In this document: positions 1 to 64,000 of the stretch, one piece after another | Layout: every line of letters starts with the position of its first letter | How positions within the stretch are numbered: position 1 is the stretch's first letter | Sequence record: MT764206.1 | From: Escherichia phage JEP6 | Strand: one strand, 5' to 3' | Length of the DNA stretch: 64,000 bases | Translations under genes and position numbers: made by a program | Notes under the pieces: model-generated | What the model was told of the DNA's origin: nothing | Seen by the model: the letters and a program-made list of their open reading frames with translations, nothing else | The model's database searches: none

Positions 1-587
1 AACCGCAACACATGGAATATTTTTAATGCTAAAATAAGGAGTAACAATACGGAATAATGACTTCAGTGATTTAGCACGAGTCATATCTGCCACAGATTTT
101 TCATTCAAGGCATCTTCCGTTTCTTTCTTAGAAGCCATATTACCAATTGAGTCGATGAATACAATAACCTTTTCACCACGCTCAATAGCTTCAAGCTGAT
201 TCACCATATCAATTTTCAGTTGTTCAACTGACTGGATTGGCGTATGAATTACTCGTTCTGGGTCAACTCCCATGGATCGCAAATAAGCTGGAGTAATACC
301 AAATTCGCTATCATAGAATAGACAAACCGCGTCAGGATATTTGTTCAAATATGCCGCAACCATAGTCAAAGACATATTTGATTTAAAGTGTTTAGAAGGC
401 CCTGCAAAAATAGTTAAACCAGACTGCATACCGCCATCAATCGCACCAGAAATAGCGATATTAAGCATTGGAATTTTTGTACGAATTACATCCTTTTCAT
501 TAAAGAATTTAGATGTAGTCAGCTCAGCAGTCATTTTAGAAGTGGAAGCTTTAATTAAACGGGATTTTAAATCTGCAATAGACATTC
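1..587 (-). CDS. uvsX: UvsX recombinase (RecA-like), N-terminal part; C-terminus lies beyond window start
   Basis: Reverse complement of 1-587 translates MSIADLKSRLIK...GPSKHFKSNMSL (P-loop); ATG at 585-587. Confidence 0.9.
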
Positions 588-662
588 ATTTTTTCCATAG
601 GCATCATTATATTTTCCTCACTGGTTAAAGATAGAGTAATTATAACACAATAAATTTAGGCA

Positions 663-1505
663 TTAATCAACTGCTATTGGATGAATAGCATTAAACTTAT
701 GAAATGCTTCTGATTTTTCTTTACGCGAAACACACATGCGAAGAACCTTTAGTGGTTCATCTTCTTCACCCAACGATTTTCGTTTTTCAATATTTGAAGT
801 TTTCCAACGAGCTTGCTCTGGAAACTCTCTATTGATTTGCTCAAGCGCTCTATTATGTTTAGAATTACTACGAATTGAACTACACCCACCGGGAGCGTGT
901 GATTTTCCAGATACAACTAGATATTTGAACAAGGCCAAATGCGGATAACCTTGATTAATTAAATTGAGAAATGCATACATATCTTCGCATAAATCAATTT
1001 TTCCATACCCAATTTGTTCTGTCGTAAGTTTTCCGAGGTCATACCATGTATTCGTGAATCCATATGAGTTTTCACGATAATTACCCCAAGATGAAGTAAT
1101 TTTAAAAATTGGTAGACGAGCATGACCGTGATAATACCCGCAATCCATGGCATCTTCAACGTATTGAATTAATTCATAGAACTGTTCACGAGTTAATTGA
1201 TTAATTTTATCTACACGCCGTTTATCGTCTCTCTTTCGTATTGAACTCATACGAATAGTAGTATCATCATCAATCATCCAGATTCGTTGACCTGCATACA
1301 TATCAGTAATTGCTTTACGAGTACCGGCAATTCCATTAACATCATCAGGAATAGTTACAATTTTAGCTCTAGACCCGTAAGCATCATAATAAGCTTTTTC
1401 TTCGTGTTCACGCACTACAATATGGGGTTCATAATCAGTCGGAAACATATTAAGGGCAGAAACTGCCCCTACACGCTGATAACTTGGAATTACGAATTGA
1501 ATCAT
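663..1505 (-). CDS. Putative DNA glycosyltransferase at the beta-gt locus (not the 351-aa T4 beta-gt; possibly T2/T6-type beta-glucosyl-HMC-alpha-glucosyltransferase)
   Basis: About 280 aa between uvsX and gene 42; IWMIDDDTT DXD-like motif; ATG at 1503-1505 overlaps gene 42 stop (ATGA); track start at 1511 is GTG. Confidence 0.6.
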   Translation of the reverse strand: MIQFVIPSYQRVGAVSALNMFPTDYEPHIVVREHEEKAYYDAYGSRAKIVTIPDDVNGIAGTRKAITDMYAGQRIWMIDDDTTIRMSSIRKRDDKRRVDKINQLTREQFYELIQYVEDAMDCGYYHGHARLPIFKITSSWGNYRENSYGFTNTWYDLGKLTTEQIGYGKIDLCEDMYAFLNLINQGYPHLALFKYLVVSGKSHAPGGCSSIRSNSKHNRALEQINREFPEQARWKTSNIEKRKSLGEEDEPLKVLRMCVSRKEKSEAFHKFNAIHPIAVD

Positions 1506-2242
1506 TTCCACTCACCGTTATAATCTTTTTTCACAATATGAGTTTCGCCAGTATTCCACCAATGATCAACCAAGTAAAAATGACGAGAATATACATGAAG
1601 ACTTCCAACATTCCATATAATAGAACCTGCTTTATACTGACGAGTTGAATCGCCTGCATTCAAATCAGATACTAATTTATCTAATACGTATTTTTGCCAT
1701 GCATAATCATTACGGAATCCGAAGACCACGTCATTTGAGCGCATGTTAACAACCGCATTGACTTTCTTATCACGAATCAGGTACTGTACTGTATTAGTAC
1801 ACATGAAATCTGACATACCATCTTTATTGTAGTCAAATTGCATGGATGGACGAGTATAAATCATGATACCACGTCGAGAATCAGGATTTTGACCAAGTTC
1901 AGCTAAACACATATCATACTGGGCATAGTTATCTTCTGACCAGATAGCCCAACCATAATTCGAGTTAATTTCACCTTTAGAAGATGCTACCTGCTGCCAA
2001 ATCTTCGGTGTTTCACCTGGAATATCTTTAACAAACAGACTTTGAGACTTATACCATTCAAGTTCACGCTGAATGTATTCATCATTAAGAGCGCCAAAAA
2101 TAAACGGTTCATCTGCTACAAATGATGCGCCAATAATTTCAATAGTTTTAACGCCAGTTTTATCAACTACGAAATCTTTTTCCTTTAATGCAAGCCCCAA
2201 ATGAAGACGGATTTCTTCAACTGTCATAGAGTCACTAATCAT
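1502..2242 (-). CDS. 42: dCMP hydroxymethylase
   Basis: 246 aa MISDSMTVEEIRLHLG..., near-identical to recalled T4 gp42 except the C-terminal residues; thymidylate-synthase fold family. Confidence 0.95.
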   Translation of the reverse strand: MISDSMTVEEIRLHLGLALKEKDFVVDKTGVKTIEIIGASFVADEPFIFGALNDEYIQRELEWYKSQSLFVKDIPGETPKIWQQVASSKGEINSNYGWAIWSEDNYAQYDMCLAELGQNPDSRRGIMIYTRPSMQFDYNKDGMSDFMCTNTVQYLIRDKKVNAVVNMRSNDVVFGFRNDYAWQKYVLDKLVSDLNAGDSTRQYKAGSIIWNVGSLHVYSRHFYLVDHWWNTGETHIVKKDYNGEWK

Positions 2243-2395
2243 TTAAACCTCAATTGATACATTCATATTTAACTTGTAACAGTAATAAACCCCAACCTAA
2301 AATAATAGTTGGAATCATAAGAGGAACCGTTACACTATAGTATATACTTATTATAACCATCAAGATTAAAAGCAATGCTGTTATAATTTTGCTTT

Positions 2396-2647
2396 TCATT
2401 CCTTCTCTCTGATGATAATTACCTGATTTGGCTGCGCAGACTTTTTAGTTTCACCCGCAATTGACCAAATAAATGTAATAAACCAACCAATAATTGACCA
2501 GTTAAACAGTAAAGATGTGAAAAAGATTCCTACTGTCGATTTTGACCCACGCATCAAGGCGATAAACCATGGAAGCATGTATATAATAATAGCCAACACG
2601 CCTGAAACTAAAACCATAAAAATTGAACCTGCTACTAAAGTTTCCAT
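2396..2647 (-). CDS. imm: Immunity to superinfection membrane protein
   Basis: 83 aa with two hydrophobic helices, at the position between 42 and 43. Confidence 0.7.
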   Translation of the reverse strand: METLVAGSIFMVLVSGVLAIIIYMLPWFIALMRGSKSTVGIFFTSLLFNWSIIGWFITFIWSIAGETKKSAQPNQVIIIREKE

Positions 2648-2654
2648 GTTTTCC

Positions 2655-3035
2655 TCACTTAGTCAAATTTTTTACACATGAATTATAAGAATTCACTACA
2701 TACTCCATCGGAGCATTTTTACCTGTACGCCATTGGTAATTATTAGCCCAATTTGCCCAAAGTTCTGCACAGTAGTTTTCAATTTTTTCTTCGCGTGTAA
2801 TTACATCCGAATTACGATATGCTTGAGCAGATTCATCTGGACGAATAGCTTCGTCAAAATTCGCCTGCATTTGTTCTACTGTCTGTTTTGGAGCTTCTTT
2901 ATAACACTTGACATTAGGATTATAAAATTTGCTTGAACAGTTTACAATTTTTCCTACATCAGACTGATTTACTACCGGTCCTTGAGCTACACAACCAGTA
3001 AGACCTAATGCAATAACCAAAATAGCGATTTTCAT
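2655..3035 (-). CDS. Predicted lipoprotein (imm.1 position)
   Basis: N-terminal MKIAILVIALGLTGC lipobox-like signal; 126 aa. Confidence 0.6.
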   Translation of the reverse strand: MKIAILVIALGLTGCVAQGPVVNQSDVGKIVNCSSKFYNPNVKCYKEAPKQTVEQMQANFDEAIRPDESAQAYRNSDVITREEKIENYCAELWANWANNYQWRTGKNAPMEYVVNSYNSCVKNLTK

Positions 3036-3045
3036 AATAATTTCC

Positions 3046-3303
3046 TCAAATACAAGTAGTAATTACTCCAGTAGTGCTTACACAGATATTACCTAATTGA
3101 ACACCCAGCGTTCCATTAGTATTCATATGAAGATTATCATCAATTTTTGTTGATACTTTACCATTCATGTGAATAACAGTATTAGATTCAATCACATTCT
3201 GAGTGTCATTTTCAATATCAATAAATGGAACAGCTGCTAATGCAACTAGAACAACTGCTAATGCAACTAAACACGCTGCTAAACAACCATAAACAATTTT
3301 CAT
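3046..3303 (-). CDS. Small secreted/membrane protein
   Basis: ATG at 3301-3303 with GGAGAAT SD; hydrophobic N-terminus; track start at 3315 is TTG. Confidence 0.5.
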   Translation of the reverse strand: MKIVYGCLAACLVALAVVLVALAAVPFIDIENDTQNVIESNTVIHMNGKVSTKIDDNLHMNTNGTLGVQLGNICVSTTGVITTCI

Positions 3304-3336
3304 TTTATTCTCCAAATCCGTATCAGTTGATAGTTG

Positions 3337-3367
3337 TATAGTACCATGGAAGAACAGGGATGTAAAC
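3337..3367 (-). promoter_or_regulatory. Early sigma70-type promoter (-35 GTTTAC, -10 box TGgTACTATA)
   Basis: Plus strand tatagtacca ... gtaaac; member of a repeated cassette. Confidence 0.6.
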
Positions 3368-3457
3368 GGTTTTGTGAAAAAATTTTTTTAATGAATTTAC
3401 AGGACCTAGAATCATCTGTTTTTCATAAGTATAGATTTATATTACTTGTATGAAAAA

Positions 3458-3473
3458 GGGACCCGGAGGTCCC
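3458..3473 (-). terminator. GC hairpin 3' of gene 43
   Basis: gggacccggaggtccc palindrome directly after the gene 43 stop codon. Confidence 0.5.
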
Positions 3474-3486
3474 TAGATTTATTCTA

Positions 3487-6183
3487 TCAGCCAAACAGGA
3501 AGTCTAACGAAGCTTTTTCTTCATAGTCCATGCCAGCCGATTCACACATACCTGCAAGCGGTTTAACAAACGATTTTTGGAACAAAGTTGAGTGGTCAAT
3601 CCAAGATAGCACATCAGAACGAATTTCTTTTGGAAGTTCTGTACCCGATGGCCAAGCAATGCACTTGTCACCAAATGGATTTCCTTCACGTAATGGAAGA
3701 ACCATTACTTTATTTCCATCCAAAATTGGAGCTACACCCAGACCACTAACAGCTCGACGATAAGTTAGCACACCGCGAATATGGAACGGGCATTTAAATC
3801 CTGGCCAACCTTTATCATCATATTTCGCTATATCGTTCGCAGTTTTTACTTCAGCAATAACTTTATAGTCAAGTTGACGATATTCTTTCTCGAAGTTCTT
3901 GTAGTATTCTTGGACAGACTCTTCACCTTCCTGAAGAATACGACGAATACTTTCTTCGAGAGCTTCTTGCACTGCTTTTGGTGTTGAACTCTGCTGAGTT
4001 TCCATACCCATGATTTTTAGATGCGGTTCAGCAAATCGTTTATCTTCCATATCATAAACGTTCAGAGCATAACGCTTTTTCGCTTTCCAAAATCCACCAA
4101 CACCCTTTGAACCAAGTGGAGGGCAAGAAATAGCTTCACGGTCCATATGCATCAGATGCTCGCGGTTATTCATATAATCACATAACTCACGATATGCAAC
4201 ATCAATCATAGGTTCCATCTTTTTCTTACCGAACTGATTCATGAATTCAACTAAATCGTTCTGCTCTTTGAATCGGTCAAGACCAACTTTTTCAATAACT
4301 TTATCTACACAAACATATACCGAATCAGTATCACCTGCTGCGATGAAATCTTCACCATTAGTTCCGCATACTTTATTCAGATATTCATTAATTTTACGAG
4401 CAATCCACTGAATACCAACTTGGCCGAAAATTGTGATAGCAGTAGCATTTCGCAAATCATAGTAACGGAAATGAATATTACCAAGAGCACCATAAAGACT
4501 GTTAATAAGAATTTTACGGTTCAGCTGATTTGTATTAGCAAGTGTAGCCGCTTTTTCACATTCTTCAATCAAACTATTGAGAACAGATTCGGTGTAATTC
4601 GACAGTTCATTTAAGAAATCATCACTGAACTTAACATATCGTTCAACTTCTGGTTTAGTTGAACAAGACCCTGCGCCTTTCATAATAATCTTTTTAATAG
4701 CTTCGGCATTCATTTCTTCAGCGAACATTTTCTTTTTCCAGTCTTTACGCTGGAAAAATACTTTAGCGATTTCCTTTGGAATGATACCTTCTTGATGCTT
4801 ATCATACATCCATCCATTCGGAGAACAAGAATATTCTTCACTTGGCTTAGGAGCTGTTCCTGCGATATATTCATGGATTGGATGAACTTTAAACTGCCCA
4901 CGAATAGTCTCAGGACTAATGTTAACCTGACGAATAATGCTAGGATACAGAGACGTCAAGTCAAAACTCATAATATATCGACGAGCAATTGGTTTAGGTT
5001 CAAACACAAATGCACCCGGAAAACTTTGTTTAACGTGCGAACCTTGTTGAGGAATAACCTTATGTTCACCTTTCAATGAGTTAAAAATAATAGCATCCCA
5101 AGTTTTAATAGGACTCATTACACCAGAAAAAGGCATTTTAGCATAATAAGACATACTTAAAACTAGATCGATAAACCCGCGAATTTTATCAATTGCTTGA
5201 ACTGATTCTACGTCAATGATGTTATAACTAATGTATCGTTGATGATTAGTCTCACGAAGTTTATTAATAGGACCATCGTACGGTAATTTACCTTTTTTGG
5301 TTTCATGTTGAGCAACTGATTCCAAAGAGAATGACGGCAAATTAGTAAATGCGAATTTCTTATACAAATCTAAATAATCAAGAATAGATACGCCATCAAT
5401 AGAATAAATTTCTTTGCTACCGTACACATTTTGAATTAGTTTAGATTTTACCCGACCAATTGGAGAGAAACGTTTCATACTGCGTTCACCGAGAACCATT
5501 TTAACGCGATTCATGATATACGGAACGTCAAATCCCTCAATATTCCAACCAGTAAAAATAGCAGGTCGTTTCTGTTCCCAGAGATTGATATATTCCATGA
5601 GCATATCACGCTCATTATCGAATGGCATATAAATTACTCGGTCAAGAATTTCTTGAGGAACTTCATCACCACCTTCACAGTCAAGCTTAGCAGCTAACTT
5701 TGCATCCCATTTTGATACTGAACCGTACATTGAATTCAAAAGGTCGAAAACATAAAAACGATCGTCAATTGAATCATAATGAGTGATAGCATCAATTTCA
5801 TATTCTGCTTTCATTGGGTCAGGAAATTTATCGCCAGTAACCTCAATGTCACAGTTAGCTACACGAACAAATTTTCGGTCATAAACAATTTCTGAACCAT
5901 ATGTATCACTGATATAAGCGAGTTTAAAATCGTTCATACCGAGAGCTTCGAGACCGATGTCTTCCATTCGCTTCATCCAATCTCGAGCATCTTTCATTGA
6001 TGGAAATTTTTGAGGAGCGCAATTTTTACCATAGATGTCTTTATATTTTGACTCTTCCTTACAATGCCTAAACATAGTTGGAAGATATTCTACTTCACGA
6101 GTACGTTCCTTTCCGTTTTCATCAATATAACGTTCAACAATGTTATTTCCGACTGTTTCAATAGAGATATAAAATTCTTTCAT
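3487..6183 (-). CDS. 43: DNA polymerase (family B) with 3'-5' exonuclease
   Basis: 898 aa MKEFYISIETVGNN...; motifs CDIEVTG (exo I), DLTSLYPSII (pol A), AAGDTDSVY (pol C). Confidence 0.97.
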   Translation of the reverse strand: MKEFYISIETVGNNIVERYIDENGKERTREVEYLPTMFRHCKEESKYKDIYGKNCAPQKFPSMKDARDWMKRMEDIGLEALGMNDFKLAYISDTYGSEIVYDRKFVRVANCDIEVTGDKFPDPMKAEYEIDAITHYDSIDDRFYVFDLLNSMYGSVSKWDAKLAAKLDCEGGDEVPQEILDRVIYMPFDNERDMLMEYINLWEQKRPAIFTGWNIEGFDVPYIMNRVKMVLGERSMKRFSPIGRVKSKLIQNVYGSKEIYSIDGVSILDYLDLYKKFAFTNLPSFSLESVAQHETKKGKLPYDGPINKLRETNHQRYISYNIIDVESVQAIDKIRGFIDLVLSMSYYAKMPFSGVMSPIKTWDAIIFNSLKGEHKVIPQQGSHVKQSFPGAFVFEPKPIARRYIMSFDLTSLYPSIIRQVNISPETIRGQFKVHPIHEYIAGTAPKPSEEYSCSPNGWMYDKHQEGIIPKEIAKVFFQRKDWKKKMFAEEMNAEAIKKIIMKGAGSCSTKPEVERYVKFSDDFLNELSNYTESVLNSLIEECEKAATLANTNQLNRKILINSLYGALGNIHFRYYDLRNATAITIFGQVGIQWIARKINEYLNKVCGTNGEDFIAAGDTDSVYVCVDKVIEKVGLDRFKEQNDLVEFMNQFGKKKMEPMIDVAYRELCDYMNNREHLMHMDREAISCPPLGSKGVGGFWKAKKRYALNVYDMEDKRFAEPHLKIMGMETQQSSTPKAVQEALEESIRRILQEGEESVQEYYKNFEKEYRQLDYKVIAEVKTANDIAKYDDKGWPGFKCPFHIRGVLTYRRAVSGLGVAPILDGNKVMVLPLREGNPFGDKCIAWPSGTELPKEIRSDVLSWIDHSTLFQKSFVKPLAGMCESAGMDYEEKASLDFLFG

Positions 6184-6185
6184 AG

Positions 6186-6220
6186 ATATTCCTTAGTTTA
6201 TAGCCCGAGTTATTAGGCTC
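6186..6220 (-). promoter_or_regulatory. Gene 43 translational operator region (hairpin plus SD)
   Basis: mRNA reads GAGCCUAAUAACUCGGGCUAUAAACUAAGGAAUAUCUAUG; stem-loop immediately 5' of the SD. Confidence 0.5.
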
Positions 6221-6241
6221 TTGATATATTATACTCCAAAT

Positions 6242-6259
6242 AAGGGGCCGAAGCCCCTT
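6242..6259 (-). terminator. C(UUCG)G tetraloop hairpin after regA
   Basis: aaggggccgaagcccctt; the transcript strand has a UUCG loop. Confidence 0.6.
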
Positions 6260-6261
6260 GC

Positions 6262-6630
6262 TTAATTTCCAATCGTATATTTAGGAACGAGTTTCCATTC
6301 ATGTTTTTGCTTAAAAGAAATAACTCGGAAGTTATTAGTTAAATCTTTCATAAAAGTTCTTTGACCAGGGACGATTTCAATCAGTCCCCAATCTTCTAAT
6401 AGCCATGCAATCGAATCACGACGAACTTCATCTTCTTCTGTCATTTCAACTTGACGACCATCCATACGAAGCATTTCTTTAAAATGAACGATATAGTATA
6501 GTCCTTTTTTCTGAAGAATATGACAGGACTGATACAGAACTTTATCTTTATTATTAGCAATTCCCATACGAGTCAAAGTTTCTTTAACTTTCAGAAAATC
6601 TTCAGGTTTTTTAAGAGTAATTTCAATCAT
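6262..6630 (-). CDS. regA: Translational repressor RegA
   Basis: 122 aa MIEITLKKPEDFLKVKETLTRMG..., recognised as RegA; position after gene 62. Confidence 0.93.
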   Translation of the reverse strand: MIEITLKKPEDFLKVKETLTRMGIANNKDKVLYQSCHILQKKGLYYIVHFKEMLRMDGRQVEMTEEDEVRRDSIAWLLEDWGLIEIVPGQRTFMKDLTNNFRVISFKQKHEWKLVPKYTIGN

Positions 6631-6631
6631 T

Positions 6632-7195
6632 TTACCATTCCAATGCTAGTTTTTTGAGTTGTTTCTGTTCTTTTACATTCTTAGTCACTTCTTTCAAAAA
6701 ATCATCCGTGACTAAACCTTTTAGTTCTTTTAATACTAAAGGAAGTTTTCCATTTTTAGTAAGAATTGATTTATAGTTAATTGCATCATTTGTATTAACT
6801 TGATACCGCTTAGCAAGTAACTTAATAATCAATACTTCGGTAGAATCTTCAACCAGTTTTGCCCATTTACCATATCTTTTACCCCGAGGAACAGCAGCCA
6901 TCAGATAATTAAAATGAGCTTCATCACTTAAACCTGATCCAATTAAATTCATAGCATATACAGCTGGCATGCATTCAGGAAATTGTGATAATGCATTCTC
7001 AACCATGTATTTTGAATAATCTTTTTGAGCAATAGAGCATTTAGTTTTATTATTGATCGCTCCAATTATTTCAAAAAATTCATTTTCAGCTTTTTCTTTA
7101 AAAGAATCAGCAGCGGATTGGACAGCTGTCCAATCTTTTGAATACCAAGCAACTTGATGCTCGTTTAATTGAATATCATCTTCAAATAAGCTCAT
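6632..7195 (-). CDS. 62: Clamp loader small subunit
   Basis: 187 aa, position between 44 and regA; 1-nt spacing to neighbours. Confidence 0.85.
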
Positions 7196-7196
7196 A

Positions 7197-8171
7197 TCAC
7201 TTCCACTGCATTTCGCATGCTAACTGAATGAAAAGATAAGCTAGATGCAATTCAGTATTAGCTGCAATACCATGATACTGATTATTTTCGCCGACAATTT
7301 CGTACATACGAATAATGCTCTGTGGAGTTACACGTGTATAGATTTCTTCGGCAAGTTTACCTACGAACCACGAATAATCAGCTGCATATTTTGGTGCTAA
7401 AGCTCTGAGCTGTTTAACATCTTTATTTTTGAGAGACTCAAGAACATCATCAATAGCACCACGATCGTTAGTAACCAGTGATAAAATACCAGCATCCAAA
7501 ACACCTTTAGATGAATAACTATCGAGCTCGCCAATAGTTTTACGAAAATCAGGAAAATTCTTTTTAACCAAAGCTGCTACAACTTTCATATCAGCTATAG
7601 CAATTCCTTCACGCTTGCAGATTTCAGTCAATCGACGAATCATCTGCTTCATCATTTCAATTTTATCTTCATCGGTCGGTTGACCGAATGTAATAACTCG
7701 GCAGCGTGACTGAAGTGGTTTAATAATACCATCAATATTGTTAGCAGTAATAATAATACTACAGTTTGAACTATAAGCTTCCATAAAGGAACGAAGATGT
7801 CGCTGAGACTCTGCTAACCCTGAACGGTCAAATTCATCAATAACGATTACTTTTTGACGACCATCAAATGAAGCTGCACTAGCAAAATTAGTCAAAGGAC
7901 CACGAACGAAATCAATTTTACAGTCTGATCCATTCACAAACATCATATCAGCATTTACATCATGGCACAATGCTTTTGCTACAGTTGTTTTACCTGTTCC
8001 TGGAGAAGGAGAATGAAGAATAATATGTGGAATCTTACCTTTACTTGTAATAGATTTAAAGGTTTCTTTATCAAAGGCGGGAAGAATACATTCATCGATA
8101 GTAGATGGACGATATTTCTGTTCAAGAATGTGTTCTTTTTCATTTACTGTAATCATAATTTCCTCATTCAA
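7197..8171 (-). CDS. 44: Clamp loader ATPase subunit (AAA+)
   Basis: Walker [11 protein letters not shown], Walker [12 protein letters not shown]-like motif. Confidence 0.93.
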
Positions 8172-8188
8172 GTTTTAGTGTAAATTTA

Positions 8189-8202
8189 AGGGCCGAAGCC
8201 CT
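8189..8202 (-). terminator. C(UUCG)G hairpin between 45 and 44
   Basis: agggccgaagccct. Confidence 0.5.
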
Positions 8203-8205
8203 CTA

Positions 8206-8892
8206 TTAAAAATCGTGGGTAGAATCAGCTTCAAGAGCTACTACATAATTCGCATGTTCACCTTCAAATTTAGCAGCACCTTGTTTACCTTTTGCCCAGA
8301 GCAGAAGTTTATAATTTCCTGGTTGCATTTTCATATTTGCCATATTGATAATGAAATTAAATGTATTTTCACCATCATAATCACCAAGAGTCAAAGAATA
8401 TTTAACACGGGTCAGAGCAGAATCTTCTACTTTATTAAAACCGTTAATTACGATTTTACCTTCTTTTACCGTGATAGCAATTGTATCAATTTGCAGACCA
8501 CGAGATACACGCAACAGTTGTTGAAGGTCTTCAGCTTTAATTTCAGTAACAACAGATGCTACCGGGAATGGAATTGGTTTATTAGGAGCAACTACTGTAC
8601 TCGGATCGGCTGCTGGCCAAAAAATTGTTGAGCGAGCATCAGCAATTTTAATATTACCATCTTCTGACTGGGAAATTTCTGCATCATCATTAACTAAAGA
8701 CAGAATACCGAGAAAACCGTTCAAATCGTAAATTGCTACATCAAAATCAATAACGTCAGAAATATTTGCTTCCGCATAAGTTGTACCATTAACTGCGCGA
8801 GTCATAATAAATTGACCGGATTTAAGCATAATACCGGAGTTAATAGTAGCGAAATTTTTCAAAATATTCAGTGTATCTTTAGACAGTTTCAT
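8206..8892 (-). CDS. 45: Sliding clamp
   Basis: 228 aa, MKLSKDTLNILKNFATINSGIM...; conserved position. Confidence 0.9.
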   Translation of the reverse strand: MKLSKDTLNILKNFATINSGIMLKSGQFIMTRAVNGTTYAEANISDVIDFDVAIYDLNGFLGILSLVNDDAEISQSEDGNIKIADARSTIFWPAADPSTVVAPNKPIPFPVASVVTEIKAEDLQQLLRVSRGLQIDTIAITVKEGKIVINGFNKVEDSALTRVKYSLTLGDYDGENTFNFIINMANMKMQPGNYKLLLWAKGKQGAAKFEGEHANYVVALEADSTHDF

Positions 8893-8920
8893 GTAATTTC
8901 CTTCAATTCAAATGAGATTT

Positions 8921-8947
8921 AATTTTATAACTAATTTAATAAAGCAA
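8921..8947 (-). promoter_or_regulatory. MotA-dependent middle promoter for gene 45 (MotA box TTGCTTTA plus -10 TAAAAT)
   Basis: Reverse complement reads ttGCTTTAttaaattagttaTAAAAT, about 40 nt upstream of the gene 45 ATG. Confidence 0.5.
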
Positions 8948-9337
8948 TTAACGATTAAAATCAGCCGCAATTGTTTCCGCAATAATTTGAGCAGCAACAA
9001 TTAGACGTTCATCTGCATTACCGCAATAATCATCTTCAAGGCGTTCACCACATGAAGTCATAATAAATTTAGCACCAGCGTTTAGAGATTCTGTAGTATG
9101 TTTGCGCATTAGTTCAATCCATTTATTACTTACTTCACGATCGATAGCTTCATAATACGCATGACGAGCAGGTGCAGATTTAATTTTGTTCTGAATAACT
9201 TCCATTGCGTTATCAGAAAGAGACAAAACCCATGCTCGACGAATTTTATTTTGGTTTTGTGGATTTGATTCAGAACGCACGTGTTTTGGCTGAATATCTT
9301 TTACATCAACAGTATAATTCACAGTAATTTTAGTCAT
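8948..9337 (-). CDS. rpbA: RNA polymerase-binding protein RpbA
   Basis: 129 aa ORF directly upstream of gene 45, matching T4 order. Confidence 0.65.
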
Positions 9338-9346
9338 AATACACCT

Positions 9347-9535
9347 TTAGTCATAATAATCAGTAACAGTCCAAGCTTCATTTCTATTGGACATTATTTT
9401 TGTATATTCTGATTTAAATGCATTCCTAAGCATAGATTCAGTAACTATATGCTCTTCGTTAGAAAAATTATTTCTCAGAATATATCGTTTTATTTCAGGA
9501 ATAGTTAATAGATGCTGTCCAGTTGAATATTCCAT
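9347..9535 (-). CDS. Hypothetical protein (45.2 position)
   Basis: 62 aa ORF, tightly packed in the operon. Confidence 0.45.
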   Translation of the reverse strand: MEYSTGQHLLTIPEIKRYILRNNFSNEEHIVTESMLRNAFKSEYTKIMSNRNEAWTVTDYYD

Positions 9536-9590
9536 GTTTTTCCTCCATAGAGATTATACTCTAATAAATTAAAGCATAATCTCTTATAAA

Positions 9591-11273
9591 TTAAACCATT
9601 ACAGTAAATCGACCGACTTTCTTCATTTGAAGATGCTGACCATATTCTTGCGGGTCATGGTCTTTATGCGAAATTATAAAAACATTAGTGTTTTTCATTG
9701 AATTTATAATATTAGCTACACCTTTAATACCTTCGGCATCAAATGACCCATCAAACACTTCATCAAGAATTAATGTACTAATACTAACACCAGATACGAT
9801 AGAAGCAATATCACGCCAAGTAAATAAAAGAGCAATATCGATTCGTGCCTTTTCGCCTTCACTAAATGAAGCATAACTAAAATCTTCACGACCACGGGAT
9901 TTAATTGTCTCATTAAATTCTTCATCTAATGTAAACACATAATCCGCTTCCATTATTTTAAGATAATGGTTAATCTGCTTATTAAATAATGGAATGTACT
10001 TTTTAATAATAGCACCTTTAATACCAGAATCTTTGAGCATATCAGTCAAAATTCCTCGGTGGTATTTTTCCATTACTAAATTAGTTTTTGTCTTAACAAT
10101 TTTATCAAGTTCTTCTTGAAGCAGTGCTATTTCATCAGCATGGTCAATAAACTCAGAAGATGCTTTTTCTATAGCCGCTTTAACCTTTTTAGCTTTATCT
10201 ACTGCTGCGATCAGAGATTGCTTTTTATTGCGAATATCATTTGCCAACGACTGTTGGGTTTTAATATTATCTCGGTATTCATCAACAAGAACTTTTAAAT
10301 TATCACGGTGTGTTGAAAGCTGTTCAAACGAATGCGTACATTCAGAAACTTTATCTTTAATTTTAGAAACAACTTTATCACCGGAACTTAATTGTGACAA
10401 ACAGGTTGGACATAATCCACCTTCGTGATACATATTAATGACTTTATTATACGAGTCAATTTTTGATTTAATTAAAACTGCTTCTTGACCGATTTTATTA
10501 AATGCATCAGTCGGGTCTTCATCTAAAACAATATTAACTAATCTTTCGTTAGCTTCTTCTATTTCCGATTTTAGCGTTCTAGCTTCTTTTGCCAAATCAT
10601 CATACATATTTTGAAGACGAGTAAGATTGTCACCAGACAATTTTTTCTGGCGTTCAACATTATCGTTATATATTTTAATTTGTTGGATAATACTATCTTT
10701 TTTAACATCAAGCACTTGGTTTTGTGAGTTTAATTCACGTATTAGTGCTTTATTAAGCTTATCCATTTCAGCTAATGTTCCTACCTCAAGCAGGTCTTCC
10801 ACAAGCTTTCTTCGCGCAGGGGTCGACAAACCCATGAAAGGGGTATACCCTGCTGTACCAAGGACAACAATCTGCTTGAAACTGGCATATGACATTCCGA
10901 TAAGCTGTTCAAATTCTGCTTGGAAATCTTTACTGCTGGCAGATTCATTAAGACGTGTACCGTTAACGGTGATTTCGAAAACGTTTGGTTTTTGTCCTCT
11001 TTTGATATAGTACTTTTTCTCATCATATTCCATCCACAGTTCAACTAAAAGTTCTTTCTTATTTGTGCTGTTTATTAATTGACCTTTCTTTACATCACGA
11101 AATGGCTTGCCAAAAAGCCCAAATGTGATGGCTTCTAGCATAGTAGACTTACCACCGCCATTTCGTCCAGTAATAAGAGTTTTTTGAACCTTATCTAATT
11201 GAATGTCAATCCCATTTTGACCAACTGACATTATATTTTTATATTTTACTCTATTAAGTTTAAAATTCTTCAC
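9591..11273 (-). CDS. 46: Recombination endonuclease subunit (Rad50/SbcC-like ATPase)
   Basis: Walker A GRNGGGKST, long coiled coil with CPTC zinc hook, D-loop LILDEVFDG. Confidence 0.92.
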   Translation of the reverse strand: MKNFKLNRVKYKNIMSVGQNGIDIQLDKVQKTLITGRNGGGKSTMLEAITFGLFGKPFRDVKKGQLINSTNKKELLVELWMEYDEKKYYIKRGQKPNVFEITVNGTRLNESASSKDFQAEFEQLIGMSYASFKQIVVLGTAGYTPFMGLSTPARRKLVEDLLEVGTLAEMDKLNKALIRELNSQNQVLDVKKDSIIQQIKIYNDNVERQKKLSGDNLTRLQNMYDDLAKEARTLKSEIEEANERLVNIVLDEDPTDAFNKIGQEAVLIKSKIDSYNKVINMYHEGGLCPTCLSQLSSGDKVVSKIKDKVSECTHSFEQLSTHRDNLKVLVDEYRDNIKTQQSLANDIRNKKQSLIAAVDKAKKVKAAIEKASSEFIDHADEIALLQEELDKIVKTKTNLVMEKYHRGILTDMLKDSGIKGAIIKKYIPLFNKQINHYLKIMEADYVFTLDEEFNETIKSRGREDFSYASFSEGEKARIDIALLFTWRDIASIVSGVSISTLILDEVFDGSFDAEGIKGVANIINSMKNTNVFIISHKDHDPQEYGQHLQMKKVGRFTVMV

Positions 11274-11485
11274 AAAAGATTCCTTTTAATGTATCTTTTA
11301 GACCATTCTATCATATCATCATAATCTAAAAAGTATTCATCAAATTCAGTCATGCAAACAACACCTTGTGCTGTTTTTGATGTAATATAAATTATTCCAA
11401 CATATCTAGAATCTTCTTCGGTATAATCAATGTTTGCTATGAATTCATCGTTAATGTCAAATGTCGAAAACTTCACAGTATGCAT
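11270..11485 (-). CDS. Hypothetical protein (46.1 position)
   Basis: ORF; the ATG at 11485 is the likelier start and reduces overlap with the upstream ORF. Confidence 0.45.
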   Translation of the reverse strand: MHTVKFSTFDINDEFIANIDYTEEDSRYVGIIYITSKTAQGVVCMTEFDEYFLDYDDMIEWSKRYIKRNLL

Positions 11486-11720
11486 CCTTAATACAAGATA
11501 CAGCCATATCTCGCAATGATTTAGGTGTGTCATTATCTAAAATGTTGAAGTTAAAAGATACAGCCCAGTCAGTGCAGACCGTGACCTTTTTAATACAATT
11601 ATCTTCAACTTCTAGTGGTTCAAACCAATATTCAATAATTTCTTTATGCCCAATATCATCTTTTACTTCGCATTCAAAATGCTGACTCATCATAACATTT
11701 TTAAATTCATCAAAAGTCAT
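11457..11720 (-). CDS. Hypothetical protein (46.2 position)
   Basis: 87 aa ORF, start overlaps the gene 47 stop. Confidence 0.45.
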   Translation of the reverse strand: MTFDEFKNVMMSQHFECEVKDDIGHKEIIEYWFEPLEVEDNCIKKVTVCTDWAVSFNFNILDNDTPKSLRDMAVSCIKDAYCEVFDI

Positions 11721-12736
11721 TGTGTTGCCTCTACATATAGCTGATTTGCATATTGAATAAGTGCTTCACGGTCAGAATCAGTGATGTCTGGAATTGCATT
11801 AATATACTCTTCCATTAATGTCTGAAGCGATTGAACTTCAACTTCTTCACTGTCATCTGACTCGACAGAGTTATCAATCTTTGACACAACTCGTAACGAA
11901 TGCACAACTTTTTCTAGTTCAGATTCGAACTTCGTCAGATTTTTGTCTACTTCAGTTACTATAACACGTACTGATAGATTTGTAAAATCTTTATAGTCAA
12001 TTTTTCCTTTAAATGGATAATGAATTCTACGATGCCAGGTAGTATTGTTTGGAATAAATTCCATTCGTTCTGTTTCTGTATCAAACATCCAGAACCCACG
12101 AGGGTCATTCTCGTCACCGGCAGTTAGTGTCCATGGTGTCCCAATATATCTGACGTTAGCAGCCTCAGAGATAGTATGGAAGTGACCAGACCACACCTCT
12201 TTATAAGTCTTAAGGAAATCGGGTTCAAGACCATGAGATTTCATTCCTTTATAAAAATAAAATCCATTCAGTTCCCAGTGACCAACACAAAAAGAAGCAG
12301 ATGAAGTTTTGATGTGCTCAAGAATTTCACCAGTATTTTCTTCGCACATCCAAGGAATTAAATCAATCAAACATCCGTCAAAATCTACTGTAGTAGGCTT
12401 ATCATATACTTTAACATTAGGATATTTAGCCAAAAGCTCAGTAGAGGCATTTGGATGCATTACATTTTTATAGTGGAGATCGTGATTTCCTACAATAGTA
12501 TGTAATGTGATTCCAGCGTCATCAAGCATTTGAACTATTTCACGGGCAAACTCCATAGTTTTGTGTGTGATTGCTTTTCGCACATCAAAAATATCACCAT
12601 ATTGAATCCAGGTAGTAATTCCATTTTTCTTAGAATATTCTATTGCTTGTTTAATTCCATCAATTTGAATACCGCGAATCCACTCATCATCAGCTTTAAC
12701 GCCTAAATGCCAATCACCTAAATTTAAAATTTTCAT
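11717..12736 (-). CDS. 47: Recombination endonuclease subunit (Mre11/SbcD-like phosphoesterase)
   Basis: Motifs GDWHLG, GDIFD, GNHD, GHWE. Confidence 0.92.
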   Translation of the reverse strand: MKILNLGDWHLGVKADDEWIRGIQIDGIKQAIEYSKKNGITTWIQYGDIFDVRKAITHKTMEFAREIVQMLDDAGITLHTIVGNHDLHYKNVMHPNASTELLAKYPNVKVYDKPTTVDFDGCLIDLIPWMCEENTGEILEHIKTSSASFCVGHWELNGFYFYKGMKSHGLEPDFLKTYKEVWSGHFHTISEAANVRYIGTPWTLTAGDENDPRGFWMFDTETERMEFIPNNTTWHRRIHYPFKGKIDYKDFTNLSVRVIVTEVDKNLTKFESELEKVVHSLRVVSKIDNSVESDDSEEVEVQSLQTLMEEYINAIPDITDSDREALIQYANQLYVEATQ

Positions 12737-12873
12737 ATATCAAGAACCGTCATTGAAATGCAAAATAAAATTATTGAAATAAATCCATCTGGAGTGCTAA
12801 AGAACCCAATCCAACACGCTCTAGTGAATAGATAAAATGCAAGAAAAAGTATCACATATCCAAGAAATATCAT
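12733..12873 (-). CDS. Small hydrophobic peptide (47.1 position)
   Basis: 46-codon ORF MIFLGYVILFLAFYLF..., stop overlaps the gene 47 ATG (ATATGA); below the track size cutoff. Confidence 0.35.
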   Translation of the reverse strand: MIFLGYVILFLAFYLFTRACWIGFFSTPDGFISIILFCISMTVLDI

Positions 12874-12896
12874 TATATCAAACTCCGTATAAAGCT

Positions 12897-12914
12897 AAAG
12901 GGCCGAAGCCCTTT
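12897..12914 (-). terminator. C(UUCG)G hairpin at the alpha-gt stop
   Basis: aaagggccgaagcccttt. Confidence 0.55.
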
Positions 12915-14115
12915 ATTTTGTAATAATGTCAAACTGTTCTTTAAAGCAGAAGCTTGAATCTTGGTGCTGATACAAAAATTCATATGCTTTTTCTCGCTCA
13001 CGGTCATAAAGAGCTCGGTCAGATGACAGTTCTTTAATACGCTCGAATGTTGATTCCATGTCATTTTCATCAAACCAAATGATACCACTATCATGCGAGG
13101 TCAAAGGAGTATTATCAACACGGAATTTTAAATTATCACCCGTTGATTTCCAAAATACCGGAATTGTACCGCAAGCACCTAATTCAAGATGAGTATATTC
13201 GAGTGAGCGTTGTAAGTATTTCTGGTTAAGTTTACTCAACTGATATCCAAAGCCAGATTTACTCATTCGTTCAAGCATTTCACTATTAATATAACAATCT
13301 AGGATTTGTGCCGGTTGATTCGGCGTGAGATTCATTTTATCAATCTCACGATTACCATAATATTCATACGGAATACCTTTTTCCTTAATTGCAATAAAAG
13401 CAGGGGAACGTTCAAGACCTTCCATTACAGTGGATTTACCAGCAGGTTTTAAGAATTTTTCGTGAAAATCAAACATCTGATAAAAACCTTTCCATGTAGT
13501 CGTACGACCAATCCAACGGTTGATGTTCATGTTAATTTCAGAAACATCTTTCCAATAAGTTGACCGAACCTTCACAATATCCATAGGAGGCTGAAAATTA
13601 TATACTGTTGGTGCTTCTTCAATATCATCAAACAGAGAAACAGTTTCTGGATACCATTCTTTCATCAGAACTTTATTAAAATCGCCATTATCAGAATGAC
13701 TAAAAATAACATCAGCTCGACGAACAGTTTCTTCTAATCCCAAATTTCGACGCAAAGAAAGCACAGAATGATCATGCTGATAAACTACAACACGAATAGA
13801 AGGTTTAATATTATCTAAAAGTTTTTTATAGTTATTAATCGTAGCTTCTTGAACGGAAGTAGCAGGAACAGAATTAATAATTAGAATATCACAATCATTT
13901 ACCAGCTTAAGTGCTTTATCGTATTCTTTAGCTAAAATAACTGGAATTGAAAATGATTTGTGGTCATGAGAACTTGTACGAGTAAATGATTTATCTTTAG
14001 CATAAACCAAAGTTACTTCATGACCATTTTTAATAAACCAATCACGCTGCTCAAGAGAAAATTTAGTTACACCGCAACCTTCAAGACCCCGAGCCAGAAA
14101 AATGCATACTTTCAT
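12913..14115 (-). CDS. agt: DNA alpha-glucosyltransferase
   Basis: 400 aa M(K/R)VCIF(L/M)ARGLEGCGVTKFSLEQRDWFIKNGHEV..., recognised as T4 AGT. Confidence 0.92.
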   Translation of the reverse strand: MKVCIFLARGLEGCGVTKFSLEQRDWFIKNGHEVTLVYAKDKSFTRTSSHDHKSFSIPVILAKEYDKALKLVNDCDILIINSVPATSVQEATINNYKKLLDNIKPSIRVVVYQHDHSVLSLRRNLGLEETVRRADVIFSHSDNGDFNKVLMKEWYPETVSLFDDIEEAPTVYNFQPPMDIVKVRSTYWKDVSEINMNINRWIGRTTTWKGFYQMFDFHEKFLKPAGKSTVMEGLERSPAFIAIKEKGIPYEYYGNREIDKMNLTPNQPAQILDCYINSEMLERMSKSGFGYQLSKLNQKYLQRSLEYTHLELGACGTIPVFWKSTGDNLKFRVDNTPLTSHDSGIIWFDENDMESTFERIKELSSDRALYDREREKAYEFLYQHQDSSFCFKEQFDIITK

Positions 14116-14169
14116 TTAATATCCTCTTTGTTTTGGTTTATTTTATCAAAAAATTTATAAAGCAATATA

Positions 14170-14183
14170 GGAGCCGAAGCTCC
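14170..14183 (-). terminator. UUCG-type hairpin upstream of alpha-gt
   Basis: ggagccgaagctcc. Confidence 0.45.
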
Positions 14184-14359
14184 TATCCGCATAATACGCC
14201 ATACAAAGGCTCGTTAGAGCTTCTAAATTTTTATGCGCTTATATGTTATAGTTCCTTCTGCTTTAGCTTTATCGTAAGACTCTTTAAAGCGTCTCATCAT
14301 TTCTACTTTAGAGGAACGAATTTTATTATAATCTATTTCAGAAGTCTGGTGTTCATCTT

Positions 14360-14566
14360 TCATAACTGCCACCATTTTTTGACTTGATAAGAATCAACCC
14401 ACACTTTCATATTAGGGTCTGCTCTTACAATAGGAGGATTAACTTCTTTAATTGAACTATCATGGTATTCTTTTTCAGAAATTTTCACGCAAAGATGACC
14501 GTTCAAAGATTCAGTAAATCCTGCATTAATTTTAAGACGCTTGAATTTTACGTGTGTAAGCATCAA
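14360..14566 (-). CDS. Hypothetical protein
   Basis: 68 aa ORF. Confidence 0.4.
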   Translation of the reverse strand: MMLTHVKFKRLKINAGFTESLNGHLCVKISEKEYHDSSIKEVNPPIVRADPNMKVWVDSYQVKKWWQL

Positions 14567-14849
14567 TCATATCCTCAATCTGCGATCTAGTAGTCTTCCA
14601 AAGAATACTGATGAGTTCATCGTTATATGGCTGTTTTAGAATATCCCGACTTTTCTTGATAGCATATTCGTATTGAGCAAAATTATTATTTTCAGCTGCG
14701 ATCTGAGCGTGCTTATAAAGACGATTCAGTTCGCGTTTGTTTTTAGACAATAACTTATTTGCTTTTCTTTCTGCTTCAAGACGGTTCTTTTCTTCAATAG
14801 AAGAAATAAGCTTTTCCACTTCATCATTAATTTCGGGTTTATCAGTCAT
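14532..14849 (-). CDS. Hypothetical helical protein
   Basis: 105 aa ORF, charged and coiled-coil-like. Confidence 0.5.
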   Translation of the reverse strand: MTDKPEINDEVEKLISSIEEKNRLEAERKANKLLSKNKRELNRLYKHAQIAAENNNFAQYEYAIKKSRDILKQPYNDELISILWKTTRSQIEDMIDAYTRKIQAS

Positions 14850-14850
14850 A

Positions 14851-15069
14851 TTATTTCTCTAATATAAAATAAAAATCATCATCTGTTAAATGATACCGAT
14901 AGTTTAATTCTACACCATTAGATTTAAAAGCGGTATCATACGGATTTTCTGGATCAATATCAATGTCAAGAGCTAAAACTTCCCTGAGATACATTTTAAG
15001 TAAATAGGGAATAGCTTCAACTTCAGGTATTTCTTCCAAGAATCCGGAGAGGTTAATCGTTAGCCTCAT
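14851..15069 (-). CDS. Hypothetical protein
   Basis: 72 aa ORF abutting gene 55. Confidence 0.45.
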
Positions 15070-15610
15070 ATAAAAAATCCAAACTAGGAGAATCGTCTAC
15101 AACACTTTTCTTTTCAGCCCCTGGTGTTCTATAGGTTGATTCTTCGTAATGCGTCATTTTATCGTAGATGTCTTGAATAAAAGTTTCATCTACTAACGCA
15201 ACCATATCGTCGTCACGACTGTCATAGACATTGTGAACGAAGTAACTATATTTCTTTGCAACTTCCTTACGTTCTTTTTTAATACGTTGGACGAATGCAT
15301 TAAAACAAGCTTGAGTTATATACGCATGTGGGTTTTTATATTTCGTTTCATCAAAATTATGAAGCCCCTTAATAGAAGCTTCTATACCATCTGCAATCAT
15401 TTCTTGTTTCCAAGACTGGGTGTATCCTGAAAAGTTGAAACGTTTAGATAAGCCTTCTGCAATAAGCATAATGGCTAATCCGATAGTATCATTCTGACGA
15501 ACTACTTTATTTGGGTCTTTATTATTTGCTAATTCTGTTTTCCAATCAATAATAGCTTGTAAAAGCTCTTTATTGTTTACGTAATTATATTTAGGCTTAG
15601 TTTCTGACAT
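15053..15610 (-). CDS. 55: Late-transcription sigma factor
   Basis: [23 protein letters not shown]... matches gp55 (185 aa from the ATG at 15610). Confidence 0.9.
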
Positions 15611-15688
15611 TTTCACCTCTTAGCTCAATTCATAGATCTATTATATCATAATATTTGAAGATCTATCTTAAAGCATAGAGGATATCAG

Positions 15689-15958
15689 TTATCTAAGTAA
15701 ACAGTATGCTTGGAATACTTTCTCCATCATCTTTTTAAATTCATGAATATCTATATAATGACTAGTTAAATCAGCATGATATAAAAAGTCTAAAAACTTT
15801 TCATGTGTGCTAACATATTCGCTTTCATTTAATTCAGAAACATGGCTTTCCCAATATCCAACACCAGTCTTATTTGGGAAAAATGAAATTTTCATGTATT
15901 GGTCAACATAGAAAATGCCATAATTTTCAATAGTAATAGAAATATTAATAAATTTCAT
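15689..15958 (-). CDS. Hypothetical protein
   Basis: 89 aa ORF. Confidence 0.45.
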   Translation of the reverse strand: MKFINISITIENYGIFYVDQYMKISFFPNKTGVGYWESHVSELNESEYVSTHEKFLDFLYHADLTSHYIDIHEFKKMMEKVFQAYCLLR

Positions 15959-16170
15959 ACATTCATCAACTTAGCCGCTTCAAGAGCTGCATCTAGTGAA
16001 TCAAATTGGTCAACGTATTCAATCAATTCGCCGTAATTAGCGTATAACCACCATTGGCTAAATTCATACTCAAGGATGAATCCGTTTCCTTCAATTTGAG
16101 TTAAACCAATGCCATTTGTATTTACTTCATACCCAGCAAGACGTAAATCGTTAATAAGAGCTTCGTTCAT
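15955..16170 (-). CDS. Hypothetical acidic protein
   Basis: 71 aa ORF. Confidence 0.45.
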   Translation of the reverse strand: MNEALINDLRLAGYEVNTNGIGLTQIEGNGFILEYEFSQWWLYANYGELIEYVDQFDSLDAALEAAKLMNV

Positions 16171-16172
16171 AA

Positions 16173-16499
16173 TTATACCTTAGTAATTTTCAGGTCTGCA
16201 AATTTTTTCTTGCGTTGATTTTTCATGCGACGAATAGCTTTATCGGAAATTTCATGCTTTTGATAAGCTTTAGATTCTACACCAAAAGCTTTAACATCAA
16301 ATTCTGACAAGATATATTGAACCAACAATTCACGGACAGTATTGCGTCCAATCTTCTGATCATTCTGTTTCATCATCTGATGAAGCTCTTTTTCCCATTT
16401 ATCCAAAATTTGAGGAGTTACAATATCGCCTTTTTCTAGCAAAGAAACTACTTTATCATATGCGTAAGAATTAATGACGTTTTTAATTTGAATAGTCAT
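16173..16499 (-). CDS. Hypothetical protein
   Basis: 108 aa ORF. Confidence 0.5.
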   Translation of the reverse strand: MTIQIKNVINSYAYDKVVSLLEKGDIVTPQILDKWEKELHQMMKQNDQKIGRNTVRELLVQYILSEFDVKAFGVESKAYQKHEISDKAIRRMKNQRKKKFADLKITKV

Positions 16500-16537
16500 A
16501 CATTATCCTCAATTACGTTAAAATTTTATTATCCAAA

Positions 16538-16553
16538 AAGGGCCGAAGCCCTT
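16538..16553 (-). terminator. C(UUCG)G hairpin
   Basis: aagggccgaagccctt. Confidence 0.5.
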
Positions 16554-16752
16554 AGCTAAACTTTTTGGCACCCTTCCAGCCTTCGTACATCATTGCGACT
16601 GACAATGACAAAGCTCCTTCACATGCTGCATACTTATTATTCCAGAACCAATTTAGAAAAACTTCATCCTCAATACCATTGTGTTTCATGTTCTGGAAAA
16701 ATTTGGCGCGTTCTTCACGAAGCTTTTGCGATAATTTAGATTCAGGATTCAT
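16552..16752 (-). CDS. Hypothetical protein
   Basis: 66 aa ORF. Confidence 0.45.
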   Translation of the reverse strand: MNPESKLSQKLREERAKFFQNMKHNGIEDEVFLNWFWNNKYAACEGALSLSVAMMYEGWKGAKKFS

Positions 16753-16968
16753 TTAAATTTCCCAATTACCATTTTCATCAATAAATTTAATCCAGTCATT
16801 TACTGACCACTTGGTCGTATCGCCTTTTGGAGTAACATTTAAAGTATATAACCCCTGCTTAAAAAGCATTCGTTTGATATTCATATTTTCCTCAGCTGTA
16901 ACGATAGCACTCGTTTGATTTACGTTTAGCAACTCGTTGAGAAATATTATAATCAAAATCATCGTCAA
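16753..16968 (-). CDS. Hypothetical protein
   Basis: 71 aa ORF. Confidence 0.4.
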   Translation of the reverse strand: MTMILIIIFLNELLNVNQTSAIVTAEENMNIKRMLFKQGLYTLNVTPKGDTTKWSVNDWIKFIDENGNWEI

Positions 16969-17230
16969 TGTAAACTGATTTTTTCAACTTTCTTACTTCA
17001 CCACGTAATTGACGATTCAATTCATTCTTAACCTCTGAATCAACACCTCGCATACGTCGCCATTTATCTGAGCGAAAAATGTTTTCAACCATATCTTTAT
17101 GACTTACCCCATCAGGAGCTTTACGCTTTCCGAAATAGTCATAATCACGCACTTTTAAGTCTTTACGACGATACGTTTTACCCATAGAGTTTAATTTCCT
17201 TAGCAACTGAACTAAATACAGCACGGTCAC
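16892..17230 (-). CDS. Hypothetical basic protein
   Basis: 112 aa ORF, K/R-rich; the true start may be internal. Confidence 0.4.
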   Translation of the reverse strand: MTVLYLVQLLRKLNSMGKTYRRKDLKVRDYDYFGKRKAPDGVSHKDMVENIFRSDKWRRMRGVDSEVKNELNRQLRGEVRKLKKSVYIDDDFDYNISQRVAKRKSNECYRYS

Positions 17231-17360
17231 AAATCATGTGTTTATGTAACTTAAGTATAAGATAATAAACATCATAACCATTTACGTAAGTAACGCGAAC
17301 AGCATTACCATTAATAAGATAATACTGTCCCTTTTTAATTTCTTTATCAATCATAACCAT
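17178..17360 (-). CDS. Hypothetical protein
   Basis: 60 aa ORF downstream of the promoter at 17388-17420. Confidence 0.4.
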   Translation of the reverse strand: MVMIDKEIKKGQYYLINGNAVRVTYVNGYDVYYLILKLHKHMICDRAVFSSVAKEIKLYG

Positions 17361-17387
17361 ATCAATTCCTCAAAGGCAATTCATGTG

Positions 17388-17420
17388 TTAATAATACCAC
17401 GGTTTGAACTTGTTGTAAAC
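17388..17420 (-). promoter_or_regulatory. Early promoter cassette copy
   Basis: taataatacca ... gtaaacaactttgtgaaa. Confidence 0.5.
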
Positions 17421-17499
17421 AACTTTGTGAAAATATTTTAGGGAATGATAAGAAAGGAACGATAGCTTAGAATGGTAATATACAGAATGTAAGAAAGAA

Positions 17500-17514
17500 A
17501 GGCCCAGAAGGCCT
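17500..17514 (-). terminator. Hairpin after the glutaredoxin-like gene
   Basis: aggcccagaaggcct. Confidence 0.45.
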
Positions 17515-17517
17515 ATC

Positions 17518-17970
17518 TTAGTCTTCTATGATATCTCTATCATATCCAAGTGAAATGAGGGTTTCTTTGAAGTGTTTAATGTTCTTTTGTCTGGAATCAT
17601 TAATGAAAATGACTGGATAACGAATGTTAAGAGATGTGAATCCGGCGCGTTTAGCAAGAGATACAATCAGTGGACGATCATACTCAATCTTACCATTATT
17701 TGTAAGAACTTTATAGAAAGTAAAAGGAGCACTGAGCTCCTTTAGAAGTTTTGTAACTGATTGACATCCAGGACAACGACCTACTTCATCTGGAATTCCA
17801 TAGACTTCAATCTTATTCTTTAAGTTCGAGTTTTGTTCCACGAGAAATAATTCCTTGGTAAGCCCAATAAGGAGGATTAACAGAATCCTCGCCAGAGTTT
17901 TCTTCAGGAAAATAAACCTGGATAACGAAGCCGGATTCATCAAAGGTAAAATAAACCGTAGGCAGTTCAC
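17518..17970 (-). CDS. Glutaredoxin/NrdH-like redoxin (CPGC active site); start uncertain, conserved domain begins near 17814
   Basis: KIEVYGIPDEVGRCPGCQ... redoxin motif; no in-frame ATG near the domain start; the long ORF overlaps the upstream ORF by about 158 nt. Confidence 0.6.
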   Translation of the reverse strand: MNCLRFILPLMNPASLSRFIFLKKTLARILLILLIGLTKELFLVEQNSNLKNKIEVYGIPDEVGRCPGCQSVTKLLKELSAPFTFYKVLTNNGKIEYDRPLIVSLAKRAGFTSLNIRYPVIFINDSRQKNIKHFKETLISLGYDRDIIED

Positions 17971-18124
17971 CTAACAAATCGGCACGAGCGTTGATTTCTT
18001 CGAGGTCTTGTTCACGTCCAGCCCAGAAGCTTGGGTTCAGACTACATTCATAGAAATAATAGTCATTACCGAACATATCAAAACCATTCCAACTCTCTAC
18101 TACATACCGCTCAAAACTAATCAT
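17813..18124 (-). CDS. Hypothetical acidic protein
   Basis: 103 aa ORF. Confidence 0.5.
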   Translation of the reverse strand: MISFERYVVESWNGFDMFGNDYYFYECSLNPSFWAGREQDLEEINARADLLGELPTVYFTFDESGFVIQVYFPEENSGEDSVNPPYWAYQGIISRGTKLELKE

Positions 18125-18126
18125 AA

Positions 18127-18342
18127 TTAAGCCTTTTTATCAAGAACAGCATTCAGCTTGTTAGTAATTTTATCCAGACGCTCATTGAACTCACTAGAAG
18201 ATAAACCTTTTTCTGGAGAAATTAAGCTAATCACGAAAAATATAGCAATAAAAGGAATAAGGAAAATAGCTCCAACTGCCATAAACAGAAAGAATGTTAC
18301 AGTTGTAAGAAAATCAGCTAAACCTTTACGAAATTTATACAT
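18127..18342 (-). CDS. Small membrane protein
   Basis: 71 aa with a central hydrophobic helix. Confidence 0.5.
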   Translation of the reverse strand: MYKFRKGLADFLTTVTFFLFMAVGAIFLIPFIAIFFVISLISPEKGLSSSEFNERLDKITNKLNAVLDKKA

Positions 18343-18457
18343 ATTTTATCCTTAATTAATTAACCAAGCATTGATAAGTACTAAACTATACTGCGAATAA
18401 AATTCTGGACCAAAATGAAAAATCATATCATTTATAGTATCCATAATGTAATTCAAT

Positions 18458-18928
18458 TTAATCATGTTTCCACACCCCATCGGTATTTGACCAAAGTCGC
18501 TGATTATCTGATCCTCGCCACAACTTTTTAGTCGGAAGATTTTTCTCATACTTCCCATCAATAATAACATCAACATATTTAAGCATTTCTAGTTGTTTAA
18601 TATCTTCAAACTTATATCCTGTCCACAACCAAATGCTTTTATTGGGATAAAGATTTTTAATAGTTTGAACCACAGAGTGAATCACGTCTCTGTTATCAGG
18701 ATAAAGAGGGTCACCTCCAGTTATAGTCAATCCTTCTATATAATCATTATTCAAACATTCAATTAATTGCTCTAGTGTTTCACCAGTGAATGGAATACCA
18801 TTTCTAGCATTCCATGTTGATTTATTATAACACCCTTCGCATTTATGCAAACATCCAGTAACAAAAAGAACGGTCCTGCACCCAGGACCATTAACAAAAT
18901 CGCAAGGATAAAATCTATCATAATTCAT
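18458..18928 (-). CDS. nrdG: Anaerobic ribonucleotide reductase activating protein (radical SAM)
   Basis: CxxxCxxC cluster CLHKCEGC; 156 aa. Confidence 0.9.
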   Translation of the reverse strand: MNYDRFYPCDFVNGPGCRTVLFVTGCLHKCEGCYNKSTWNARNGIPFTGETLEQLIECLNNDYIEGLTITGGDPLYPDNRDVIHSVVQTIKNLYPNKSIWLWTGYKFEDIKQLEMLKYVDVIIDGKYEKNLPTKKLWRGSDNQRLWSNTDGVWKHD

Positions 18929-20205
18929 TGGTGTTTAACCCTATGCATGATTTCTTTATTTTTACCGAGATTAAATCCGCGTTCGTTCGGATTTCCCAAA
19001 TAACCACATGTTCTTCTTATTGTGTTCATCTTTTTAGGATCAGTTTCTCCACAAATAGAACAAACAAATCCGTTTTCAGTAGGAGTCATTTCATGGGTGC
19101 TTCCGCATGTAAAACATTTATCTACTGGCATATTAACACCAAAATAATCTAAATGTTGTGCAGCATAATCCCATACGGCCTCAAGACCTTTTAAGTTATT
19201 TTTCATATCAGGAAGTTCAACATAAGAAATGTGACCACCTGTCGCAATGAAATGATATGGCGCTTCACGAGAAATCTTTTCAAACGGAGTAATATTTTCT
19301 TCTACTGAAACATGGAAACTATTAGTGTACCAACCTTTATCGGTAACATCTTTTACGCTTCCATATTTTTCTGTATCAAGTTTACAGAAGCGATAACAAA
19401 GGTTTTCAGCAGGAGTCGAATATAAACTAAAAGCAAATCCGGTTCTTTCAGTCCACTGTTTAAGATGGGCATTCATTTTAGTTAAAATTTCCTGTCCAAT
19501 ATCACGACCGACAAGAATATTCAATTCATGAATACCAATGTATCCTAAAGACACTGAACTTCTACCGTTTTTAAATAACTCAATTATGTCGTCATCAGGT
19601 TTAAGACGAACCCCAAATGCACCTTCTTGGTAAAGAATAGGAGCAACAGTCGCTTTAACTCCTTTTAAGGAACTAATTCTACACATCAAAGCTTCAAAAC
19701 ACAAATCCATTCGTTCATTGAATAATTCAACAAATTTCTGTTCATTGAACTGTGTTCCAATATAAGAATCTAACGCGATGCGAGGAAGATTCAATGTTAC
19801 AACACCAAGATTATTACGTCCATCAAGAATTTCATTGCCAGTCGAATCTTTCCATACGCTCAAGAAACTACGGCAACCCATTGGAGAAACAGGAACAGAT
19901 GAACCAGTGATAGCTTTATTATTCTTAGCTGAAATAATATCAGGATACATCCTTTTGCTTGCGCACTCTAGAGCAAGCTGCTTAATATCATAGTTCGGAT
20001 CGTCTTTGTAAAGATTAACACCTTCTTCAACAAACATAACAAGCTTAGGGAAAATAGGAGTTATCCCATCACGACCAAGACCTTTAATACGATTTTTCAG
20101 AATTGCTTTCTGAATCATTCGTTCAGTCCAGTCAGTTCCCGTACCAAATGTAATTGTTACAAAAGGCGTTTGTCCGTTTGAACTAAAGAGAGTATTTACT
20201 TCATC
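18925..20205 (-). CDS. nrdD: Anaerobic ribonucleotide reductase, exon 2 (approximate 5' boundary)
   Basis: Glycyl radical motif RRTCGYLG and Zn ribbon CFTCGS...CSICG; the ORF's first ~17 codons are probably intron. Confidence 0.85.
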   Translation of the reverse strand, partial: DEVNTLFSSNGQTPFVTITFGTGTDWTERMIQKAILKNRIKGLGRDGITPIFPKLVMFVEEGVNLYKDDPNYDIKQLALECASKRMYPDIISAKNNKAITGSSVPVSPMGCRSFLSVWKDSTGNEILDGRNNLGVVTLNLPRIALDSYIGTQFNEQKFVELFNERMDLCFEALMCRISSLKGVKATVAPILYQEGAFGVRLKPDDDIIELFKNGRSSVSLGYIGIHELNILVGRDIGQEILTKMNAHLKQWTERTGFAFSLYSTPAENLCYRFCKLDTEKYGSVKDVTDKGWYTNSFHVSVEENITPFEKISREAPYHFIATGGHISYVELPDMKNNLKGLEAVWDYAAQHLDYFGVNMPVDKCFTCGSTHEMTPTENGFVCSICGETDPKKMNTIRRTCGYLGNPNERGFNLGKNKEIMHRVKHQ

Positions 20206-21249
20206 ATTATATTCAGCATGAGTCGCAAATTCATGCCCGTTTATATGAAACAACAAAATTTGGATAGTCCATAGATATGCAACGTTCTTTTATAGTGCTA
20301 GGATGAAAATTTAGCGCTTTAGCTGCTTCTATATAAGACGTATACTTAATACCGTCAACAACCACATATTCAGGAACTTTATGAATAGTAGTCTTAATAC
20401 TCAAAACAAGAGGATGAGTTTCGACTTCACTTTCAGTGCAATTTAAATATTCCGCTGCTTTTTTAAAACTTCTAAAAGTTTTATTTTTAAGCTTTATCGA
20501 TACTTGTTTTTTACTTTTTCGACTATTGATATTATTTTGCACATGTTCCTTAGATCTTCCGTTTTTAGCATAATATTCAGCTACAGAAGATTTTATATTG
20601 TTTTTATGAGATTCGGATAACACTTTACCCTTATGAGCATCTCTTAATTTTTGAATATGTTCTTCAGTATCCGGATGCTTATAAAACTTTTTACCGCCTA
20701 TGGATTTATTTAAACATTTTTTGCTATAAAAATATTTACGTATGACCTCTTCTTCATGTTTTAATGCATCTTTATAACTATCAAATGTTTTTAAAATTAT
20801 CCATTTAGTAGGTGTATCAGTTTTTAAGCGTTCATTTATATACTTAGATGACGTTGTGTAAGTTTTCCAGTTTGTGGGCTTGTTTTTAATTGTTCTAAAT
20901 TTTTTATAACCGATATAAATGTCGCCATTAGAAAACTTAACTAAGTATGTAAATGCGTCTTTATCTTTTATTTTAGTACAACGTCTTTTTATCCATTTCA
21001 TTGTTTCACCTCGTATTCATAAGATAATCTTATTTATACAAGATGACTGCTGCATGTCGCCATGCAGATTAGACTATATCTTCATCTTTCGATGCCGGCC
21101 GTTTCGAATAGCATTAGCTTCTATTCTACACCGCTACATTCATCACGGTTAGTCGTTAGGCATTTAGTTCAAAAGAACATTTAGCACGGGATTGTCTACT
21201 AGAGAGGTTCCCCGTTTAGACCGGTTTTACATGAGCCTGAATTAAATTA
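20206..21249 (-). mobile_element. Group I self-splicing intron in nrdD (boundaries approximate) carrying a homing endonuclease ORF
   Basis: nrdD reading frame interrupted; about 250-nt structured non-coding core at 21002-21249 followed by the endonuclease ORF. Confidence 0.8.
20231..21001 (-). CDS. GIY-YIG homing endonuclease (I-TevII-like) encoded within the nrdD intron
   Basis: AFTYLVKFSNGDIYIGY GIY-YIG motif; basic C-terminal DNA-binding region. Confidence 0.85.
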   Translation of the reverse strand: MKWIKRRCTKIKDKDAFTYLVKFSNGDIYIGYKKFRTIKNKPTNWKTYTTSSKYINERLKTDTPTKWIILKTFDSYKDALKHEEEVIRKYFYSKKCLNKSIGGKKFYKHPDTEEHIQKLRDAHKGKVLSESHKNNIKSSVAEYYAKNGRSKEHVQNNINSRKSKKQVSIKLKNKTFRSFKKAAEYLNCTESEVETHPLVLSIKTTIHKVPEYVVVDGIKYTSYIEAAKALNFHPSTIKERCISMDYPNFVVSYKRA

Positions 21250-21787
21250 ACTCATACGCCTGAAACGCGTCGTATACGTCTTTTTCTGTTTTAGATTGGG
21301 CATAATTCAACGCATCAGCGATTTGCCATTTTTCTGCATCCTCAATATGTTTTGCATAGGTGCGTTTAACATATGGAGAAAGTACTTTATCTACATTCGC
21401 AAAAGTCGTTCCGCCATATTGATGAGAAGCAACCTGTGCAGTAATTTGTGCCATAATTGCAGTAGCAACGCCGATTGATTTAGGAGTTTCAATCTGCGCA
21501 TTACCGAGCTTAAATCCGTTTTCAAGCATTCCTTTTAAATCTACTAAACAGCAATTAGTAAATGGAAGAGCAGGGGAATAATCAATATCATGGAAATGGA
21601 TAATTCCGCTTTCATGCGCTTTCATAATAAAAGACGGGACCATATTTTTGGCAATGTGTTTAGACACAATACCAGCCATAAGGTCCCGTTGAGTTGGAAA
21701 AACACGAGAATCTTTATTAGCATTCTCGTTTAAAAGGTCTTTATTAGTTTTATGAATCAATCCTTCAATTTCTTTTTCAATTGTCAT
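21250..21787 (-). CDS. nrdD: Anaerobic ribonucleotide reductase, exon 1 (approximate 3' boundary)
   Basis: MTIEKEIEGLIHKTNKDLL... N-terminus; ATG overlaps the gene 49 stop. Confidence 0.85.
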
Positions 21788-22257
21788 TTTAAACTCTTTC
21801 TAAGCTGCTTCTTAAATGAAGCTATTAATTGTGTTTTGGTGTCAGATTCATTATATTCAAATCCTCTTTGAAGCATCTCAGCCATCATTTCCTCTTTTCC
21901 TAAACGAGAAAATTCCTTTGATTTATCTCCAACAAAGTTAGGGTGAATATTATTTTGGGTGTAATCGGATTTTAAATAAGTAAGTAAATTTTCTAGCCAT
22001 TCAAGATAATCAACGCCTTGTCCTTTTAAACCAGAACGATTAAATTTATGTTTCATTTGACCTTCTGCAGCATTGCAGAGATTACAAAGCAATCCACGTA
22101 CCTTTCCTGCTTTTGGTCCATTTAATTCATGGTCATGGTCGAGGTGATTAGCTTGAACATCAGGATTTAGTTCTCGTTGGCAAATTAAGCATTTACCGTT
22201 TTGTGCATTATAAAATTTTTGTTTTTCTTCTTTGTATAATTTGCCAGTCAATAACAT
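21784..22257 (-). CDS. 49: Endonuclease VII (Holliday junction resolvase)
   Basis: 157 aa MLLTGKLYKEEKQKFY...; Zn-binding CLICQ...CNLC; HNH-like core. Confidence 0.93.
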   Translation of the reverse strand: MLLTGKLYKEEKQKFYNAQNGKCLICQRELNPDVQANHLDHDHELNGPKAGKVRGLLCNLCNAAEGQMKHKFNRSGLKGQGVDYLEWLENLLTYLKSDYTQNNIHPNFVGDKSKEFSRLGKEEMMAEMLQRGFEYNESDTKTQLIASFKKQLRKSLK

Positions 22258-22264
22258 AATAAAA

Positions 22265-22287
22265 CCCTTACCTTGAATAGATAAGGG
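22265..22287 (-). promoter_or_regulatory. RBS-sequestering hairpin upstream of gene 49, with a late-promoter-like ATAAATA box at 22288-22296
   Basis: mRNA reads AUAAUAAAUA-CCCUUAUC-uauucaa-GGUAAGGG-uuuuauu-AUG; the SD AAGGG sits in the 3' arm. Confidence 0.55.
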
Positions 22288-22299
22288 TATTTATTATTT

Positions 22300-22476
22300 T
22301 CAAGTATTGTAAAACATTCGATGCAATCGCTTATATTGTCGAATCATCTTTTTAGTAGGACGAGAATAAGTTCCTACACAAGTGGTCATATTAGGGTCTG
22401 TAGAATTTCCTTTAATAAAAAGTTTCCAAACCTTACCGCCATTTAACTTTTCAGTATAAATCAATTCAGTTTTCAT
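22300..22476 (-). CDS. Small hypothetical protein (49.1 position)
   Basis: 58-codon ORF MKTELIYTEKLNGG...; ATG overlaps the upstream stop (TAATG); below the track cutoff. Confidence 0.35.
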   Translation of the reverse strand: MKTELIYTEKLNGGKVWKLFIKGNSTDPNMTTCVGTYSRPTKKMIRQYKRLHRMFYNT

Positions 22477-22940
22477 TAAAATGCTCGGTCAGAAAAAGAA
22501 ATTTGAGTTTCAAGCCATTCAATATATTCTGCCGCAGCTTGCATCAAATTTCCTTCATAACCATCGTTGTTTTCTTGCGCAGCTAATTTAGCTAATGCAT
22601 ATGAAATGCGTTCACCTTGAAAAGCGGCTTTAGGTTTATGAATAGCTTGATCAACTCGTTCTACAACTTCTTCAATTTCGCCATTTTCTACTGATTCAGT
22701 ATTCCACAAGCACCAATACGTAATTGGCTTATCGTAGATGTTAATAACCTTTCCATCAGAAAGTTCAATTTCAATAATTCCAGTATCAGGTTCTATATCA
22801 TCTTCACATTCTTTTGCGAGTTCACGAACTTTAAAGACAGTACCTGCACTAAGTTCTGGCCAATAATTACATAGCCCTTTATCAGCACGATTAATTCTAA
22901 ACCACTTATCTACTGTAATCATGTCCCATCTCCATATCAA
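22476..22940 (-). CDS. Hypothetical acidic protein; possibly the Lon-protease inhibitor pin by position
   Basis: 154 aa ORF at the expected pin position; identity not confirmed. Confidence 0.4.
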   Translation of the reverse strand: MIWRWDMITVDKWFRINRADKGLCNYWPELSAGTVFKVRELAKECEDDIEPDTGIIEIELSDGKVINIYDKPITYWCLWNTESVENGEIEEVVERVDQAIHKPKAAFQGERISYALAKLAAQENNDGYEGNLMQAAAEYIEWLETQISFSDRAF

Positions 22941-23045
22941 TTAAGTCATTTATCGTAGGTTCATTATATACTATTTCTTCATCAGTGTAAACCGGTTCTT
23001 CCGGCTCTGGCTCTACAGTTTCCCATCTAGCCGCCCACCAGGGTT

Positions 23046-23366
23046 TTATAGCGTAATCCATTCTCGTATTGTCTGAGTTACTACACGTTCACGGGGCTCG
23101 ACCAGTTCAACAGTCGGAACTGCATAATACCAGTCAGAATGGTAAGAACCTGAACGGCATTCATTTACGGAAACATGTACATTATGTTTTGGACTAAAAT
23201 AAACACACTGACGATATTGACATTTACCGTCTTGCACCCAGTCTTCTATTTCGATAGGTTTAAGATAATCCGAAAAATCGAAATCATAATTTTCTGAAAA
23301 TGCATCATGGTCTTCGATGATTTCACTCAGAACTGCATCAACATCTAATTTATTTTCAATATTCAT
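23046..23366 (-). CDS. Hypothetical acidic protein
   Basis: 106 aa ORF. Confidence 0.5.
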   Translation of the reverse strand: MNIENKLDVDAVLSEIIEDHDAFSENYDFDFSDYLKPIEIEDWVQDGKCQYRQCVYFSPKHNVHVSVNECRSGSYHSDWYYAVPTVELVEPRERVVTQTIREWITL

Positions 23367-23376
23367 TTTTCACCAA

Positions 23377-23586
23377 TTAATTTCGCAATTTATTAAGTTC
23401 TTCATAATCAATCCAGGATTCTAGTCCTGATGGCAAATCAGATTCAATTTCCCAAAGAAGCTCTTCAATTTTCTGAAGACGTTCTAATTCTTCAGCTGGA
23501 ATAGTAACCATTGATGGAGCTCTTGATACGCTAATATCGTAAATCATATTTACCCCAGTTTGACCATACAATCGCCATATTTCCAT
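23377..23586 (-). CDS. Hypothetical protein
   Basis: 69 aa ORF. Confidence 0.45.
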   Translation of the reverse strand: MEIWRLYGQTGVNMIYDISVSRAPSMVTIPAEELERLQKIEELLWEIESDLPSGLESWIDYEELNKLRN

Positions 23587-23765
23587 TTAGAAATAGACTT
23601 TTCACCATTAGAATAATAAACTTCGAGTTTAGCACGGCCATTTTTAATTTGAATAACCTTTGCTGTCATCAAAGTTCCATACCCATAATAAACTGCAACC
23701 TCATCACCTACATATACCGCGCTTCCGCGGTAGTCATGGATATAATCAGTTCCTTCGAGCATCAT
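23550..23765 (-). CDS. Hypothetical protein
   Basis: 71 aa ORF. Confidence 0.45.
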   Translation of the reverse strand: MMLEGTDYIHDYRGSAVYVGDEVAVYYGYGTLMTAKVIQIKNGRAKLEVYYSNGEKSISKWKYGDCMVKLG

Positions 23766-24025
23766 TTAAAGTATTCCCGCAATTGGTCAAATCCACCAAT
23801 ATGACTTCCATCAGGAGCAAATACTTGTGGCATCGTCAGTCCAATTTGAGTATCACGACCCAGTTTAGTTAGAAGCTCAGCGATTTTCTCATCATCAAAA
23901 ACACCTTTTTCCGGCATAATGTTGATAAATTCAAACGGCTGTTTCTTCACAGTCAAGAGACGTTTTGCATTATCGCAATACACACATTTGTGGATGTTGC
24001 TATCATAACCATATACTTTAAACAT
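23762..24025 (-). CDS. nrdC: Thioredoxin/glutaredoxin for ribonucleotide reductase
   Basis: 87 aa MFKVYGYDSNIHKCVYCDNAKRL... with CVYC active site. Confidence 0.92.
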   Translation of the reverse strand: MFKVYGYDSNIHKCVYCDNAKRLLTVKKQPFEFINIMPEKGVFDDEKIAELLTKLGRDTQIGLTMPQVFAPDGSHIGGFDQLREYFK

Positions 24026-24026
24026 A

Positions 24027-24317
24027 TTATTCCTTAATTCCTAGTACTTGTTTAAAAGTCTCGTCGTAATCAAGACTTTGACCTGTTTGTTCTTTATGTT
24101 TGTATATAATATCACTTACTTCTGATAGCATATTTTTATATGAACGAGTTAAAGCAGATTTAAGCACGCTGTATCTATCAGGAAATTTACCATGTTCATT
24201 ATAATAAGCTATTGCTAATTCACGGACTGCCTTTTCAGCAGTCTCCATATATTCTTTACGCTTGGTCATTTTCTTCTCGGTTAAATCGGTGTTTGCAATG
24301 ACGACATTTATATTCAA
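24027..24317 (-). CDS. Hypothetical protein
   Basis: 96 aa ORF. Confidence 0.5.
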
Positions 24318-24573
24318 GCTCTGGTTTACGCCAGTTAATCAATTGGACCTGTTCAGTACCACATTTTGGGCAATTCGGAACATTCTTAGAAGCCCTTTCG
24401 CGGCGTTCAACCATAACCATAATGGCATCCCAAGCAGGAGGTTTAAAGTCTAGATCGTCACAGCCATGAATCTTTCCACGCATTTCCAAATCGTCTTCTT
24501 CACCAGCCATAATAATTTTAATTAGACTAGAATTACTTGAAGCTGCAATGTCTTCTAATAGACGCTTTTTCAT
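24256..24573 (-). CDS. Zinc-ribbon protein
   Basis: CPKCG ... CRHC pairs; 105 aa. Confidence 0.5.
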
Positions 24574-25499
24574 TTCAATACCTCAATAGCATTGCGTAAA
24601 CCATTTGCTTTGGCGGTTAAAGCCTTAAGAACTTTAGTATGCTCTTCAATTTGTTTTTCAACTTCAATCAAACGAGCATTGAGATATTCGCGTTCTTCAC
24701 TCAGATTATCAGCCTTTTCTGCTTTAGGTTCTTTTACAACTTGCTTATATGTATTAGGGTTCTTCAGTTTAATTAGAATGCGTGAACTGTACAGCATTGA
24801 ACCATTATCTTCGGTTTCGTCATACATTTCCACTACGTCCATCATCTCCACCATCGTGCAGAGTTTATAAGACAACGAACGAATAATTTTGTTGTGCTTA
24901 TTAATTTCTCTAGCTGTCATGGTGCCGAGATTACGTGAGTAATAATAAGGAACCTGGATATTAATTAATACTGATGAACCACCTGGCTTGTGTGTTACTT
25001 CATCAGCAATAACCCAATCCTTAACATGAACTGTATTTGTACGGTCATCGCCCGCGGTAAATAGTTTACGAGCATGCTTAAAAAGCATATTCACTTGGTC
25101 ATTGAATTGACAAGCGAATTTATCAGCAAATTTAGTTTCGGGAATGGTAGATAACCAATCAGCCAAATGGGTCTTTTTAACATCGTTAACAATAGTAAAT
25201 TCAACCAAATCGGTTATAGATGTCTCAGATTTAATGAAGCTCGGCTTCATAAAGTTTTTAATGTTATCACTAGCTACAGTAGAAGATAACAGACGAGAAC
25301 GTTTAAACCATTGAAGCAAATTGCCTAACGAATGTGAATACGCATTTTGTGTATCTTTACAAATATGGTTTTCCCATCCAATATAGTCTAAAAAATCACG
25401 AAGAATATTATTGATTACTGCTCTGTGTCCTATCTGATAATTACGATGTTTAGTAATAAGACTGTCAAAATAATCAATATAATGTTTACGAGTTTTCAT
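24570..25499 (-). CDS. Hypothetical protein, member 1 of a tandem paralogue array (C-terminal coiled coil)
   Basis: 309 aa; shares the FK(R/E)SRLLS motif with the next ORF. Confidence 0.55.
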   Translation of the reverse strand: MKTRKHYIDYFDSLITKHRNYQIGHRAVINNILRDFLDYIGWENHICKDTQNAYSHSLGNLLQWFKRSRLLSSTVASDNIKNFMKPSFIKSETSITDLVEFTIVNDVKKTHLADWLSTIPETKFADKFACQFNDQVNMLFKHARKLFTAGDDRTNTVHVKDWVIADEVTHKPGGSSVLINIQVPYYYSRNLGTMTAREINKHNKIIRSLSYKLCTMVEMMDVVEMYDETEDNGSMLYSSRILIKLKNPNTYKQVVKEPKAEKADNLSEEREYLNARLIEVEKQIEEHTKVLKALTAKANGLRNAIEVLK

Positions 25500-25551
25500 G
25501 TTCTTCTCACTTGGTTAATGATTTATACTCCGAGCCATCCTTGGCTTTAAA

Positions 25552-26553
25552 TTACTTAATTAACTGTAAAGCTTGTTCCAGACGATCAAGACGATTAACA
25601 GATTCTTCCCAAATCCTTTTAGCCTGCTCATATTCTTTCTGCGCTTTATTAGAAATTTCTAGAACTTCTTTATAAGCTTTTTCTAGTGCAATAACTTCTG
25701 GACGAATTTCTATCGGTTCAGGTGAATCATCAAGACATTCCATTAGTTCCTCAAGGGTAGTTTCTTCTTTAGGAGTATTCACAATTTCATCACATTTTTG
25801 TTGGTAAATTTCTTTATCAGTTAGTGAATAAGCACATTTCACTTCACGAAGGCTAATTACGAGTTTATATCCTTCCCAGCCGCATATATTCTTAAAAGGA
25901 TATGTATGAATACTTTTTACAGTTTCCATACAGCCCAAAGCCGCCTCTAATTGATGAGTTATAGTGCTAGCAATTGAGAAAAATTTATTAATGTTCTTTT
26001 GGTTAGCTTCTGGTGTAAAAAATCTGTAATTAATAAAAATAGCTACTTTGTTTTTATCAAGCTCATATTCTTCTGCTATAATCATATCATCAGCTAAGGG
26101 ATGAATTTGACGATAATCGCCATAACATAATTTAGAAGCTGATTTTAGAATTTGCTTCGTAAAACTCCTAAATTCACTAACCCAACGACGAGTAAAAATA
26201 TTCTCAGGGTCTTCTTTAGTATTAAGATGATAAGTATTAACATCACCGAACCAATTATATCCTACTACATCTTTGGTTCGTTTAATTTCTTTCCCAAAAT
26301 TACCAAGAATATCCCGATTAACCAAATATGAAAGAAGACGAGACTCTTTAAAGGTTTTCTTGATAAGATCTTTATCTACACGGCTAGAAATTTTACGAAT
26401 TTCATGAATAAATTTAGTAGAAGAAACAATACTTGCATCAACACTATTGAGCCATTGATTGATAATAGAAAGAACGCTATTTTGGCCAAACATCGGTATA
26501 GCTTTATCATCAATAACGCTATTGAATGATTTGATATATTCGTTACGAGTCAT
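25552..26553 (-). CDS. Hypothetical protein, paralogue array member 2
   Basis: ATG at 26553 with GAGGAG SD; shares motifs FKESRLLSYLV and F(R)xxTKQILKSASKL with neighbours. Confidence 0.55.
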   Translation of the reverse strand: MTRNEYIKSFNSVIDDKAIPMFGQNSVLSIINQWLNSVDASIVSSTKFIHEIRKISSRVDKDLIKKTFKESRLLSYLVNRDILGNFGKEIKRTKDVVGYNWFGDVNTYHLNTKEDPENIFTRRWVSEFRSFTKQILKSASKLCYGDYRQIHPLADDMIIAEEYELDKNKVAIFINYRFFTPEANQKNINKFFSIASTITHQLEAALGCMETVKSIHTYPFKNICGWEGYKLVISLREVKCAYSLTDKEIYQQKCDEIVNTPKEETTLEELMECLDDSPEPIEIRPEVIALEKAYKEVLEISNKAQKEYEQAKRIWEESVNRLDRLEQALQLIK

Positions 26554-26610
26554 AATAATCTCCTCAGTAGAAAGTAAAAACATTATACCACATCCTTGTG
26601 GCAAAGTAAA

Positions 26611-27633
26611 CTAGTTCAGTGCATTTAGTGCATTGTTCAGTTTAGAACGTTGCTTTGTCAGATTTTGAACCCTTGACTGAGCTTGTTTTAACACCTTTTC
26701 AGCTTCTAACACTTCATTGGTCGCTTTAACGAGTTCATCATCTACTGCCTTAAGAGACTTCTCAATCGCGTCAGCGTGCCATTTTTCTACAGGTTTAAAA
26801 TTTGAATTTTCAGTAGGAAGAAAACTCACTTTATTAAGTTTACATGCATCTATATTGCTTGAGCTATACATCCAAAATTTAGGATCGTTTGATGAGTAAT
26901 TAGATGAATTTAAGGTATTTTGCACTTCCTGCTTTTTCTCTTGAACAATTTCATCCTTTCTCAAAAATTCATATTTAAATGAAACGATCATATCAAGTTC
27001 ATATGTTGTTGTATGTTCCCAATTTCGCTCAAAATGAGGTAAAATCTTAGATTGAACAGCAGCAACAACATCCATATACTTAAATGCTTCTGTCAGCTGT
27101 GATTTAAGACATTCACAAATTGAAAGAGAATTTTTTGTATTAGGTTTAAAGCTAATTCGTGCAGTTCTATTATTTTCTTTTAATGGTCTTACTTCCATCT
27201 GAAGAGTATAACCATCAAATTTCAGGTTCTTTAAGTTAATGTCAGAACCTTTTAATCGACTCGCAATTGATAAAATTTGTTTTAATTGTTTACGGAATAG
27301 AGCAATAAATCTCCATTCAAGACGATAATGATTTGGATTAAAAAATCCAGTTGATAGATCAGTCTTACTTTGACCAACGCCTCGAACAAATAGAGGATTT
27401 TTATAATCAATAGTTTTACAGAAATCGGTGAGCTGCTCGCGAGCAGTCATTTGTGTAATATACCCTGCTTTACTAAAATTACGCACCCATTCACTGCTAT
27501 TCGTATACTTAAAGTGATGAATAACACGATTAACTTTATCAGGGTCTAAATTATTTTCACACAAAAATGTCATAACATCACGAGTATAACTGGCATTACG
27601 AACCATATCTTCAATTTGAGAACGAGTTTTCAT
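26611..27633 (-). CDS. Hypothetical protein, paralogue array member 3
   Basis: 340 aa; FRKQLKQILSIASRL motif; C-terminal coiled coil. Confidence 0.55.
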   Translation of the reverse strand: MKTRSQIEDMVRNASYTRDVMTFLCENNLDPDKVNRVIHHFKYTNSSEWVRNFSKAGYITQMTAREQLTDFCKTIDYKNPLFVRGVGQSKTDLSTGFFNPNHYRLEWRFIALFRKQLKQILSIASRLKGSDINLKNLKFDGYTLQMEVRPLKENNRTARISFKPNTKNSLSICECLKSQLTEAFKYMDVVAAVQSKILPHFERNWEHTTTYELDMIVSFKYEFLRKDEIVQEKKQEVQNTLNSSNYSSNDPKFWMYSSSNIDACKLNKVSFLPTENSNFKPVEKWHADAIEKSLKAVDDELVKATNEVLEAEKVLKQAQSRVQNLTKQRSKLNNALNALN

Positions 27634-27641
27634 GGTGTTCC

Positions 27642-28529
27642 TTAAGATTTAAGTAAATCAACAATTTTAATTAATTTTTCACGTTCAGATTTAGCTTTAC
27701 TACTCAATCCAGATAGTCTGAAAATTTCATCGTCATATTGTTGAATAGAAATATTCAGCTCTTCAATTTGCTTATTAAAATAATCAATTTGTTCAGAATG
27801 CTTTTCATTACTGCGAACTGGTACAGGTTTTGTAGGCAATTTAGATGAACTGGATTCATCTGGGCGATAAATTAAAATGCAATTTGAACCAATCGGACAT
27901 TTAGCACCAGACACATATTCTAATGTTCCGGCTTCTTTTAAAACTTCAAAGGCTAAACAGAGATGATGCCCCATATTAACATAATCTGTAGAGCGAGCTC
28001 TGACGTAATAATCATCTCCACGAGTGCTAAATTTAAAGCATTTAAGGTCTTCTGTATTATTGGTCTTAAAAATCATTTGTTTATCTAGACCTTTAGCTAA
28101 TCGAGCACCTAATGCTAATAATCGTCGTTGATTTTCCCACAAATCCGCAATCATTTGGTCGAATGATAATTTTGGCATTAGTCGACCATAAAGGTCATAT
28201 CCTTTATTATAATTGCGAAGAATTTCACTCGCATTAATACGAGACAATGCTCCAATTTTATTAAGGGCTTTCATGATGCGATTAGATAAAAGCATTCCAG
28301 ACCCGTTTGTTCGTTGTAAATGTTTTTCTAATCCAAATCCAATATCAACTTTAAACTTATCTAAAATTTCGGCGTGAACATCTTTATCGATAACATTTAA
28401 ATTTAGTACTGGGTTAAATTTATGAAAAAATTTATCTGACTCGTCGCGTTGAAGTACAGTCCATTCATTTGATTTTTTATTAACTAAAGATTTAATTACT
28501 GCATTGACATTATTAATTGCTACTGACAT
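27642..28529 (-). CDS. Hypothetical protein, paralogue array member 4
   Basis: ATG at 28529 with GAGG SD; C-terminal coiled coil. Confidence 0.5.
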   Translation of the reverse strand: MSVAINNVNAVIKSLVNKKSNEWTVLQRDESDKFFHKFNPVLNLNVIDKDVHAEILDKFKVDIGFGLEKHLQRTNGSGMLLSNRIMKALNKIGALSRINASEILRNYNKGYDLYGRLMPKLSFDQMIADLWENQRRLLALGARLAKGLDKQMIFKTNNTEDLKCFKFSTRGDDYYVRARSTDYVNMGHHLCLAFEVLKEAGTLEYVSGAKCPIGSNCILIYRPDESSSSKLPTKPVPVRSNEKHSEQIDYFNKQIEELNISIQQYDDEIFRLSGLSSKAKSEREKLIKIVDLLKS

Positions 28530-28536
28530 ATTTTCC

Positions 28537-28944
28537 TCACTCAATTTCAATTTTACTAAATACACAGAATATGATGGAAAAGACTATATAAGCACCGCAT
28601 ACAGATTGAACTAATACCATTCCAAAGAACCAAACAATATTATCAAACAATGTCTGTTTTACGTCGAAAGGACGTAAACTTACAGTAATATTATCACCTT
28701 TTTCTATTGAAGAATACATCTCTGGGGAAATATATTCACTAAATCTATAACCGTCTTTGAGTTCATATATAGCAATAAACGATAAACTAGACCCCTTTCC
28801 TTGTGTTCCTGTAATAGTATTAACTACAGTAACATCATAATCTTTATAATGCATATAATCATTAATTGCGTAATAACCATATGCAATTACTATACATAAA
28901 CAACATATCAATAAATTCAATCTTTTAATTATCAACTGTTTCAT
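28537..28944 (-). CDS. Membrane protein
   Basis: 135 aa with N- and C-terminal TM helices. Confidence 0.5.
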   Translation of the reverse strand: MKQLIIKRLNLLICCLCIVIAYGYYAINDYMHYKDYDVTVVNTITGTQGKGSSLSFIAIYELKDGYRFSEYISPEMYSSIEKGDNITVSLRPFDVKQTLFDNIVWFFGMVLVQSVCGAYIVFSIIFCVFSKIEIE

Positions 28945-28999
28945 AATAATCTCAATTAAAAGGGCTTAGAACCATTATACCATCCTTGGTATAAAGCGG

Positions 29000-29527
29000 T
29001 TATGCGAGTACCGTCTTTAACCGTTCTTCAAACTTCCGAAGAGTATTCTGGCGTTCAGCTCTTTGCTTTTTGTAAGTTTCAATACGCTCTGAAATGAGAG
29101 TGTATCGTTCATTTACTGATTCTTTCATAAAATCAGGAATTTCACGAGAAGCTTTAATCTCGTCAAATTTATCAATAACAGCTTGCTCTTCAGCAATTAA
29201 GTTATCATACATCAAAATATCTTTCTTGATGAACTCAATATCTTCTTGAGTTACACGAGATAATTTAGATGCTTTATCCTTTTTGTACTGTTCGTTAGTA
29301 TCACGAGACCAGTGTAATGTACGATTTTTATTCGTATTCTTGTAAATTTCTACAATACCGATCTCATCGATAATAACGATCCAATTCCAACGGGATTTGT
29401 AAATTTGTCCTCCATCAACAGTGATTTCACCTCCGATTGAGATGTCATTAAAGAACTTGCTTTGTGCTTCTGATTTAAATTTACCATCGTTGTAATTTAC
29501 CAGGTTGAAAATATCTTTAGCGTTCAT
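29000..29527 (-). CDS. Hypothetical protein
   Basis: 175 aa ORF downstream of the promoter at 29555-29585. Confidence 0.5.
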   Translation of the reverse strand: MNAKDIFNLVNYNDGKFKSEAQSKFFNDISIGGEITVDGGQIYKSRWNWIVIIDEIGIVEIYKNTNKNRTLHWSRDTNEQYKKDKASKLSRVTQEDIEFIKKDILMYDNLIAEEQAVIDKFDEIKASREIPDFMKESVNERYTLISERIETYKKQRAERQNTLRKFEERLKTVLA

Positions 29528-29554
29528 TTTGTGTTCCTCCGTAGTTGATAGTTG

Positions 29555-29585
29555 TATAGTACCACAGAGGAACGGTCTTGTAAAC
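29555..29585 (-). promoter_or_regulatory. Early promoter cassette copy
   Basis: tatagtacca ... gtaaaccactaaaag. Confidence 0.55.
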
Positions 29586-29587
29586 CA

Positions 29588-29902
29588 CTAAAAGAAACTT
29601 CTTTCACAATTTTTTCCACTGAACCATGCGCTCACTGCTTTCTTAGTCTCAGGAGCAGTGTTATCCATAAACCATTCAAAGGCAGCCTTTTTATGATTCT
29701 GGAGGGCTTCTCGGGCTTTAATCTGCTCACGGTCTATTAACACTAACATATGAGCCTTTCTTGTCACCATGGGCTTCTTATGATTTTTTGAATACTCCCA
29801 ATCATTTGTCCATCGCATCGTTGTTGCGAATTGAAGTACAGCTTCTTTAATCTTAGTTTCGTAAATTTCACGAGCCTTTGAGTATAACATCATTACCTCC
29901 AT
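29588..29902 (-). CDS. Hypothetical protein
   Basis: 104 aa ORF. Confidence 0.5.
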   Translation of the reverse strand: MEVMMLYSKAREIYETKIKEAVLQFATTMRWTNDWEYSKNHKKPMVTRKAHMLVLIDREQIKAREALQNHKKAAFEWFMDNTAPETKKAVSAWFSGKNCERSFF

Positions 29903-29992
29903 TTACCAGTTTAATTCTAGTCATCTTTTTAATGGCAGTCCATATAATCTATTTCTGAACTGCCTTTTTGTCTTAGAAGTCCTCTTATGAAT

Positions 29993-30961
29993 TTATTTCA
30001 GAAGAGTAACCTCAGCGATTTCTTCCCAACCGTTTTTGTCGGTCATAATGAAGTCAGCAAGATAAAGAGCAGTACGCAGTGAAACATTACGTAAACGGTT
30101 AACATTGACTTTCATCCATGATAATGCTTTATAAGTTTCTTCATCAGAAAGACCGCGCTTTTGCATCATGTCAGTTGAAAGAATAACATCTTCAACCCTG
30201 ACCATAATTTCTTCATTAGTGTGAACACCCAAATCCAAATAAACCGAGCGGGACACTAATGCTTGTAAATGTGGAGCAAGTTTAGTACCACGGTCTAATT
30301 CGCGGTCAATGTCAACGTTTGTGATAAAAACAATCGTTCCTTTAAATTCAAACTCACGCTCAATGCCTTTTTCTTCTAAGTAAGAAGACGCAGTGCTCCA
30401 GCAGACTTTACGGGTCTCTCCAGTGTCCAGAGCGGCTTTTAGAAGATTAAGAATGTCCATATCAGAGAAAACATCCACATCATCAATCAAAAGGACAGAA
30501 TTCTCTTCACGATTATTCCAAAGCTGCTCATAAAGACCAATACCAGAGATTTTACCATTAATGCTTTTATATTCAATGTATCCAATATCATTTGCTTTAT
30601 TTAAAGCTTTATCTAAAGAATACGTTTTACCAATACCTGCTGCGCCAGAGATAATTAATGAACGAATATTTCCGTTAATAATACCATTCGTCATCATTCC
30701 CATAACATTAAATCTTTTATTAATGCGGGTTTTCATATCTTCATATGATTCTTTAACTTCTTCAACTTTTACACCATCATATGAAATATCTGATTTGTAA
30801 ACCCAAACACCGCGACGTTTACCGTCAATTTCAACAAAAACTTTACCATCTCCTTGTGCATCTACCGGAGCATTATCTGGGAACCATTCTCCTAAGAGCT
30901 CAAAAGTTCCAGAGATTTCTTTACCGAAGTAGATACCCTTATTGATAGTTACAGTTTTCAT
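29993..30961 (-). CDS. P-loop NTPase (AAA-like)
   Basis: Walker A GAAGIGKT, Walker B LLIDDVD; ATG at 30961 with GGAG SD. Confidence 0.6.
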   Translation of the reverse strand: MKTVTINKGIYFGKEISGTFELLGEWFPDNAPVDAQGDGKVFVEIDGKRRGVWVYKSDISYDGVKVEEVKESYEDMKTRINKRFNVMGMMTNGIINGNIRSLIISGAAGIGKTYSLDKALNKANDIGYIEYKSINGKISGIGLYEQLWNNREENSVLLIDDVDVFSDMDILNLLKAALDTGETRKVCWSTASSYLEEKGIEREFEFKGTIVFITNVDIDRELDRGTKLAPHLQALVSRSVYLDLGVHTNEEIMVRVEDVILSTDMMQKRGLSDEETYKALSWMKVNVNRLRNVSLRTALYLADFIMTDKNGWEEIAEVTLLK

Positions 30962-30993
30962 TTTATTCTCCAATTTCACATTTGTTTTGATAG

Positions 30994-31025
30994 GGTAATA
31001 GTATCACACTACTACCCTACTGTAA
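30994..31025 (-). promoter_or_regulatory. Early promoter cassette copy
   Basis: taatagtatca ... gtaaac. Confidence 0.55.
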
Positions 31026-31030
31026 ACAAT

Positions 31031-31294
31031 TTATTTTAATGTTTGCCAAATTTTTACTGCTTCGCGACGAGATACTTCTACAGCTCCAAGTTCTACGGCT
31101 TTTTGGCGTCGGCGAGCATGTAAGTCATAATGTTTAATGCGTTTATCTTGAAACCAAGAACGTTTCATTCCTATTGCTTCTGCCATTTTATGAAGCTCTT
31201 CAATATCTCCATCAGTGAACATATGACAATTTTTAGTTGGATGACCGCGAAGTTTCCATCCATGATTCATTAAAACATCTACGTAAACTGTCAT
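31031..31294 (-). CDS. Hypothetical basic protein
   Basis: 87 aa ORF. Confidence 0.5.
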   Translation of the reverse strand: MTVYVDVLMNHGWKLRGHPTKNCHMFTDGDIEELHKMAEAIGMKRSWFQDKRIKHYDLHARRRQKAVELGAVEVSRREAVKIWQTLK

Positions 31295-31475
31295 TGATTC
31301 TTCTCCAAATAAGTTTCGATAATTTTCTGAGCGAGATAAACTGCATTATCTTCAGTTGCATCTTCTAAGAAACTTTCAAAACACTCTGAAATTTCTTCTG
31401 TGTCAATCAACTTTTTTACTTCAATTGGTGTAATTTTCATTTTGTTTTCCGTTTAAGTGTTTGTTTTGATAGTTG

Positions 31476-31506
31476 TATAGTACCATAAAGCTTTATGCTT
31501 GTAAAC
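31476..31506 (-). promoter_or_regulatory. Early promoter cassette copy
   Basis: tatagtacca ... gtaaaccactttgtgaaaaaa. Confidence 0.55.
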
Positions 31507-31538
31507 CACTTTGTGAAAAAATTTTTGAAATAAAAAAA

Positions 31539-31556
31539 GGGAGCCCGAAGGCTCCC
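31539..31556 (-). terminator. C(UUCG)G hairpin
   Basis: gggagcccgaaggctccc directly after the upstream gene's stop. Confidence 0.55.
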
Positions 31557-31558
31557 TA

Positions 31559-32572
31559 TCATTTATAATAACTTCGGTGGTTTTCAAGATAGACCTTCTC
31601 AAGGAAGTCATCCCAGAAACTCATGTCTACTGTTTTAGGCATACCGTTCTTAGAAGCTTCAGTAGATGCTGCTTCTACTTGATCGACCACATCTTCCAAA
31701 AACTCTTGAACCGTTTTAAATGGATGTTTACCCAACTTCACGTCGAGAATAAATGGAGCATCTTGGAGTGGATAAACCAAGTCACCAGTTTTGTAAATTT
31801 CCAATAGTTGGAGTCCACCACGACAAGCATGACTCAGAGCTTTCCAGTCAATGCCTTCATTGGCTTCGGCCTTACGAGCGCGTTCACCGTATTCAGCATC
31901 TAATTTGTTCAGTGACTGCTTAAGCTCAATAAGAGAAAGCGTTGTCTGATATTTACGACCCAACACTGTGTAAAACGTTTGTGGGCCTGTTTTCTCATGA
32001 TTATGGAACACCCATTCACAGAATTCGTTTTCTGGAAGACGATGCTTAATATCTTCAACTTTAGTGCGGCGCTGCTTAATAGAACCATCTTCTTGGTAAT
32101 CAACCCATTGCTCGGGGATTTGATTAACTACTTTCAATACATCACGTAATGCAGCCAAACGAGAACCCTTAACACCGTATTTAGAAGCTTGTTTGCGGAC
32201 ATATCCTAAATAGGATTTCATGTTAGTCGTATAAAAACGAGAACGGTTGTCTTGAATAAACTTCCACACATCAGGCAAATCAGATTTAACCACTAGTTCA
32301 GGTGGAGTGTGAAGCATATCCAATGCTACAGTTTCACCATCTGCTGCTAATTTAAAGAAATACTTAAGACTATACAATTCGTGGTCAATATCATCTTTAG
32401 TGTTTTTAGATGATGTGTTGTTGGTGTTTTTACTCATGTGCTCTTTGACATTTCCGATAAGAATATCACGAGCAGGAGGAACAAAGATTTCTTTAAAATC
32501 TACATCAGATTCTGGGGTAGAAGTTCCATAAAGATGACTACCAAAATAACTTTTCATTACTGTTTTCATCAT
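31559..32572 (-). CDS. Nucleotidyltransferase-fold protein (Pol-beta-like NTase motif)
   Basis: YFGSHLYGTSTPESDVDF = hG[GS]x(9-13)DxD signature; 337 aa. Confidence 0.5.
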   Translation of the reverse strand: MMKTVMKSYFGSHLYGTSTPESDVDFKEIFVPPARDILIGNVKEHMSKNTNNTSSKNTKDDIDHELYSLKYFFKLAADGETVALDMLHTPPELVVKSDLPDVWKFIQDNRSRFYTTNMKSYLGYVRKQASKYGVKGSRLAALRDVLKVVNQIPEQWVDYQEDGSIKQRRTKVEDIKHRLPENEFCEWVFHNHEKTGPQTFYTVLGRKYQTTLSLIELKQSLNKLDAEYGERARKAEANEGIDWKALSHACRGGLQLLEIYKTGDLVYPLQDAPFILDVKLGKHPFKTVQEFLEDVVDQVEAASTEASKNGMPKTVDMSFWDDFLEKVYLENHRSYYK

Positions 32573-33030
32573 TCAGCCTTATATTCAATAACAGGACACA
32601 CTTTAGCTTTACGAGCTTTTAAAAATTCAACGATAACCGATTTCTTGGGTTGAATAGGAGGTAAACCTTTATACGCCCTATCAATATTTTCTACGTGTAA
32701 AGCATAATCCTTTTTCCATTTATAATCTTTATATTTTTCACGCAAATGTGCAGGAATAACAAATGAACCAATAATAAGTAAAACAACCAAAAGCGCAAGT
32801 ATAAATGCTGATGGAATAAGAGTCCATAAACTACCAAAAATAAGCCAACGCTGTAGGCTTTCTGCACAGATGATAGTTAGACCTACGAGTATAGTACATC
32901 CGAAAAAAGAAACGAAAAATGTAGGAATGGCAATAGACCAAAAATATGCGCATAGTGTCTTAGGTCGTTGCCATTCATCGTTAAACAATTTGAATAATTT
33001 ATAGTGCCAAGAGTTTTCATTAATAATCAT
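32569..33030 (-). CDS. Membrane protein
   Basis: 153 aa with three predicted TM segments. Confidence 0.5.
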   Translation of the reverse strand: MIINENSWHYKLFKLFNDEWQRPKTLCAYFWSIAIPTFFVSFFGCTILVGLTIICAESLQRWLIFGSLWTLIPSAFILALLVVLLIIGSFVIPAHLREKYKDYKWKKDYALHVENIDRAYKGLPPIQPKKSVIVEFLKARKAKVCPVIEYKAE

Positions 33031-33032
33031 AA

Positions 33033-33251
33033 TTATCCTTTCATTGAAGGTGTAACAGTTGTTAAATACTTAATCATAGCTTCAGCTTCTGATTTTGATA
33101 ATGAAATTTCTCCATTGTTTTGACGAATAGAAATAAAATCCGGATGACGGTCACCACCGGCTTTTAAAACACACATATAAGTATCAGTTTCATCTTCAAT
33201 ATTTGAAATGATTGAAGCAGTTCCACACGAATGTGGTTTTTGATAAATCAA
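33033..33251 (-). CDS. Hypothetical protein (C-terminal SIRQ...YL..V.P.M motif family)
   Basis: 72 aa; C-terminus similar to the 33560-34114 product. Confidence 0.45.
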   Translation of the reverse strand: MIYQKPHSCGTASIISNIEDETDTYMCVLKAGGDRHPDFISIRQNNGEISLSKSEAEAMIKYLTTVTPSMKG

Positions 33252-33289
33252 TACAGCTTTTCTTCCACCATTTGACTGTTCATAAACTT

Positions 33290-33553
33290 TTAATACATCA
33301 ACAAATCACTTCTTTTATCAATAGCTAAAATGTTATTTTCATCTTCAATGTTAAATCCTTCGGATACTTCATAAAGTGTCACCCATAAATCACCTATATC
33401 GATAGTAGCATTTTCCTTTCCATGACTTTCAAGAGCATGACAAATTTTCTTAATTTCGTCATAACTCATTTTAATAATATCATCTCCTTGACTAAGAAAG
33501 ATGTCATTTTTAAATTCAACACGAATTAAACCGCTTCCACTTGAAATAAACAT
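33290..33553 (-). CDS. Hypothetical protein
   Basis: 87 aa ORF. Confidence 0.45.
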   Translation of the reverse strand: MFISSGSGLIRVEFKNDIFLSQGDDIIKMSYDEIKKICHALESHGKENATIDIGDLWVTLYEVSEGFNIEDENNILAIDKRSDLLMY

Positions 33554-33559
33554 ATTTCC

Positions 33560-34114
33560 TCACTTTGAAATCATAGTTGGAATAACAGAATCAAGATAAG
33601 TCTTTAACGCAATAGCTTCGTCTTTGTTTAATGTAATGATATGTGATCGAAAATCGTCAATTTGACGAATAGATACTACATCTCCTTCTTCATAGCATTT
33701 TGATACATTTAAAACAGTTTCATCATTCTGATTGCAAGCGTTAGTAATAATAGCATTGCAATTTTTGAGCCATTTTAAACTATGTTTTCTTTCATTAGAA
33801 TAATAAAAATATTTAATCTTAGCTATAAAACTATCCCAATGGATAACTGATAAACACATTGACTCACTTTCAATGTTAAATCCTGGGCATGAAGAATAAA
33901 AATGAATTTTGTGCTCATCATTGATGCTTACTATTTTATCAGCATAAGGATATTCAATTTGGGTTAAATGAATAATTTCACTAGGTGTAAAATACAGCAT
34001 ATCGTCTTCTTGCGTCAAACGATACATGTTATTTACTTTTTCTATAGCCAATTCACCAAAAAGCGGACTAACTTCTAATACTAATCGTTTCATATTAATC
34101 CTTTTTATTGGCAC
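33560..34114 (-). CDS. Hypothetical protein (SIRQ motif family)
   Basis: 184 aa; C-terminus VSIRQIDD...LKTYLDSVIPTM. Confidence 0.5.
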   Translation of the reverse strand: MPIKRINMKRLVLEVSPLFGELAIEKVNNMYRLTQEDDMLYFTPSEIIHLTQIEYPYADKIVSINDEHKIHFYSSCPGFNIESESMCLSVIHWDSFIAKIKYFYYSNERKHSLKWLKNCNAIITNACNQNDETVLNVSKCYEEGDVVSIRQIDDFRSHIITLNKDEAIALKTYLDSVIPTMISK

Positions 34115-34373
34115 GAATTTGTTCTAAAATTTTAGAATATTCCTTTGTATCAGATTTACGTACAATTGATACACTATAAGGCATACTATCGGTGTCTTTT
34201 ATAAAGCGTTCCAAATGACACTCTAACAAAATTTCTGGATTATAAATCGTGTACATCAAATTACCTGTTGCTCCACGATATTGGCAGATTTCTACTGATT
34301 GAACACCATTCCATAATTTTGTTAAAACTAAATCACCTACTTCTAATTTAGGAAAGCCCATGTTATTCACCAA
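34095..34373 (-). CDS. Hypothetical protein
   Basis: 92 aa ORF. Confidence 0.45.
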   Translation of the reverse strand: MVNNMGFPKLEVGDLVLTKLWNGVQSVEICQYRGATGNLMYTIYNPEILLECHLERFIKDTDSMPYSVSIVRKSDTKEYSKILEQIRANKKD

Positions 34374-34548
34374 TTAAAGTTTCAATATAAGAATCAAGAT
34401 TTACTTTAGCTTCTTCCATAAGAGTTTTGTATTTAATCTTGTTAGCATGTCCGGAGAAAGCTGATTCATCAATAATTGTTGATGTATGAACAGCTTTACT
34501 ATACGTCTCAATTAATTCTCTTAATTTAAAAGCCTGCTCACTTGTCAT
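34363..34548 (-). CDS. Small helical protein (EQ..K paralogue family)
   Basis: MTSEQAFKLRELIE... Confidence 0.45.
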   Translation of the reverse strand: MTSEQAFKLRELIETYSKAVHTSTIIDESAFSGHANKIKYKTLMEEAKVNLDSYIETLIGE

Positions 34549-34677
34549 TACATACTCCTTTGAATAATATCAATAATGTTGTTCACCAGATTATAAGTAA
34601 ACATTGGGTAATTATATTGAATCATCACATACACAACAAACAAAACTTTCATTCTCTTCTCCTTGGCAGTTGACAAG

Positions 34678-34710
34678 ATTACTATACCATAACCTTGCCA
34701 ACTTGTAAAC
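34678..34710 (-). promoter_or_regulatory. Early promoter cassette copy
   Basis: actatacca ... gtaaac. Confidence 0.45.
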
Positions 34711-34875
34711 CATTAAATGACGTTTTCAATAAAATTCTGAAGCTTTGTGTGAGCATCAACCATGATTTTCATTTCTTCTTTGGCGAAAGCTGTACCTCTT
34801 TCCCGAGAAGAACATTCATAGTCAGAAACTGCATTAGCATATTCTTCAATTAGCTTCATTAAAAACATCTGCTTT

Positions 34876-35070
34876 TCAGTTTTCATTATTCCACCTAATC
34901 ATTTCAAGATATTGGACTAACTTAGCTTTAGATTTATCCAAATCCTTTTTAGCTGCTTCTATACCGTCGTATGAATATCCTTCACAATGCTCAACTGCTA
35001 ATTGATATGAATCTATTTCAATATCATGCGCTAATTTAATGATTTTTTCAAACTGTTCGCGTGTTAGCAT
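34876..35070 (-). CDS. Small helical protein (EQ..K paralogue family)
   Basis: MLTREQFEKIIKLAHD... Confidence 0.45.
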   Translation of the reverse strand: MLTREQFEKIIKLAHDIEIDSYQLAVEHCEGYSYDGIEAAKKDLDKSKAKLVQYLEMIRWNNEN

Positions 35071-35072
35071 AC

Positions 35073-35291
35073 TTAAACTCTCGTATTATGATCGATAATT
35101 TCATCAAGAAACATATCTAACGCTTCTAAAGCATTATCAACTTTAGCTTCAAATTCTTCAATACCTGATAAGGCAAAGTTAATGCGTTCCTCATCTGCTT
35201 TGCGAATTAAATCTACCAATTCTTTAATTTTATCCGCTTGTTCGATACTAATCATTATTCCACCACATATGAAAGAGAGAATATTGCACAC
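35073..35291 (-). CDS. Small helical protein (EQ..K paralogue family)
   Basis: ...[16 protein letters not shown]... Confidence 0.45.
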
Positions 35292-35443
35292 GCCATGTGA
35301 GTTGCAGCTTCATCACACATATCATAACGTTTCTTAAGAAGTTCTACAAGTTCTTCACTAGTGACTTCATCCATGTCGACGAAAAAATCACCATTAATGA
35401 TGACGTAGATATTTCCTTCTTGATTAAGTGCTTCAATTTTCAT
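35255..35443 (-). CDS. Small hypothetical protein
   Basis: ATG at 35443 downstream of the promoter; the track start at 35488 is TTG and lies inside the promoter. Confidence 0.4.
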
Positions 35444-35470
35444 GATGTTCTCCTCTTTATCCGATGGTTG

Positions 35471-35501
35471 TATAGTACCACGGCTCAAACGGAAAGTAAA
35501 C
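35471..35501 (-). promoter_or_regulatory. Early promoter cassette copy
   Basis: tatagtacca ... gtaaac. Confidence 0.55.
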
Positions 35502-35517
35502 CGGTAAAATGAAAAAA

Positions 35518-35533
35518 GTCTCCCGAAGGAGAC
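35518..35533 (-). terminator. C(UUCG)G hairpin
   Basis: gtctcccgaaggagac. Confidence 0.55.
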
Positions 35534-35538
35534 TAATG

Positions 35539-35925
35539 TTATTCGAGGGAAAGAAGATACTTACTCTGGTAAAACATTCCAGTAATATCATCTATCGTGC
35601 TTTGGATGGCTGGAGGCATTTCTTTATAAATGCTGTTAGATTGGTCTAGTATGCGATCAATCATTTTAATTGTGTCGGTAGGAAGTTTACTAGCATCTGG
35701 AATTGAAGGTGTGTATTTTCTACCAGAATACCCCAAATATTGCTCACCAAATTTATCAATCAAATCTGGCAACTCGGAGAAAATAAAATCGTATGCTTTG
35801 TGTCTAGCATAACTTTTAGTTTCAAAATGTGCAGAATGAAAATAAGCTTGTGCAGCCATTAATAAACCTAAGTATTCATCTGCCTTTGAAGGTTTTCCAC
35901 TTTGTGAAAAGTCGCTGAATTTCAT
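35539..35925 (-). CDS. Hypothetical protein (rI.-1 position)
   Basis: 128 aa ORF immediately downstream of rI. Confidence 0.5.
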
Positions 35926-36215
35926 TCAGTCTCCAATTTAATGTTCATAATTCTAGCGTATGATTGTGCCATCTCCGCGCCTCGTTCTATACATTCAAAA
36001 TCAGAAGAGCACGGGTCATTTTTATAGGTCGTTCTCATAAAACTATAGAATTGTTCAGACGATTCTACGCTTTTATTTTCAAAAAGCATATAAACGTGCC
36101 TAATACCAGATTCCATAAATTTATCAAAATGAGGATCGACATTCGCTTCAATCGATGGAGATAAAACAAATGACAATCCTAGCATGGCAAATAGTGTCGT
36201 TGCTTTTAAGGCCAT
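35922..36215 (-). CDS. rI: Lysis inhibition antiholin RI
   Basis: 97 aa MALKATTLFAMLGLSFVLSPSIEANVDPHFDKF... with signal-anchor and periplasmic domain. Confidence 0.9.
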   Translation of the reverse strand: MALKATTLFAMLGLSFVLSPSIEANVDPHFDKFMESGIRHVYMLFENKSVESSEQFYSFMRTTYKNDPCSSDFECIERGAEMAQSYARIMNIKLETE

Positions 36216-36227
36216 AAAGGCCTCCTA

Positions 36228-36440
36228 TCATTTTTGCCCTGTATTTACTTTATGCCGATGCACGGCCTTAACTTTATCAAGGTATTTTTCAAAATTTCGC
36301 AATCTAGTATAGTCTGCCGGAGATTGGTTGAGTGATACTTCTCGACGCAAAGCTGAAATGATATTTCCAACTTCCCTACGAATTTCATCTAATTGAAGAA
36401 CGGTAAGATTGCGAAGTTGCTTTTCAGTTAATTGTAGCAT
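36228..36440 (-). CDS. Hypothetical protein (rI.1 position)
   Basis: 70 aa ORF. Confidence 0.5.
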
Positions 36441-36465
36441 ATATACCCCTTTAGTTAGATAAACC

Positions 36466-36473
36466 TATTTATA
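36466..36473 (-). promoter_or_regulatory. Late promoter TATAAATA
   Basis: Plus strand tatttata, 26 nt upstream of the ATG at 36440. Confidence 0.45.
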
Positions 36474-36482
36474 ACTTTTGCA

Positions 36483-37064
36483 CTAACCGAGCTTTTTAGT
36501 TAATTCATTCCAATGTTTTCTACACAAAGAAACATAAATTTCATCACCAATACAGATTTGATTACCTTCTTTAACTGGTGTTCCATCTTCCATTAATCGA
36601 GCTGTCATAATAGCTTTTTTACCACAATGACAAACTGCCTTTAGTTCAATAAGTTTATCTGCAATCGCCAAAAGTTCTTTAGAACCTTCAAATAATTTTC
36701 CAGCGAAATCAGTCCTTAGCCCATAAGCCATAACAGGAACATTATATGTATCAACAATTCGACTTAATTGATGCACCTGTTCAGTTTTTAAAAACTGAGC
36801 TTCATCTACAAATACACAATGAATATCTTTTTGTGCTTCAGCCCATTTATAGAACTCAAAAATATCCATATCATCCGTAATAATATTCGCTTCCTGCTTA
36901 ATTCCAATGCGAGAAACGACTTCACAGACAGAATCGCGAGTATCAATAGCAGGCTTAAGAACTAATACACCCATTCCGCGTTCTTTATAATTATGTGCAG
37001 CAGTCAAAAGAGAAGCAGATTTTCCAGCATTCATTGCTGCGTAAGTAAAAATTAAACTCGCCAT
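36483..37064 (-). CDS. tk: Thymidine kinase
   Basis: P-loop AMNAGKS; Zn site CHCGKK...CRKH; 193 aa. Confidence 0.93.
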   Translation of the reverse strand: MASLIFTYAAMNAGKSASLLTAAHNYKERGMGVLVLKPAIDTRDSVCEVVSRIGIKQEANIITDDMDIFEFYKWAEAQKDIHCVFVDEAQFLKTEQVHQLSRIVDTYNVPVMAYGLRTDFAGKLFEGSKELLAIADKLIELKAVCHCGKKAIMTARLMEDGTPVKEGNQICIGDEIYVSLCRKHWNELTKKLG

Positions 37065-37065
37065 C

Positions 37066-37254
37066 TTAGTCCTTAGTTAAATTTTCTAAATATGTTTTTA
37101 AATCATTTTCAGCTTTATCGATAGATTTTACTAATTCGTAATATGTTTCGGCATCTCCATATTCAGAAGATATTTCAAAAGACAAATCCTTTTCTAAACT
37201 AATAATTTCACCAACTAAAAATAATATTTCGTTCTTTTGTTCGCGAGTAATCAT
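37066..37254 (-). CDS. Small helical protein (EQ..K paralogue family)
   Basis: MITREQKNEILFLVGEI... Confidence 0.5.
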   Translation of the reverse strand: MITREQKNEILFLVGEIISLEKDLSFEISSEYGDAETYYELVKSIDKAENDLKTYLENLTKD

Positions 37255-37436
37255 AAGGAATTTATATAATCAATAAGTTCTTGTTCTTTATTATCGAATT
37301 CTTTAGAAAGTTCTTCGTACTCGTTTGCACTAAAAGGACCGCATTCATTACAAACTTTTTCCAATTCACTATTTTTATCCATAACTTCGTGGATAAGAGA
37401 AAAGAGTTTGTCTTTTTGTTCTTTGCTTAGGCTCAT
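37251..37436 (-). CDS. Small helical protein (EQ..K paralogue family)
   Basis: MSLSKEQKDKLFSLIHEV... Confidence 0.5.
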   Translation of the reverse strand: MSLSKEQKDKLFSLIHEVMDKNSELEKVCNECGPFSANEYEELSKEFDNKEQELIDYINSL

Positions 37437-37602
37437 ATATTAATTTCCAGAAGTTTTAAAATAATTCGCTTTTGCTTAAATATTTCCATAGTTAAATGAT
37501 CAGTATCTTTTTGGCCAATTCCAATGGCAAAACCTTTATTAGCAGCGAGTTCAATTAAATTATCAAGTTCACGTGACACTTCATATTGTAACTCAGAACT
37601 AT

Positions 37603-37815
37603 TCATTTCGGTTTACCTTCTTTAACGAAATCTGGATAAGGATAAAATCCCGAATAAAATCCTTCACCTTTATGATTGATGCATCCTTTATTAGAACAAT
37701 AGCACCAATAATCGAAATCACAAGCCATTTCATCGTTGCATAAAGCAAAAACAACTGGCCATTTACACTTTTCACAATGGGCATTTTTAAGAATACTAGT
37801 TTGGCTCATAACCAT
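37603..37815 (-). CDS. Cys-rich small protein
   Basis: CEKCKW...C..DEMAC...CYCSNKGC; 70 aa. Confidence 0.45.
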   Translation of the reverse strand: MVMSQTSILKNAHCEKCKWPVVFALCNDEMACDFDYWCYCSNKGCINHKGEGFYSGFYPYPDFVKEGKPK

Positions 37816-38033
37816 GTAACCTTTAAGCAGTATTCTTCTACATGCTGTTTACGACCTTTCTTATCAATAAAGGTATATTCAACGAATGTTCCAATGTAGT
37901 CTTTATCTACATCATGCGGACTATTAATTGGACATTTAGTACGGCAAATGCGTTCCCATTGACGAATAATTACTGCCTTATTCTTTGGGTCATATGGATG
38001 TGGATAATGTATATTCATAATAATGGTTCCCAA
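37806..38033 (-). CDS. Hypothetical protein
   Basis: 75 aa ORF. Confidence 0.45.
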   Translation of the reverse strand: MGTIIMNIHYPHPYDPKNKAVIIRQWERICRTKCPINSPHDVDKDYIGTFVEYTFIDKKGRKQHVEEYCLKVTWL

Positions 38034-38482
38034 TCAACAATCACAATTTCTAATTTAGAGGAATATGTATCTAAAATCCCCTCAATAATATCCCAGTTCC
38101 CTTTACCTATGCCTGCACCAATCCTAGGCATATAGATTGTAGGTTTAATCAGTTTATTTTCACCAAACTCATTTAATTCTAACATACAATTCATTAAAGC
38201 GAAATACTCAAAATTTGGCCCTGGTTGAAATTGAGTATAAAGATTAAAGCAGTAAGCTTTATGAGTCCTAAAGTATTTTTCATAGACTGAATAAGAACCA
38301 AGTTTAGTTACATCACCCCATTCAGTCTGTAGTTTATCAGCTTCCAGAATTTTAGGGAAAGCTTTGGTTAATTGACCTGCGACTCCAGCTTTCATCGTAT
38401 GAAAACAATTGCATCCATGCGCAATATTTTTACCTTCAGCGAAAAGGGCGACAATATCGCCCTTGATATATTTTACAATCAT
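38015..38482 (-). CDS. Macrodomain protein (TARG1/DarG-like ADP-ribose hydrolase fold)
   Basis: GDIVALFAEGKNIAHGCNC...AGVAGQL and YMPRIGAGIGKGNW resemble the TARG1/C6orf130 motifs (SLAHC...GAGIA; MPRIGCGLD). Confidence 0.6.
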   Translation of the reverse strand: MIVKYIKGDIVALFAEGKNIAHGCNCFHTMKAGVAGQLTKAFPKILEADKLQTEWGDVTKLGSYSVYEKYFRTHKAYCFNLYTQFQPGPNFEYFALMNCMLELNEFGENKLIKPTIYMPRIGAGIGKGNWDIIEGILDTYSSKLEIVIVDWEPLL

Positions 38483-38826
38483 TTAGTACTCAATCCTCGA
38501 TTATAAGAATCTACCAAACGGTCAACCATTGAATGACAAGCGGCTTTATCTTTCTCCTCCGCAACTGAACATTCTAAGGTATTCCACTTTTTAGCATATC
38601 GTTTTAATAATGTATCGTTTTTGTATCTGCTTGATTTATCTCTTTCTCCATCTTTATATGCATATATTAATTTCTGCGCAAATTCAGCTTGGCACGCTTT
38701 ATTTTTCCCACAATAATCTGCCGCAGTGCGGTTTACATATTCTCTAATTTCAGTATATGATGTATCTGCTGACGCAGAAGCAGAAAATGAAATTAATCCT
38801 ATACATAAAACCAAAATTTTAGTCAT
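38479..38826 (-). CDS. Secreted Cys-containing protein (vs position by order)
   Basis: Signal peptide MTKILVLCIGLISFSASASA; 115 aa. Confidence 0.5.
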   Translation of the reverse strand: MTKILVLCIGLISFSASASADTSYTEIREYVNRTAADYCGKNKACQAEFAQKLIYAYKDGERDKSSRYKNDTLLKRYAKKWNTLECSVAEEKDKAACHSMVDRLVDSYNRGLSTK

Positions 38827-38992
38827 TTACTATTTCCAAAAGTTTATTATTTTTAAGGTAATTAGCCTTTTCTAGGACTTCAGAAGCATATTTAGAACCA
38901 GCTTTAACATTCCATCCTGAATTATAAGAGGATATTGCTTTTCTTATATCGCCCTTATGTATATTTAACCAATAAGAAAGTTCAATGTACGC

Positions 38993-39364
38993 TCAGGAAG
39001 CTGAATTGGATCGTTTATTCAACATTCTTTTTATTTCAGCATCGGTCATATTATAACCAAGTTCCTTAACTCTTGCTCGCATAGTAGGCAAATAATTTTG
39101 GAACATTCCGTAGGCGTGATGCTTTGGTTTAGATTTTAAATTAACTCCGCCAGAGCTTTCTTGCCATAAAATAGCAGCCATTATATGACCTAATCCGCTC
39201 TTGTGGATATTTTTGTGTGTTTTATATTTTCCATCCTTAGAAAATTGTTCCCCGAATTGATACGCGTAACGCATGTTATCGAGTTGGACATTACTGAAAG
39301 TATGCTCGGAGCTATGTGCCATCATTGAAATGGCCAATAGACCAGCGAGTAGTGCTTTTCTCAT
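38993..39364 (-). CDS. Secreted protein with lytic-transglycosylase-like motifs
   Basis: Signal peptide; LWQESSGG ... AYGMFQ (SLT-like E-S / G-x-M-Q motifs). Confidence 0.45.
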   Translation of the reverse strand: MRKALLAGLLAISMMAHSSEHTFSNVQLDNMRYAYQFGEQFSKDGKYKTHKNIHKSGLGHIMAAILWQESSGGVNLKSKPKHHAYGMFQNYLPTMRARVKELGYNMTDAEIKRMLNKRSNSAS

Positions 39365-39371
39365 GCTTACC

Positions 39372-39833
39372 TCATTGAGTTTTAATTACTGCTTTAGAAG
39401 CCTTTCCTGGTAAACGACGACTGTTGATAATTGCCATCCTACATTGAAGTGACGGGTCTTTGAACTTCGCGTTAGGTTTACAAACTGTAAATCCAAGCCA
39501 AAGATTTCCATCTGTGATTTCTAGACGTCCAGGACGATATTCAACCCCATCAATAAAATCCTCGTCAATGTCAGGACGCGGAGGCATACTCAGGAATTCA
39601 TTAACTTCTAAAACATGGTCTTTTATTTTATGGAATAATTCAAAAACATATGTCTCATCAATCTCCCGTTGAATTGCGCGATCAAGAAGATGTTGAGAAT
39701 ATTTTAGATGAAACGATGAGACCCCTGCTGCTTTTGATGCCTCACGAATCTCATTGTTAATTTGACGAAACTCCGACTCAAAGTGACGACGAAGCTTATT
39801 TCGACGGATAAAAACTTCTGTGTTGATAGTCAT
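39372..39833 (-). CDS. regB: Endoribonuclease RegB
   Basis: 153 aa at the expected position; recognised N-terminus MTINTEVFIRRNKLRRHFESEF. Confidence 0.8.
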   Translation of the reverse strand: MTINTEVFIRRNKLRRHFESEFRQINNEIREASKAAGVSSFHLKYSQHLLDRAIQREIDETYVFELFHKIKDHVLEVNEFLSMPPRPDIDEDFIDGVEYRPGRLEITDGNLWLGFTVCKPNAKFKDPSLQCRMAIINSRRLPGKASKAVIKTQ

Positions 39834-39857
39834 GTTATTCTCCTCTTAACTGATAGA

Positions 39858-39890
39858 AAAATTATACCACAGTCAAGAGGAAAAGTAAAC
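39858..39890 (-). promoter_or_regulatory. Early promoter upstream of regB
   Basis: aaattatacca ... gtaaac. Confidence 0.5.
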
Positions 39891-39892
39891 AA

Positions 39893-40171
39893 TTATTCTT
39901 TAAATCTAATCAATTTATTCATAGACTTTGAAACTTCTGCACGAACCTCATGTAGATTTTTGAGCTGTTCAAGACGCTGCTCATAGTAAGCAATTTCATC
40001 TTCTTCGAGACAGTCCTGTGAATCTTCTTTAAGATAACGTGCATAGTCCTGGAAAGCGTTACGAACTACTTCCTGGAAGTCATCAAGACTTTGAATTTTC
40101 TTAGGAGCAACAGATACACGACGAGGGGCAGTATAATACTCATAACCAAACCCTGCGCTTAATTGAGCCAT
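39893..40171 (-). CDS. Hypothetical protein (vs.3 position)
   Basis: ATG at 40171 overlapping the upstream stop; the track start at 40213 is less likely. Confidence 0.45.
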
Positions 40172-40473
40172 TAGTATTTTTCCTCTGGTTGGAACACAGC
40201 ACGGCAAGCCCACATACTGGCTTCTTTGAGTTTCGTTTTAGCAATAGTTAACTGATCGAGGCTTTCGGCGTAATTCTTCGCGAGTTCACAGTCTTCACAA
40301 TTATCTAGTGCTTCCCAGAATTCATCGTATAAAGCATCAAAGATAAGTCCTAAACGAACTTCAGCGTCTTTGATAGCATTCACTTTACCGATTTTCTTTT
40401 CAGTATGCGGCTTATAACCCTTAATATCTTCAATCATATTTGACTTCCTCACCAGTACATAAATCATATTCAA
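40171..40473 (-). CDS. Hypothetical protein at the vs.4 position; candidate anti-CBASS Acb2 by synteny
   Basis: About 90-100 aa, third ORF upstream of regB; identity by map position only. Confidence 0.4.
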
Positions 40474-40651
40474 CTAAACGAATAGGTTCATGAATGCCAT
40501 ATCCTTGAACAGAAATTTCTGTAGTAGGATAAATTCCATCAATATCGCCCATATTCCACGCTTCATTAAATTGCTGTTCGCCTGAATTACTAAACCATTC
40601 GGCGAAAGCATTTAGCACATCTTCAGAACCTTCAATAATTATCTTTGCCAT
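40430..40651 (-). CDS. Hypothetical acidic protein
   Basis: 73 aa ORF. Confidence 0.45.
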   Translation of the reverse strand: MAKIIIEGSEDVLNAFAEWFSNSGEQQFNEAWNMGDIDGIYPTTEISVQGYGIHEPIRLVEYDLCTGEEVKYD

Positions 40652-41013
40652 TACAAACTCTCGGTAAAGGTACGAGCGATAACGTCGCGCTGCTGTTCCG
40701 GAGTCAGAGAGTTAAAGCGAACTGCATAACCGGATACACGGATGGTCAGCTGCGGATATTTTTCCGGATGCTTAACTGCATCTTCCAGAGTTTCACGACG
40801 CAGAACGTTAACGTTCAGGTGTTGACCACCTTCAATTTTAACTGTAGGCTGTTGCTCAATTTCAATTTCACGGGCATGCAAACCGTAGAAAATTTCTGGG
40901 TCTACAAAAGAGTCCTCTTTAAAGGTTTTAGAAACGATAATTCGTGCTTGAATACCATCTTCAAAATAAATAGTACCTTTATGTGTGCCTTCAAGAATTT
41001 GATATGCTTTCAT
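40651..41013 (-). CDS. Autonomous glycyl-radical cofactor (GrcA/YfiD-like)
   Basis: C-terminal [25 protein letters not shown] glycyl-radical motif; 120 aa. Confidence 0.75.
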
Positions 41014-41020
41014 ATAAACC

Positions 41021-41350
41021 TCAATTAGAAAATAAATTTATCCAAGATTGTTCTTTAATTAAAAATGGCTCAGAATCATATGCCATTAAACTCTGTGTGA
41101 TTAGTCCTTTAAAAGGCCCATCAATAAATTCCATGGTAAAATATGGAATTTTATTCATTAGCCGTGCATTAGGAGCAGTACACAAAACTCTGCATCCTTT
41201 GAATACACCTTTTTGTAATTTGTATTGCTTAGGATAAAATTCACTTAAAATGTTATTTTTTGCCAAAATTTCAAAATGATTCACCAATTTATTTTTAATA
41301 GTTTTTGGCGAAAAATAAAGATATTCGAAAAGCTGAGTGTCTGTCATCAT
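41021..41350 (-). CDS. Hypothetical protein
   Basis: ATG at 41350 overlaps the upstream stop (ATGATGA). Confidence 0.45.
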
Positions 41351-41886
41351 TGCATTCCGATTACGAAAAACTGCGGACGAGTAATACCACCAATACAACA
41401 TTTAATATTACAGCAGCAGTGTACAGTGTCAATGTGGACACTATAAATCTTATCCATATCAGGAGATTTGACAGGCTCATCAATTATATATAAAATTCGC
41501 GAAAGCGATAAACCTCTGAACTTGCTTCCTTTATTACCAATAAAACTGCGCACAGAATCAGTAAATAAACGAAAACGTATATCATCATTAGAATAACGCG
41601 AAAATTCCTTTTTAATGTTATTTGCAGAAATTTTAGCGTAAGCTGAAGTATTAGAAAGAACAATAACCGTTCCGCCATCATATAACCAATTAGCAGCAAA
41701 GTTAGTCACAGCAATTGATTTACCTGATTGACGTCCACCATCTAGTCGAAGTGTGCAATACTGTTTAAGTAAGTCTTCAAATGGTGGGACATAACCGTTC
41801 TTACAAATTTCTTCTACTCTAGCATCAGAATGGTGTGTAAAAGCATTCATCAGGGATAGATAAGGTCCAGTTAAAAATGTTCTCAT
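41347..41886 (-). CDS. Hypothetical protein occupying the denV-side position
   Basis: 179 aa; DGGRQSGKS P-loop-like segment; Cys-rich tail; no similarity to endonuclease V. Confidence 0.45.
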   Translation of the reverse strand: MRTFLTGPYLSLMNAFTHHSDARVEEICKNGYVPPFEDLLKQYCTLRLDGGRQSGKSIAVTNFAANWLYDGGTVIVLSNTSAYAKISANNIKKEFSRYSNDDIRFRLFTDSVRSFIGNKGSKFRGLSLSRILYIIDEPVKSPDMDKIYSVHIDTVHCCCNIKCCIGGITRPQFFVIGMQ

Positions 41887-41966
41887 TTAGTTTCTCTTTT
41901 AGGTTGGGCCATTCCGTGGCGCATGAATTGTCCATTTCTGTATTTACCCCTCCAAGTAATTATGAA

Positions 41967-41997
41967 TATACTATCACAATTCTAGGAGAAAGTAAAC
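41967..41997 (-). promoter_or_regulatory. Early promoter cassette copy
   Basis: tatactatca ... gtaaac. Confidence 0.5.
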
Positions 41998-41999
41998 TG

Positions 42000-42302
42000 T
42001 TATTTACCTTTAATTACTTTAGCTGCTTCGATAGCCGCTTGCTGAAGGTCATCCATAGACATACCGAATTTAGAAGCAAAGTTATCAATTTTCTTTTCGA
42101 CAGCATTCAAAGGCTTGGCCTGTTTACCTTCATTAGCGCCAGGAAGAGCGAGAATACGCTCTTTGTCAATATAAAGGCTTACAAGTTTCTTACGGTCTTT
42201 ATCGGACAAATCATGAAATGAATGGGCCTTTTTATTTATAGCGGCTTCTAATTTACCTGCACTCACTCGCGCTTCAGTAATAAATTCTTGATATGTTTTC
42301 AT
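42000..42302 (-). CDS. Internal head protein (IPII/IPIII-like) with capsid targeting sequence
   Basis: MKTYQEFITEARVSAGKLEA... CTS with L-x-E cleavage context; 100 aa. Confidence 0.7.
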   Translation of the reverse strand: MKTYQEFITEARVSAGKLEAAINKKAHSFHDLSDKDRKKLVSLYIDKERILALPGANEGKQAKPLNAVEKKIDNFASKFGMSMDDLQQAAIEAAKVIKGK

Positions 42303-42357
42303 ATGTTTCCTTTAAATGTAAATATTTTAATTGGTAATTGACTGTTTAAGTAACTGT

Positions 42358-42391
42358 GAATATATTATCACAATTCTAAGAGAAAGTAAAC
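42358..42391 (-). promoter_or_regulatory. Early promoter cassette copy
   Basis: tatattatca ... gtaaac. Confidence 0.5.
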
Positions 42392-42396
42392 TGCTT

Positions 42397-42921
<525 letters not shown>

Positions 42922-43362
42922 TTAAAAGAGGTTGTTCATTATTCGGTAAAGTGAAGGACCCATCACATATTGCCACTGAGTACGAGGAATAAGAGCAAAA
43001 GCGTCCATCTCTGGAATCATAACACCATCTTTATTTTCAAAATAAGACTCGCAATGGCAATTTCTAAACATCTCATGCTCTACTGGAATCGTATAATAAA
43101 ATAGCTGTAAGTCTTTATTACTAGAATATTTAAATACACCTAGGTCTTCTAGAAGGTCTGGATTATAATTGCTAAAACCGGTCTCTTCTAAGCATTCTCT
43201 TTTTGCAGCTTCCAGTGCATTCAAATCAGAACTTTCTACACGGCCCTTTGGAATATCCCAGCGGTGTGCCATCATTCCAGGCTTACGAGAACCAGTAACC
43301 CGACCCATAAATAAATCTTTATCTTCTGTCATAAAGATAATACCAGCTGATAAGGTTTTCAT
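42922..43362 (-). CDS. nudE: Nudix hydrolase
   Basis: Nudix box GRVESSDLNALEAAKRECLEETG. Confidence 0.8.
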   Translation of the reverse strand: MKTLSAGIIFMTEDKDLFMGRVTGSRKPGMMAHRWDIPKGRVESSDLNALEAAKRECLEETGFSNYNPDLLEDLGVFKYSSNKDLQLFYYTIPVEHEMFRNCHCESYFENKDGVMIPEMDAFALIPRTQWQYVMGPSLYRIMNNLF

Positions 43363-43847
43363 TTTAATTTCCTGCATTCAGTGATAAAGTTATTTAAATT
43401 TTGAGCATATTTCTTTTCATCAAAAATCTTTTGCTGTCTGCGTAAACGCCATGGCATTTCAATGAACATACGCCATATTCCTGATAATACTGCTGCTGTA
43501 AAAATATTAACAAGTATAGTTAAAAGAACCCAATCTCCTATTCTGTCCATTGGATTTTTTATAAAAAAGTAAAATACGAACGATGATATAGGAAGACTAA
43601 TGATATACCACAGAATAACCTTCTTATCTGTGAACCAATCGGCATTCGTTAACTTAGCGCGACCATTTTGAATACACACGAATTTATCATCTGTTACAGT
43701 AAATGGTTTAGCTGCTTGATATCCCATTCTAAACTCCCTAATTAATCGTTTCTTTGTATCTTCGGAACAACCATTCCAATCAACTCTATCAACTGAAATG
43801 CCATCATCCCCATCATCTAAATCATACCAGCGAGTTTTTAAAATCAT
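43359..43847 (-). CDS. Membrane protein
   Basis: 162 aa with two TM segments. Confidence 0.5.
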   Translation of the reverse strand: MILKTRWYDLDDGDDGISVDRVDWNGCSEDTKKRLIREFRMGYQAAKPFTVTDDKFVCIQNGRAKLTNADWFTDKKVILWYIISLPISSFVFYFFIKNPMDRIGDWVLLTILVNIFTAAVLSGIWRMFIEMPWRLRRQQKIFDEKKYAQNLNNFITECRKLK

Positions 43848-44218
43848 TTAATTTTCCTGCAATCGCTCACAAACTCTTTCATTGATTCATTTTCAATATA
43901 AGACATGTAGCTATTATATTCTTTTAATTGTATTTTGTAATCCTTTTTTCTTTGCCAATTTATTTTAAAATTATCATAATGAAAATATAACATAGTACCA
44001 AAGAATGAAAACAATGAAATAATTTTAGTATAACAAAGCTCACTCCAAACTTCTATTATATCTATTATACCGCTGACGTTACTACGGATGTTTAAAATAA
44101 GACAGTCAATTAACAATCCAAAAAGACTACCTGCAAGAGCTGCAAATGCTGATACGGCAAGAATTAATAGTGCCTCTGGAAACGAATATTTAACTTTATT
44201 TAGTTTTGGCTTTTGCAT
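43844..44218 (-). CDS. Membrane protein
   Basis: 124 aa with hydrophobic helices. Confidence 0.5.
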   Translation of the reverse strand: MQKPKLNKVKYSFPEALLILAVSAFAALAGSLFGLLIDCLILNIRSNVSGIIDIIEVWSELCYTKIISLFSFFGTMLYFHYDNFKINWQRKKDYKIQLKEYNSYMSYIENESMKEFVSDCRKIK

Positions 44219-44613
44219 CGTGATTCCTTAACAAATTTCATAATTTCATCAAATTCATACGCAGCAAGTTTAAGCTGATATTCCTTTTTAATCTTTTTAC
44301 ACTGTGCTTTCCAATCACGTACACGTTTACGATAATGTCTTCCTTGATACCAATATCCTATCCAATTTACAGGTACTAATAAAAGTGGAACTATTAATGG
44401 AAGAATTAGCATTAACACAAGTATTTCGCCAGAATCAATATCAGTCATAACATCTAAAACGCCTCCAATAATCAATAGAATTACAAATGATATGAGTATA
44501 ACAGGACCTATTAATACATCAGTAGAAATTAGCTGGCGCTTTAATTCATACTTTAAGGGTTTACTTGGAAGATACATTGATGGTTTTGACATATTCTCTA
44601 CATTCCTTAACAA
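44200..44613 (-). CDS. Membrane protein
   Basis: 137 aa with two TM helices. Confidence 0.5.
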   Translation of the reverse strand: MLRNVENMSKPSMYLPSKPLKYELKRQLISTDVLIGPVILISFVILLIIGGVLDVMTDIDSGEILVLMLILPLIVPLLLVPVNWIGYWYQGRHYRKRVRDWKAQCKKIKKEYQLKLAAYEFDEIMKFVKESRCKSQN

Positions 44614-45175
44614 ATTTTTCTAGTAATAAATCACTTTCAAAATTAGGATTTTCCACGAATTTATCAAAAAGATCATCAACAATATTCAAGATATTTCTTT
44701 TACTAAGAATACGTTTATTTTCATGCTTCGTTTCAGAATCAACTATAAGAGTAAAGAAATATTTCTTTCCCTGAAATTTTACTGTAGTATCAATATAGAA
44801 TAAATTTGACTTTTGTAAGTTACGTTTAAACCATGCGTCACTTAAACTATAAATGCCGAGATAATCATAATCGTCGTTTAAATAACATACTGTCCATTCA
44901 GGAGAAATGAAATCAGTAAATTCAACATCAAAATCACACGTCAATAAATGAATTGATTCAATACTGTTAATAAGTATTCCAGGACGTATTAAAGACTTTT
45001 TACCTCTGGAAAATCTTCCAGAAAGACTTTCATTAGTTTCATATGAAGAACCCCAATAGTAATTACGTCCTTCTGCCATGCGTTTAAGAGCATTTAGTAA
45101 TTGGTCTGGAACATCAACCTGTCTTTGGAACTCTTCAAACATTGAATTGAAATCACTTTGCATTTTCATTTTCAT
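44561..45175 (-). CDS. Hypothetical protein
   Basis: 204 aa ORF. Confidence 0.5.
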   Translation of the reverse strand: MKMKMQSDFNSMFEEFQRQVDVPDQLLNALKRMAEGRNYYWGSSYETNESLSGRFSRGKKSLIRPGILINSIESIHLLTCDFDVEFTDFISPEWTVCYLNDDYDYLGIYSLSDAWFKRNLQKSNLFYIDTTVKFQGKKYFFTLIVDSETKHENKRILSKRNILNIVDDLFDKFVENPNFESDLLLEKFVKECREYVKTINVSSK

Positions 45176-45195
45176 TCCTATTTACTCCAAGTAAT

Positions 45196-45211
45196 AGGGG
45201 CCGAAGCCCCT
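45196..45211 (-). terminator. C(UUCG)G hairpin
   Basis: aggggccgaagcccct. Confidence 0.55.
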
Positions 45212-45216
45212 TATCA

Positions 45217-45810
45217 TTATTTCAGAGAATTAATGTATTCCTGAACATCGGCAGAGGTAGTTTCAACCCCGGAAATATTACCGTTAAAGGTTTCAACTCG
45301 AGCAAGAGTATCTTCAATATCAACCTTAGTCAGTGCTGCAATTTCAACTACATCATCGGCAGTACTAATTCCAAGGGCATTTGCTGCACGAGTTTCACGG
45401 ATATATTCCAATTTAACTGCAAGTTCTTGACGAGCATCATCTAACTCAACTACTTTCTTAGCGATTTCAATTCGCATTTCAGCATAACCGTCAGCCTTAG
45501 TAGTCAACTGCTCAGCTGTTCGACGATATAGTAAACCGAGTTTAGCATGCATTGTTACATCTTGACCTTCGGAAAGAAGTTTACGAATTTCACGCTCTTT
45601 TGATTCGGCTTGTCGATTCTTTTCGACAATAAGTTCACGAATACGTTTTTCTTCATTAATAGATTTAACAGAAGCAGTTTTTAGATCTTTAATTTTATCA
45701 AGTAGTTTTGCTGCTGCAGCAGTATACTGTTCTTCAACAGATAAATTTTTAGCCATAGCAGAACCAAGTTTAGTGCGAATAAATTCAACAATTTTCTTCA
45801 GTGTGTTCAT
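45217..45810 (-). CDS. Hypothetical coiled-coil protein
   Basis: 197 aa ORF. Confidence 0.5.
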
Positions 45811-45850
45811 AGTATTTCCTTAGGTTGATTAAAAATAAAATCTGTGGAAG

Positions 45851-45881
45851 AATTATATCATGCTACTTAAGAGATGTAAAC
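45851..45881 (-). promoter_or_regulatory. Early promoter
   Basis: aattatatca ... gtaaac. Confidence 0.45.
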
Positions 45882-46386
45882 TATTTTTAATTTTACAAAT
45901 TCGTTCAGCTTCTTCAACAGCGGCAGTGATAATGCTTTTAGCTATAGGAGTACTAATACTAGTAGCTTTTACACTTAACACGATTTCTTTATCTTCACCA
46001 GGCCAACCCCACGATTTTTCACCATGAGTGCCTTTAATTACAGCAGACACCTCAAGTGAGCATCCATTATCGCATGTTTTTACATTAACAACCCAAGTGT
46101 CACTTTTCTCAACCGGTTTATCCCAGTAAATATTAAGAATACGTGGGACATCAAATTTAGCAGGGCAAATCTTAACCGTAAGACCTTCGCTTTCTAGCCA
46201 ATTAATAAGAGGGCGTTCATACATGCGGCGATGTGGGCTTTGAACTCGACAAGCTTTGTACCCATTGCTCGCGGCTTCACTAAGCTCTTCTAATACCTGC
46301 TTTTGCATTATTGATAAGATACCATCAAAAGATTTTTCGGAAGTTTCATTCAGTTCGGTATAAAGAGACATAACAGTTTTCCTCAA
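45853..46386 (-). CDS. Hypothetical protein
   Basis: 177 aa ORF. Confidence 0.5.
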   Translation of the reverse strand: MRKTVMSLYTELNETSEKSFDGILSIMQKQVLEELSEAASNGYKACRVQSPHRRMYERPLINWLESEGLTVKICPAKFDVPRILNIYWDKPVEKSDTWVVNVKTCDNGCSLEVSAVIKGTHGEKSWGWPGEDKEIVLSVKATSISTPIAKSIITAAVEEAERICKIKNSLHLLSSMI

Positions 46387-46396
46387 ATTATAGGCT

Positions 46397-46427
46397 CATA
46401 ATATCTCAATCATGAGCCTATGTAAAC
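46397..46427 (-). promoter_or_regulatory. Early promoter
   Basis: cataatatctca ... gtaaac. Confidence 0.45.
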
Positions 46428-46691
46428 TTATTTCATATTATTGAAATATTCTTCTGCGATTTCGTCGTTATCATGGTAAACTTTAGAAGACAGTTTAACA
46501 TAACTTTCAGCAGTGAACATGTTAATCACAACCTTTACAGTATACCACTGACCATCTTCATTACCCATTACTGCGTAAGTTTCAAACATCGGATGGTCAG
46601 GACCGATAACTTTAATATCATTCACTGTACGACCAAAATCTTCTGAAACACATTTCATAAAGAAGTTGAACAGTTCGCCGTAATTATCCAT
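46428..46691 (-). CDS. Hypothetical protein
   Basis: ATG at 46691 with GGAG SD; the track start at 46745 lies inside the promoter. Confidence 0.5.
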   Translation of the reverse strand: MDNYGELFNFFMKCVSEDFGRTVNDIKVIGPDHPMFETYAVMGNEDGQWYTVKVVINMFTAESYVKLSSKVYHDNDEIAEEYFNNMK

Positions 46692-46733
46692 TTCATTCTC
46701 CAAGTTGTTTTTCTGTATCAGTAGTTGATAGTT

Positions 46734-46766
46734 GTATAGTACCATGGAAGGACAAGGATGTAAACC
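46734..46766 (-). promoter_or_regulatory. Early promoter cassette copy
   Basis: tatagtacca ... gtaaaccgttttgtgaaaaa. Confidence 0.55.
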
Positions 46767-46902
46767 GTTTTGTGAAAAATTTTTTAAAAAGTTTTAGGGA
46801 ATTCTAGGGCAGGGAGGGGCAATTAAAAGATAGGATAATATATTATAAAGGGTAGAAACTAAATGATGTCTAGAGAGGCCTGGAAAGGCCTAGATACCAA
46901 AA

Positions 46903-46926
46903 AGCCCCAACCTTTTGGCTAGGGCT
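46903..46926 (-). terminator. Rho-independent terminator (10-bp stem, AAAA loop, U tract)
   Basis: agccccaaccttttggctagggct followed on the transcript by UUUUU. Confidence 0.6.
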
Positions 46927-46933
46927 AAGAATG

Positions 46934-47407
46934 TTATTTGATTTGTTTAGCAGACCAAATGCGGTCTTTAATAATTTTTTGGATGTCTTCAACATACTCA
47001 AGAGAGTGAGCATGTGGGTTATCTTTGAAACTATAAGCACGAGCTAGCTTTTGGCCTTCAGTTTTGATTACTAAAAGCTCTTTAAGGATAGCTTCATATT
47101 TAGCGATAATTCCTTTAACAATATTTTTTTCTTGTGCAGCTTTAGGATCTGCTTTAGGCGCAGGTTTACCCGAAGCCTTTGCAAAAGCAGCGCCAGTAGC
47201 AACTAGACTTTTCCAGGCCATACTAACTGCATTTCCCGTAAATCCTTCTGCTTTCATGTCGCGAGCAAATTGGAATCGTGATTCGTCAGAAGCATCTTTA
47301 TAGGAATATTTACCCGCTGCAATGGCTGCTTTTGCGACAGCTTGAATTTCGGTGCTAGATGCTTCATTTAACACCGCTTCATTTAAAAATTGAGCATATG
47401 ATTTCAT
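46934..47407 (-). CDS. Internal-protein-like protein with N-terminal capsid targeting sequence
   Basis: MKSYAQFLNEA... resembles the IP CTS (MKTYQEFI.E); Ala/Lys-rich; 157 aa. Confidence 0.55.
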   Translation of the reverse strand: MKSYAQFLNEAVLNEASSTEIQAVAKAAIAAGKYSYKDASDESRFQFARDMKAEGFTGNAVSMAWKSLVATGAAFAKASGKPAPKADPKAAQEKNIVKGIIAKYEAILKELLVIKTEGQKLARAYSFKDNPHAHSLEYVEDIQKIIKDRIWSAKQIK

Positions 47408-47461
47408 CTTATTTCCTGTTTTAATTCGTGGATTTAATATACTACTATATTTATACTAAAA

Positions 47462-47485
47462 AGCCCCAACCTTTCGGTCGGGGCT
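47462..47485 (-). terminator. Rho-independent terminator (GAAA loop), near-identical repeat of 46903-46926
   Basis: agccccaacctttcggtcggggct followed by U tract. Confidence 0.6.
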
Positions 47486-47489
47486 AAGC

Positions 47490-47790
47490 CTTGCGGCAAC
47501 CTTGTCGGGGTTCCACCTGCTAAGGCAAGTGTTTGTACGAAACGCCGGGATTCGAACCCGGTTATTAAGTAGTTGACGCTACTCAATATTTTTAAAAGGC
47601 CATATCTCGACCATATCCGAACGTTCCGTCAAAAACGCTACTCGGCTTATGGCAAAGATATTTCCTCGAATCGATAATTCGGTGCGCCGTTTCTGCTGTG
47701 ATGTAAGAGGGCATCAATAAACGTAAAGATTATTAACGCAATTCCTTACTCAGGGAACATCAGTCCGACGACTTACCGGTAGCGACCCGG
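47490..47790 (-). ncRNA. Small stable RNA region (rnaC/rnaD-like) with tRNA-like 3' domain
   Basis: No ORF; T-arm-like CCGGGTTCGAATCCCGG on the transcript at about 47546-47565; ends at a terminator. Confidence 0.4.
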
Positions 47791-47794
47791 TTTC

Positions 47795-48145
47795 TTAATA
47801 TTCTTTTAAAGAATCAATATATTCACGGCGTTTACGCCACAAATCAATTGCTTCATACGCGGATTCAGCATTTCGAATTAGCCGGCATTTATGTAAAGAC
47901 TTATGATTTTGATATTGTGTAGATAACGGAATTGTATCTAAAAGGTCTTTACGATCAAAATATTCGTAACCATCTAAACCAAATGAACGATTTTTGAGAA
48001 ATTGCCAATGACCATATTCGTTTTCGACATAAACATAATCTGCATGCTGATAAAGCAAATTAATTACACGTTCAGAAATAACAGTATCATTATGATTAAA
48101 ATAGAATGTTAAATCATGAACTACTAAATAAACATTACCTTTCAT
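47795..48145 (-). CDS. Hypothetical protein
   Basis: ATG at 48145 with GAGGAAAAT SD; the longer track ORF would overlap tRNA-Arg. Confidence 0.5.
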   Translation of the reverse strand: MKGNVYLVVHDLTFYFNHNDTVISERVINLLYQHADYVYVENEYGHWQFLKNRSFGLDGYEYFDRKDLLDTIPLSTQYQNHKSLHKCRLIRNAESAYEAIDLWRKRREYIDSLKEY

Positions 48146-48163
48146 ATTTTCCTCACTTATAAT

Positions 48164-48240
<77 letters not shown>

Positions 48241-48243
48241 TAA

Positions 48244-48909
48244 TTAAAATTTCATTTTTCGACCTTTAAACCATCCTTCTGGAATTGGGTCAGTTTTCTT
48301 AATACGTTTAGAAACTTTTTCATCTAATGAATGAATCCACATCATACCAAATTGGGAATTCTTTTCGCCCTGTTGGTGTTTATTTCTGGCGTGAGATTCT
48401 TTCATTTTATTAATAGTTTCAGGAGTATGATGCTTATTTAAAAATCTGCTATTATTTAAAAATTTTTCCCTGTATTCAGGAGTTGACCACAAGCGTTTAA
48501 ATACATTTGAACCATGTTTACGATATTTTTCTTGAAGTAAAATATCATTTTTAAAACGTGACTTAAACGATTTAGCTCCTTTTAAACTAGCGTCTTTCTT
48601 CTGGTTTAGCATCCCAGGAATATTTATATGATCCCATCCACCTTCACCACCTAATTTCAAATTATAAACATCAGGGCGCTTTAAAAACTCTTCAGTCACA
48701 ATATTCTTTTCTGACTCAAACATAGAGGTTTTATCGTCAAAGAACTCTAATATTTCTTTAGAAAAATTTTCTATACCATACTTATCTTGGGCTCTTTTTA
48801 ATAATTTACCAGAACCCATATATCCATCATCTAAATTTTCGGTAGAATGCACACCAATATAAATTTTATTATTAATTTTATTTGTTATTTTATAAGTGTA
48901 ATGGAACAT
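48244..48909 (-). CDS. segB: GIY-YIG homing endonuclease (SegB-like) in the tRNA cluster
   Basis: HYTYKITNKINNKIYIGV GIY-YIG motif; 221 aa. Confidence 0.8.
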   Translation of the reverse strand: MFHYTYKITNKINNKIYIGVHSTENLDDGYMGSGKLLKRAQDKYGIENFSKEILEFFDDKTSMFESEKNIVTEEFLKRPDVYNLKLGGEGGWDHINIPGMLNQKKDASLKGAKSFKSRFKNDILLQEKYRKHGSNVFKRLWSTPEYREKFLNNSRFLNKHHTPETINKMKESHARNKHQQGEKNSQFGMMWIHSLDEKVSKRIKKTDPIPEGWFKGRKMKF

Positions 48910-48950
48910 AAATATCTCCTATTTCTAAGAGTATTTATGTTCCCAAAATA

Positions 48951-49022
48951 TGGCCCTGGGTGGAATTGAACCACCATCTGGCGATTATGAGTCGCTTGCT
49001 TGAACCTTCCAGCTACAGGGCC
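48951..49022 (-). tRNA. tRNA-Ile (anticodon CAT, presumably lysidine-modified)
   Basis: Perfect 7-bp acceptor GGCCCTG/CAGGGCC; T-arm GGTGG-TTCAATT-CCACC; anticodon loop CTCATAA. Confidence 0.7.
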
Positions 49023-49028
49023 TTGATA

Positions 49029-49101
49029 TGCTGATTGACGGAATCGAACCGCCGACGTCCTCATTACAAGTGAGGTGCTCTACCTACTGAGCTAAATCAG
49101 C
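49029..49101 (-). tRNA. tRNA-Thr (anticodon TGT)
   Basis: Acceptor GCTGATT/AATCAGC; anticodon loop CTTGTAA; T-loop GGTTCGATTCC. Confidence 0.8.
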
Positions 49102-49108
49102 GAAATTA

Positions 49109-49195
49109 CGGAGGCGATAGGATTTGAACCTATGAGTCGCCGGAGCGACTGCCGGTTTTCAAGACCGGTGCATTAAACCACTCTGCCACGCCTCC
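49109..49195 (-). tRNA. tRNA-Ser (anticodon TGA), long variable arm
   Basis: Acceptor GGAGGCG/CGCCTCC; anticodon loop CTTGAAA; 87 nt. Confidence 0.8.
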
Positions 49196-49197
49196 AG

Positions 49198-49271
49198 TCT
49201 CCGTGGCAGGATTTGAACCTACGACATTCTGCTCCCAAAGCAGACGCTCTACCAAACTGAGCTACACGGAG
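49198..49271 (-). tRNA. tRNA-Pro (anticodon TGG)
   Basis: Acceptor CTCCGTG/CACGGAG; anticodon loop TTTGGGA; T-loop GGTTCAAATCC. Confidence 0.8.
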
Positions 49272-49281
49272 TAAATTAAAT

Positions 49282-49355
<74 letters not shown>

Positions 49356-49360
49356 AAATT

Positions 49361-49447
49361 TGGTGCGAGAAGTGGGACTCGAACCCACAAGGAAATCATT
49401 CCGCAGCATTTTAAGTGCTGTGCCTTTACCAATTTGACCATTCTCGC
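49361..49447 (-). tRNA. tRNA-Leu (anticodon TAA), long variable arm, CCA encoded
   Basis: Acceptor GCGAGAA/TTCTCGC; anticodon loop CTTAAAA; T-loop GGTTCGAGTCC. Confidence 0.8.
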
Positions 49448-49453
49448 GTTATA

Positions 49454-50062
49454 TTATTTATTACGTGAAAAAGACTGTTCTATCAATTCTGGACACTTTC
49501 GTTCTATCCATTTTCTAGCTTTTTGTGGGCTTATACCTATTATTTTAGCAGCTTTACTAACCCATCCAAATTTAGAATAATCGATTTTAACTAATTCTTC
49601 GTAAATTTCATCAGTTAAAATCTTTTCATTAATATTTACCAGTAAATGATATAATTTGTTATCATTAGCAATTTTAATGAATCTTTTATAGTTTCCGCCT
49701 TTACTTAAACCTAATGAAGTAATTGCAGATGATATAGTAGCCGAATTTAATAATGCGTTTAAAATTTCTTCATCACTAACATTATAACGCTTTTTATTAT
49801 TTTTAATATTTTTACCAGCAAAAGTATCAGTTTGCGAGTGACAGTTTGGACATAATAATCTTAAATTTGATTTAAGATGATTTTTGTTATTTCCATCAAT
49901 ATGGTCTAATTGCAGAACAATATGCTTATTTTGCCATTTTGAAATTTTACAAATTGCACACTCATATGGAAAAATATTTTCTTTTATTATTTTGTCTTTC
50001 AGCTTTCCTGTGCTAAAATTTGGGTGTTTTCCTTCAAAAATTTCAGCTAATTTAGTATCCAT
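49454..50062 (-). CDS. HNH homing endonuclease
   Basis: LQLDHIDGNNKNHLKSNLRLLCPNCH HNH motif; ATG at 50062. Confidence 0.75.
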   Translation of the reverse strand: MDTKLAEIFEGKHPNFSTGKLKDKIIKENIFPYECAICKISKWQNKHIVLQLDHIDGNNKNHLKSNLRLLCPNCHSQTDTFAGKNIKNNKKRYNVSDEEILNALLNSATISSAITSLGLSKGGNYKRFIKIANDNKLYHLLVNINEKILTDEIYEELVKIDYSKFGWVSKAAKIIGISPQKARKWIERKCPELIEQSFSRNK

Positions 50063-50172
50063 AATATGATTCCCAATTATTAACAAAGGCTCTCAAACAA
50101 GAACCCTTGATGATAGAGGGTATTAATCAGTGCGGTACGAGTTAATAATAACAAATAATTCTTAAAGCATAT

Positions 50173-50466
50173 TTACCATTTATGATGATACATATTTACG
50201 ATGCATTCAAGACCCAAAGGATTCTTGAAAATATCATATTCAAGAGGACCTTTTTCTGTTTCAATAAAGAAATCAAAATTTACTGTATTAAATTTACGGT
50301 CTTCCTTCACTAATTTAACTTGAGAAGATGAACGGTCAATGTAAACCTTTTCAACTTCAAAACATGTTAAAATGCCATAATCATCAATCAAGGCTTTAGC
50401 AGCATCTTGATCATATTTATATCCATTTTCAACGGACGATACTTTCGCATAAAGAATCATTATCAA
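50173..50466 (-). CDS. Hypothetical protein
   Basis: 97 aa ORF. Confidence 0.5.
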   Translation of the reverse strand: MIMILYAKVSSVENGYKYDQDAAKALIDDYGILTCFEVEKVYIDRSSSQVKLVKEDRKFNTVNFDFFIETEKGPLEYDIFKNPLGLECIVNMYHHKW

Positions 50467-50843
50467 CCTTCATCAACAATAGTATGCGTATTGGCATTTA
50501 CAATTTGCCACCAATCAAATCGATTAGAACCATACATCGGTTTGTTTTCATTTTCTTTAATAATGTCACGGAGTTCATCTTCAGTGGCGGCTTTCGCGAT
50601 TAAATCAGCATATCCACCACGAGGATAATAATTATCACCTGCAAAAAGTAAAAAGTTTGGTTTAATGTTATTGAACTCTTCAAGAGTAATAACTTTTCCT
50701 GTTGGTTGAACAATCTCTACATATTTATATCCCAATTTTTGAGCAGCATCTACTGCTTCAAGCAAAGTATCATGAGCCCATCCTATTTGACAATTCGGCT
50801 TTTTAGATGGATTAGCCTGATAATCCGCGTACACTTTATACAT
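50463..50843 (-). CDS. Hypothetical protein
   Basis: ATG at 50843 (MYKVYADYQ...); about 126 aa. Confidence 0.5.
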   Translation of the reverse strand: MYKVYADYQANPSKKPNCQIGWAHDTLLEAVDAAQKLGYKYVEIVQPTGKVITLEEFNNIKPNFLLFAGDNYYPRGGYADLIAKAATEDELRDIIKENENKPMYGSNRFDWWQIVNANTHTIVDEG

Positions 50844-50844
50844 T

Positions 50845-51030
50845 CTATTCACCTTTAGAAATTTTATCCATAACAATAGCGATTAAACCAATTAAAAATG
50901 CTACTACAAGTGAAAACACGTTTTCTGCTGTAGTCAATAATCCGCATATAAATCCAACAAACATTGAAAAACTAAAAGCAGAAGCAGAAATTGCAATAGC
51001 AACATTTCGAATTAATTCACAACGTTTCAT
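50845..51030 (-). CDS. Small membrane protein
   Basis: 61 aa with two hydrophobic helices; GAGGAG SD. Confidence 0.5.
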   Translation of the reverse strand: MKRCELIRNVAIAISASAFSFSMFVGFICGLLTTAENVFSLVVAFLIGLIAIVMDKISKGE

Positions 51031-51056
51031 TTTATTCTCCTCAGTAGTTGATAGGG

Positions 51057-51088
51057 TAATAGTATCACAACTAAAACCCTATGTAAAC
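51057..51088 (-). promoter_or_regulatory. Early promoter cassette copy
   Basis: taatagtatca ... gtaaacaactttgtgaaa. Confidence 0.55.
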
Positions 51089-51106
51089 AACTTTGTGAAA
51101 TATTTA

Positions 51107-51394
51107 TTACAAAAGATTTTTAGCAATAATTTTGAGCTGAGCTACTGAAATATGCTTGGCTTTAAACAACGCAGTTTCTTCAGCAGGAGAGATAACGATT
51201 GTAGCACCATCCTTTTTAGCAGACCACCCATCGCCTAGGTAAACAGTACCTTTGATTTCTTCGCCATCAACCAGACTAATCATTGGTTTACCTTCTCGTC
51301 CTTTATTTGCTTTAATAACTTCAGAAGTAAGAGTAGCTTCGGTAATGGTAGAAACCGGGGTAGTTGTAGAAGTAAACTCTTTGAAAGTTTTCAT
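51107..51394 (-). CDS. ipI: Internal protein I (injected anti-restriction protein) precursor
   Basis: 95 aa MKTFKEFTSTTTPVSTITEATLTSE... with CTS and L-x-E cleavage site. Confidence 0.85.
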   Translation of the reverse strand: MKTFKEFTSTTTPVSTITEATLTSEVIKANKGREGKPMISLVDGEEIKGTVYLGDGWSAKKDGATIVISPAEETALFKAKHISVAQLKIIAKNLL

Positions 51395-51422
51395 TTTATT
51401 TTCCTAATTAATTTTGATGAGA

Positions 51423-51453
51423 TAATAGTATCACTACCTCATCAGCATGTAAA
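51423..51453 (-). promoter_or_regulatory. Early promoter upstream of ipI
   Basis: taatagtatca ... gtaaacaactttgtgaaa. Confidence 0.55.
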
Positions 51454-51466
51454 CAACTTTGTGAAA

Positions 51467-52163
<697 letters not shown>

Positions 52164-52164
<1 letters not shown>

Positions 52165-52877
52165 TATAGTACCTTTAGTGTATTTTTAATTTTAGAAAAA
52201 AGTTCTTCAAGAGAACCATCGTTTGTAATTACTAAATCGCCATCACGAATTGGCAATCCAGCTTCTGTAATATGTGTATCATTGGATTTTTGACCAGGAC
52301 GAACTACATGAATTACTGTAGCACCCATCGCCCTAGCCGCATCCATTTCATGATCTTGACGAGTATCAGGAACGATATAATAATCATAACCTGAGTTAAA
52401 TTTATCAAGATAATCTAAAGCAAATAATTTTACCCAATACATGCGGTCGAAGTTATTAACAATCAAATCCGTACCTAGGGCTTGCATCAGACGACGGACT
52501 GACCATTGATCTTCAATATTATTTATAACGTCAGCAATCTTATTAAATGCTACGAAATTAACTGCGTCATCAAAAACAAATACGCCTTTAATTGGGCTTT
52601 TACTATTAAGATAGCAAAATGCTTGTTCCATAATCGTAATTACTTCTAATTTAGTCAGATTTAAATTAGTCTCACGATCATAGTCAATTCCTTCAAACTC
52701 TTTACGAGTTAAGCAAGGATAGTCAGTGCTTGCTGCAAATACACCCCATGCATAAGCCAATGCATCTTTAATAGGACCAGCAAGTTGATATTTAACTGCA
52801 GAATAATTTTCCATGATAAAATCTGCAGTAGTATCTTTTCCACTACGCTTTACACCACTTAAAAAGATTAGTTTCAT
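52164..52877 (-). CDS. 1: dNMP kinase
   Basis: P-loop LSGVKRSGKDT; 237 aa. Confidence 0.9.
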
Positions 52878-52926
52878 ATGTTTCTCCTCAAATTTAGTTA
52901 AGATTATAACACATGAAACTGAAGCA

Positions 52927-53457
52927 TTAAACTTCTGCTATAATTTTGCCATCTTTTTCTACTTGAAAATACGTATAAGGAATCGTTGCTGTACATACTA
53001 AAGCCGGGTCTGAATCTTCCGTGTAGCTAAATTCTACTTCAGACAGGTCAGAAACCCAAGGCTTATAAAAATTTATTGACATCACGATTTCAGTTTTACT
53101 GTTATCTAAAATGTAAAGCGTAATGTATTCAGGACCTGTTTTTTGGGCAGTATTTTCGCCTGTAAGATAGTTACTAGTTCCTAGCATCCATTCATACATT
53201 CCTATCCACGACTTAAGTTCTTCATCAACTATAAATCTCACGATGAGTGGATCGTACTCAAATGTAACTCCTGGACGCTGTGCTCTACCTAGTCCAAACG
53301 GCCCAGTCACGGTATCAGTAACAGGTATCCTAATTCCCGGAATAGGAACTGACTGAGCATTTAAAGTAAAAGCAGATGTAGTATTACTATGCGGTATTGA
53401 TACTACAAAGTTAGTTGTATTTGCTTGGTTAAAAATTTGTTGCAGTGCTTGCGACAT
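52927..53457 (-). CDS. 3: Tail completion / sheath stabiliser
   Basis: 176 aa from the ATG at 53457 (MSQALQQIFNQ...); the track ORF has an N-terminal extension. Confidence 0.8.
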   Translation of the reverse strand: MSQALQQIFNQANTTNFVVSIPHSNTTSAFTLNAQSVPIPGIRIPVTDTVTGPFGLGRAQRPGVTFEYDPLIVRFIVDEELKSWIGMYEWMLGTSNYLTGENTAQKTGPEYITLYILDNSKTEIVMSINFYKPWVSDLSEVEFSYTEDSDPALVCTATIPYTYFQVEKDGKIIAEV

Positions 53458-53563
53458 ATATTCCTCATAATGCTTTATAAATGTTGGTGGTATAATGGGT
53501 CTAAGTCCCTTCCATTCAATTCCAATTAGAACAAACAACAGAAAAGAATGGAAGATAATAGAA

Positions 53564-54388
53564 TTAGATATTTGACCAGACTTTGTTTGCAGAGAAACGT
53601 TTTCCTTTTGAAACGAACTGCTGAAGTGGCATTAACACAACGTTCGCCCAGTCTTTCGGGGCGATTTCAACAAGGCTACCCATAATATTACCAGGTATAT
53701 ATGCCTTAATCATTTGGTCTGCACCCCTAAATCCTTTCACTTGACTCCAATCAATTTTTAATTTCGTTTTATTAGTAATAGTAGGTGTATTTGAATATTG
53801 CTTTAAAAGCTCTTCTAGAAACTGTTGACGAGCTTTAGGTGGAATATAGTGCAAGTTTAATCCATACATTAAATTATGCTTACCTAAACCAAGGTAAATT
53901 ATCAAAGGAAATTTATCCCAGTAAGGAAGAGTTTCCTTGTGTTTAGCATCATAAGCAAAAGCATATATTCGTCCCGGCTGCGGGCGAACAACTTTATGTC
54001 CTTTTACCTGCTTAATAGTTTCAGCAAACCACTTTCTGGTTTTATTATTAATTGCTGCACCTTCATTACGAATTTTATCACGCAATGTTTGCCTGAATGA
54101 ATTTATCATAAGCAGTTGTCTTTCTTGCTTATTGAGTTTATTCATTGGTTTTGATTCAAGCTTTTGAATCTTTTCAGCTGTTTTAATTCCTGAAGCATAT
54201 TTTGACATTGCCGAAGTAAACGTAGAGTATTTGATTCCTCTTTCTTCAGCAAATTGCTTTCCTGTCATTCCTTTTGCTTTGGCCTTTTTGTATTCAAGAC
54301 CTATTTGAATCCATTTCTTTTCGTTTAATGATTGCTTAACCTTTGGAACTTGGGGAGTGCTTTCATTAATTATTTGAAAAATAGCCAT
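53564..54388 (-). CDS. 2: DNA end-protector protein
   Basis: 274 aa at the conserved position. Confidence 0.8.
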
Positions 54389-54840
54389 TATGCCCCCTTA
54401 AAGCCAAGAGCTCGTAATCCATCTTCTGTTAGAATTCTAAATTTTATTCCACGCTTTTCAGCTAAAGATTGTGCTGCTTTCCATTTGTCAGTATTAACGG
54501 AATATGTATAAATTTCATTCATAAATCTTTTCTTCGCTGCGGTTGTTAGATGTGCTGGTTTAATTGGTGGTTGTGTTTCTTTTTTAGGCTTTATTTCAAT
54601 AAAAAATTCTTGTCCAGAAGAATCTTTCATCCAAATATCCATGAAGTATCTACGTTTTTTCCCTTCTGCATTACAAAAATAAGGAATTACTGCTGTTTCA
54701 CTACCCCATGCAATAATTTCTGGATTTTTATCTAACCATTCAAAAAAGAATTTTTCCCAATTTGATCTATACGTAATTTTTTTAGGGTCACCTCTATATT
54801 TTGATATATTTTTAGGAACCCATTTTCCAGAATATGCCAT
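54388..54840 (-). CDS. 4: Head completion protein
   Basis: 150 aa [21 protein letters not shown]... Confidence 0.8.
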
Positions 54841-54851
54841 TGGATTCTCCT

Positions 54852-54874
54852 TATAAATAGATAATATATTTATA
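54852..54874. promoter_or_regulatory. Divergent late promoters (TATAAATA on plus for gene 53; TATAAATA on minus for gene 4)
   Basis: tataaata at 54852-54859 (plus) and tatttata at 54867-54874 (reverse complement TATAAATA). Confidence 0.6.
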
Positions 54875-54887
54875 AACAGGAGGGCCC

Positions 54888-55478
54888 ATGCTCTTTACAT
54901 TTTTTGATCCGATTGAATATGCGGCCAAAACGGTGAATAAAAACGCGCCGACTATTCCTATGACAGATATTTTTAGAAACTATAAAGACTATTTCAAACG
55001 CGCTCTTGCGGGATACCGCTTACGTACTTATTATATCAAAGGTTCACCACGCCCGGAAGAATTAGCAAATGCTATATATGGAAATCCACAGTTGTATTGG
55101 GTTTTATTGATGTGTAATGATAATTATGATCCATATTATGGATGGATTACTTCGCAGGAAGCTGCTTATCAAGCATCTATACAAAAATACAAAAATGTAG
55201 GTGGAGACCAAATAGTATATCATGTGAATGAGAATGGTGAAAAATTTTATAATTTAATATCATACGATGATAATCCATATGTTTGGTATGACAAAGGCGA
55301 TAAAGCTAGAAAATATCCTCAATATGAAGGAGCACTTGCTGCGGTAGATACGTATGAAGCTGCTGTTCTTGAAAATGAAAAACTTCGTCAAATAAAAATA
55401 ATAGCAAAATCAGACATCAATTCATTTATGAACGACCTTATACGTATAATGGAGAAATCTTATGGAAATGATAAGTAA
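54888..55478 (+). CDS. 53: Baseplate wedge protein
   Basis: 196 aa; first rightward late gene. Confidence 0.85.
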   Translation: MLFTFFDPIEYAAKTVNKNAPTIPMTDIFRNYKDYFKRALAGYRLRTYYIKGSPRPEELANAIYGNPQLYWVLLMCNDNYDPYYGWITSQEAAYQASIQKYKNVGGDQIVYHVNENGEKFYNLISYDDNPYVWYDKGDKARKYPQYEGALAAVDTYEAAVLENEKLRQIKIIAKSDINSFMNDLIRIMEKSYGNDK

Positions 55479-57234
55479 TAACCTTAATTGGTTTGTTGGT
55501 GTTGTTGAAGATAGAATGGACCCATTAAAATTAGGTCGTGTTCGTGTTCGTGTGGTTGGTCTGCATCCACCTCAAAGAGCACAAGGCGACGTAATGGGTA
55601 TTCCAACTGATAAATTACCATGGATGTCAGTTATTCAACCTATAACTTCTGCAGCAATGTCTGGAATTGGAGGCTCCGTTACTGGTCCGGTAGAAGGAAC
55701 TAGAGTTTATGGTCATTTTTTAGACAAATGGAAAACTAACGGAATTGTCCTTGGCACATATGGTGGAATAGTTCGCGAAAAACCTAATAGACTTGAAGGA
55801 TTTTCTGACCCAACTGGGCAGTATCCTAGACGTCTAGGAAATGATACTAACGTATTAAACCAAGGCGGAGAAGTAGGATATGATTCGTCTTCTAACGTTA
55901 TCCAAGACAGTAATTTAGATACTGCAATAAATCCCGATGATAGACCGCTATCAGAGATTCCAACTGATGATAATCCAAATATGTCAATGGCTGAAATGCT
56001 TCGCCGTGATGAAGGATTAAGACTAAAAGTTTATTGGGATACAGAAGGATATCCGACAATTGGTATTGGTCATCTTATCATGAAGCAGCCAGTTCGTGAT
56101 ATGGCCCAAATTAATAAAGTTTTATCAAAACAAGTTGGTCGTGAAATTACTGGAAATCCAGGTTCTATTACAATGGAAGAAGCGGTAACTTTATTTGAGC
56201 GTGATTTGGCTGATATGCAACGTGACATTAAATCACATTCTAAAGTAGGACCAGTCTGGCAAGCTGTCAACCGTTCTCGTCAAATGGCGTTAGAAAATAT
56301 GGCATTTCAGATGGGTGTTGGTGGTGTAGCTAAATTTAACACAATGTTAACTGCTATGTTAGCCGGAGATTGGGAAAAAGCATATAAAGCCGGACGTGAT
56401 TCATTGTGGTATCAACAAACAAAAGGCCGTGCATCCCGTGTTACCATGATTATTCTTACAGGGAATTTGGAATCATACGGTATTGAAGTGAAAACCCCAG
56501 CTAGGTCTCTATCAGCAATGGCTGCTACTGCAGCTAAATCTTCTGACCCTGCTGACCCTCCTATTCCAAATGACTCGAGAATTTTATTCAAAGAACCAGT
56601 TTCTTCATATAAAGGTGAATATCCTTATGTGCATACAATGGAAACTGAAAGCGGACATATTCAGGAATTTGATGATACCCCTGGGCAAGAACGATATAGA
56701 TTAGTTCATCCAACTGGAACTTATGAAGAAGTATCACCGTCAGGAAGAAGAACAAGAAAAACTGTTGATAATTTGTATGATATAACAAATGCTGATGGTA
56801 ATTTTTTGGTAGCCGGTGATAAAAAGACTAACGTCGGTGGATCAGAAATTTATTACAACATGGATAATCGTTTACATCAAATCGATGGAAGCAATACGAT
56901 ATTTGTTCGAGGAGATGAAACGAAAACTGTTGAAGGTAATGGAACTATCCTAGTTAAAGGTAATGTTAAAGTAGTTATTCAAGGAACAGCAGATATAACC
57001 GTTGAACAGGAAGCATACATAACTGTTGAAAAAGACACGACTGTTAATGTTAACCAAAACGCAGACATAAGTGTTAAAAATAAAGCAACTGTTAATGCTG
57101 AAAATATGGATGTCAACGTTGAGCAAGATTTAAATTTTTCAGCGACAAATATTAATTTAAGTGCATCTAATACTGTTCATATGGATGGCGGGGTTCTTTC
57201 TAAAGTATCAGGTGGAAACGTACAGGTTGGTTAA
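55462..57234 (+). CDS. 5: Baseplate hub / tail-associated lysozyme (cell-puncturing spike)
   Basis: MEMISNNLNWFVGVVED...; lysozyme domain MAEMLRRDEGLRLKVYWDTEGYPTIGIGH; C-terminal beta-helix shorter and divergent from recalled T4. Confidence 0.9.
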   Translation: MEMISNNLNWFVGVVEDRMDPLKLGRVRVRVVGLHPPQRAQGDVMGIPTDKLPWMSVIQPITSAAMSGIGGSVTGPVEGTRVYGHFLDKWKTNGIVLGTYGGIVREKPNRLEGFSDPTGQYPRRLGNDTNVLNQGGEVGYDSSSNVIQDSNLDTAINPDDRPLSEIPTDDNPNMSMAEMLRRDEGLRLKVYWDTEGYPTIGIGHLIMKQPVRDMAQINKVLSKQVGREITGNPGSITMEEAVTLFERDLADMQRDIKSHSKVGPVWQAVNRSRQMALENMAFQMGVGGVAKFNTMLTAMLAGDWEKAYKAGRDSLWYQQTKGRASRVTMIILTGNLESYGIEVKTPARSLSAMAATAAKSSDPADPPIPNDSRILFKEPVSSYKGEYPYVHTMETESGHIQEFDDTPGQERYRLVHPTGTYEEVSPSGRRTRKTVDNLYDITNADGNFLVAGDKKTNVGGSEIYYNMDNRLHQIDGSNTIFVRGDETKTVEGNGTILVKGNVKVVIQGTADITVEQEAYITVEKDTTVNVNQNADISVKNKATVNAENMDVNVEQDLNFSATNINLSASNTVHMDGGVLSKVSGGNVQVG

Positions 57235-57235
57235 T

Positions 57236-59272
57236 ATGAATTATAACGAAATTGTTGATGAATTAGTTGATACCATACAATCAGCTTGTTCAATTATTCC
57301 CGAAGGTTATTATAGACGAGTTAAATGGGAATTATACAATCCCAATAAAGAAATGATTCAACCCGATAATGGGGTTGAATGGGACACTGAAATTATTAAA
57401 TTAGATACCCATCTTTACACCGAAAATCCATTTGGTCATTCTTCTGATACATTTACTGAATCATCTAATGGAGAAACCCAAACTGGTGTTTTTTGTCATA
57501 AAATCGGCGTGTATTTTCCAACTCAAACTGCGTTAGAAGATTACGTTGAACAAATTGGTGCAACTTTACTTCCAGGTAATACTTGGTATGGTGCTGATTT
57601 ATCGAAACGTGAATTTTTTAAAACTGAAATTGAATATGATATGTATCGCATTGAAAATCGCGGAGGTACATGGCATCATACGGGTCCTAGAATAGATGCT
57701 AGGACAATGATCGGTGTTAACAATGACTATACAATGTATGTTAACTTTAACGGTTTAGGAGATTATCGAAGAGCATATTTAAAATATTATGAAGATAAAC
57801 CATGCACATATGTCGGTTTAACACTAAATTTAAATATAGATACATCAATTCCCGGTATTCCTTATTCACCTCCATCAATTATTGGAGAGCTTCCACTTAA
57901 TGCAATTTCATGCGTTAATTTTACTGCCCAATTTCCATACAATGGCTTAACATCTGCAATTATTGAGGCTTGGAACACCTCAAGAGATTCATTTAAACTA
58001 TATTGGGATATGTTGCCTGGTATGCCGGCAATTAGCGGAAGTGATTTTGAAAAATATTTTAATTCGGCATATACACATTTATCTGTAGCAATGGAAGAGC
58101 TTGGAAATTCGGCAATTGCCATGTGTCAATATGTTCAGCAACAAGCCTTTATGGTTTTTAAAAATTCTGTTTCACAAGTTCTAAATATTGTCGGTGGCGG
58201 ATGGGATTTATTAAAAAGTTTTTTACCTAAAATAACAATAATGGGCATATCTATTGATATTGAAGATTTATGTACATCAACAGATGGTGTTCAAAAATTG
58301 AAGGAAACCTTTGAAAATTTTAATCTGGAAGATACTATTAGTTCAATTTATTCTGCAATGGGTTCTGCATATGACTATTCTATAGAACGCGTTAAAATGT
58401 ATTCGCGGGATTTAGTTGATGCAATAACAGATTTATATGATTGGGCCTGGTCAAAATTAATGATGGCCGGTGTCGCTTTATCAAAATTATGTGTTGATTT
58501 AGCACAAATCTGGAGCATGCCGCCAATTATTCCAAATCCAGTGTGGTCTGTTATCACTTTAGTGAAGGAAATGATGAAACAAATTCCTCCATTAGATATG
58601 ATTATGTCAGGTAATTTTCCTGGATTTACTGCTTCTGATGTATATCAGATGGTTATGTCTATCGTATCTGAAAAAATTAAACAAGTTTATACTGAAATAG
58701 AATCATTAAAAACCCAAGCATTGGATGTATGGAATGAAATTAAACTAAAAACACAGGAATATAAAAAGCAAACGATTGAATTTAAACAATATTTATCAGG
58801 AATGGCTGAAAAGGTTGAAGATGAAATAACTATAGCAAAAAAGAAAGCGTTACAAGAAGCTGAATCCGCTTTAAATGTTTTAAAGGATAAATATAACAGT
58901 ATTAAAGACTTAATAAAAAATAAACAGATTTCTGTGTCTGATGTATTAGATTTAGCTTTGACTGAATTTCGAAAAATTCCATTAATTTCACAAATGGAAT
59001 CATTATTATCTTTAGCTGGAGCATCTATCGATGATATAATGAAAGTATATGAAAATAGCGTTACTAAAGCAAAATCATTATATCACGAATTCACCGATGG
59101 CGCTCGGTCAATGAAAGATCTATGCAAATCATTATACAATCAAATTTCGACTTTATGTTTGAGTAAGGTTGTGCAATGGATTAATAAAATGCTTGGAATA
59201 TTTGGATTAAGTATTACATTTCCAACAGTATCAATATGCATTCCATGCTTAAAAACTCCTATGAGGAATTAA
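57236..59272 (+). CDS. Large hypothetical protein between genes 5 and 6 (possible baseplate/spike-associated protein)
   Basis: 678 codons from the ATG 1 nt after the gene 5 stop; central hydrophobic Pro-rich segment; K/E-rich coiled-coil C-terminus. Confidence 0.6.
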   Translation: MNYNEIVDELVDTIQSACSIIPEGYYRRVKWELYNPNKEMIQPDNGVEWDTEIIKLDTHLYTENPFGHSSDTFTESSNGETQTGVFCHKIGVYFPTQTALEDYVEQIGATLLPGNTWYGADLSKREFFKTEIEYDMYRIENRGGTWHHTGPRIDARTMIGVNNDYTMYVNFNGLGDYRRAYLKYYEDKPCTYVGLTLNLNIDTSIPGIPYSPPSIIGELPLNAISCVNFTAQFPYNGLTSAIIEAWNTSRDSFKLYWDMLPGMPAISGSDFEKYFNSAYTHLSVAMEELGNSAIAMCQYVQQQAFMVFKNSVSQVLNIVGGGWDLLKSFLPKITIMGISIDIEDLCTSTDGVQKLKETFENFNLEDTISSIYSAMGSAYDYSIERVKMYSRDLVDAITDLYDWAWSKLMMAGVALSKLCVDLAQIWSMPPIIPNPVWSVITLVKEMMKQIPPLDMIMSGNFPGFTASDVYQMVMSIVSEKIKQVYTEIESLKTQALDVWNEIKLKTQEYKKQTIEFKQYLSGMAEKVEDEITIAKKKALQEAESALNVLKDKYNSIKDLIKNKQISVSDVLDLALTEFRKIPLISQMESLLSLAGASIDDIMKVYENSVTKAKSLYHEFTDGARSMKDLCKSLYNQISTLCLSKVVQWINKMLGIFGLSITFPTVSICIPCLKTPMRN

Positions 59273-59273
59273 A

Positions 59274-61253
59274 ATGACAACTCCTGTAAATTATCAATTA
59301 ACAAGAACAGCAAATGCTATTCCCGAGATATTCGTCGGGGGTACGTTTGCTGAAATAAAACAAAACCTCATTGAATGGCTTAATGGCCAAAATGAATTTT
59401 TGGATTATGATTTTGAAGGCTCAAGATTAAACGTTCTGTGCGACCTTTTGGCTTATAATACATTGTACATTCAGCAGTTTGGTAATGCTGCTGTGTATGA
59501 AAGCTTTATGCGTACTGCTAACTTACGAAGTTCAGTTGTTCAAGCTGCACAAGATAACGGATATTTACCTACTTCAAAATCCGCTGCGCAGACCGAAATT
59601 ATGTTAACATGCACCGACGCATTGAATAGGAATTACATTACTATTCCTCGTGGTACTCGCTTTTTAGCATATGCAAAAGATACTTCTGTTAATCCATATA
59701 ACTTCGTTTCTACCGAAGACGTTATTGCTATTCGTGATAAAAATAACCAATATTTTCCGCGTTTAAAATTGGCCCAGGGACGTATAGTAAGAACTGAAAT
59801 CATTTATGATAAATTAACACCTATTATCATTTATGATAAAAATATTGATAGAAACCAGGTTAAATTATATGTTGATGGAGCGGAATGGATTAACTGGACG
59901 AGAAAGTCAATGGTTCATGCTGGTTCTACATCAACAATTTACTACATGCGTGAAACTATTGATGGAAATACTGAATTTTATTTTGGTGAAGGTGAGATTT
60001 CCGTTAATGCGGCAGAAGGAGCATTGACTGCTAATTATATTGGAGGTCTTAAACCTACTCAGAACTCTACGATTGTTATTGAGTATATCAGTACTAACGG
60101 TGCAGATGCGAATGGTGCAGTCGGATTTTCATACGCAGATACATTAACAAATATAACTGTCATCAATATTAATGAAAACCCAAACGATGACCCAGATTTT
60201 GTTGGGGCAGATGGCGGCGGTGACCCAGAAGATATTGAACGTATTCGCGAATTGGGTACTATTAAACGTGAAACCCAACAACGCTGCGTAACTGCAACCG
60301 ACTATGATACATTCGTTTCAGAAAGATTCGGTTCTATTATTCAAGCGGTTCAGACTTTCACTGATTCTACTAAACCTGGTTATGCATTTATTGCTGCTAA
60401 ACCTAAATCAGGACTATATTTAACTACTGTACAACGTGAAGATATTAAAAATTATCTAAAAGATTATAATTTAGCTCCTATTACACCATCAATTATTTCT
60501 CCTAATTATCTTTTTGTTAAGACTAATTTAAAAGTCACATATGCTTTAAATAAACTACAAGAATCCGAGCAGTGGCTTGAAGGTCAAATAATTGATAAAA
60601 TTGATCGCTATTATACCGAAGATGTAGAAATTTTTAACTCATCTTTCGCTAAATCTAAGATGTTGACATATGTAGATGATGCAGATCATTCTATCATTGG
60701 CTCATCCGCGACAATTCAAATGGTACGTGAAGTACAAAACTTCTATAAAACGCCTGAAGCGGGTATTAAATACAATAATCAAATAAAAGATCGTTCTATG
60801 GAATCTAATACGTTTTCATTTAATTCTGGACGAAAAGATGTAAATCCTGATACTGGTTTAGAAGAAGATGTATTATATGACGTTCATATAGTATCAACAG
60901 ACCGAGATTCTAAAGGAATTGGCAAAGTTATTATTGGTCCATTTGCTTCTGGCGATGTTACAGAAAATGAAAACATTCAGCCATATACAGGCAATGATTT
61001 TAATAAATTAGCAAGTTCCAATGGACGTGACAAATACTATGTTATCGGTGAAATAAATTATCCAGCTGACATGATTTATTGGAATATCGCTAAAATTAAT
61101 TTAACATCCGATAAATTTGAGGTTCAGACTATTGAGCTATATTCTGATCCAATAGACGATGTTATTTTCACACGCGATGGTTCACTGATCGTATTTGAAA
61201 ATGATTTACGTCCACAATACTTAACTATCGATTTGGAGCCTATATCACAATGA
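59274..61253 (+). CDS. 6: Baseplate wedge protein
   Basis: 659 aa MTTPVNYQLTRTANAIPEIFVGG... Confidence 0.88.
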   Translation: MTTPVNYQLTRTANAIPEIFVGGTFAEIKQNLIEWLNGQNEFLDYDFEGSRLNVLCDLLAYNTLYIQQFGNAAVYESFMRTANLRSSVVQAAQDNGYLPTSKSAAQTEIMLTCTDALNRNYITIPRGTRFLAYAKDTSVNPYNFVSTEDVIAIRDKNNQYFPRLKLAQGRIVRTEIIYDKLTPIIIYDKNIDRNQVKLYVDGAEWINWTRKSMVHAGSTSTIYYMRETIDGNTEFYFGEGEISVNAAEGALTANYIGGLKPTQNSTIVIEYISTNGADANGAVGFSYADTLTNITVININENPNDDPDFVGADGGGDPEDIERIRELGTIKRETQQRCVTATDYDTFVSERFGSIIQAVQTFTDSTKPGYAFIAAKPKSGLYLTTVQREDIKNYLKDYNLAPITPSIISPNYLFVKTNLKVTYALNKLQESEQWLEGQIIDKIDRYYTEDVEIFNSSFAKSKMLTYVDDADHSIIGSSATIQMVREVQNFYKTPEAGIKYNNQIKDRSMESNTFSFNSGRKDVNPDTGLEEDVLYDVHIVSTDRDSKGIGKVIIGPFASGDVTENENIQPYTGNDFNKLASSNGRDKYYVIGEINYPADMIYWNIAKINLTSDKFEVQTIELYSDPIDDVIFTRDGSLIVFENDLRPQYLTIDLEPISQ

Positions 61254-64000
61254 CAGTAAAAGCACCTTCAGTCACTAGTCTCAGAATTTCCAAGTTATCC
61301 GCAAATCAGGTGCAAGTACGCTGGGATGACGTTGGTGCTAATTTCTACTATTTTGTAGAAATCGCTGAGACAAAAACAGACTCGGGGGAAAATCTCCCGA
61401 GTAATCAATACAGATGGGTTAACTTAGGATATACTGCAAATAACAGCTTCTTTTTTGATAATGCTAATCCATTGACATCGTACATTATTAGAGTAGCTAC
61501 CGCTGCGCAGGATTTTGAGCAGTCTGATTGGATTTATACTGAAGAGTTTGAAACTTTTGCTACAAATGCTTATACATTTCAAAACATGATTGAAATGCAA
61601 TTAGCTAATAAATTCATTCAGGAAAAATTTACTCTTAATAATTCTGACTATGTCAATTTTAATAATGACACTATAATGGCTGCATTGATGAATGAATCAT
61701 TTCAATTCAGCCCATCATATGTTGATGTTTCATCAATAAGTAATTTTATTATTGGTGAAAATGAGTATCATGAAATACAAGGTTCTATTCAGCAAGTATG
61801 TAAGGATATTAACCGAGTTTATTTGATGGAATCAGAAGGGATTTTATACCTTTTTGAGCGTTATCAACCTGTAGTTAAAGTATCCAATGATAAAGGACAA
61901 ACTTGGAAAGCTGTAAAGCTCTTCAATGACCGCGTAGGATATCCTTTATCTAAGACAGTATATTACCAATCTGCGAACACAACATACGTTCTAGGATACG
62001 ACAAGATTTTCTATGGCCGCAAATCGACTGATGTTAGATGGTCAGCTGATGATGTCAGATTTAGTTCTCAGGATATAACATTCGCTAAACTTGGCGACCA
62101 ATTACAAGAAATTTTTGCCACTTACGCGACTTTACCAGCGAATGTATATCGCATTGCAGAAGCTATTACTTGCACCGATGATTACATTTACGTTGTCGCC
62201 AGAGACAAAGTTAGATACATAAAAACGAGTAATGCACCTATAGATTCTGATCCATTATCTCCAACATATTCGGAAAGGCTTTTTGAACCTGATACAATGA
62301 CTATAACCGGAAATCCTAAAGCAGTATGTTATAAAATGGATTCTATTGGTGATAAAGTCTTTGCTCTTATTATTGGTGAAGTTGAAACATTAAATGCTAA
62401 TCCTAGAACATCAAAAATAATTGATTCTGCCGATAAAGGAATATATGTTTTAAATCATGCCACGAAAACATGGAAAAGAGTTTTTGGCAACACTGAAGAA
62501 GAAAGAAGACGTATTCAACCTGGATATGCGAATATGTCAACTGATGGTAAATTAGTTTCTCTGTCTTCGAGTAATTTTAAATTTTTAAGTGATAACATTG
62601 TTAATGACCCTGAAACTGCAGCGAAATATCAGTTAATCGGTGCTGTTAAATATGAATTTCCTCGTGAATGGCTAGCTGATAAGCATTATCATATGATGGC
62701 ATTTATAGCAGATGAAAAATCTGATTGGGAAACTTTTACACCTCAGCCGATGAAATACTATGCAGAACCATTCTTTAACTGGTCTAAAAAATCTAACACA
62801 CGCTGTTGGATAAACAACTCTGATAGAGCTGTAGTAGTTTATGCTGATTTAAAATACACCAAAGTTATAGAAAATATTCCGGAAACATCACCAGATAGAT
62901 TAGTTCATGAATACTGGGATGATGGTGATTGTACGATAGTAATGCCAAATGTTAAATTCACGGGATTTAAAAAATACGCGTCTGGGATGCTTTTTTATAA
63001 GTCTTCTGGTGAAATAATTTCTTACTATGATTTTAACTATCGAGTGAGAGACACGGTTGAAATAATTTGGAAGCCAACTGGAATATTTTTAAAAGCATTT
63101 TTACAAAACCAAGAGCATGAGACTCCTTGGTCACCAGAAGAAGAGCGTGGACTAGCTGACCCCGATTTAAGACCATTAATTGGCACAATGATGCCTGATT
63201 CTTATTTGCTACAGGATTCGAATTTTGAAGCATTTTGCGAAGCATATATTCAGTATCTTTCTGATGGATACGGAACTCAATACAATAATTTACGAAATTT
63301 AATTCGTAACAAATATCCACGAGAAGAGCATGCATGGGAATATTTGTGGTCAGAGATATATAAAAGAAACATTTATTTAAATGCTGATAAACGCGATGCT
63401 GTTGCGAGATTCTTTGAATCACGTAGCTACGATTTTTATTCTACTAAAGGAATTGAAGCATCATACAAGTTTCTTTTTAAAGTTCTTTATAATGAAGAAG
63501 TTGAAATTGAAATTGAATCTGGGGCTGGTACTGAATATGATATAATCGTTCAATCTGATTCTTTGACTGAAGATTTAGTAGGACAAACGATTTATACGGC
63601 AACAGGAAGATGTAATGTTACTTATATAGAAAGAAGCTATTCTAATGGTAAATTGCAATGGACCGTAACTATTCATAATCTTTTGGGAAGATTGATTGCC
63701 GGTCAAGAAGTTAAAGCAGAAAGACTTCCTAGTTTTGAAGGCGAAATTATTCGTGGAGTTAAAGGGAAGGATTTGCTTCAAAATAATATAGACTATATTA
63801 ATAGAAGTCGGTCATATTATGTAATGAAAATTAAATCCAATTTGCCTTCTTCCCGCTGGAAATCTGACGTTATTCGTTTTGTTCATCCAGTAGGATTTGG
63901 ATTTATAGCAATTACCCTTTTAACAATGTTTATTAATGTTGGTTTAACTCTTAAACACACAGAGACTATAATTAATAAATACAAAAACTATAAATGGGAT
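61250..64000 (+). CDS. 7: Baseplate wedge protein, N-terminal about 917 aa (continues beyond window end)
   Basis: Open frame from the ATG at 61250 (MTVKAPSVTSLRISKLSANQVQVRWDD...) to the window end; not in the ORF track because no stop is reached. Confidence 0.85.
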   Translation, partial: MTVKAPSVTSLRISKLSANQVQVRWDDVGANFYYFVEIAETKTDSGENLPSNQYRWVNLGYTANNSFFFDNANPLTSYIIRVATAAQDFEQSDWIYTEEFETFATNAYTFQNMIEMQLANKFIQEKFTLNNSDYVNFNNDTIMAALMNESFQFSPSYVDVSSISNFIIGENEYHEIQGSIQQVCKDINRVYLMESEGILYLFERYQPVVKVSNDKGQTWKAVKLFNDRVGYPLSKTVYYQSANTTYVLGYDKIFYGRKSTDVRWSADDVRFSSQDITFAKLGDQLQEIFATYATLPANVYRIAEAITCTDDYIYVVARDKVRYIKTSNAPIDSDPLSPTYSERLFEPDTMTITGNPKAVCYKMDSIGDKVFALIIGEVETLNANPRTSKIIDSADKGIYVLNHATKTWKRVFGNTEEERRRIQPGYANMSTDGKLVSLSSSNFKFLSDNIVNDPETAAKYQLIGAVKYEFPREWLADKHYHMMAFIADEKSDWETFTPQPMKYYAEPFFNWSKKSNTRCWINNSDRAVVVYADLKYTKVIENIPETSPDRLVHEYWDDGDCTIVMPNVKFTGFKKYASGMLFYKSSGEIISYYDFNYRVRDTVEIIWKPTGIFLKAFLQNQEHETPWSPEEERGLADPDLRPLIGTMMPDSYLLQDSNFEAFCEAYIQYLSDGYGTQYNNLRNLIRNKYPREEHAWEYLWSEIYKRNIYLNADKRDAVARFFESRSYDFYSTKGIEASYKFLFKVLYNEEVEIEIESGAGTEYDIIVQSDSLTEDLVGQTIYTATGRCNVTYIERSYSNGKLQWTVTIHNLLGRLIAGQEVKAERLPSFEGEIIRGVKGKDLLQNNIDYINRSRSYYVMKIKSNLPSSRWKSDVIRFVHPVGFGFIAITLLTMFINVGLTLKHTETIINKYKNYKWD

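Follow-up and report, generated by a model that had tools for sequence, protein, structure and literature searches.

A T2/T6-type ggt gene very probably occupies the beta-glucosyltransferase locus of Escherichia phage JEP6

The reading frame that lies between gene 42 and uvsX in Escherichia phage JEP6 is very likely the ggt gene (also called ba-gt or g-gt) of a T2/T6-type Tequatrovirus, whose product adds a second glucose to glucosylated phage DNA. The analysis covered a window of 64,000 nucleotides from sequence record MT764206.1. The gene is a non-homologous occupant of the locus that holds the beta-glucosyltransferase gene (beta-gt) in T4, and its product uses another acceptor. The identity with the T2/T6 enzymes, the synteny, the protein family, the fold class, the conservation of a sequence motif and the absence of beta-gt from the window all bear on this assignment, and nothing contradicts it. 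The gene, its product and its distribution have already been described and are textbook knowledge; the finding is typical of the genus and holds nothing new for biology. The features discussed are collected in Table 1.

Table 1. Features of the JEP6 window, with positions counted from its first nucleotide
Feature	Positions	Strand	Product or role	Basis or remarks
ggt (ba-gt), probable	663..1505	minus	beta-glucosyl-HMC-alpha-glucosyltransferase; TAGT family, GT-A fold; 280 aa plus stop	
DxD-type motif in ggt	1263..1271	minus	GATGATGAT, encoding D79-D80-D81 (M-I-D-D-D-T-T)	Read from sequence
Gene 42	1502..2242	minus	dCMP hydroxymethylase; makes the hmC precursor	Pfam Thymidylat_synt (PF00303); annotated in T2, T4 and F1
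uvsX, 5' part only, runs off the window	1..585	minus	Downstream neighbour of ggt	Sequence; synteny with F1, T2 and T4
alpha-gt	12913..14115	minus	DNA alpha-glucosyltransferase; makes alpha-glucosyl-hmC, the acceptor substrate of ggt	Identity with T4; Pfam PF11440, 859 bits
Small ORF between imm and gene 42	2250..2399	minus	49 aa, very hydrophobic (MKSKIITALLLILMVIISIYYSVTVPLMIPTIILGWGLLLLQVKYECIN)	ATGA overlap with the TGA of imm; AAGGA just upstream
Small ORF between imm.1 and gene 43 (DNA polymerase)	3046..3315	minus	78-89 aa, N-terminal hydrophobic segment	

The similarity of the protein to the T2 and T6 enzymes extends over its full length. It is identical to the ggt product of T2 (MH751506) at 270 of 280 positions in a gap-free alignment and is 96% identical to the T6 homologue, and in both phages the gene occupies the same position and overlaps gene 42 by the same 4 nt. 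The only Pfam family matched at E <= 1 is the TET-associated glycosyltransferase family (TAGT, PF20691), with a score of 40 bits (gathering score 27.5) over profile positions 2-205 of 205. The protein also matches PHROG 842 ('beta-glucosyl-HMC-alpha-glucosyltransferase') with E = 5.9e-88. Its length is that of the T2 enzyme (280 aa; 279 in T6), and the partner genes alpha-gt and gene 42, the DxD region and the GT-A class are shared as well. The differences consist of point substitutions and of a one-codon deletion in the DDD run of T6 that is absent from the window. Similarity, family models, a GT-A fold with a DxD motif and gene context all place the protein with the T2/T6 TAGT enzymes, and the T2/T6-like character suggested in an earlier note on this DNA is supported.

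The gene is intact and its start can be placed. The frame is uninterrupted on the minus strand, and the ORF listing and the raw sequence give exactly 280 aa from the ATG at 1505. The earlier note had described a protein of roughly 280 aa between uvsX and gene 42 without mentioning the strand, and this description is borne out. The ORF listing gives 663..1511 (minus), a longer ORF of 282 aa initiated by GTG, which was rejected as the true gene. The ATG at 1505 is preferred because it is the annotated start in T2, T6, SG1 and F1, because GGTGAG precedes it, and because it forms ATGA with the overlapping TGA of gene 42, which lies upstream. Codon differences from other ggt genes are mostly synonymous (34 synonymous and 10 non-synonymous relative to T2, 13 and 1 relative to EL), which shows purifying selection: ggt is functional, and its frame is no product of chance.

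The neighborhood of the gene is also that of the T2/T6 type. The gene order 43 - imm.1 - imm - 42 - ggt - uvsX - 40 - 41 is found in T2, T6, Salmonella phage SG1 and Escherichia phage F1. In the window ggt directly follows gene 42, a spacer of 77 nt separates it from the start of uvsX downstream, and alpha-gt is present in the same genome. The product of alpha-gt is identical to that of T4 at 395 of 400 positions (99%), so that the gene was rightly called canonical. T4 has the homing endonuclease gene segA between beta-gt and uvsX, whereas no segA was found between ggt and uvsX in the window. The sole segA-like tblastn match in the window lies at about 48637..48906 (minus) and is 54% identical to T4 SegA, a GIY-YIG homing endonuclease (90 aa). 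Judged by this similarity, a putative seg-like gene or remnant sits elsewhere in the genome, away from uvsX. A promoter consensus scan near ggt gave 15 promoter-like sites against 14.2 expected from shuffled sequence and gives no information on T4 early or middle promoters. Hits of a terminator consensus scan near ggt fell within coding sequence, except for a hairpin at 3457-3474 upstream of the ORFs on the imm.1 side.

Two small ORFs are found in the same region. The first, between imm and gene 42, has an unbroken frame that recurs with 88-98% identity in T4, T2, T6, SG1 and F1, and it is annotated in none of those records. Between its two allele groups synonymous and non-synonymous changes are about equally frequent, and the replacements are all conservative hydrophobic swaps. 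It is plausible that this ORF encodes a small membrane protein. The ORF between imm.1 and gene 43 is 97% identical in SG1 and 73% identical in F1, where the hydrophobic segment has a 7-aa deletion; tblastn did not find it in the fetched T4, T2 and T6 loci. T2 has a different ORF of 83 aa at this place, annotated as RB51ORF048. The interval between imm.1 and gene 43 looks like a variable slot for small genes.

The DDD motif that was pointed out in the earlier note is real and conserved in the family. D79, D80 and D81 are all invariant in a 10-sequence family alignment, down to a member that is 31% identical. A search of PDB sequences found no solved relative at E <= 1, and therefore the fold class was taken from a model, which was predicted from a 10-sequence homologue alignment reaching 31% identity. 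The model has a fold of the GT-A glycosyltransferase type and is of moderate confidence overall (mean pLDDT 68.7, pTM 0.70), with values of 83-94 in the first 80 residues and below 50 in loops 125-151 and 194-210. Named under this fold are chondroitin synthases, WrtF, PglH-like AvpGT, TarP, TarS, GlfT2, hyaluronan synthases and SpsA. The DDD motif comes after strand 74-77 in the model, where the pLDDT is about 85. D79-D81 are predicted to bind the metal and UDP-glucose, and the invariant pair E174-D175 is predicted to act as the catalytic base of an inverting GT2-like mechanism. In the ggt gene of T6 (L005:3001-3840) a GAT codon has dropped out of the GATGATGAT run, which leaves DD for DDD; its enzyme still makes about 72% gentiobiosyl-hmC, and therefore the third aspartate is dispensable. 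The GAT triplet repeat is a possible slippage site.

In contrast to its relationship with the T2 and T6 enzymes, the protein is unrelated to T4 beta-gt in sequence and family. BLASTP against T4 beta-gt (from NC_000866) gave a best E of 4.1, and tblastn over the whole 64-kb window found no T4-type beta-gt (E > 4), in agreement with the earlier note, which had seen no resemblance to the N-terminus of T4 beta-gt. T4 beta-gt scores 325 bits on PF09198, whereas the window protein has no match to that family in the Pfam scan at E <= 1. The T4 enzyme (PF09198, CAZy GT63) has a GT-B fold with two Rossmann domains, and ggt belongs to the GT-A class (PMC13216743). The acceptor of T4 beta-gt is bare hmC and that of ggt is alpha-glucosyl-hmC, and the lengths are 351 aa and 280 aa. 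The two are alike in the slot that they occupy, downstream of gene 42 and upstream of uvsX, and in their role as UDP-glucose-dependent DNA glucosyltransferases that form a beta linkage after alpha-gt has acted. The alignment that had been proposed as a check thus runs full length to the T2/T6 enzyme and not to T4 beta-gt, and the model has a glycosyltransferase fold. The record of RB55 (KM607002) gives the name 'beta-glucosyl-HMC-alpha-glucosyl-transferase' to a gene that matches T4 b-gt with 100% identity, an error through which annotations could be wrongly passed from one of these unrelated enzymes to the other.

The gene 42 product makes hydroxymethyl-dCMP, and hmC is incorporated at replication. 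In the pathway proposed for the window phage, gp42 would supply hydroxymethyl-dCMP for incorporation by the phage polymerase. The product of alpha-gt, encoded 11 kb from ggt, would add an alpha-linked glucose to part of the hmC, and ggt would then move a second glucose from UDP-glucose onto the first in beta-1,6 linkage to give gentiobiosyl-hmC. With no T4-type beta-gt, about a quarter to a third of the hmC would stay unglucosylated and no beta-glucosyl-hmC would be formed. The catalysis by ggt and the effect of its deletion are taken from the literature on near-identical enzymes and would hold here by analogy. In that literature, alpha-GT glucosylates about 70-75% of hmC and ba-GT then adds the beta-1,6 glucose (PMC11078745; PMC13216743; bioRxiv 10.64898/2026.02.25.707755). 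In T6 lacking ba-gt only alpha-glucosyl-hmC was reported; the Brig1 glycosylase can degrade the DNA of this mutant, whose sensitivity to Brig1 is increased (PMC11078745). The BapA deglucosylase likewise acts on DNA of the mutant but not on that of wild-type T6 (bioRxiv 10.64898/2026.02.25.707755). The Tequatroviruses of the Durham Collection have alpha-GT and TAGT but no beta-GT, and HPLC/MS of their DNA found 5-hmdC, alpha-glucosyl-hmdC and alpha-gentiobiosyl-hmdC and no beta-glucosyl form (PMC13390438).

The proportion of gentiobiosyl-hmC differs among phages that carry ggt. EL, BGP and Geo have hmC, alpha-glucosyl-hmC and gentiobiosyl-hmC in a ratio of about 1:2:2, and TB37 and six others have about one-third hmC and two-thirds gentiobiosyl-hmC (PMC13390438). 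In T2 gentiobiosyl-hmC amounts to only about 5% (PMC11078745). The extent of gentiobiosylation is not readable from sequence, as near-identical enzymes are found with 5% (T2), about 40% (EL, Geo) and about 70% (T6, TB37), and the term 'T2/T6-like' itself spans very different outcomes, from about 5% in T2 to about 72% in T6. The window enzyme is identical to those of EL and Geo at 279 of 280 positions, with one private change, D19N, and it has eight differences from that of TB37. Because only one residue separates it from the EL and Geo enzymes, a mixed pattern like theirs is the best-supported prediction. By analogy, the DNA of the window phage would contain about 20% hmC, 40% alpha-glucosyl-hmC and 40% gentiobiosyl-hmC.

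The sequences of the enzymes fall into alleles that parallel part of this variation. The window, EL and Geo enzymes have V50, I89, K95, R97, I101, S202 and H203, where those of T2, T6 and TB37 have I50, M89, R95, C97, V101, A202 and Q203. The only differences between the T2 and TB37 enzymes are R11H and P251S, which are present in two independent T2 records (L002:3001-3843 and L010:3283-4125). Across the family alignment R11 does not vary and P251 hardly does, and the window protein has both. The substitutions suggest that T2 carries a hypomorphic ggt allele (R11H, perhaps P251S), with a low gentiobiosyl level. On the same reading, the window/EL/Geo allele may give about 40% conversion and the TB37/T6 allele near-complete conversion, and R11H, possibly together with P251S, may cripple the T2 enzyme; the long-known contrast between T2 (5%) and T6 (72%) would then be accounted for. 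That natural ggt alleles, and not other phage factors, set the fraction of alpha-glucosyl-hmC converted to gentiobiosyl-hmC is possible but rather doubtful. Phages EL and Geo also show other differences in gene content (PMC13390438), and the relation between allele and fraction is therefore given here as an association. The length of the aspartate run, DDD or DD, was rejected as the cause of high or low gentiobiosylation, as TB37 has DDD and a T6-like pattern (PMC13390438).

It is improbable that the window phage behaves like T2, with a few per cent of its alpha-glucosyl-hmC converted, DNA that is in effect alpha-glucosyl-hmC and bare hmC, and a restriction sensitivity that is barely altered. 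The T2 enzyme is 96% identical to that of the window and yet yields about 5% gentiobiosyl-hmC (PMC11078745), and the level is not fixed by sequence alone. However, the window protein lacks the T2-specific R11H and P251S, the first of which alters a residue that is invariant in the family, and it is identical at 279 of 280 positions to the EL and Geo enzymes, which are found with about 40% gentiobiosyl-hmC (PMC13390438). The EL/Geo-like mixture is the preferred prediction. A TAGT with another sugar donor or acceptor, as has been proposed for solitary TAGTs in phages that have neither alpha-GT nor beta-GT, is very unlikely. The family is diverse, with many members in genomes that have no alpha-GT or beta-GT (PMC13216743), and the Pfam score of 40 bits is modest; however, the protein is 96-99.6% identical to enzymes whose product has been characterised, and alpha-gt is present in the window. 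A functional analogue of T4 beta-gt, which would attach one beta-glucose directly to the hmC that alpha-gt does not reach, is hardly credible despite the shared locus and the interchange of names in some database records (RB55 b-gt), since T2, T6 and the Durham phages with ggt have no beta-glucosyl-hmC and 25-33% bare hmC (PMC11078745, PMC13390438), deletion of ggt from T6 leaves alpha-glucosyl-hmC (PMC11078745), and ggt and T4 beta-gt are unrelated in sequence and fold.

The gene ggt is the usual occupant of this locus in T4-like coliphages, and T4 is the outlier. In a megablast search, 474 records of phages of Escherichia, Shigella, Yersinia, Salmonella and Citrobacter contained ggt with a nucleotide identity of 90% or more. 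A tblastn search with ggt gave 688 records, among them T4-like phages of Klebsiella and Enterobacter whose homologues have about 64% identity. T4-type beta-gt at at least 90% protein identity is found in 29 records, many of which are T4 itself or near-clones of the RB55 type. In a 2026 survey alpha-GT and beta-GT occurred together in 6 of 753 phages, and most genomes paired alpha-GT or beta-GT with TAGT (PMC13216743). The earlier note had treated the enzyme as unusual; in Tequatrovirus it is rather the common state, and that of T4 is rare. The TAGTs of CC31 and of Klebsiella and Citrobacter T4-like phages resemble ggt in family, in sequence (64-65% identity over 99% of the length) and in their location beside gene 42. 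They differ in having a beta-gt homologue (about 49% identical to that of T4) directly beside the TAGT gene, whereas the window has no beta-gt, and because of this homologue the acceptor in CC31-type phages may be beta-glucosyl-hmC. In the Tequatroviruses vB_EcoM-G3F8 (MZ234036) and vB_EcoM-PM123, a beta-gt homologue 55% identical to that of T4 adjoins a ggt that is 97.5% identical to that of the window. These two phages have a third arrangement of the locus, with TAGT and a beta-gt-like gene adjacent.

The predicted composition of the DNA of this phage, with bare hmC, alpha-glucosyl-hmC and gentiobiosyl-hmC and no beta-glucosyl-hmC, bears on how the phage would behave toward modification-dependent defences. 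The resistance of gentiobiosyl-hmC extends to the Brig1 glycosylase, as seen in vitro (PMC11078745), and to the BapA deglucosylase (bioRxiv 10.64898/2026.02.25.707755), but not to GmrSD-type enzymes, which still cut it (PMC13216743, PMC13390438). The leftover bare hmC would be a target of McrBC and of Brig3-type glycosylases. Recognition of the gene as ggt is useful for annotation and for the choice of phages for therapy. If natural ggt alleles do set the fraction of gentiobiosyl-hmC, the ratio would be a tunable form of bet-hedging against defences directed at alpha-glucosyl-hmC (Brig1, BapA/Brig3) and those that cut gentiobiosyl-DNA as well (GmrSD/BrxU).

Follow-up and report, generated by a model that had tools for sequence, protein, structure and literature searches.

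Gene Content of the nrdD Locus

The window, by which we mean the whole 64,000-nt stretch analyzed here, carries on its minus strand nrdG (18928–18458), a split nrdD, and the endonuclease VII gene gp49 (22257–21784), in the same order as in phage T4. A 24-kb stretch spanning this locus is 95 to 98% identical to hundreds of Tequatrovirus genomes, and this match, together with the T4 gene order, identifies the window as part of a T4-like phage genome (Tequatrovirus). The nrdD stop and nrdG overlap by 4 nt (window positions 18925–18928), and the nrdD–nrdG boundary is without a free-standing endonuclease gene; T4 has mobC there and T6 has segH. Elsewhere in the window, seven tRNA genes are clustered on the minus strand at 48164–49447 (Arg-TCT, a CAT-anticodon tRNA, Thr, Ser, Pro, Gly, and Leu), an arrangement likewise found in T4-like phages; T4 itself has eight tRNA genes, tRNA-Gln included, and no tRNA-Gln gene was found between window positions 47500 and 50000.

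The first part of nrdD is an ORF of 181 aa (21787–21242) that covers Pfam NRDD positions 1 to 141 and ends ...DAFQAYELI at a UAA codon (21244–21242). The frame resumes within a 443-aa ORF (20256–18925) that covers NRDD positions 145 to 562 plus Gly_radical and contains ...EYNDEVNTLFSS. Between the 181-aa ORF and exon 2 lie 248 nt without any ORF (21249–21002), followed by a 256-aa ORF (21001–20231). A first-pass annotation of this DNA had described the stop and resumption of the NrdD frame, about 250 nt of noncoding sequence, and the 256-aa ORF, and each of these is present. It had also reported a 26-nt overlap of the endonuclease ORF with the exon-2 frame, for which the arithmetic holds (20256–20231) but which is a mere mechanical extension of that frame upstream: exon 2 starts only at 20204 and so lies 26 nt downstream from where the endonuclease stop codon ends (UGA, 20233–20231), with no coding sequence common to the two proteins. 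The interrupting element is a group I (IA2-type) intron of 1045 nt (20205–21249; minus strand), flanked by nrdD exon 1 (21250–21787; minus strand; 538 nt, comprising 179 codons and the first base of Tyr180; Pfam NRDD, E = 1.2e-40) and exon 2 (18925–20204; minus strand; 1280 nt including the stop codon), the first letters of which are AUGAAGUAAA.

The Intron Encodes a Homolog of I-TevII

The 256-aa ORF (20231–21001; minus strand) is wholly intronic and occupies intron nt 249 to 1019, about three-quarters of the element and not only the 3′ half to which it had been assigned. Its product is a predicted homing endonuclease homologous to T4 I-TevII, with a SegE-type GIY-YIG domain and a NUMOD1 module. 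The two proteins align end-to-end (256 versus 258 aa) with 144 of 257 positions identical (56%; E = 1e-101), and the sequence exceeds the Pfam cut-offs for both PF19835 SegE_GIY-YIG (26.6 bits; cut-off, 25; E = 7.4e-6) and PF07453 NUMOD1 (25.3 bits; cut-off, 22.8). PHROG 314 (homing endonuclease) matches as well (3.6e-29), and NCBIfam and PDB sequence searches with the endonuclease returned no match. The catalytic residues of I-TevI are Y6, Y17, R27, E75, and N90. In a 25-sequence alignment that includes I-TevI, the window residues Y19, Y29, G31, and E83 never vary, and N98 is nearly invariant. The initial assignment to the GIY-YIG family therefore holds, on the I-TevII homology, the PF19835 score, and conservation of the GIY Tyr, the YIG Tyr/Gly, the Glu, and the Asn. 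An AF2 model built from a three-sequence alignment is poor (mean pLDDT of 57) and has a β-β-α-β-α order over residues 16 to 90; a Foldseek search of the PDB with this poor model gave nothing at E < 1, the best nonsignificant matches including UPF0213 proteins and Slx1.

A word-indexed search of a 5.8-billion-protein database retrieved just two clusters (90%) at E ≤ 0.001, one of the window type with 64 member sequences and one of the T4 type with 38. An exhaustive profile search retrieved 944 more distant relatives; PF19835 was matched in all 10 of those scanned, in nine of them above the cut-off, with NUMOD3 or I-TevI DNA-binding modules often found alongside. Beyond the two clusters, the same search returned three full-length relatives of less than 50% identity (P0003, P0004, and P0007; E from 3e-42 to 7e-22).

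Upstream of the endonuclease ORF lies a T4 late-promoter consensus, TATAAATA (21031–21038; minus strand), and record OL960581, which is 99% identical, has a late promoter annotated at this position. A hairpin (21006–21046; minus strand) is positioned to sequester the ribosome-binding site (RBS): its 11-bp stem pairs UCAUCUUGUAU (21046–21036) with AUACGAGGUGA (21016–21006), the latter of which contains the Shine–Dalgarno sequence GAGGUGA (21012–21006). The region 21070–20985 folds at −27.6 kcal/mol in RNAfold (z = −5.96), and none of 200 shuffled sequences folds as well. The 5′ arm of this hairpin runs into the promoter at its 3′ end, and late transcripts should accordingly be without most of the arm. 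In T4, the intron endonucleases are described as combining a late promoter with an RBS hairpin (PMC2988022), and by analogy the window allele would share this arrangement for late expression: in the early nrdD pre-mRNA, the endonuclease Shine–Dalgarno sequence would be locked in the hairpin, whereas transcripts from the internal promoter TATAAATA would be without most of the 5′ arm, with the result that the endonuclease would be made late. We also compared the homing site (−10 to +10) with the RBS region of the endonuclease gene (20995–21030; minus strand). The best match, 14 of 20 positions, was reached by 22 of 500 shuffles, a resemblance too weak to claim an I-TevI-style operator in the promoter–RBS region.

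Degenerate intron endonucleases are common among T-even phages (PMC2988022), and the intron might splice while its endonuclease is a decaying passenger, comparable with I-TevIII in T4, in which case the element would no longer be mobile. The window endonuclease indeed falls short of the generic Pfam GIY-YIG model PF01541 (10.3 bits; cut-off, 22.6), and the position of the I-TevI Arg27 is occupied by Asn44. The same position is Asn in T4 I-TevII, however, and that enzyme is classed as an active GIY-YIG intron endonuclease (PMC2988022). Moreover, the window ORF is full-length relative to I-TevII; its promoter, Shine–Dalgarno sequence, and regulatory hairpin are intact; and the intron is 99.7 to 100% identical across Tequatrovirus and Mosigvirus in exons that differ by 4 to 8%, which argues for recent active spread. 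We therefore regard a decaying passenger as improbable and favor an endonuclease that would still be active.

The Group I Ribozyme Core

A local scan with lax filters matched Rfam model RF00028 at 21285–21050 over all model positions 1 to 253 (E = 1.1e-17), its 70.9 bits being well above the gathering score of 50; for the T4 nrdD intron, this model gives 105 bits. A scan of the whole window at gathering thresholds returned only tRNAs and not the group I intron, which was missed because of the speed filters and is found when a 1.3-kb region is scanned locally, a point that matters to annotation pipelines that rely on the default scan.

The catalytic core (21050–21224; minus strand) comprises helices P3 to P9, the strands of which we verified base by base. 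P3 (21224–21219/21100–21095) encloses P4 (21215–21210/21191–21186), P5 (21205–21203/21197–21195), P6 (21185–21184/21161–21160), and P6a (21178–21175/21170–21167), followed by P7 (21154–21150/21076–21072), P7.1 (21149–21146/21133–21130), and P7.2 (21126–21121/21111–21106); P8 (21094–21091/21086–21083) and P9 (21067–21061/21056–21050) complete the core, all on the minus strand. A putative P10 of just 4 bp (UUCA/UGAA) was identified by eye. Introns of subgroup IA2, which include those of T4 td, nrdB, and nrdD, carry two additional helices, P7.1 and P7.2, which come after the 5′ strand of P7 and before the 3′ strand of P3. Both are present here, and helices 7 and 8 have two and five covarying pairs, respectively.

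We examined covariation in a core alignment of seven phage introns, namely, the window intron and those of T4 nrdD, a Vequintavirus nrdD, two Justusliebigvirus nrdD genes, an Aeromonas phage terminase gene, and an ORF-less td. MAFFT misregistered P7.1 of T4, P7.1 of HMD-9, and the terminal hairpin of T4, which we verified manually and by RNAfold. Unaided, RNAalifold recovered P3, P4, P5, P6/P6a, P7.1, P7.2, P8, and P9. When P7 was added as a pseudoknot, giving 47 pairs, 97.5% of the cells were paired, compared with 31 to 42% in slid-partner controls; 21 of the 47 pairs have compensatory double changes, and the covariation score was reached by none of 500 shuffles. Covariation is present in P3, P4, P5, P6a, P7.1, P7.2, P8, and P9 and is uninformative on P7, because P7 is invariant in the alignment.

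The 3′ end of the intron is also structured. A terminal hairpin (20215–20237; minus strand) consists of GGCAUGA, the loop AUUUGCGAC, and UCAUGCU, which form 7 bp in RNAfold. Hairpins occur in the same place in the introns of T4 nrdD (GGUAGAG/CUCUACU) and the ORF-less td (GGAUAAG/CUUAUCU), with the inner pairs fully compensated. The endonuclease stop codon (UGA, 20233–20231) sits within the 5′ arm of this hairpin, whereas in T4 it is in the loop, and the window endonuclease is 2 aa shorter for this reason. The conserved 3′ tail, GAAUAUAAUG (20205–20214; minus strand), ends in the terminal G20205 directly before the 3′ splice site, and the motif UGAAYAYAWUG terminates all five related introns aligned.

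Splice Junctions and the Predicted Spliced Product

P1 (21231–21255; minus strand), read from the sequence, pairs the end of exon 1, AUGAGU (21255–21250), with the internal guide GCUCAU (21236–21231), and its U21250·G21236 pair marks the 5′ splice site directly after U21250. Colinearity with intron-less alleles fixes the 3′ splice site directly after G20205, so that the last base of the intron is G. Removal of 21249–20205 gives a reading frame of 1818 nt that encodes a 605-aa NrdD, with GCGUAUGAGU predicted to be joined to AUGAAGUAAA (RNA, ...UAUGAGU/AUGAAGU...). A 400-nt query across the spliced junction aligned in one piece over all 400 nt with the best intron-less records and was at least 80% covered in 630 intron-less nrdD records. 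Base-level alignments with the intron-less T6, VEc74, HP3, SHFML-11, and teqskov have no gap at the junction, and the intron-less alleles examined, as well as T4 NrdD, read ...AYEYEVNTL... without insertion. The boundaries cannot slide, because the opening bases of the intron (U) and exon 2 (A) are unlike, as are the closing bases of exon 1 (U) and the intron (G). The correct annotation of nrdD is thus a join of 21787–21250 and 20204–18925 on the minus strand.

The first-pass annotation had proposed that nrdD is split by a group I intron, and this is borne out by an RF00028 score above the gathering score, by core helices that are recovered on folding and 97.5% paired, by P3–P9 covariation, by homology to the T4 intron, and by a spliced sequence that is colinear with intron-less nrdD. 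Its view that the splice junctions are ambiguous is refuted, since the U·G pair of P1, the terminal G, and gap-free colinearity with intron-less alleles leave a single junction; the extent that it gave (20206–21249) is exact at the 5′ end and one base short at the 3′ end, where G20205 belongs to the intron.

Many GenBank records list the two nrdD halves as separate CDSs, and the case for splicing of the window allele is one of sequence homology. It could accordingly be asked whether the insertion no longer splices, such that nrdD is a pseudogene or yields two polypeptides, comparable with the mobE-split nrdA of phage Aeh1. The real exon 2, however, has neither a start codon nor a Shine–Dalgarno sequence at 20204, and the 443-aa ORF is opened by a TTG inside the intron, within the endonuclease gene. 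A pseudogene is at odds with strong purifying selection on both exons: compared with spliced T4 NrdD, the 605-aa NrdD has two residue changes (F65V and Q417R), against 55 nucleotide differences. Finally, the core helices are all intact with compensatory changes and score above the RF00028 gathering score, and both G20205 at the intron end and the U·G wobble in P1 are present. Loss of splicing is thus very improbable, and on the same grounds we reject intein, split-gene, and pseudogene readings of nrdD. Another in-frame junction, with the 3′ site after ...GCUGAAU at 20211 and Asn-Asp added to NrdD, is suggested by arithmetic and by the similar look of GAGU and GAAU but is excluded to near certainty, because U and not G would precede it and T4 NrdD and all intron-less alleles examined are without the insertion; in addition, four related introns have 3′ ends that line up with the ...AUG/...UUG of the 3′ tail.

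Relationship to Other Phage Introns

The group IA2 intron of T4 nrdD (sunY) and its endonuclease I-TevII have been known since the 1980s, and this intron is among the founding examples of introns in bacterial viruses. By every testable criterion, the window element belongs with it and is predicted to work like it. Both interrupt the same gene at the identical site, which follows nt 538 and falls in the codon for Tyr180 (exon 1 of T4 nrdD is also 538 nt in the alignment), and both have the same P1 (AUGAGU/GCUCAU), a 5′-terminal core that is compact at about 200 nt, with the endonuclease ORF downstream of P9, a 3′-terminal hairpin followed by the UGAAYAYAWUG tail, and endonucleases homologous over their full length. 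The regulatory logic of a late promoter and an RBS-sequestering hairpin would also be the same, for the window allele by homology. The two introns are 66.3% identical over 1025 columns, and the ends of the window intron match the implied T4 boundaries (T4 gene positions 539 and 1571). The differences lie in length (1045 nt versus 1033 nt in T4), in the sequences of P3, P6a, P7.1, P7.2, and P8, which are compensated, and in the degree of divergence, the exons being about 97% identical (55 differences in 1818 nt) and the intron just 66%. The T4 version is experimentally proven, whereas the window version is known from its sequence: self-splicing and mobility have been established for the T4 nrdD intron, whose endonuclease I-TevII is of the GIY-YIG type (PMC2988022, PMC1865063).

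Three further systems are related in part. The td intron of T4 and other T-even phages (I-TevI) has the same IA2-type core and 3′ tail, is 100% identical to nt 30 to 71 of the window intron in T4, and likewise encodes a GIY-YIG endonuclease; it differs in host gene, P1, and P2 and in the placement of its ORF, which is in P6a rather than after P9, and I-TevI is just 20 to 24% identical, approximately, to the window endonuclease. The second nrdD intron of Vequintavirus (e.g., JEP1) has a core 82% identical to that of the window over 90% of its length, compared with 74% for the T4 nrdD core. Its host gene is also nrdD, but the insertion site is another one, and its endonuclease is of the HNH type and encoded in the P6 region between the core halves, unlike the GIY-YIG ORF after P9 in the window. 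The JEP1 nrdD itself (532–4214) is divided into three parts, apparently by two insertions, and this group I intron with the HNH ORF is the second of them. The SegE-like endonucleases of T4-like phages, finally, share the PF19835 catalytic family and NUMOD-type DNA-binding modules with the window endonuclease; Seg enzymes are free-standing between genes, whereas the window endonuclease is intron-encoded.

The affinities of the core (here, 21050–21249; minus strand) change along its length. P1 is T4-nrdD-like (28 of 32 positions), P3 to P6 are td-like (45 of 48 and 27 of 27 relative to phage HMD-9, whose td intron is without an ORF), P7.1 is identical to that of the Vequintavirus JEP1 nrdD intron (23 of 23), and P7.2 and P8 are unique. 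This mosaic may reflect a natural exchange of domains between phage introns, the alternative being uneven conservation. Bryk and Belfort reportedly obtained domain shuffling between phage introns in the laboratory in 1990, and to our knowledge it has been seen only there.

Distribution among Phages and Patterns in the Flanking Exons

Among the phage records searched, the window-type intron is present in about 43 GenBank records at 99 to 100% identity (100% in SP21535 and JM10) and the T4-type intron in about 25; 630 are intron-less at the site. Window-type carriers are found in both Tequatrovirus and Mosigvirus. Across carriers, the flanking exons are 92 to 96% identical to those of the window and mosaic near the junction, and a near-identical intron (99.7–100%) in such diverged exons is the footprint that would be expected of recent homing with variable co-conversion. 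The G at position −2, which completes P1, is present in all six carriers examined (four other window-type alleles, T4, and the window) and is A in five intron-less alleles. On the exon-1 side (21250–21270; minus strand), the window has synonymous changes of its own at −20, −17, −11, and −8; directly downstream of the junction, exon 2 is identical to intron-less T6 over 150 of 150 positions. On this exon-2 side (20175–20204; minus strand), the tract from +14 to +29 is a different one in other carriers, and T4-type and window-type alleles differ at +8, +11, +14, +15, +17, and +20. Exact-pattern scans of IMG/VR for the window-type 5′ junction and for an intron-less allele with the window exon-1 flank found nothing, and co-conversion was thus examined on a handful of GenBank records.

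Discussion

Taken together, these analyses indicate that the nrdD gene of this T4-like phage is very probably interrupted by a mobile, self-splicing IA2 group I intron at the same site as the T4 nrdD (sunY) intron. From homology to T4 we infer how the window allele would splice, that its endonuclease would be active, and when it would be expressed, as follows. The pre-mRNA would fold into P1 to P9, and a free guanosine bound at P7 would attack the phosphodiester after U21250, presented by the U·G pair of P1. The freed 3′-OH of exon 1 would then attack after the terminal G20205, and ligation of ...GAG U to AU GAA... would yield ...AYE-Y-EVNTL... and the full 605-aa NrdD. The endonuclease, in turn, would cut the intron-less nrdD of co-infecting phages near the insertion site, and double-strand-break repair would copy the intron and co-convert the flanks to a variable extent. 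The cut made by T4 I-TevII lies 13 to 15 nt downstream of its insertion site.

The element is already known: identical GenBank copies are annotated as a split nrdD with a “homing endonuclease” or “intron-associated endonuclease 2.” What the exact junction offers is a correction of the nrdD annotation, as most records, and any ORF caller, divide nrdD into two “genes” and miss the 605-aa product.

The only angle that is modestly new is the sister lineage with its mosaic core. We tentatively suggest, at somewhat less than even odds, that T-even phages harbor two deeply diverged nrdD intron/I-TevII lineages at one site, of which the non-T4 lineage is the commoner (about 43 versus about 25 records and 64 versus 38 member proteins in the collection searched) and has a ribozyme that is a natural mosaic. 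A literature search found no paper on a second, non-T4 nrdD intron lineage, an absence that is not proof that it is undescribed. An endonuclease that is 56% identical to I-TevII might also differ from it in target tolerance. If true, the mosaic ribozyme would be an example from the field of domain shuffling between phage introns. The sister lineage and its mosaic core are modest additions, though usable ones, to the data on recombination and spread of phage introns.

Follow-up and report, generated by a model that had tools for sequence, protein, structure and literature searches.

A probable T4-type translational-control leader, with a hairpin over the ribosome-binding site and an adjoining late-promoter box, precedes gene 49 of Escherichia phage JEP6

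Gene 49 of Escherichia phage JEP6 (MT764206.1) lies in a part of the analysed 64,000-nucleotide stretch (here called the window) where all genes of the region are carried by the minus strand. In the direction of transcription, pin (encoding the PinA peptidase inhibitor) is followed by a 58-aa ORF of the DUF7279 type, by gene 49 and by the start of nrdD (Table 1). The gene 49 product matches Pfam PF02945 (E 8e-22) and PF09124 (E 1.5e-33) and its PHROG is endonuclease VII. The locus is common: a 901-bp segment around the gene 49 leader matches 768 phage records, mostly Escherichia and Shigella Tequatrovirus, at up to 99.1% identity. Upstream of pin, a sigma-70-type promoter-like site is a candidate source of early transcripts reading through into gene 49, and phage SA20RB carries a similar annotation. 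The ORFs upstream of gene 49 are contiguous on the same strand behind this site, and the 58-aa ORF may form the 3' end of the early read-through unit; the gene 49 hairpin is also terminator-like. The start of the 58-aa ORF overlaps the pin stop as TAATG. A 137-nt piece of the JEP6 sequence between pin and gene 49 (22348-22484, minus strand) is deleted in T4, which joins T4 pin in frame to the final 15 codons of the DUF7279 ORF; unlike in T4, this ORF is a separate gene in JEP6. Downstream of gene 49, the nrdD frame ends after 181 codons (21787..21242, minus strand), and structured non-coding sequence and then a homing endonuclease gene follow. This layout (20231-21787, minus strand) is as expected for the T4 nrdD group I intron; an Rfam scan covering 19000-24000 (E <= 1) called no group I intron.

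Table 1. Features of the gene 49 leader, its neighbourhood and two comparable leaders in the window, ordered along the minus strand
Feature	Position	Strand	Basis or remark
Lysozyme gene e leader hairpin	42925..42875	-	-16.2 kcal/mol, z -5.05
Gene e tandem TATAAATA boxes	42919..42912 and 42906..42899	-	
Lysozyme gene e CDS	42885..42391	-	
Sigma-70-type promoter-like site TTTACA-17-TATAAT, upstream of pin	22991..22963	-	11/12 matches
pin (PinA peptidase inhibitor)	22922..22476	-	
58-aa ORF (DUF7279), upstream of gene 49	22476..22300	-	UGA stop 22302..22300
Lower A-U helix, 5' strand AUAAUAAA	22297..22290	-	overlaps promoter box; in upstream-promoter RNA only
Late-promoter-type box AATAAATA	22295..22288	-	pattern match; ATAAATA of the original prediction, 22294..22288
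Core hairpin, 5' arm ACCCUUAUCU	22288..22279	-	folds and covariation
8-nt 5' arm of the original prediction, CCCUUAUC	22287..22280	-	
Predicted late +1 (A)	22282	-	published -13..-6 geometry applied to the sequence; inside 5' arm
Loop of the original prediction, UAUUCAA	22279..22273	-	
Core hairpin loop AUUCA, 5 nt	22278..22274	-	AUUUA in T4
Core hairpin, 3' arm AGGUAAGGGU	22273..22264	-	contains the Shine-Dalgarno sequence
8-nt 3' arm of the original prediction, GGUAAGGG	22272..22265	-	
Shine-Dalgarno sequence UAAGG	22270..22266	-	8 nt from AUG; fully inside paired positions
Spacer UUUUAUU	22264..22258	-	
Lower A-U helix, 3' strand UUUAUUAU	22263..22256	-	spacer plus A and U of AUG
Gene 49 AUG	22257..22255	-	
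Gene 49, recombination endonuclease VII, 157 aa	22257..21784	-	ORF, domains and annotation in relatives
Gene 49 codon 53 (Val), GUA	22101..22099	-	GUG in T4, annotated start of nested shorter gp49
Homing endonuclease, 256 aa, 1.2 kb downstream of gene 49	21001..20231	-	leader 20985-21080

The 58-aa ORF and gene 49 are separated by a 42-nt gap (22299..22258, minus strand) that reads, up to the start codon, AAAAUAAUAAAUA-CCCUUAUC-UAUUCAA-GGUAAGGG-UUUUAUU-AUG; written from the late-promoter-type box onwards, the leader is AATAAATA-CCCUUAUC-UAUUCAA-GGUAAGGG-UUUUAUU-AUG. The original prediction placed here a hairpin that sequesters the ribosome-binding site, and all the elements it quoted are found, on the minus strand, a strand that it left unstated. 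Its two 8-nt arms are present as well, but the predicted helix is longer. RNAfold gives a core hairpin of 10 bp, from A22288-U22264 through U22279-A22273, continued by a lower helix of eight A-U pairs (22297..22290 with 22263..22256) that covers the A and U of the AUG, so that the start codon is occluded in addition to the Shine-Dalgarno (SD) sequence, which is fully paired within the 3' arm as had been proposed. This A-U extension is weak, and distant relatives do not conserve it. Folding energies bear out a stable stem: the 25-nt core folds at -12.4 kcal/mol (z -5.0) and the 56-nt early-type leader at -18.1 kcal/mol (z -5.5), with none of 200 shuffles equally stable in either case. The antisense strand of the core is weaker (-8.7 vs -12.4 kcal/mol), because a G-U pair turns into a C-A mismatch. 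For this leader hairpin the Rfam scan of 19000-24000 (E <= 1) found no curated family, only a chance match to ohsC that stays below the gathering threshold (28.4 bits, threshold 50, E 0.28).

The box of the late-promoter type abuts the core hairpin so closely that its last A (22288) doubles as the first paired base. In T4 the late-promoter consensus TATAAATA occupies positions -13 to -6, and T4-like phages often have A or T at -13 (Nolan et al. 2006, PMC1524935). An ATAAATA upstream of the 5' arm, as originally predicted, is indeed there, and the full 8-mer is AATAAATA, a variant common at -13, not the canonical TATAAATA. When the published geometry is applied, the predicted late start falls on the sixth base after the box, which is also the sixth base of the 8-nt arm first described, and the predicted late RNA retains 3 nt (AUC) of the 5' arm. 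The proposal that late transcripts start inside the 5' arm and leave the SD free agrees with this position and with the fold of the late-type RNA (22282 to 22245), which is unstructured at -1.2 kcal/mol, 184 of 200 shuffles folding at least as well. The box was rejected as evidence by itself because WATAAATA is less frequent in the 64-kb window than expected by chance (18 seen vs 26.8 +/- 4.9 expected; 15 of the 18 on the minus strand). This scarcity fits selection against stray late promoters. The excess over chance lies in the hairpin and in the conservation, among relatives, of where the box stands relative to the 5' arm. For 17 of the WATAAATA boxes the sequence that follows is long enough to be folded, and of these the gene 49 box starts the most stable hairpin.

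Judged by its sequence and setting, the leader is the orthologue of the T4 gene 49 leader. The T4 counterpart (NC_000866, 46856-46896) agrees with it exactly in the box AATAAATA, in both stem arms and in the SD, and is followed by the same gene; the two leaders differ at two places over 42 nt, JEP6 having C for U in the loop and one extra U in the spacer. The extra U lengthens the lower A-U helix, and the 75-nt early form folds at -18.2 kcal/mol compared with -16.4 kcal/mol in T4. gp49 and pin flank the leader in both phages, whereas the gene directly upstream is a separate 58-aa ORF in JEP6 and the pin fusion in T4. The likeness to T4 gene 49 control that was drawn at the outset is thus well founded: the downstream gene encodes endonuclease VII, the leader is near-identical, and reviews list gene 49. 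Specifically, genes e, soc, 49 and I-TevI are named as T4 mRNAs in which the SD and/or the AUG is sequestered in a helix (Uzan & Miller 2010, PMC3014915), and Barth et al. 1988 on gene 49 is cited in a second paper for the same mechanism (Edgell et al. 2010, PMC2988022). Time-resolved RNA-seq of T4 puts gene 49 and nrdD, which lies downstream of it, into the early class of transcripts; gene e is early as RNA and late as protein. The omics study did not detect gp49 and so does not confirm that this protein appears late (PMC9697503 Table S2). A literature search for genome-wide T4 5'-end maps found none that was usable, the omics paper giving expression classes only.

The window also contains an internal positive control for the design of box plus hairpin, namely the leader of lysozyme gene e, to which the original prediction had likened the gene 49 leader and which turns out to be built in the same way. 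As at gene 49, a box adjoins the 5' arm, the 3' arm contains the SD, and pairing joins the box RNA to the spacer and the AUG. Unlike at gene 49, there are two tandem boxes, of which the second falls within the loop and arm; the arms are unrelated in sequence to those of gene 49, and a different gene is controlled. The T4 lysozyme leader is reportedly treated by McPheeters et al. in a study of 1986, as far as it is conveyed by reviews. A further leader of this type precedes the homing endonuclease gene: the 5' arm in which TATAAATA (21038..21031, minus strand) lies belongs to a hairpin whose pairing takes in GAGGUG, the ribosome-binding site of the endonuclease, and the 96-nt fold reaches -28.7 kcal/mol (z -5.4). 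In I-TevI, I-TevII, I-TevIII, segB and mobE, the ribosome-binding site is sequestered by a hairpin that arises solely on early or middle read-through RNA, and it is freed when transcription starts at a late (or middle) promoter lying within or beside that hairpin (Edgell et al. 2010, PMC2988022). The homing endonuclease leader in the window follows the late-promoter/hairpin logic reported for I-TevII (PMC2988022). Homing-endonuclease leaders differ from that of gene 49 in that they serve mobile-element genes, have longer hairpins and carry the box inside the 5' arm instead of immediately before it; some of these genes also have operator-based autorepression.

The arrangement is widespread among T4-like phages. 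Two IMG/VR scans with gp49 gave loci from 100% to ~45% protein identity, and nearly all of the ~60 related phages (to ~45% gp49 identity) keep a late-promoter box beside or inside a hairpin that pairs the SD. Across 40 unique upstream regions (46 loci, gp49 identity 100% to 50%) the start codon is preceded, at a distance of 24-33 nt, by a TAAATA-type box. Of 29 distinct box-to-start leaders, 28 have a helix of 8-12 bp that begins with the final A of the box and 27 have an A at the equivalent of the predicted +1; the consensus SD, wherever recognisable, lies within or overlaps the 3' arm of the helix. Folding energies in relatives range from -13.7 to -25.3 kcal/mol for the early forms and from -0.6 to -5.3 kcal/mol for the late forms. 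In Aeh1-like loci (L043-L046, from genomes of 221-233 kb) the box is CTAAATA, the divergent late-promoter consensus published for Aeh1 (Nolan et al. 2006, PMC1524935), and this suggests that the box follows the promoter specificity of each lineage. The same logic is for the most part preserved, with varying geometry, in RB43-like, RB49-like and Acinetobacter-phage relatives. At one locus (L102:540-603) the 5' arm, UUCCUCCAAUA, precedes the box, and TATAAATA runs from the last part of this arm into the loop; at another (L036:1464-1504) the AUG is paired by an outer helix and an SD-like AAGGA sits in a small inner stem.

Across these relatives the arms diverge in sequence yet stay complementary, as in CCCUUAUC/GGUAAGGG, GGUUCAUC/GGUGAACC, CUCUUAUC/GGUAAGAG and CCUCUAUA/UAUAGAGG, and likewise in GAGUCAU/AUGACUC and GUCCUAU/AUAGGGC. 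In an unguided MAFFT alignment, 90.4% of cells are paired (36-49% with the partners slid), 57 cells are double changes against 17.6 +/- 4.6 in shuffles (0 of 500), and four Watson-Crick types occur at each of three pairs and two at a fourth. These counts are conservative, because about five divergent leaders stand out of register in this alignment (L036, L039, L040 and L047, and part of the 5' arm in others). A second alignment, which was made with a covariance model built on the first, includes untrained loci and leans towards the structure, gave 92.9% paired cells and 65 double changes (19.4 +/- 4.0 in shuffles). The model search was repeated at E <= 0.02 with sense matches only, as E <= 1 drew antisense and weak matches; it recovers leaders of untrained loci, every one of them immediately at the start of gp49. 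The model has one strong match in the 64-kb window, the gene 49 leader itself (41.5 bits, E 1.8e-6), the sole other match being weak (18.6 bits, E 0.54). A U-G wobble is retained in 28 of the 32 distinct sequences of the model alignment and, together with the weaker antisense fold, this argues for selection on the sense RNA. Covariation in these alignments thus independently supports a functional RNA helix on the sense strand.

The same hairpin can be read as a terminator. It is flagged by a terminator scan, with its 10-bp stem, four G-C pairs and 8-nt tail UUUAUUAU containing 6 U, and in phage OE5505 (MK373785.1, L001:1814-1836) ARNOLD annotates it as a 'putative transcriptional terminator' (-10.7). 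A G-C-containing stem and a U-rich run are indeed what it shares with rho-independent terminators; it differs from them in that the U-run is not conserved, whereas the SD and the late box are. In L042-L047 only 1-3 of the 8 tail bases are U, while these loci keep the stem, the SD within it and the adjoining box. Moreover, the stem ends 0-1 nt from the start codon in most relatives, so that any 'tail' there is coding sequence, the early class of gene 49 and nrdD RNA in T4 indicates read-through (PMC9697503 Table S2), and reviews treat the structure as translational (PMC2988022, PMC3014915). We therefore consider it very unlikely that the hairpin is chiefly a rho-independent terminator of the pin/58-aa-ORF unit, with gene 49 expressed from its own late promoter and the pairing of the SD incidental, and the terminator label on the OE5505 hairpin is probably misleading. 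A partial, leaky terminator role alongside masking of the ribosome-binding site is conceivable, if rather unlikely.

Translational coupling was considered because the stop of the upstream gene lies near the box and the helix: the UGA of the 58-aa ORF is 2 nt upstream of the lower helix and 11 nt upstream of the core stem, and 0-3 nt separate the stop from the box in many relatives. Ribosomes ending at this UGA would then melt the 5' arm, and early gp49 would be made in proportion to upstream translation instead of being shut off. However, a terminating ribosome covers about 11-13 nt past the first base of the P-site codon. It would reach ~22294..22292, short of the start of the core stem at 22288, so that the -12.4 kcal/mol core should survive. 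The identity of the gene upstream also varies among relatives while the hairpin stays constant, and the literature speaks of inhibition, not of coupling (PMC3014915); we regard coupling as very improbable. That the inverted repeat acts on DNA (as an operator occluding the late promoter, or as a cruciform) or is an RNA processing or stability element is barely credible, for although the repeat overlaps the promoter and I-TevI is known to repress itself at its own late promoter (Edgell et al. 2010, PMC2988022), the retained U-G wobble and the weaker antisense fold point to the sense RNA and not to duplex DNA symmetry, the arm sequences vary freely while pairing holds, which is unexpected for a sequence-specific operator, and the RegB GGAG motif is absent from the gene 49 leader.

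Altogether, we consider it highly probable that the element is a translational-control leader of the T4 gene 49 type, in which a hairpin masks the ribosome-binding site early and a late promoter supplies an open RNA. Early and middle transcripts would originate farther upstream, for instance from the sigma-70-like promoter that precedes pin, and run via pin and the 58-aa ORF into gene 49. The leader of such RNAs would fold, with the SD paired and the start codon paired too through the A-U extension; because both would be paired, 30S subunits could not initiate on the early RNA and no full-length endonuclease VII would be made. After the onset of replication, RNA polymerase carrying gp55 would use the AATAAATA box that abuts the 5' arm and start at about A22282. 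The resulting late RNAs would be without most of the 5' arm, would form no hairpin and would have their ribosome-binding site free, and the Holliday-junction resolvase would then be translated when it is needed for DNA packaging. In this scheme the sequence, the thermodynamic stability, the near-identity to the T4 leader and the conservation with compensatory changes are direct observations, and we infer the transcript 5' ends, the read-through and the translational timing in JEP6 from the T4 literature and from the geometry of the leader.

The element is already known and not new, since it is the orthologue of a known T4 leader. The mechanism of the T4 gene 49 leader was reportedly described in 1988 by Barth, Powell, Trupin and Mosig, in Genetics 120:329. 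With that description and its treatment in reviews, the JEP6 leader carries little weight as a discovery. The additions made here are the covariation support across T4-like phages, the warning about the terminator label and the finding that GUG at codon 53 of gene 49 is not conserved. In T4 this GUG is the annotated start of a nested shorter gp49 (second gene 49 CDS, 46382..46699). The JEP6 codon, GUA, is no canonical start codon. When the codon was compared among relatives, GUG was found only in T4, L006, L043, L045 and L046, most close relatives having GUA and more distant ones GUU, GUC or AUU. Because GUG is so rare at this codon, the nested 12-kDa gp49 product seems not to be conserved, as far as the codon itself tells, and this bears on whether the 12-kDa product has a general function.

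For annotation, gene 49 is to be treated as late-translated despite its early RNA. In T4 the mechanism rests mainly on old biochemical work, and the conservation of box and hairpin down to ~45-50% protein identity provides independent evolutionary support for it. A broader picture, to which as a whole we give an even chance, would be that the module is ancient in Straboviridae and has been maintained by compensatory evolution while co-evolving with the late sigma specificity of the individual lineages, as the Aeh1-like CTAAATA box hints, that the two nested gp49 products of T4 are a lineage-specific oddity absent from most relatives, JEP6 among them, and that in the Tequatroviruses, where the hairpin has acquired a U-tail, it may also act as a leaky attenuator of early transcription.

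Follow-up and report, generated by a model that had tools for sequence, protein, structure and literature searches.

The window, which is the whole 64,000-nt stretch of Escherichia phage JEP6 analysed here (record MT764206.1), belonged to Tequatrovirus and had megablast matches in 643 T4-like phage records. It carried four consecutive minus-strand ORFs of similar size (295-340 aa), present as the original prediction had described them. From their sequences and gene order they are T4 nrdC.3, nrdC.4, nrdC.5 and nrdC.6, hereafter genes A, B, C and D. The genes and neighbouring features were as follows:

23046-23366: gp49.2 orthologue, a near neighbour of the array
24570-25499, minus strand: gene A, T4 nrdC.3 type, 309 aa (ORF and position on the T4 map)
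25552-26553, minus strand: gene B, T4 nrdC.4 type, 333 aa from the conserved MTRNEY start (T4 map)
26582..26610, minus strand: candidate early promoter, sigma-70-like, a pattern match only (10/12 in a consensus scan)
26611-27633, minus strand: gene C, T4 nrdC.5 orthologue, 340 aa (Pfam DUF7235)
27642-28529, minus strand: gene D, T4 nrdC.6 type, 295 aa from an ATG (T4 map)

The four genes were adjacent, with spacers of 8-57 nt, and were flanked by nrdC and nrdC.7-11 in an early accessory region on the early-gene strand. Alternative longer starts were possible for gene B (26583 and 26604), as was a GTG start for gene D (28565). The candidate promoter, located just upstream of gene B and inside the array, comprised TTTACT, a 17-nt spacer and TATAAT with an extended -10 TG.

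Genes A and B gave full-length profile matches to phrog_1435 (E = 1e-115 and 6e-165, respectively), and homologues of gene B carried PF26897. Gene C matched PF23882 over its full length with 403 bits (cut-off 30), a family for which the Pfam search returned no match in A, B or D, and it shared 91% identity with T4 NrdC.5 over 340 aa, within a gene order matching the T4 map. Gene D gave a full-length profile match to phrog_2257 (E = 5e-150), and PF26899 was present in 105 of 105 of its homologues. The thioredoxin/glutaredoxin label found in many GenBank records, which stems from the gene name nrdC, was rejected, since none of the four proteins had such a Pfam match. A thioredoxin fold was likewise rejected for B and D, whose models showed a helical bundle, an alpha/beta head and a long helix. 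The location did not agree with that of virion tail terminator, tail completion or collar proteins (lambda gpU, T5 p142, SPP1 gp17-like, DUF3168), the four genes being early and lying outside a late neck/tail module.

All four proteins shared one plan: a variable and largely helical N-terminal part is followed by an alpha/beta head, then by a disordered linker, and a heptad helix forms the C-terminus. The heptad-like C-terminal segment expected in each was found in all four, over about 45-60 residues, using a crude score of a/d positions. The AF2 models had a pLDDT of 82 and a pTM of 0.67 for B, and a pLDDT of 79 for D. The segments were delimited as follows:

24573..24716, minus strand: heptad/coiled-coil tail of A, residues 262-309 (heptad score)
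25555..25704, minus strand: tail of B, residues 284-333 (AF2 helix 285-332; heptad score)
25840..26199, minus strand: core/head of B, residues 119-238, the most variable B region among distant homologues
26614..26793, minus strand: tail of C, residues 281-340 (heptad score 0.9 over 282-340)
27645..27809, minus strand: tail of D, residues 241-295, two helices (AF2 helices 242-271 and 277-294)
27861..28169, minus strand: alpha/beta core of D, residues 121-223, with elements ordered as in the B core

In all four families the tail was the best-conserved region and the head was among the most variable. The A tail was 85% conserved between divergent alleles compared to 46% for the A core, the tail was the region of highest conservation in the B family and among distant C-type proteins, and the D tail had many invariant columns and an identity of 0.64 against 0.40 for the D core. 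This pattern suggests that the head probably carries specificity and the tail a common function. When tails alone were compared with hhalign, those of A and C were similar (E = 3.9e-5), and those of B and D showed no significant similarity to the others. The heptad patterns and isolated long helices suggest that the tails may mediate oligomerisation.

Sequence similarity was detected by blastp between A and B (E = 1.7e-8 over 226 aa) and between B and C (E = 0.003 over 146 aa), and hhalign of the family profiles gave 97.6-98% (E = 3e-12 to 1e-13) for the first pair and 86-90% (E = 2e-6 to 5e-6) for the second. The four short motifs originally quoted as shared between pairs (FKRSRLLSSTV at A65 with FKESRLLSYLV at B68; FRKQLKQILSIASRL at C113 with FRSFTKQILKSASKL at B128) were all recovered within significant alignments, so that they are not chance resemblances. 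The likeness was not confined to the coiled coils either, as hhalign without the tails related A to B (98.1%, E = 8e-14, 205 columns) and B to C (54%, E = 1.3e-4, 162 columns). In addition, the B model matched A-type proteins at E = 6e-8 in a Foldseek search against BFVD. By sequence, gene B is the central member of the array, joining A and C.

Gene D is probably a remote paralogue of the other three, judging from its modelled fold. Neither blastp or HMM searches nor hhalign comparisons, run with or without the tails or with secondary-structure lines supplied, related it significantly to A, B or C. The A/B/C motif HMM did not recover it (E = 8.4, rank 28 of 242 ORFs), and PHROGs and Pfam placed it in a separate family. 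These results are what would be expected if only A, B and C were paralogous and D were an unrelated, adjacent protein that had converged on a globular domain, a linker and a coiled coil. Such convergence is nevertheless considered unlikely, as the AlphaFold models of B and D had eight core secondary-structure elements in the same order (in B: helix, helix, short helix, beta-hairpin, long helix, beta-hairpin). The alignment of the core secondary-structure strings scored 65.5, compared to 30.8 +/- 9.8 for block-shuffled strings (z about 3.5), and this score was reached by 0 of 2000 block shuffles.

Convergence is also hard to reconcile with the Foldseek searches against BFVD, in which the B and D models matched six common uncharacterised Straboviridae proteins with a probability of 1.00. 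These proteins, of about 310-335 aa and from other genera of the family, were separated by a clear E-value gap from unrelated proteins, and included matches in IME523 (E = 2.5e-8 for B and 4e-7 for D), PM2 (4.8e-8 and 1.1e-6), fHyAci03 (1.5e-6 and 1.5e-5), Acj9 (1.7e-5 and 1.1e-4) and Acj61 (2.5e-7 and 1.1e-3). The Foldseek TM-scores were modest (0.42-0.50) with large rmsd, as expected for flexible multi-domain models, and are not decisive. The common fold anticipated for the array is suggested for B and D by both the core order and the BFVD matches. At the sequence level, the D HMM matched CC31p082 (E = 5e-7) and the D family was linked to JD18gp070 (E = 2.6e-5), these two matching each other at E = 1.4e-8. 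JD18gp070 weakly matched the B HMM (E = 0.004) and, at the expected position, the A/B/C motif HMM (E = 0.005). A chain of sequences thus appears to lead from D to CC31p082, on to JD18gp070 and in the direction of B, without itself establishing the membership of D. The location of the single-copy gene of other genera, in the same place beside nrdC, also argues against an unrelated origin of D.

The variation in copy number expected among related phages was observed, with one to four copies in natural phages, together with deletions and fusions. Up to four copies were found in Tequatrovirus, the arrangement was D-C-A in Mosigvirus, D-C-B in the L008-L016 contigs and C-B-A in Pinarejo, ACG-C40 possessed D only, and Karamvirus, Jiaodavirus and Lazarusvirus possessed a single copy at the position beside nrdC. 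Intact full-length array ORFs were present in hundreds of genomes (528-741 records), and disrupted copies included a frameshifted nrdC.6 in the T4 reference, a split B in L007 and several remnants. No DNA-level repeat was found across the array. The gene A allele shared 76% identity with that of Mosigvirus G53 compared to 62% with T4 NrdC.3, suggesting that alleles were exchanged between lineages. Given this apparent exchange, the lack of a DNA repeat and the D-C-B or D-C-A arrangements of related genera, simple tandem duplication in situ is too simple an account of the array. The idea of an ancient set of paralogues is retained, by sequence for A, B and C and, probably, by fold for D.

Identity between genera was 21-49% for B, C and D, compared to 67-91% for the flanking genes. 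The dN/dS ratio was 0.20 for each of A, B and C and 0.11 for D, against 0.01-0.06 for conserved neighbours; being gene-wide and below 1, these values do not show positive selection, and relaxed constraint would raise them too. Together with the copy-number variation, this divergence is read as the signature of an arms race.

Experimental evidence on function concerns the T4 orthologue of gene C. NrdC.5 overcomes the Dsr1 defence (Srikant, Guegler and Laub, eLife 2022; PMC9391042), a NAD+-depleting sirtuin system, and lets T4 infect cells carrying it. In that study, a T4 deletion clone plated again on MG1655 with dsr1 when nrdC.5 was supplied from a plasmid, and nrdC.5 was described as an early gene (PMC9391042). 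Dsr1 senses the major capsid protein via a TPR sensor (PMC12803255). T4 tolerates the loss of the nrdC.1-6 fragment, which is thus dispensable (PMC9825161), and gp49.2 is an inhibitor of OLD (PMC13096335). In the literature searched, NrdC.5 was the only phage gene linked to Dsr1 inhibition. Sequence relatives in the PDB were found for none of A and B, C or D, and PADLOC gave a credible match for none of the four proteins.

A diversifying anti-defence family is the most likely reading of these data, its function being demonstrated for a single member, the T4 allele of C. With moderate confidence, nrdC.3-6 are regarded as one fast-diverging superfamily restricted to T4-like phages (Straboviridae), the array being a set of diversifying anti-defence proteins. 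Each protein would act against its own host immune sensor, or its own variant of one. Through the variable head, it would attach to the sensor domain of a defence protein and prevent either recognition of the trigger or activation, in the manner of DSAD1 on DSR2; NrdC.5 would in this way act on the TPR sensor of Dsr1, which normally responds to the major capsid protein. Oligomers of the inhibitor would form through the conserved tail, providing avidity against oligomeric defence proteins. The suggestion that such arrays encode diversified binders or decoys fits the fast evolution, the copy-number flux and the orthology of C with the anti-Dsr1 protein NrdC.5, with binding or decoy action itself still conjectural. 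Genes A, B and D are good candidates for disarming other bacterial defences.

Many T4 early genes target host physiology, and A, B and D could instead be accessory early proteins with non-defence roles (host transcription, metabolism, envelope or phage exclusion), the anti-Dsr1 activity of C being one specialisation in a family of general host-takeover factors. This would agree with the literature, where no functional data were found for A, B or D, and with the searches of defence-related profiles and known anti-defence families, which gave no credible match among the four proteins. Non-defence roles are nonetheless judged improbable. Host-takeover targets are conserved, so that factors acting on them seldom diverge from conserved neighbours as far as B, C and D have done between genera. 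Moreover, the copy-number flux and dispensability of the array fit strain-specific functions, and both the only characterised member, NrdC.5, and the near neighbour gp49.2 are anti-defence proteins.

More doubtful is a single hetero-oligomeric complex in which all four proteins are joined through their coiled-coil tails and work together as subunits, not as independent inhibitors. The adjacency of the genes on one strand with short spacers, the heptad tail as the best-conserved part of each protein and the similarity of the A and C tails are all compatible with such a complex. However, the B and D tails were not significantly similar to the others, subsets of the genes occur in natural phages (ACG-C40, Pinarejo, Mosigvirus, the L008-L016 contigs and the single-copy genera), and on dsr1 cells infection was restored by plasmid-expressed nrdC.5 alone (PMC9391042; co-deletion of neighbouring genes is not stated there). 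Also rather improbable is a reading in which the head derives from, or mimics, a tail-terminator or tail-completion neck protein and serves as an early non-activating decoy, the array being a panel of mimics. The decoy would fill TPR-type sensor pockets (Dsr1, Avs7, Avs15 class) before the late structural proteins appear, each paralogue plugging a different sensor and the conserved coiled-coil tail holding oligomers together. Finally, decaying functionless DNA, in which the likeness would reflect old duplicates drifting apart, is very improbable even though laboratory deletion of the genes is possible (PMC9825161) and disrupted copies exist, because full-length ORFs remain intact in 528-741 records, dN/dS values of 0.11-0.20 indicate purifying selection, the models of B and D show confidently predicted folds, and the function of C is demonstrated.

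Kinship with NrdC.5 in one superfamily makes nrdC.3, nrdC.4 and nrdC.6 concrete candidate inhibitors of other defences in a model phage that is easily manipulated genetically. The number of array copies (one to four) may help explain host-range differences among near-identical T4-like phages. Single-copy relatives beside nrdC were also identified in T4-like phages of Klebsiella, Enterobacter and Acinetobacter, which are of use in phage therapy.

Compared to T4 NrdC.5 (PF23882), gene C is an orthologue, and B, and A through B, are relatives detectable by sequence, whereas A, B and D have no PF23882 match. The C protein of the window departs from T4 NrdC.5 mainly in residues 200-290 (last hairpin and linker), and its specificity could therefore differ. 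DSAD1, from an SPbeta-type phage, offers a functional analogy only, in that it is phage-encoded and able to neutralise a sirtuin NADase of the defence-associated kind. It is reported to bind the sensor domain of DSR2 and to compete with the trigger (PMC10981675, PMC11087589), and by analogy NrdC.5 may bind the Dsr1 sensor in the same way. DSAD1 differs in belonging to another phage lineage, in targeting DSR2 and not Dsr1, and in not being reported in a paralogue array. DSAD1-DSR2 complexes are reported to have been solved by cryo-EM, and close sequence homology of A-D to DSAD1 is unlikely, provided that these chains were among the PDB entries searched. Phage anti-defence islands (the T4 dmd-tifA-adfA 'anti-TA island', anti-CRISPR loci, T6 gp49.2) generally group unrelated small proteins, whereas the array consists of multi-domain paralogues of about 300-340 aa. 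Like these islands, it comprises dispensable, fast-evolving early host-range genes, and it adjoins a proven inhibitor, gp49.2, through the orthologue at 23046-23366.

The window came from a Tequatrovirus, a genus of T4-like phages. By megablast, the 4.5 kb around the array gave matches in 643 phage records, with Salmonella phage SG1 ranking first (97.6%). The four ORFs of the original prediction were present at the expected sizes, and were assigned to T4 genes by comparison with the T4 reference map:

24570-25499, minus strand: A, nrdC.3, 309 aa
25552-26553, minus strand: B, nrdC.4, 333 aa
26611-27633, minus strand: C, nrdC.5, 340 aa
27642-28529, minus strand: D, nrdC.6, 295 aa

The array was flanked by nrdC, nrdC.1 and nrdC.2 on one side and by nrdC.7-nrdC.11 on the other. 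T4 NrdC.5 was 91% identical to C over all 340 residues, and C is the orthologue of this already known gene directed against Dsr1, a NAD+-depleting sirtuin defence. Many GenBank records label nrdC.1 to nrdC.11 as thioredoxin; no thioredoxin domain was detected in A, B, C or D with Pfam, and the annotation was rejected for the array genes as a label spread from the gene name nrdC without domain support.

A, B and C are paralogues, A and B grouping firmly in one family with C. BLASTp aligned A with B over 226 residues (E=1.7e-8) and B with C over 146 residues (E=0.003), while family profiles built from 16 related loci gave 98% probability for A-B (E=2e-13) and 86-90% for B-C (E=2e-6 to 5e-6, about 240 columns). 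Both motif pairs quoted in the original prediction were recovered inside these significant alignments. Once the coiled-coil tails were removed, A-B was unchanged (98.1%, E=8e-14, 205 columns) and B-C was still detectable (54%, E=1.3e-4, 162 columns, FRxxxKQIL motif included), so that the similarity extends beyond the coiled coils, and the outcome named in advance as refuting the array was not seen. An exhaustive HMMER search of 1.84 billion representatives with an A+B profile returned only nine clusters, none of them C- or D-type and none clearly outside T4-like phages. Sequence searches of the PDB with A+B, C and D as queries gave nothing significant, and PADLOC yielded a single weak coiled-coil match, between B and BrxC (E=0.0065). 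The metagenomic protein P0119 was a NrdC.5::NrdC.3 fusion. No additional family members were found within the 64-kb window.

Among neighbouring genes, NrdC.8 (29000-29527, minus strand, 175 aa) was considered as a truncated relative of the array and rejected, no similarity to A-D being detected; it ends in a heptad-like helix (residues 136-175), and one paper reports its down-regulation in DRT1-expressing cells. NrdC.10 (29993-30979, minus strand) had weak P-loop matches (AAA_14, E=6e-5; AAA_22; nSTAND3, E=5e-4) and is, from its sequence, a putative ATPase in the same accessory block. The nrdC.10-nrdC.11 spacer (30980-31558) measured ~580 bp compared with ~115 bp in T4, and contained a 104-codon ORF (31034-31345, minus strand) that is possibly an inserted small gene. 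NrdC.2 (24256-24573, minus strand), a small protein encoded directly downstream of A, possessed two CxxC pairs and weak zinc-ribbon matches (Zn_ribbon_8, E=1e-4), and its ORF overlapped the A stop by 4 nt. Between endonuclease VII and 49.1 (22300-22940, minus strand), ORFs of 58 and 154 aa were found where T4 has pin (161 aa).

In none of the tests (blastp, hhalign and HMM, with tails on or off) was the sequence of D significantly similar to that of A, B or C. When the D family was aligned to the B family by hhalign with AF2-derived secondary-structure lines, the alignment was collinear over the full length, yet not significant (E=0.11), the secondary-structure term adding nothing. A motif seen by eye in D (NQRRLLALGARLAKGLDKQ, compared with KQILKSASKLCYGDYR), at the same helix position as the B/C motif, was discarded as evidence, since a 34-residue HMM based solely on A, B and C and run against all 242 window ORFs missed D, ranking it 28th of 242 (E=8.4). 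The fold comparison was made between the models of B (pLDDT 82) and D (pLDDT 79), on the order of their secondary-structure elements, and revealed a common core order of helix, helix, short helix, beta-hairpin, long helix, beta-hairpin, disordered linker and terminal helix. Alignment of the two secondary-structure strings scored 65.5, compared with 30.8±9.8 in block-shuffled controls, and none of 2000 shuffles reached this score. In Foldseek/BFVD, both models matched, with probability 1.00, one and the same set of uncharacterised Straboviridae proteins, all from other genera and ~310-335 aa long (IME523, PM2, fHyAci03, Acj9, Acj61, fHe-Yen9-01); the E-values ran from 1e-8 to 1e-3 and were clearly separated from those of unrelated proteins.

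Two intermediate proteins, CC31p082 (Karamvirus CC31) and JD18gp070 (Jiaodavirus JD18), which matched each other with E=1.4e-8, lay between the D and B families. The D HMM matched CC31p082 (E=5e-7) and the D family aligned with the intermediate family at 75% probability (E=2.6e-5, 198 columns), while JD18gp070 was matched by the B HMM (E=0.004) and, at the expected position, by the A/B/C motif HMM (E=0.005). Widening the intermediate families by related-locus search and tblastn yielded no better D-B bridge, because each genus has its own narrow family. That D is unrelated to A, B and C and merely convergent would fit the null sequence tests; set beside the common core and the intermediates, this reading is improbable. 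Homology of D is likely, and there is a good probability that D belongs with A, B and C.

All four families share a common architecture. The C-termini all scored as heptad-like, in agreement with the original prediction, and the AlphaFold models of B and D placed long helices there (B 285-332; D 242-271 and 277-294), following a linker modelled at low confidence. Among distant members, this tail was the best-conserved region in all four families, and the alpha/beta core was among the most variable.

Identity by region, distant members of each family.
A: tail 0.85, core 0.46
B: tail 0.57, core 0.38
C: tail 0.30, core 0.21
D: tail 0.64, core 0.40

In the T4 reference, nrdC.6 (NC_000866 locus ~12006-12110, orthologous to window 27645-27760) carries a frameshift after '...KQIEEL', so that the annotated protein (275 aa) is without the conserved tail; the last ~37 coiled-coil codons are intact in another frame, and the frameshift may have arisen by mutation in the laboratory strain or by an error in sequencing. 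The NrdC.6 homologue of Shigella phage Sf25 (P0120, 378 aa) contained an in-frame internal tandem duplication of ~83 residues (IRAHSTDYVNMGH...KQIEEL) spanning the end of the core together with the linker.

Anti-Dsr1 activity has been shown by others for the T4 orthologue of C. A T4 clone with compensatory deletions was unable to infect ECOR17; host dsr1 deletion restored its infection, plasmid-borne dsr1 shielded MG1655 from it, and expression of the early gene nrdC.5 gave back infectivity (Srikant, Guegler and Laub, eLife 2022, PMC9391042). The literature searched contained no function for nrdC.3, nrdC.4 or nrdC.6, no paralogy and no mention of DUF7235; the T4 nrdC.1-6 fragment is deletable on a laboratory host (PMC9825161). 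Anti-defence roles may extend to A, B and D, and it is rather unlikely that these three serve roles other than countering defence. A second anti-defence gene lay about 1.2 kb from the array, namely the orthologue (23046-23366, minus strand, 96% identical to T4) of gp49.2, which inhibits OLD defence in T6 (2026, PMC13096335).

Copy number varied among related phages, with complements differing between genera and genomes:

Tequatrovirus: normally D-C-B-A
Nine more distant T4-like contigs (L008-L016), Dhakavirus-like: D-C-B
Mosigvirus G53: D-C-A
Karamvirus CC31, Jiaodavirus JD18 and Lazarusvirus AC4: a single relative adjoining nrdC
Pinarejo (L018 6001-6141): D lost, only the last 47 D codons remaining
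ACG-C40 (L034 1013-1424): D alone intact, with C(1-69) and A(238-309) remnants
Salmonella phage Manna (H149): a remnant of B only, residues 251-333
L007 (7971-9003): B split into two ORFs

These natural subsets and single-copy relatives speak against the four proteins forming one hetero-complex through their tails, as does the complementation by nrdC.5 alone, though the paper's text does not say how far the deletion reaches in the clone used (evo 3); such a complex is distinctly unlikely.

Between genera, B, C and D were only 21-49% identical, and the flanking genes (endonuclease VII, nrdC, nrdC.8, nrdC.10, nrdC.11) 67-91%. Among close Tequatrovirus alleles, dN/dS was 0.20 for A, B and C and 0.11 for D, compared with 0.01-0.06 for conserved neighbours; A-D are thus functional and under purifying selection, yet are 3 to 20 times more tolerant of amino-acid change. 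Decaying junk, contradicted by this selection and by the wide conservation of the array, is scarcely credible.

DNA-level repeats that would mark a recent duplication amounted to short chance matches only. Window A was 76% identical (about 83% at the nucleotide level) to the Mosigvirus G53 allele (L017 7028-7975) and 62% to T4 NrdC.3 (NC_000866 locus 8934-9860), with the genes flanking the array 91-100% identical to T4. The window nrdC.3 allele looks like a mosaic or exchanged cassette; within A, the core differed (46%) far more than the tail (85%). The absence of DNA repeats and the proximity of A to Mosigvirus indicate that ancient duplication, differential loss and inter-lineage exchange of alleles, and not recent in-situ duplication, gave the array its form. 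The original prediction holds as an observation and is supported in part as an interpretation, the paralogue array standing by sequence for A, B and C and probably, on fold, for D.

What is new is the grouping of three neighbours, D probably among them, with NrdC.5 in a family of conserved tail, variable head and varying copy number. This offers specialists a set of T4 genes that can be tried as anti-defence candidates, and is not surprising in kind. According to a 2026 preprint (PMC12803255), Dsr1 carries a TPR sensor of the Avs7 type, which is set off by the major capsid protein of the phage. The variable head of NrdC.5 probably binds this sensor directly and blocks activation, with the conserved tail probably serving to oligomerise the inhibitor. 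A, B and D may act likewise on other sensors or sensor variants, which would account for the rapid divergence of the array genes, their fluctuating copy number and their being dispensable on laboratory hosts poor in defences. The model for such an action of NrdC.5 on Dsr1 would be DSAD1, the SPbeta-type phage inhibitor that binds DSR2 at its sensor domain, in competition with the trigger (PMC10981675, PMC11087589).

Follow-up and report, generated by a model that had tools for sequence, protein, structure and literature searches.

PMC7824862 cites Burroughs & Aravind (2016) for the RlaP family and reports that in jumbo phages the distribution of its members mirrors that of RNA ligases. Bacterial RlaPs act on RNA 3'-OH ends ahead of ligation (10.64898/2025.12.29.696909). 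The Pseudomonas enzymes add one or two NMPs to an RNA 3'-OH in a Mn2+-dependent manner, favor a nicked-tRNA mimic and partly restore aminoacylation of a tRNA that lacks one nucleotide, and the same study assigns T4 NrdC.11 to cluster 5 of the family (Carruthers, Fatma & Huang 2025 preprint, 10.64898/2025.12.29.696909). In the PfRlaP crystal structure, a C-terminal helical domain and the nucleotidyltransferase (NTase) domain together form an RNA-binding cleft. On the T4 map nrdC.11 is followed directly by nrdC.10; domain assignments have been in print since 2006 (PMC1524935), and nrdC.11 can be deleted from T4 on laboratory hosts (PMC9825161). Among the known systems closest to the ATPase described below are MoxR-type AAA+ ATPases (NorQ, CbbQ) and NtrC-type AAA+ domains. 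A mechanism based on repeated promoter-early stem-loop (PeSL) elements, which are mobile regulatory cassettes in T4-type phages, has also been published (PMC2839356, PMC4122927).

We analyzed a stretch of 64,000 nucleotides from Escherichia phage JEP6 (MT764206.1), referred to here as the window. The phage is a Tequatrovirus with 99.3% identity to Salmonella phage SG1, and many other Tequatroviruses are 97% identical to the window. All genes of the locus, both promoters and the hairpin lie on the minus strand (Table 1). The locus probably corresponds to the nrdC.11-nrdC.10 part of the variable early 'nrdC-mobD' region of T4 and, with the same confidence, is a set of independent accessory genes rather than one system. 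Most of what it contains is ordinary and has been described before. An earlier note on this DNA had located the ORFs, their motifs, two early-promoter copies and a UUCG hairpin, and all of these were found where it had placed them. It had counted three genes; there are four, because a 49-aa acidic ORF between the first promoter (P1) and the 87-aa gene had been overlooked. Upstream of the NTase gene, an ORF for a 153-aa predicted membrane protein occupies the position of the mobD homing endonuclease in T4. The plus-strand ORFs of the region are all at most 79 aa long and run antisense to conserved genes.

Table 1. Features of the nrdC.11-nrdC.10 locus, in coordinates of the window.
Feature	Position	Strand	Evidence
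153-aa predicted membrane protein	32569..33030	-	phrog_944 'membrane protein', E = 2.5e-49
nrdC.11 ortholog, 337-aa NTase	31559..32572	-	ORF, Pfam RlaP, phrog_388
Intrinsic terminator hairpin	31538..31557	-	terminator scan and RNA fold
Early promoter P1, T4-type	31477..31506	-	GTTTAC-N18-TACTAT with upstream TG
49-aa acidic ORF, first gene of the inserted module	31291..31440	-	phrog_6888
87-aa basic protein of family DUF4031 (PF13223), downstream gene of the inserted module	31031..31294	-	Pfam
Early promoter P2, T4-type, second cassette copy directly upstream of nrdC.10	30998..31027	-	
nrdC.10 ortholog, 322-aa AAA+ ATPase	29993..30961	-	ATG at 30961 after GGAG Shine-Dalgarno

The NTase signature GSHLYGTSTPESDVDF occupies residues 11-26 of the 337-aa ORF. 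This protein scored 43.9 bits with the Pfam family RlaP (PF10127), whose gathering score is 23 (E = 3.1e-11), matched the phrog_388 profile 'nucleotidyltransferase' with E = 6.7e-138, and shared 98% identity with T4 nrdC.11 across the 187 residues that could be aligned for comparison. The family comprises 3508 clusters at 50% identity when matches with E up to 0.001 are taken. Among 52 homologues sharing 33-58% identity, every one matched RlaP, which was the sole Pfam family above threshold; G11, S12, D23 and D25 were invariant and D85 was present in at least 90%. The window NTase shares this GS, DxD and third Asp with T4 NrdC.11 and RlaP. The RlaP alignment spans only the N-terminal 135 residues of the protein (profile positions 23-142 of 249), and in the C-terminal half R231, K244, H248 and R251 were invariant within the subfamily. 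Sequence searches of the PDB with the three proteins and with a profile of the 52 NTase sequences returned no meaningful match. Judged by sequence, these results show that NrdC.11 is an RlaP-family Pol-beta-type nucleotidyltransferase with intact catalytic residues. The Pol-beta-type assignment made previously is upheld by an RlaP match above the gathering score, and the motif residues on which it relied are conserved in the 52 homologues, so that the loss of conservation which the earlier note had named as refuting does not occur. Its function had been treated as open, although the RlaP assignment of T4 NrdC.11 was already contained in the 2025 preprint.

From the biochemistry of bacterial RlaPs we infer that the likely role of NrdC.11 is nucleotide addition at RNA 3' ends, probably in tRNA repair. 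In the scheme we propose, a tRNA cleaved by a host RloC-type anticodon nuclease would also lose a nucleotide to trimming by this nuclease; NrdC.11 would then extend the tRNA 5' fragment at its 3'-OH by one or two NMPs, after which the phage PseT kinase/phosphatase and Rnl1 ligase could reseal a functional tRNA. The characterized enzymes differ from NrdC.11 in two respects. PfRlaP and PaRlaP belong to cluster 1a, whereas NrdC.11 belongs to cluster 5, and they are encoded inside RtcB-RtcA operons, whereas the window NTase has no ligase nearby. Within 8 kb of the NTase gene, no Rnl1- or PseT-like match was present in any T4-like locus; SG1 encodes PseT and RnlA about 87 kb from its NTase. Among the NrdC.11-like viral loci, the 31 most distant ones included five with an Rnl1- or PseT-like gene no more than 8 kb away, and at two of these five the PseT-like, Rnl1-like and NTase matches followed one another in that order within ~3 kb. 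Three other distant loci contained a CCA-adding-like gene, identified by eye.

Such contexts also bear on a different function, in which the NTase would make or destroy a nucleotide second messenger, as an anti-CBASS or anti-Thoeris factor or a cGAS-like synthase, instead of acting on RNA ends. A Pol-beta NTase fold with its catalytic carboxylates intact would suit such an enzyme, and phage enzymes acting on immune nucleotide signals are known. We nevertheless consider this reading highly improbable, given that RlaP was the only Pfam family above threshold, that no PADLOC defense or CD-NTase model was matched at E up to 0.1, and that the gene contexts observed for the subfamily were those of Rnl1/PseT and CCA-adding genes. 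Furthermore, the characterized RlaPs label RNA and not protein or DNA, and the products described for them are RNAs one or two nucleotides longer. Of the options that the earlier note had listed for the NTase, RNA repair is the one favored, both by RlaP membership and by published work, whereas a maker or breaker of nucleotide signals is not supported and found no counterpart among the PADLOC models. That T4 can do without nrdC.11 is consistent with an accessory counter-defense role, but any other dispensable role would account for it just as well. For repair of RloC-type tRNA damage in T4-type phages, a question already raised in the literature, NrdC.11 is the natural candidate, and the window contributes no new gene to this question. 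What our analysis adds is that the catalytic residues are conserved in the phage RlaP subfamily and that some of its distant members adjoin Rnl1/PseT-type genes.

The 322-aa protein encoded downstream is 99% identical to T4 NrdC.10 and shows no difference in kind from it. Its Walker A motif (GAAGIGKT) lies at residues 106-113 and its Walker B motif (LLIDDVD) at residues 157-163. In an alignment of 21 sequences with 55-89% identity, G108, G110, K111, T112, D159 and D160 were invariant, as were N214 (FITN), R237 (VSRS) and R290 and R295 (both in LRNVSLRTAL), which from their positions would provide sensor 1, the arginine finger (box VII) and sensor 2. In the structure model five parallel strands lead into a helical lid, an AAA+ fold, and the protein also has an N-terminal beta-rich domain of ~60 residues; the predicted fold appears closest to MoxR-type AAA+ proteins. 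This domain layout is common to the phrog_1250 ATPases, including homologues from Acinetobacter, Aeromonas, Vibrio and jumbo phages. A homology search returned 758 proteins, of which those with a named source were almost all from phages, and 482 phage records carried NrdC.10 at 99% identity or more. NrdC.10 is a phage-specific AAA+ ATPase with a complete motif set and fold, in agreement with the earlier call of a P-loop NTPase. Its pre-sensor-1 hairpin (CWSTASS) is conserved, and we propose that NrdC.10 is probably an oligomeric ATP-driven remodeler that would engage its target through the N-terminal beta domain and this hairpin. A literature search on nrdC.10 found no functional study. Unbiased clustering had returned conserved neighbors of the ATPase gene that were rejected as antisense shadow ORFs inside the gene itself. 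The exception, a gene of the QueE-like radical-SAM type, lay close to remote AAA+ relatives with 26-31% identity and was judged unrelated.

One functional system might comprise NrdC.11 and NrdC.10, either alone or together with the DUF4031 pair; in it the ATPase could, for instance, deliver or release damaged RNA for the NTase, an arrangement that would explain why the genes are neighbors. Among close relatives the neighborhood is indeed stable. The NTase gene lies immediately upstream of the ATPase gene at all 11 ATPase-centered loci with at least 66% ATPase identity and at 28 of the 35 NTase-centered loci with at least 59% NTase identity, Acinetobacter-type T4-likes included. However, this adjacency tracks phylogeny: it is kept at 3 of the 12 loci with 50-59% NTase identity, at none of the 31 below 50% and at none of the 34 ATPase-centered loci with 58% ATPase identity or less. 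Linkage is lost in Aeromonas phages, in KVP40-like vibriophages and at all 31 distant loci. In Aeromonas phage 25, no nrdC.10 is annotated in the ~7.6 kb downstream of nrdC.11, the side on which T4 carries it, or in the ~5 kb upstream, and in one KVP40-like vibriophage the ATPase gene is found between nrdAB and topoisomerase II. At seven enterobacterial T4-like loci an NTase gene is present with no ATPase gene within 8 kb, and elsewhere the two genes are 115 to 2290 bp apart, with unrelated inserts between them. In addition, a terminator and separate promoters lie between NTase and ATPase, and distant phages show no conserved neighbor of the ATPase gene. We therefore consider a single system very unlikely and prefer to treat these as independent accessory genes; the ATPase and DUF4031 genes are not to be assumed part of the NTase pathway.

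To describe the transcription of the locus, we scanned the window for the early-promoter pattern GTTTAC-N18-TACTAT, allowing one mismatch, and compared the outcome with 100 shuffles. The pattern occurred 12 times in the window, on the minus strand every time, against a mean of 0.42 matches in shuffled sequence, and none of the 100 shuffles reached 12. Two TTTACA-17-TACTAT sites, both with an upstream TG, lie at 31505-31477 (P1) and 31026-30998 (P2). P1 fits the PST/T4 PeSL promoter consensus TTTACW-N17-TAYWAT (PMC4122927) and is identical to the T4 promoter that precedes nrdC.10, and P2 carries a T4 early promoter annotation in phage ASO78A. Directly after the NTase stop codon, and ~30 nt before P1 (GTTTACA-N17-TACTAT), comes a terminator of the form AGGGAGCC-UUCG-GGCUCCCU plus a U-run. 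Its GC-rich stem has 8 bp and its predicted RNA fold a free energy of -17.5 kcal/mol (z = -4.08); T4 has an identical hairpin, and the annotations of phages G9062 and ASO78A list it as a terminator. The only Rfam match over the terminator was L20_leader, at 27.6 bits against a cutoff of 58.7, and we took this sub-threshold hit as a chance match.

The pattern scan found no promoter belonging to the NTase gene itself, the closest upstream match being at 35501-35472, and the NTase ATG overlaps the stop codon of the 153-aa membrane-protein ORF. Because of this overlap and the position of the nearest upstream promoter, the NTase gene appears to be the final gene of a longer, hairpin-ended unit. In the transcription scheme that we propose, this upstream unit would stop at the hairpin, P1 would drive the 49-aa ORF and the DUF4031 gene, and P2 would drive nrdC.10. 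Since the scan also detected no terminator that would separate the 87-aa gene from the ATPase gene, transcripts from P1 probably read through into the latter. The description of the locus as three individually promoted units is consequently wrong as regards the NTase gene, which lacks its own promoter. Strong expression right after infection, also claimed for all three genes, would be expected solely from the promoter type.

The 49-aa ORF, the DUF4031 gene and the second promoter constitute a 479-bp module that is missing from T4. In T4 the intergenic region consists of the window's terminator and P1 joined to the 5'UTR downstream of P2. The T4 junction lies inside the P1/P2 repeat, whose two direct copies of 52 nt are 73% identical and spaced 479 bp apart. 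These junctions, in T4 and in the window, suggest a mobile module that was gained or lost via recombination between repeated early promoter/terminator cassettes (PeSLs). As in described PeSLs, the hairpin in the window is followed by an early promoter that fits TTTACW-N17-TAYWAT, and the copies flank a small module of ORFs of unknown function that is variably present among relatives in a hyperplastic region. Unlike in described PeSLs, only the upstream copy has a stem-loop, P2 being a promoter without a hairpin. At 78 NTase-centered viral loci, DUF4031 lay between NTase and ATPase in four, downstream of the ATPase in another four and was absent from 70. In Klebsiella-type loci the module is downstream of the ATPase gene and the 49-aa ORF, at 44-45% identity, accompanies DUF4031, a position that fits PeSL promoter-cassette shuffling. 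The three-gene unit that the earlier note had implied does not survive these comparisons, with T4 lacking the 87-aa gene and Klebsiella-type relatives carrying the module elsewhere.

The 87-aa protein is basic, as had been noted (pI 9.8), and matched DUF4031 (PF13223) with 76.7 bits (cutoff 25.6, E = 1.6e-21). It retains the residues that are invariant in the family, D6, H24 and H55-Y56-D57, and this Asp/His/His-Tyr-Asp constellation suggests a small enzyme. The 49-aa protein (phrog_6888, E = 5.5e-31) is acidic, with a pI of 4.2, and the stop codon of its ORF overlaps the DUF4031 start as ATGA. No usable PADLOC or NCBIfam match was obtained for the proteins of the locus, and a literature search on DUF4031 found no functional study, the sole mention that it returned being in a phage genome description.

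With overlapping genes, opposite charges and a promoter of their own, the two proteins could form a toxin-antitoxin-like or inhibitor-enzyme pair, a self-contained cassette for counter-defense or host takeover that would have ended up between nrdC.11 and nrdC.10 by chance. The joint move of the pair to another position in Klebsiella-type phages is consistent with this possibility, as are the invariant Asp/His/Tyr residues of DUF4031 and its recurrence across unrelated phages and prophages, where it lies in early regions. Outside T4-like phages, however, DUF4031 has no conserved small upstream partner and its neighbors vary with context, its structural matches are weak and point to no function, and neither PADLOC nor NCBIfam recognizes the pair. 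We regard such a pair as unlikely; it is compatible with independent accessory genes, the reading that we favor, and does not exclude it. A more elaborate version appears distinctly improbable: in it, the two genes would be a promoter-equipped, PeSL-mobile counter-defense cassette, with DUF4031 as a hitherto unrecognized small enzyme working through D6, H24 and H55-Y56-D57 and the 49-aa protein as its partner or regulator, and their landing beside the RlaP NTase might point to a common role in dealing with damaged RNA. Both the very highly conserved NrdC.10 and DUF4031, which is widespread in phage early regions, are reasonable targets for screening.

Around these genes, a 3.6-kb stretch matches Salmonella phage SG1 at 99.3% identity and hundreds of Tequatrovirus (T4-like) genomes at about 97%. 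Set against the T4 reference, it corresponds to the nrdC.11-nrdC.10-nrdC.9 portion of the variable early region that separates tk/rI from nrdC, and every gene here is encoded on the minus strand. The earlier note described three adjacent genes, for a P-loop ATPase, a small basic protein and a nucleotidyltransferase (NTase). This observation is mostly correct: the three open reading frames are present with their motifs, a 49-aa ORF was overlooked, which brings the count to four genes, and the components are already known as T4 NrdC.11 (RlaP family), T4 NrdC.10 (AAA+), DUF4031 and the promoter-early stem-loop (PeSL) cassettes of T4-type phages. The remaining interest lies in experimental tests already proposed in the literature.

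Features of the nrdC.11-nrdC.10 region and early-promoter matches, in window coordinates; the last row names loci with a QueE-like gene
Feature	Coordinates	Strand	Details
NTase, 337 aa	32572-31559	minus	GSHLYGTSTPESDVDF at residues 11-26
DUF4031 protein, 87 aa	31294-31031	minus	basic, pI 9.8
ATPase, 322 aa	30961-29993	minus	ATG start preceded by GGAG; GAAGIGKT and LLIDDVD
49-aa ORF	31440-31291	minus	acidic, pI 4.2; phrog_6888; stop overlaps start of 87-aa gene
Promoter P1	31505-31477	minus	TTTACA-17-TACTAT with upstream TG
Promoter P2	31026-30998	minus	TTTACA-17-TACTAT with upstream TG
UUCG hairpin and U-tract	31557-31538	minus	3' of NTase stop; -17.5 kcal/mol, z = -4.1
Membrane protein (predicted), 153 aa	32569-33030	minus	phrog_944; stop overlaps NTase start as ATGA
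Early-promoter pattern starts	3338, 17391, 29556, 30998, 31477, 35472, 41968, 42362, 46398, 46736, 51059, 51425	minus
QueE-like neighbour loci	L003 8570-9445; L016 12576-13460; L037, L040, L045, L046

In T4, the mobD HNH homing-endonuclease gene overlaps the start of nrdC.11, whereas JEP6 has the 153-aa predicted membrane protein there, a further presence/absence difference within the variable region. A sizeable fraction of GenBank and UniRef entries give NrdC.10, NrdC.11 and nearby nrdC.x proteins the propagated misnomer 'thioredoxin', apparently derived from the gene-name prefix nrdC, and one NrdC.11 ortholog (P0005) is labeled 'putative HNH homing endonuclease'.

Both early-promoter copies previously described were recovered by pattern scan and agree with the published PeSL promoter consensus, TTTACW-N17-TAYWAT (PMC4122927); the record of phage ASO78A annotates the two sites as T4 early promoters. 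Allowing one mismatch, the window contains 12 copies of GTTTAC-N18-TACTAT, every one on the minus strand, against an average of 0.42 in shuffles. Some copies form near-identical pairs, such as 3338/46736 and 41968/42362, and these pairs could mark other shuffled modules. The UUCG hairpin following the NTase gene was also found, complete with its U-tract. A sub-threshold Rfam L20_leader match spanning the NTase gene end and this hairpin (31525-31686, minus strand; E = 0.017) was taken as chance, at 27.6 bits where the gathering score is 58.7. Scanning the window revealed no promoter belonging to the NTase gene itself, the nearest upstream early-promoter match being at 35501-35472, and no terminator separating the 87-aa gene from the ATPase gene. 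The proposal of three separately promoted, co-acting early units is only partly right: the NTase gene lacks its own promoter, and linkage of the genes is not supported.

Adjacency of NTase and ATPase genes depended on NTase identity: it was seen in 3/3 loci at 95% or more, 6/9 at 75-95%, 19/23 at 59-75%, 3/12 at 50-59% and 0/31 below 50%. Centering on the ATPase instead, the genes were adjacent in all 11 loci with at least 66% ATPase identity and in none of 34 at 58% or less. The gap between them ranges from 115 to 2290 bp, with differing inserts. In Aeromonas phage 25, nrdC.11 occupies the syntenic site and adjoins NAD-salvage genes, with nrdC.10 not nearby, and in a KVP40-like vibriophage the ATPase gene sits between nrdAB and topoisomerase II. 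Loss of adjacency with divergence, the variable gap and the separation in distant phages argue that, at the level of genome comparison, adjacency is best interpreted as synteny that a single lineage has inherited rather than as an operon-like functional link.

Unlike JEP6, T4 has neither the DUF4031 gene nor the 49-aa ORF. In its 114-bp nrdC.11-nrdC.10 spacer, the same terminator and P1 are joined to the 5'UTR that follows P2 in JEP6; thus, the window carries a 479-bp module, comprising the 49-aa ORF, the DUF4031 gene and the second promoter and bounded by a 52-nt promoter repeat. Among 78 NTase-centered viral loci, the ORF pair lies between NTase and ATPase in 4, lies downstream of the ATPase in 4 and is absent from 70, and phage records contain DUF4031 in 335 cases versus 1517 for the NTase and 1312 for the ATPase. 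Such varied position and presence is the pattern described for modular shuffling mediated by PeSLs (PMC2839356, PMC4122927).

The 87-aa protein is a clear member of the Pfam family DUF4031 (PF13223), whose invariant residues are D6, H24, Q49, H55, Y56 and D57. Its structural model is confident (pLDDT 94), and structural matches to it were weak, with no Z above 6.2, and uninformative. DUF4031 recurs in early regions of unrelated phages and prophages, its neighbors changing from case to case, and no conserved partner was found in the contexts examined outside T4-like phages. In Klebsiella-type phages, the acidic 49-aa ORF and the overlapping basic DUF4031 gene move together, a layout reminiscent of an inhibitor/enzyme or antitoxin/toxin pair.

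The NTase matches Pfam RlaP (PF10127) at 43.9 bits, above the gathering score of 23, as well as phrog_388, and a search of 1.84 billion representative proteins returned 3508 relatives. In an alignment of 52 relatives (33-58% identity), all of which match RlaP, G11, S12, D23 and D25 are invariant and D85 nearly so; several C-terminal residues (R231, K244, H248 and R251) are invariant as well. The earlier note named loss of the motif in homologues as refuting evidence, and the motif is kept across the 52 relatives. T4 can dispense with the gene on laboratory hosts (PMC9825161), as expected of a conditional counter-defense gene. In OL964745.1 ('Escherichia phage T4', 159,752 bp), most of nrdC.11 is deleted and only the last 39 residues are left (49712-49828), in line with the viability reported for genome-reduced T4 carrying nrdC.11-mobD.3 deletions.

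A preprint by Carruthers, Fatma and Huang assigns T4 NrdC.11 to RlaP sequence cluster 5 and reports that, with Mn2+, two RlaPs from Pseudomonas extend RNA 3'-OH ends by one or two NMPs, favor the broken end of a nicked-tRNA mimic and partially return aminoacylation to a tRNA missing one anticodon-loop nucleotide (10.64898/2025.12.29.696909). The authors propose RlaP as an antidote to nucleotide-excising nucleases such as RloC, and discuss that the RNA ligase T4 Rnl1 requires a 3'-OH and a 5'-phosphate, the end chemistry of the RlaP product (10.64898/2025.12.29.696909). In jumbo phages, RlaP occurrence mirrors that of RNA ligases (PMC7824862). Across the 78 NTase-centered viral loci, T4-like genomes showed no Rnl1- or PseT-like match near the NTase; among the 31 most distant loci (<50% identity), 5 have an Rnl1-like gene, a PseT-like gene or both within 8 kb, and two of these 5 show the order PseT-like, Rnl1-like, NTase within about 3 kb. 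In SG1, the closest genome, PseT and RnlA are encoded elsewhere. By analogy with the Pseudomonas enzymes, NrdC.11 would most likely restore nucleotides at trimmed tRNA ends before PseT (kinase/phosphatase) and Rnl1 seal them.

Other neighbors recur in distant phages. Three KVP40-like loci (L103, L111 and L113; L111 2862-3863) have, some 5 kb upstream of the RlaP gene, a 333-aa ORF that looks by eye like a CCA-adding/poly(A)-polymerase-type enzyme, which would be a second tRNA-end enzyme nearby. NAD-salvage genes (nadV; NMN adenylyltransferase/Nudix) flank the RlaP gene in Aeromonas-type and some other distant phages (Aeromonas phage 25, L056, 3523-9793), and a NadV-like gene about 2.4 kb downstream is common to six distant loci (L103-L105, L107, L109 and L115).

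The ATPase is 99% identical to T4 NrdC.10, whose match to an AAA ATPase motif was noted already in 2006 (PMC1524935). It is very highly conserved, with 482 phage records sharing 99% or more protein identity; homology searching found 758 proteins, the source-named ones almost all bearing phage names, and structural matches among viral proteins widen the family to include Roseobacter phage RDJL Phi 1 and uncultured phages. Walker A, Walker B, the sensor-1 Asn N214, R237 in a VSRS motif and the lid arginines R290 and R295 are invariant. In the AlphaFold model (pLDDT 88), about 60 N-terminal residues form a beta-rich domain, followed by an AAA+ core of five strands and a helical lid; an invariant CWSTASS segment sits on a strand-helix-strand insert before sensor 1. 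The T4 annotation starts NrdC.10 four codons farther upstream, at a TTG, for a protein of 325 aa (13321 in the T4 locus L002, NC_000866 coordinate 55320), and the ORF listing for the window offers a GTG at 30979; the ATG with its well-spaced GGAG is a more plausible start than the TTG. In six loci representing at least two lineages, a QueE-like radical-SAM gene lies within 2-3 kb of NrdC.10-like or remoter AAA+ genes, and in the remote ones the AAA+ domain is inside an ORF of about 500 aa. This context may represent a deazaguanine-modification neighborhood not tied to NrdC.10.
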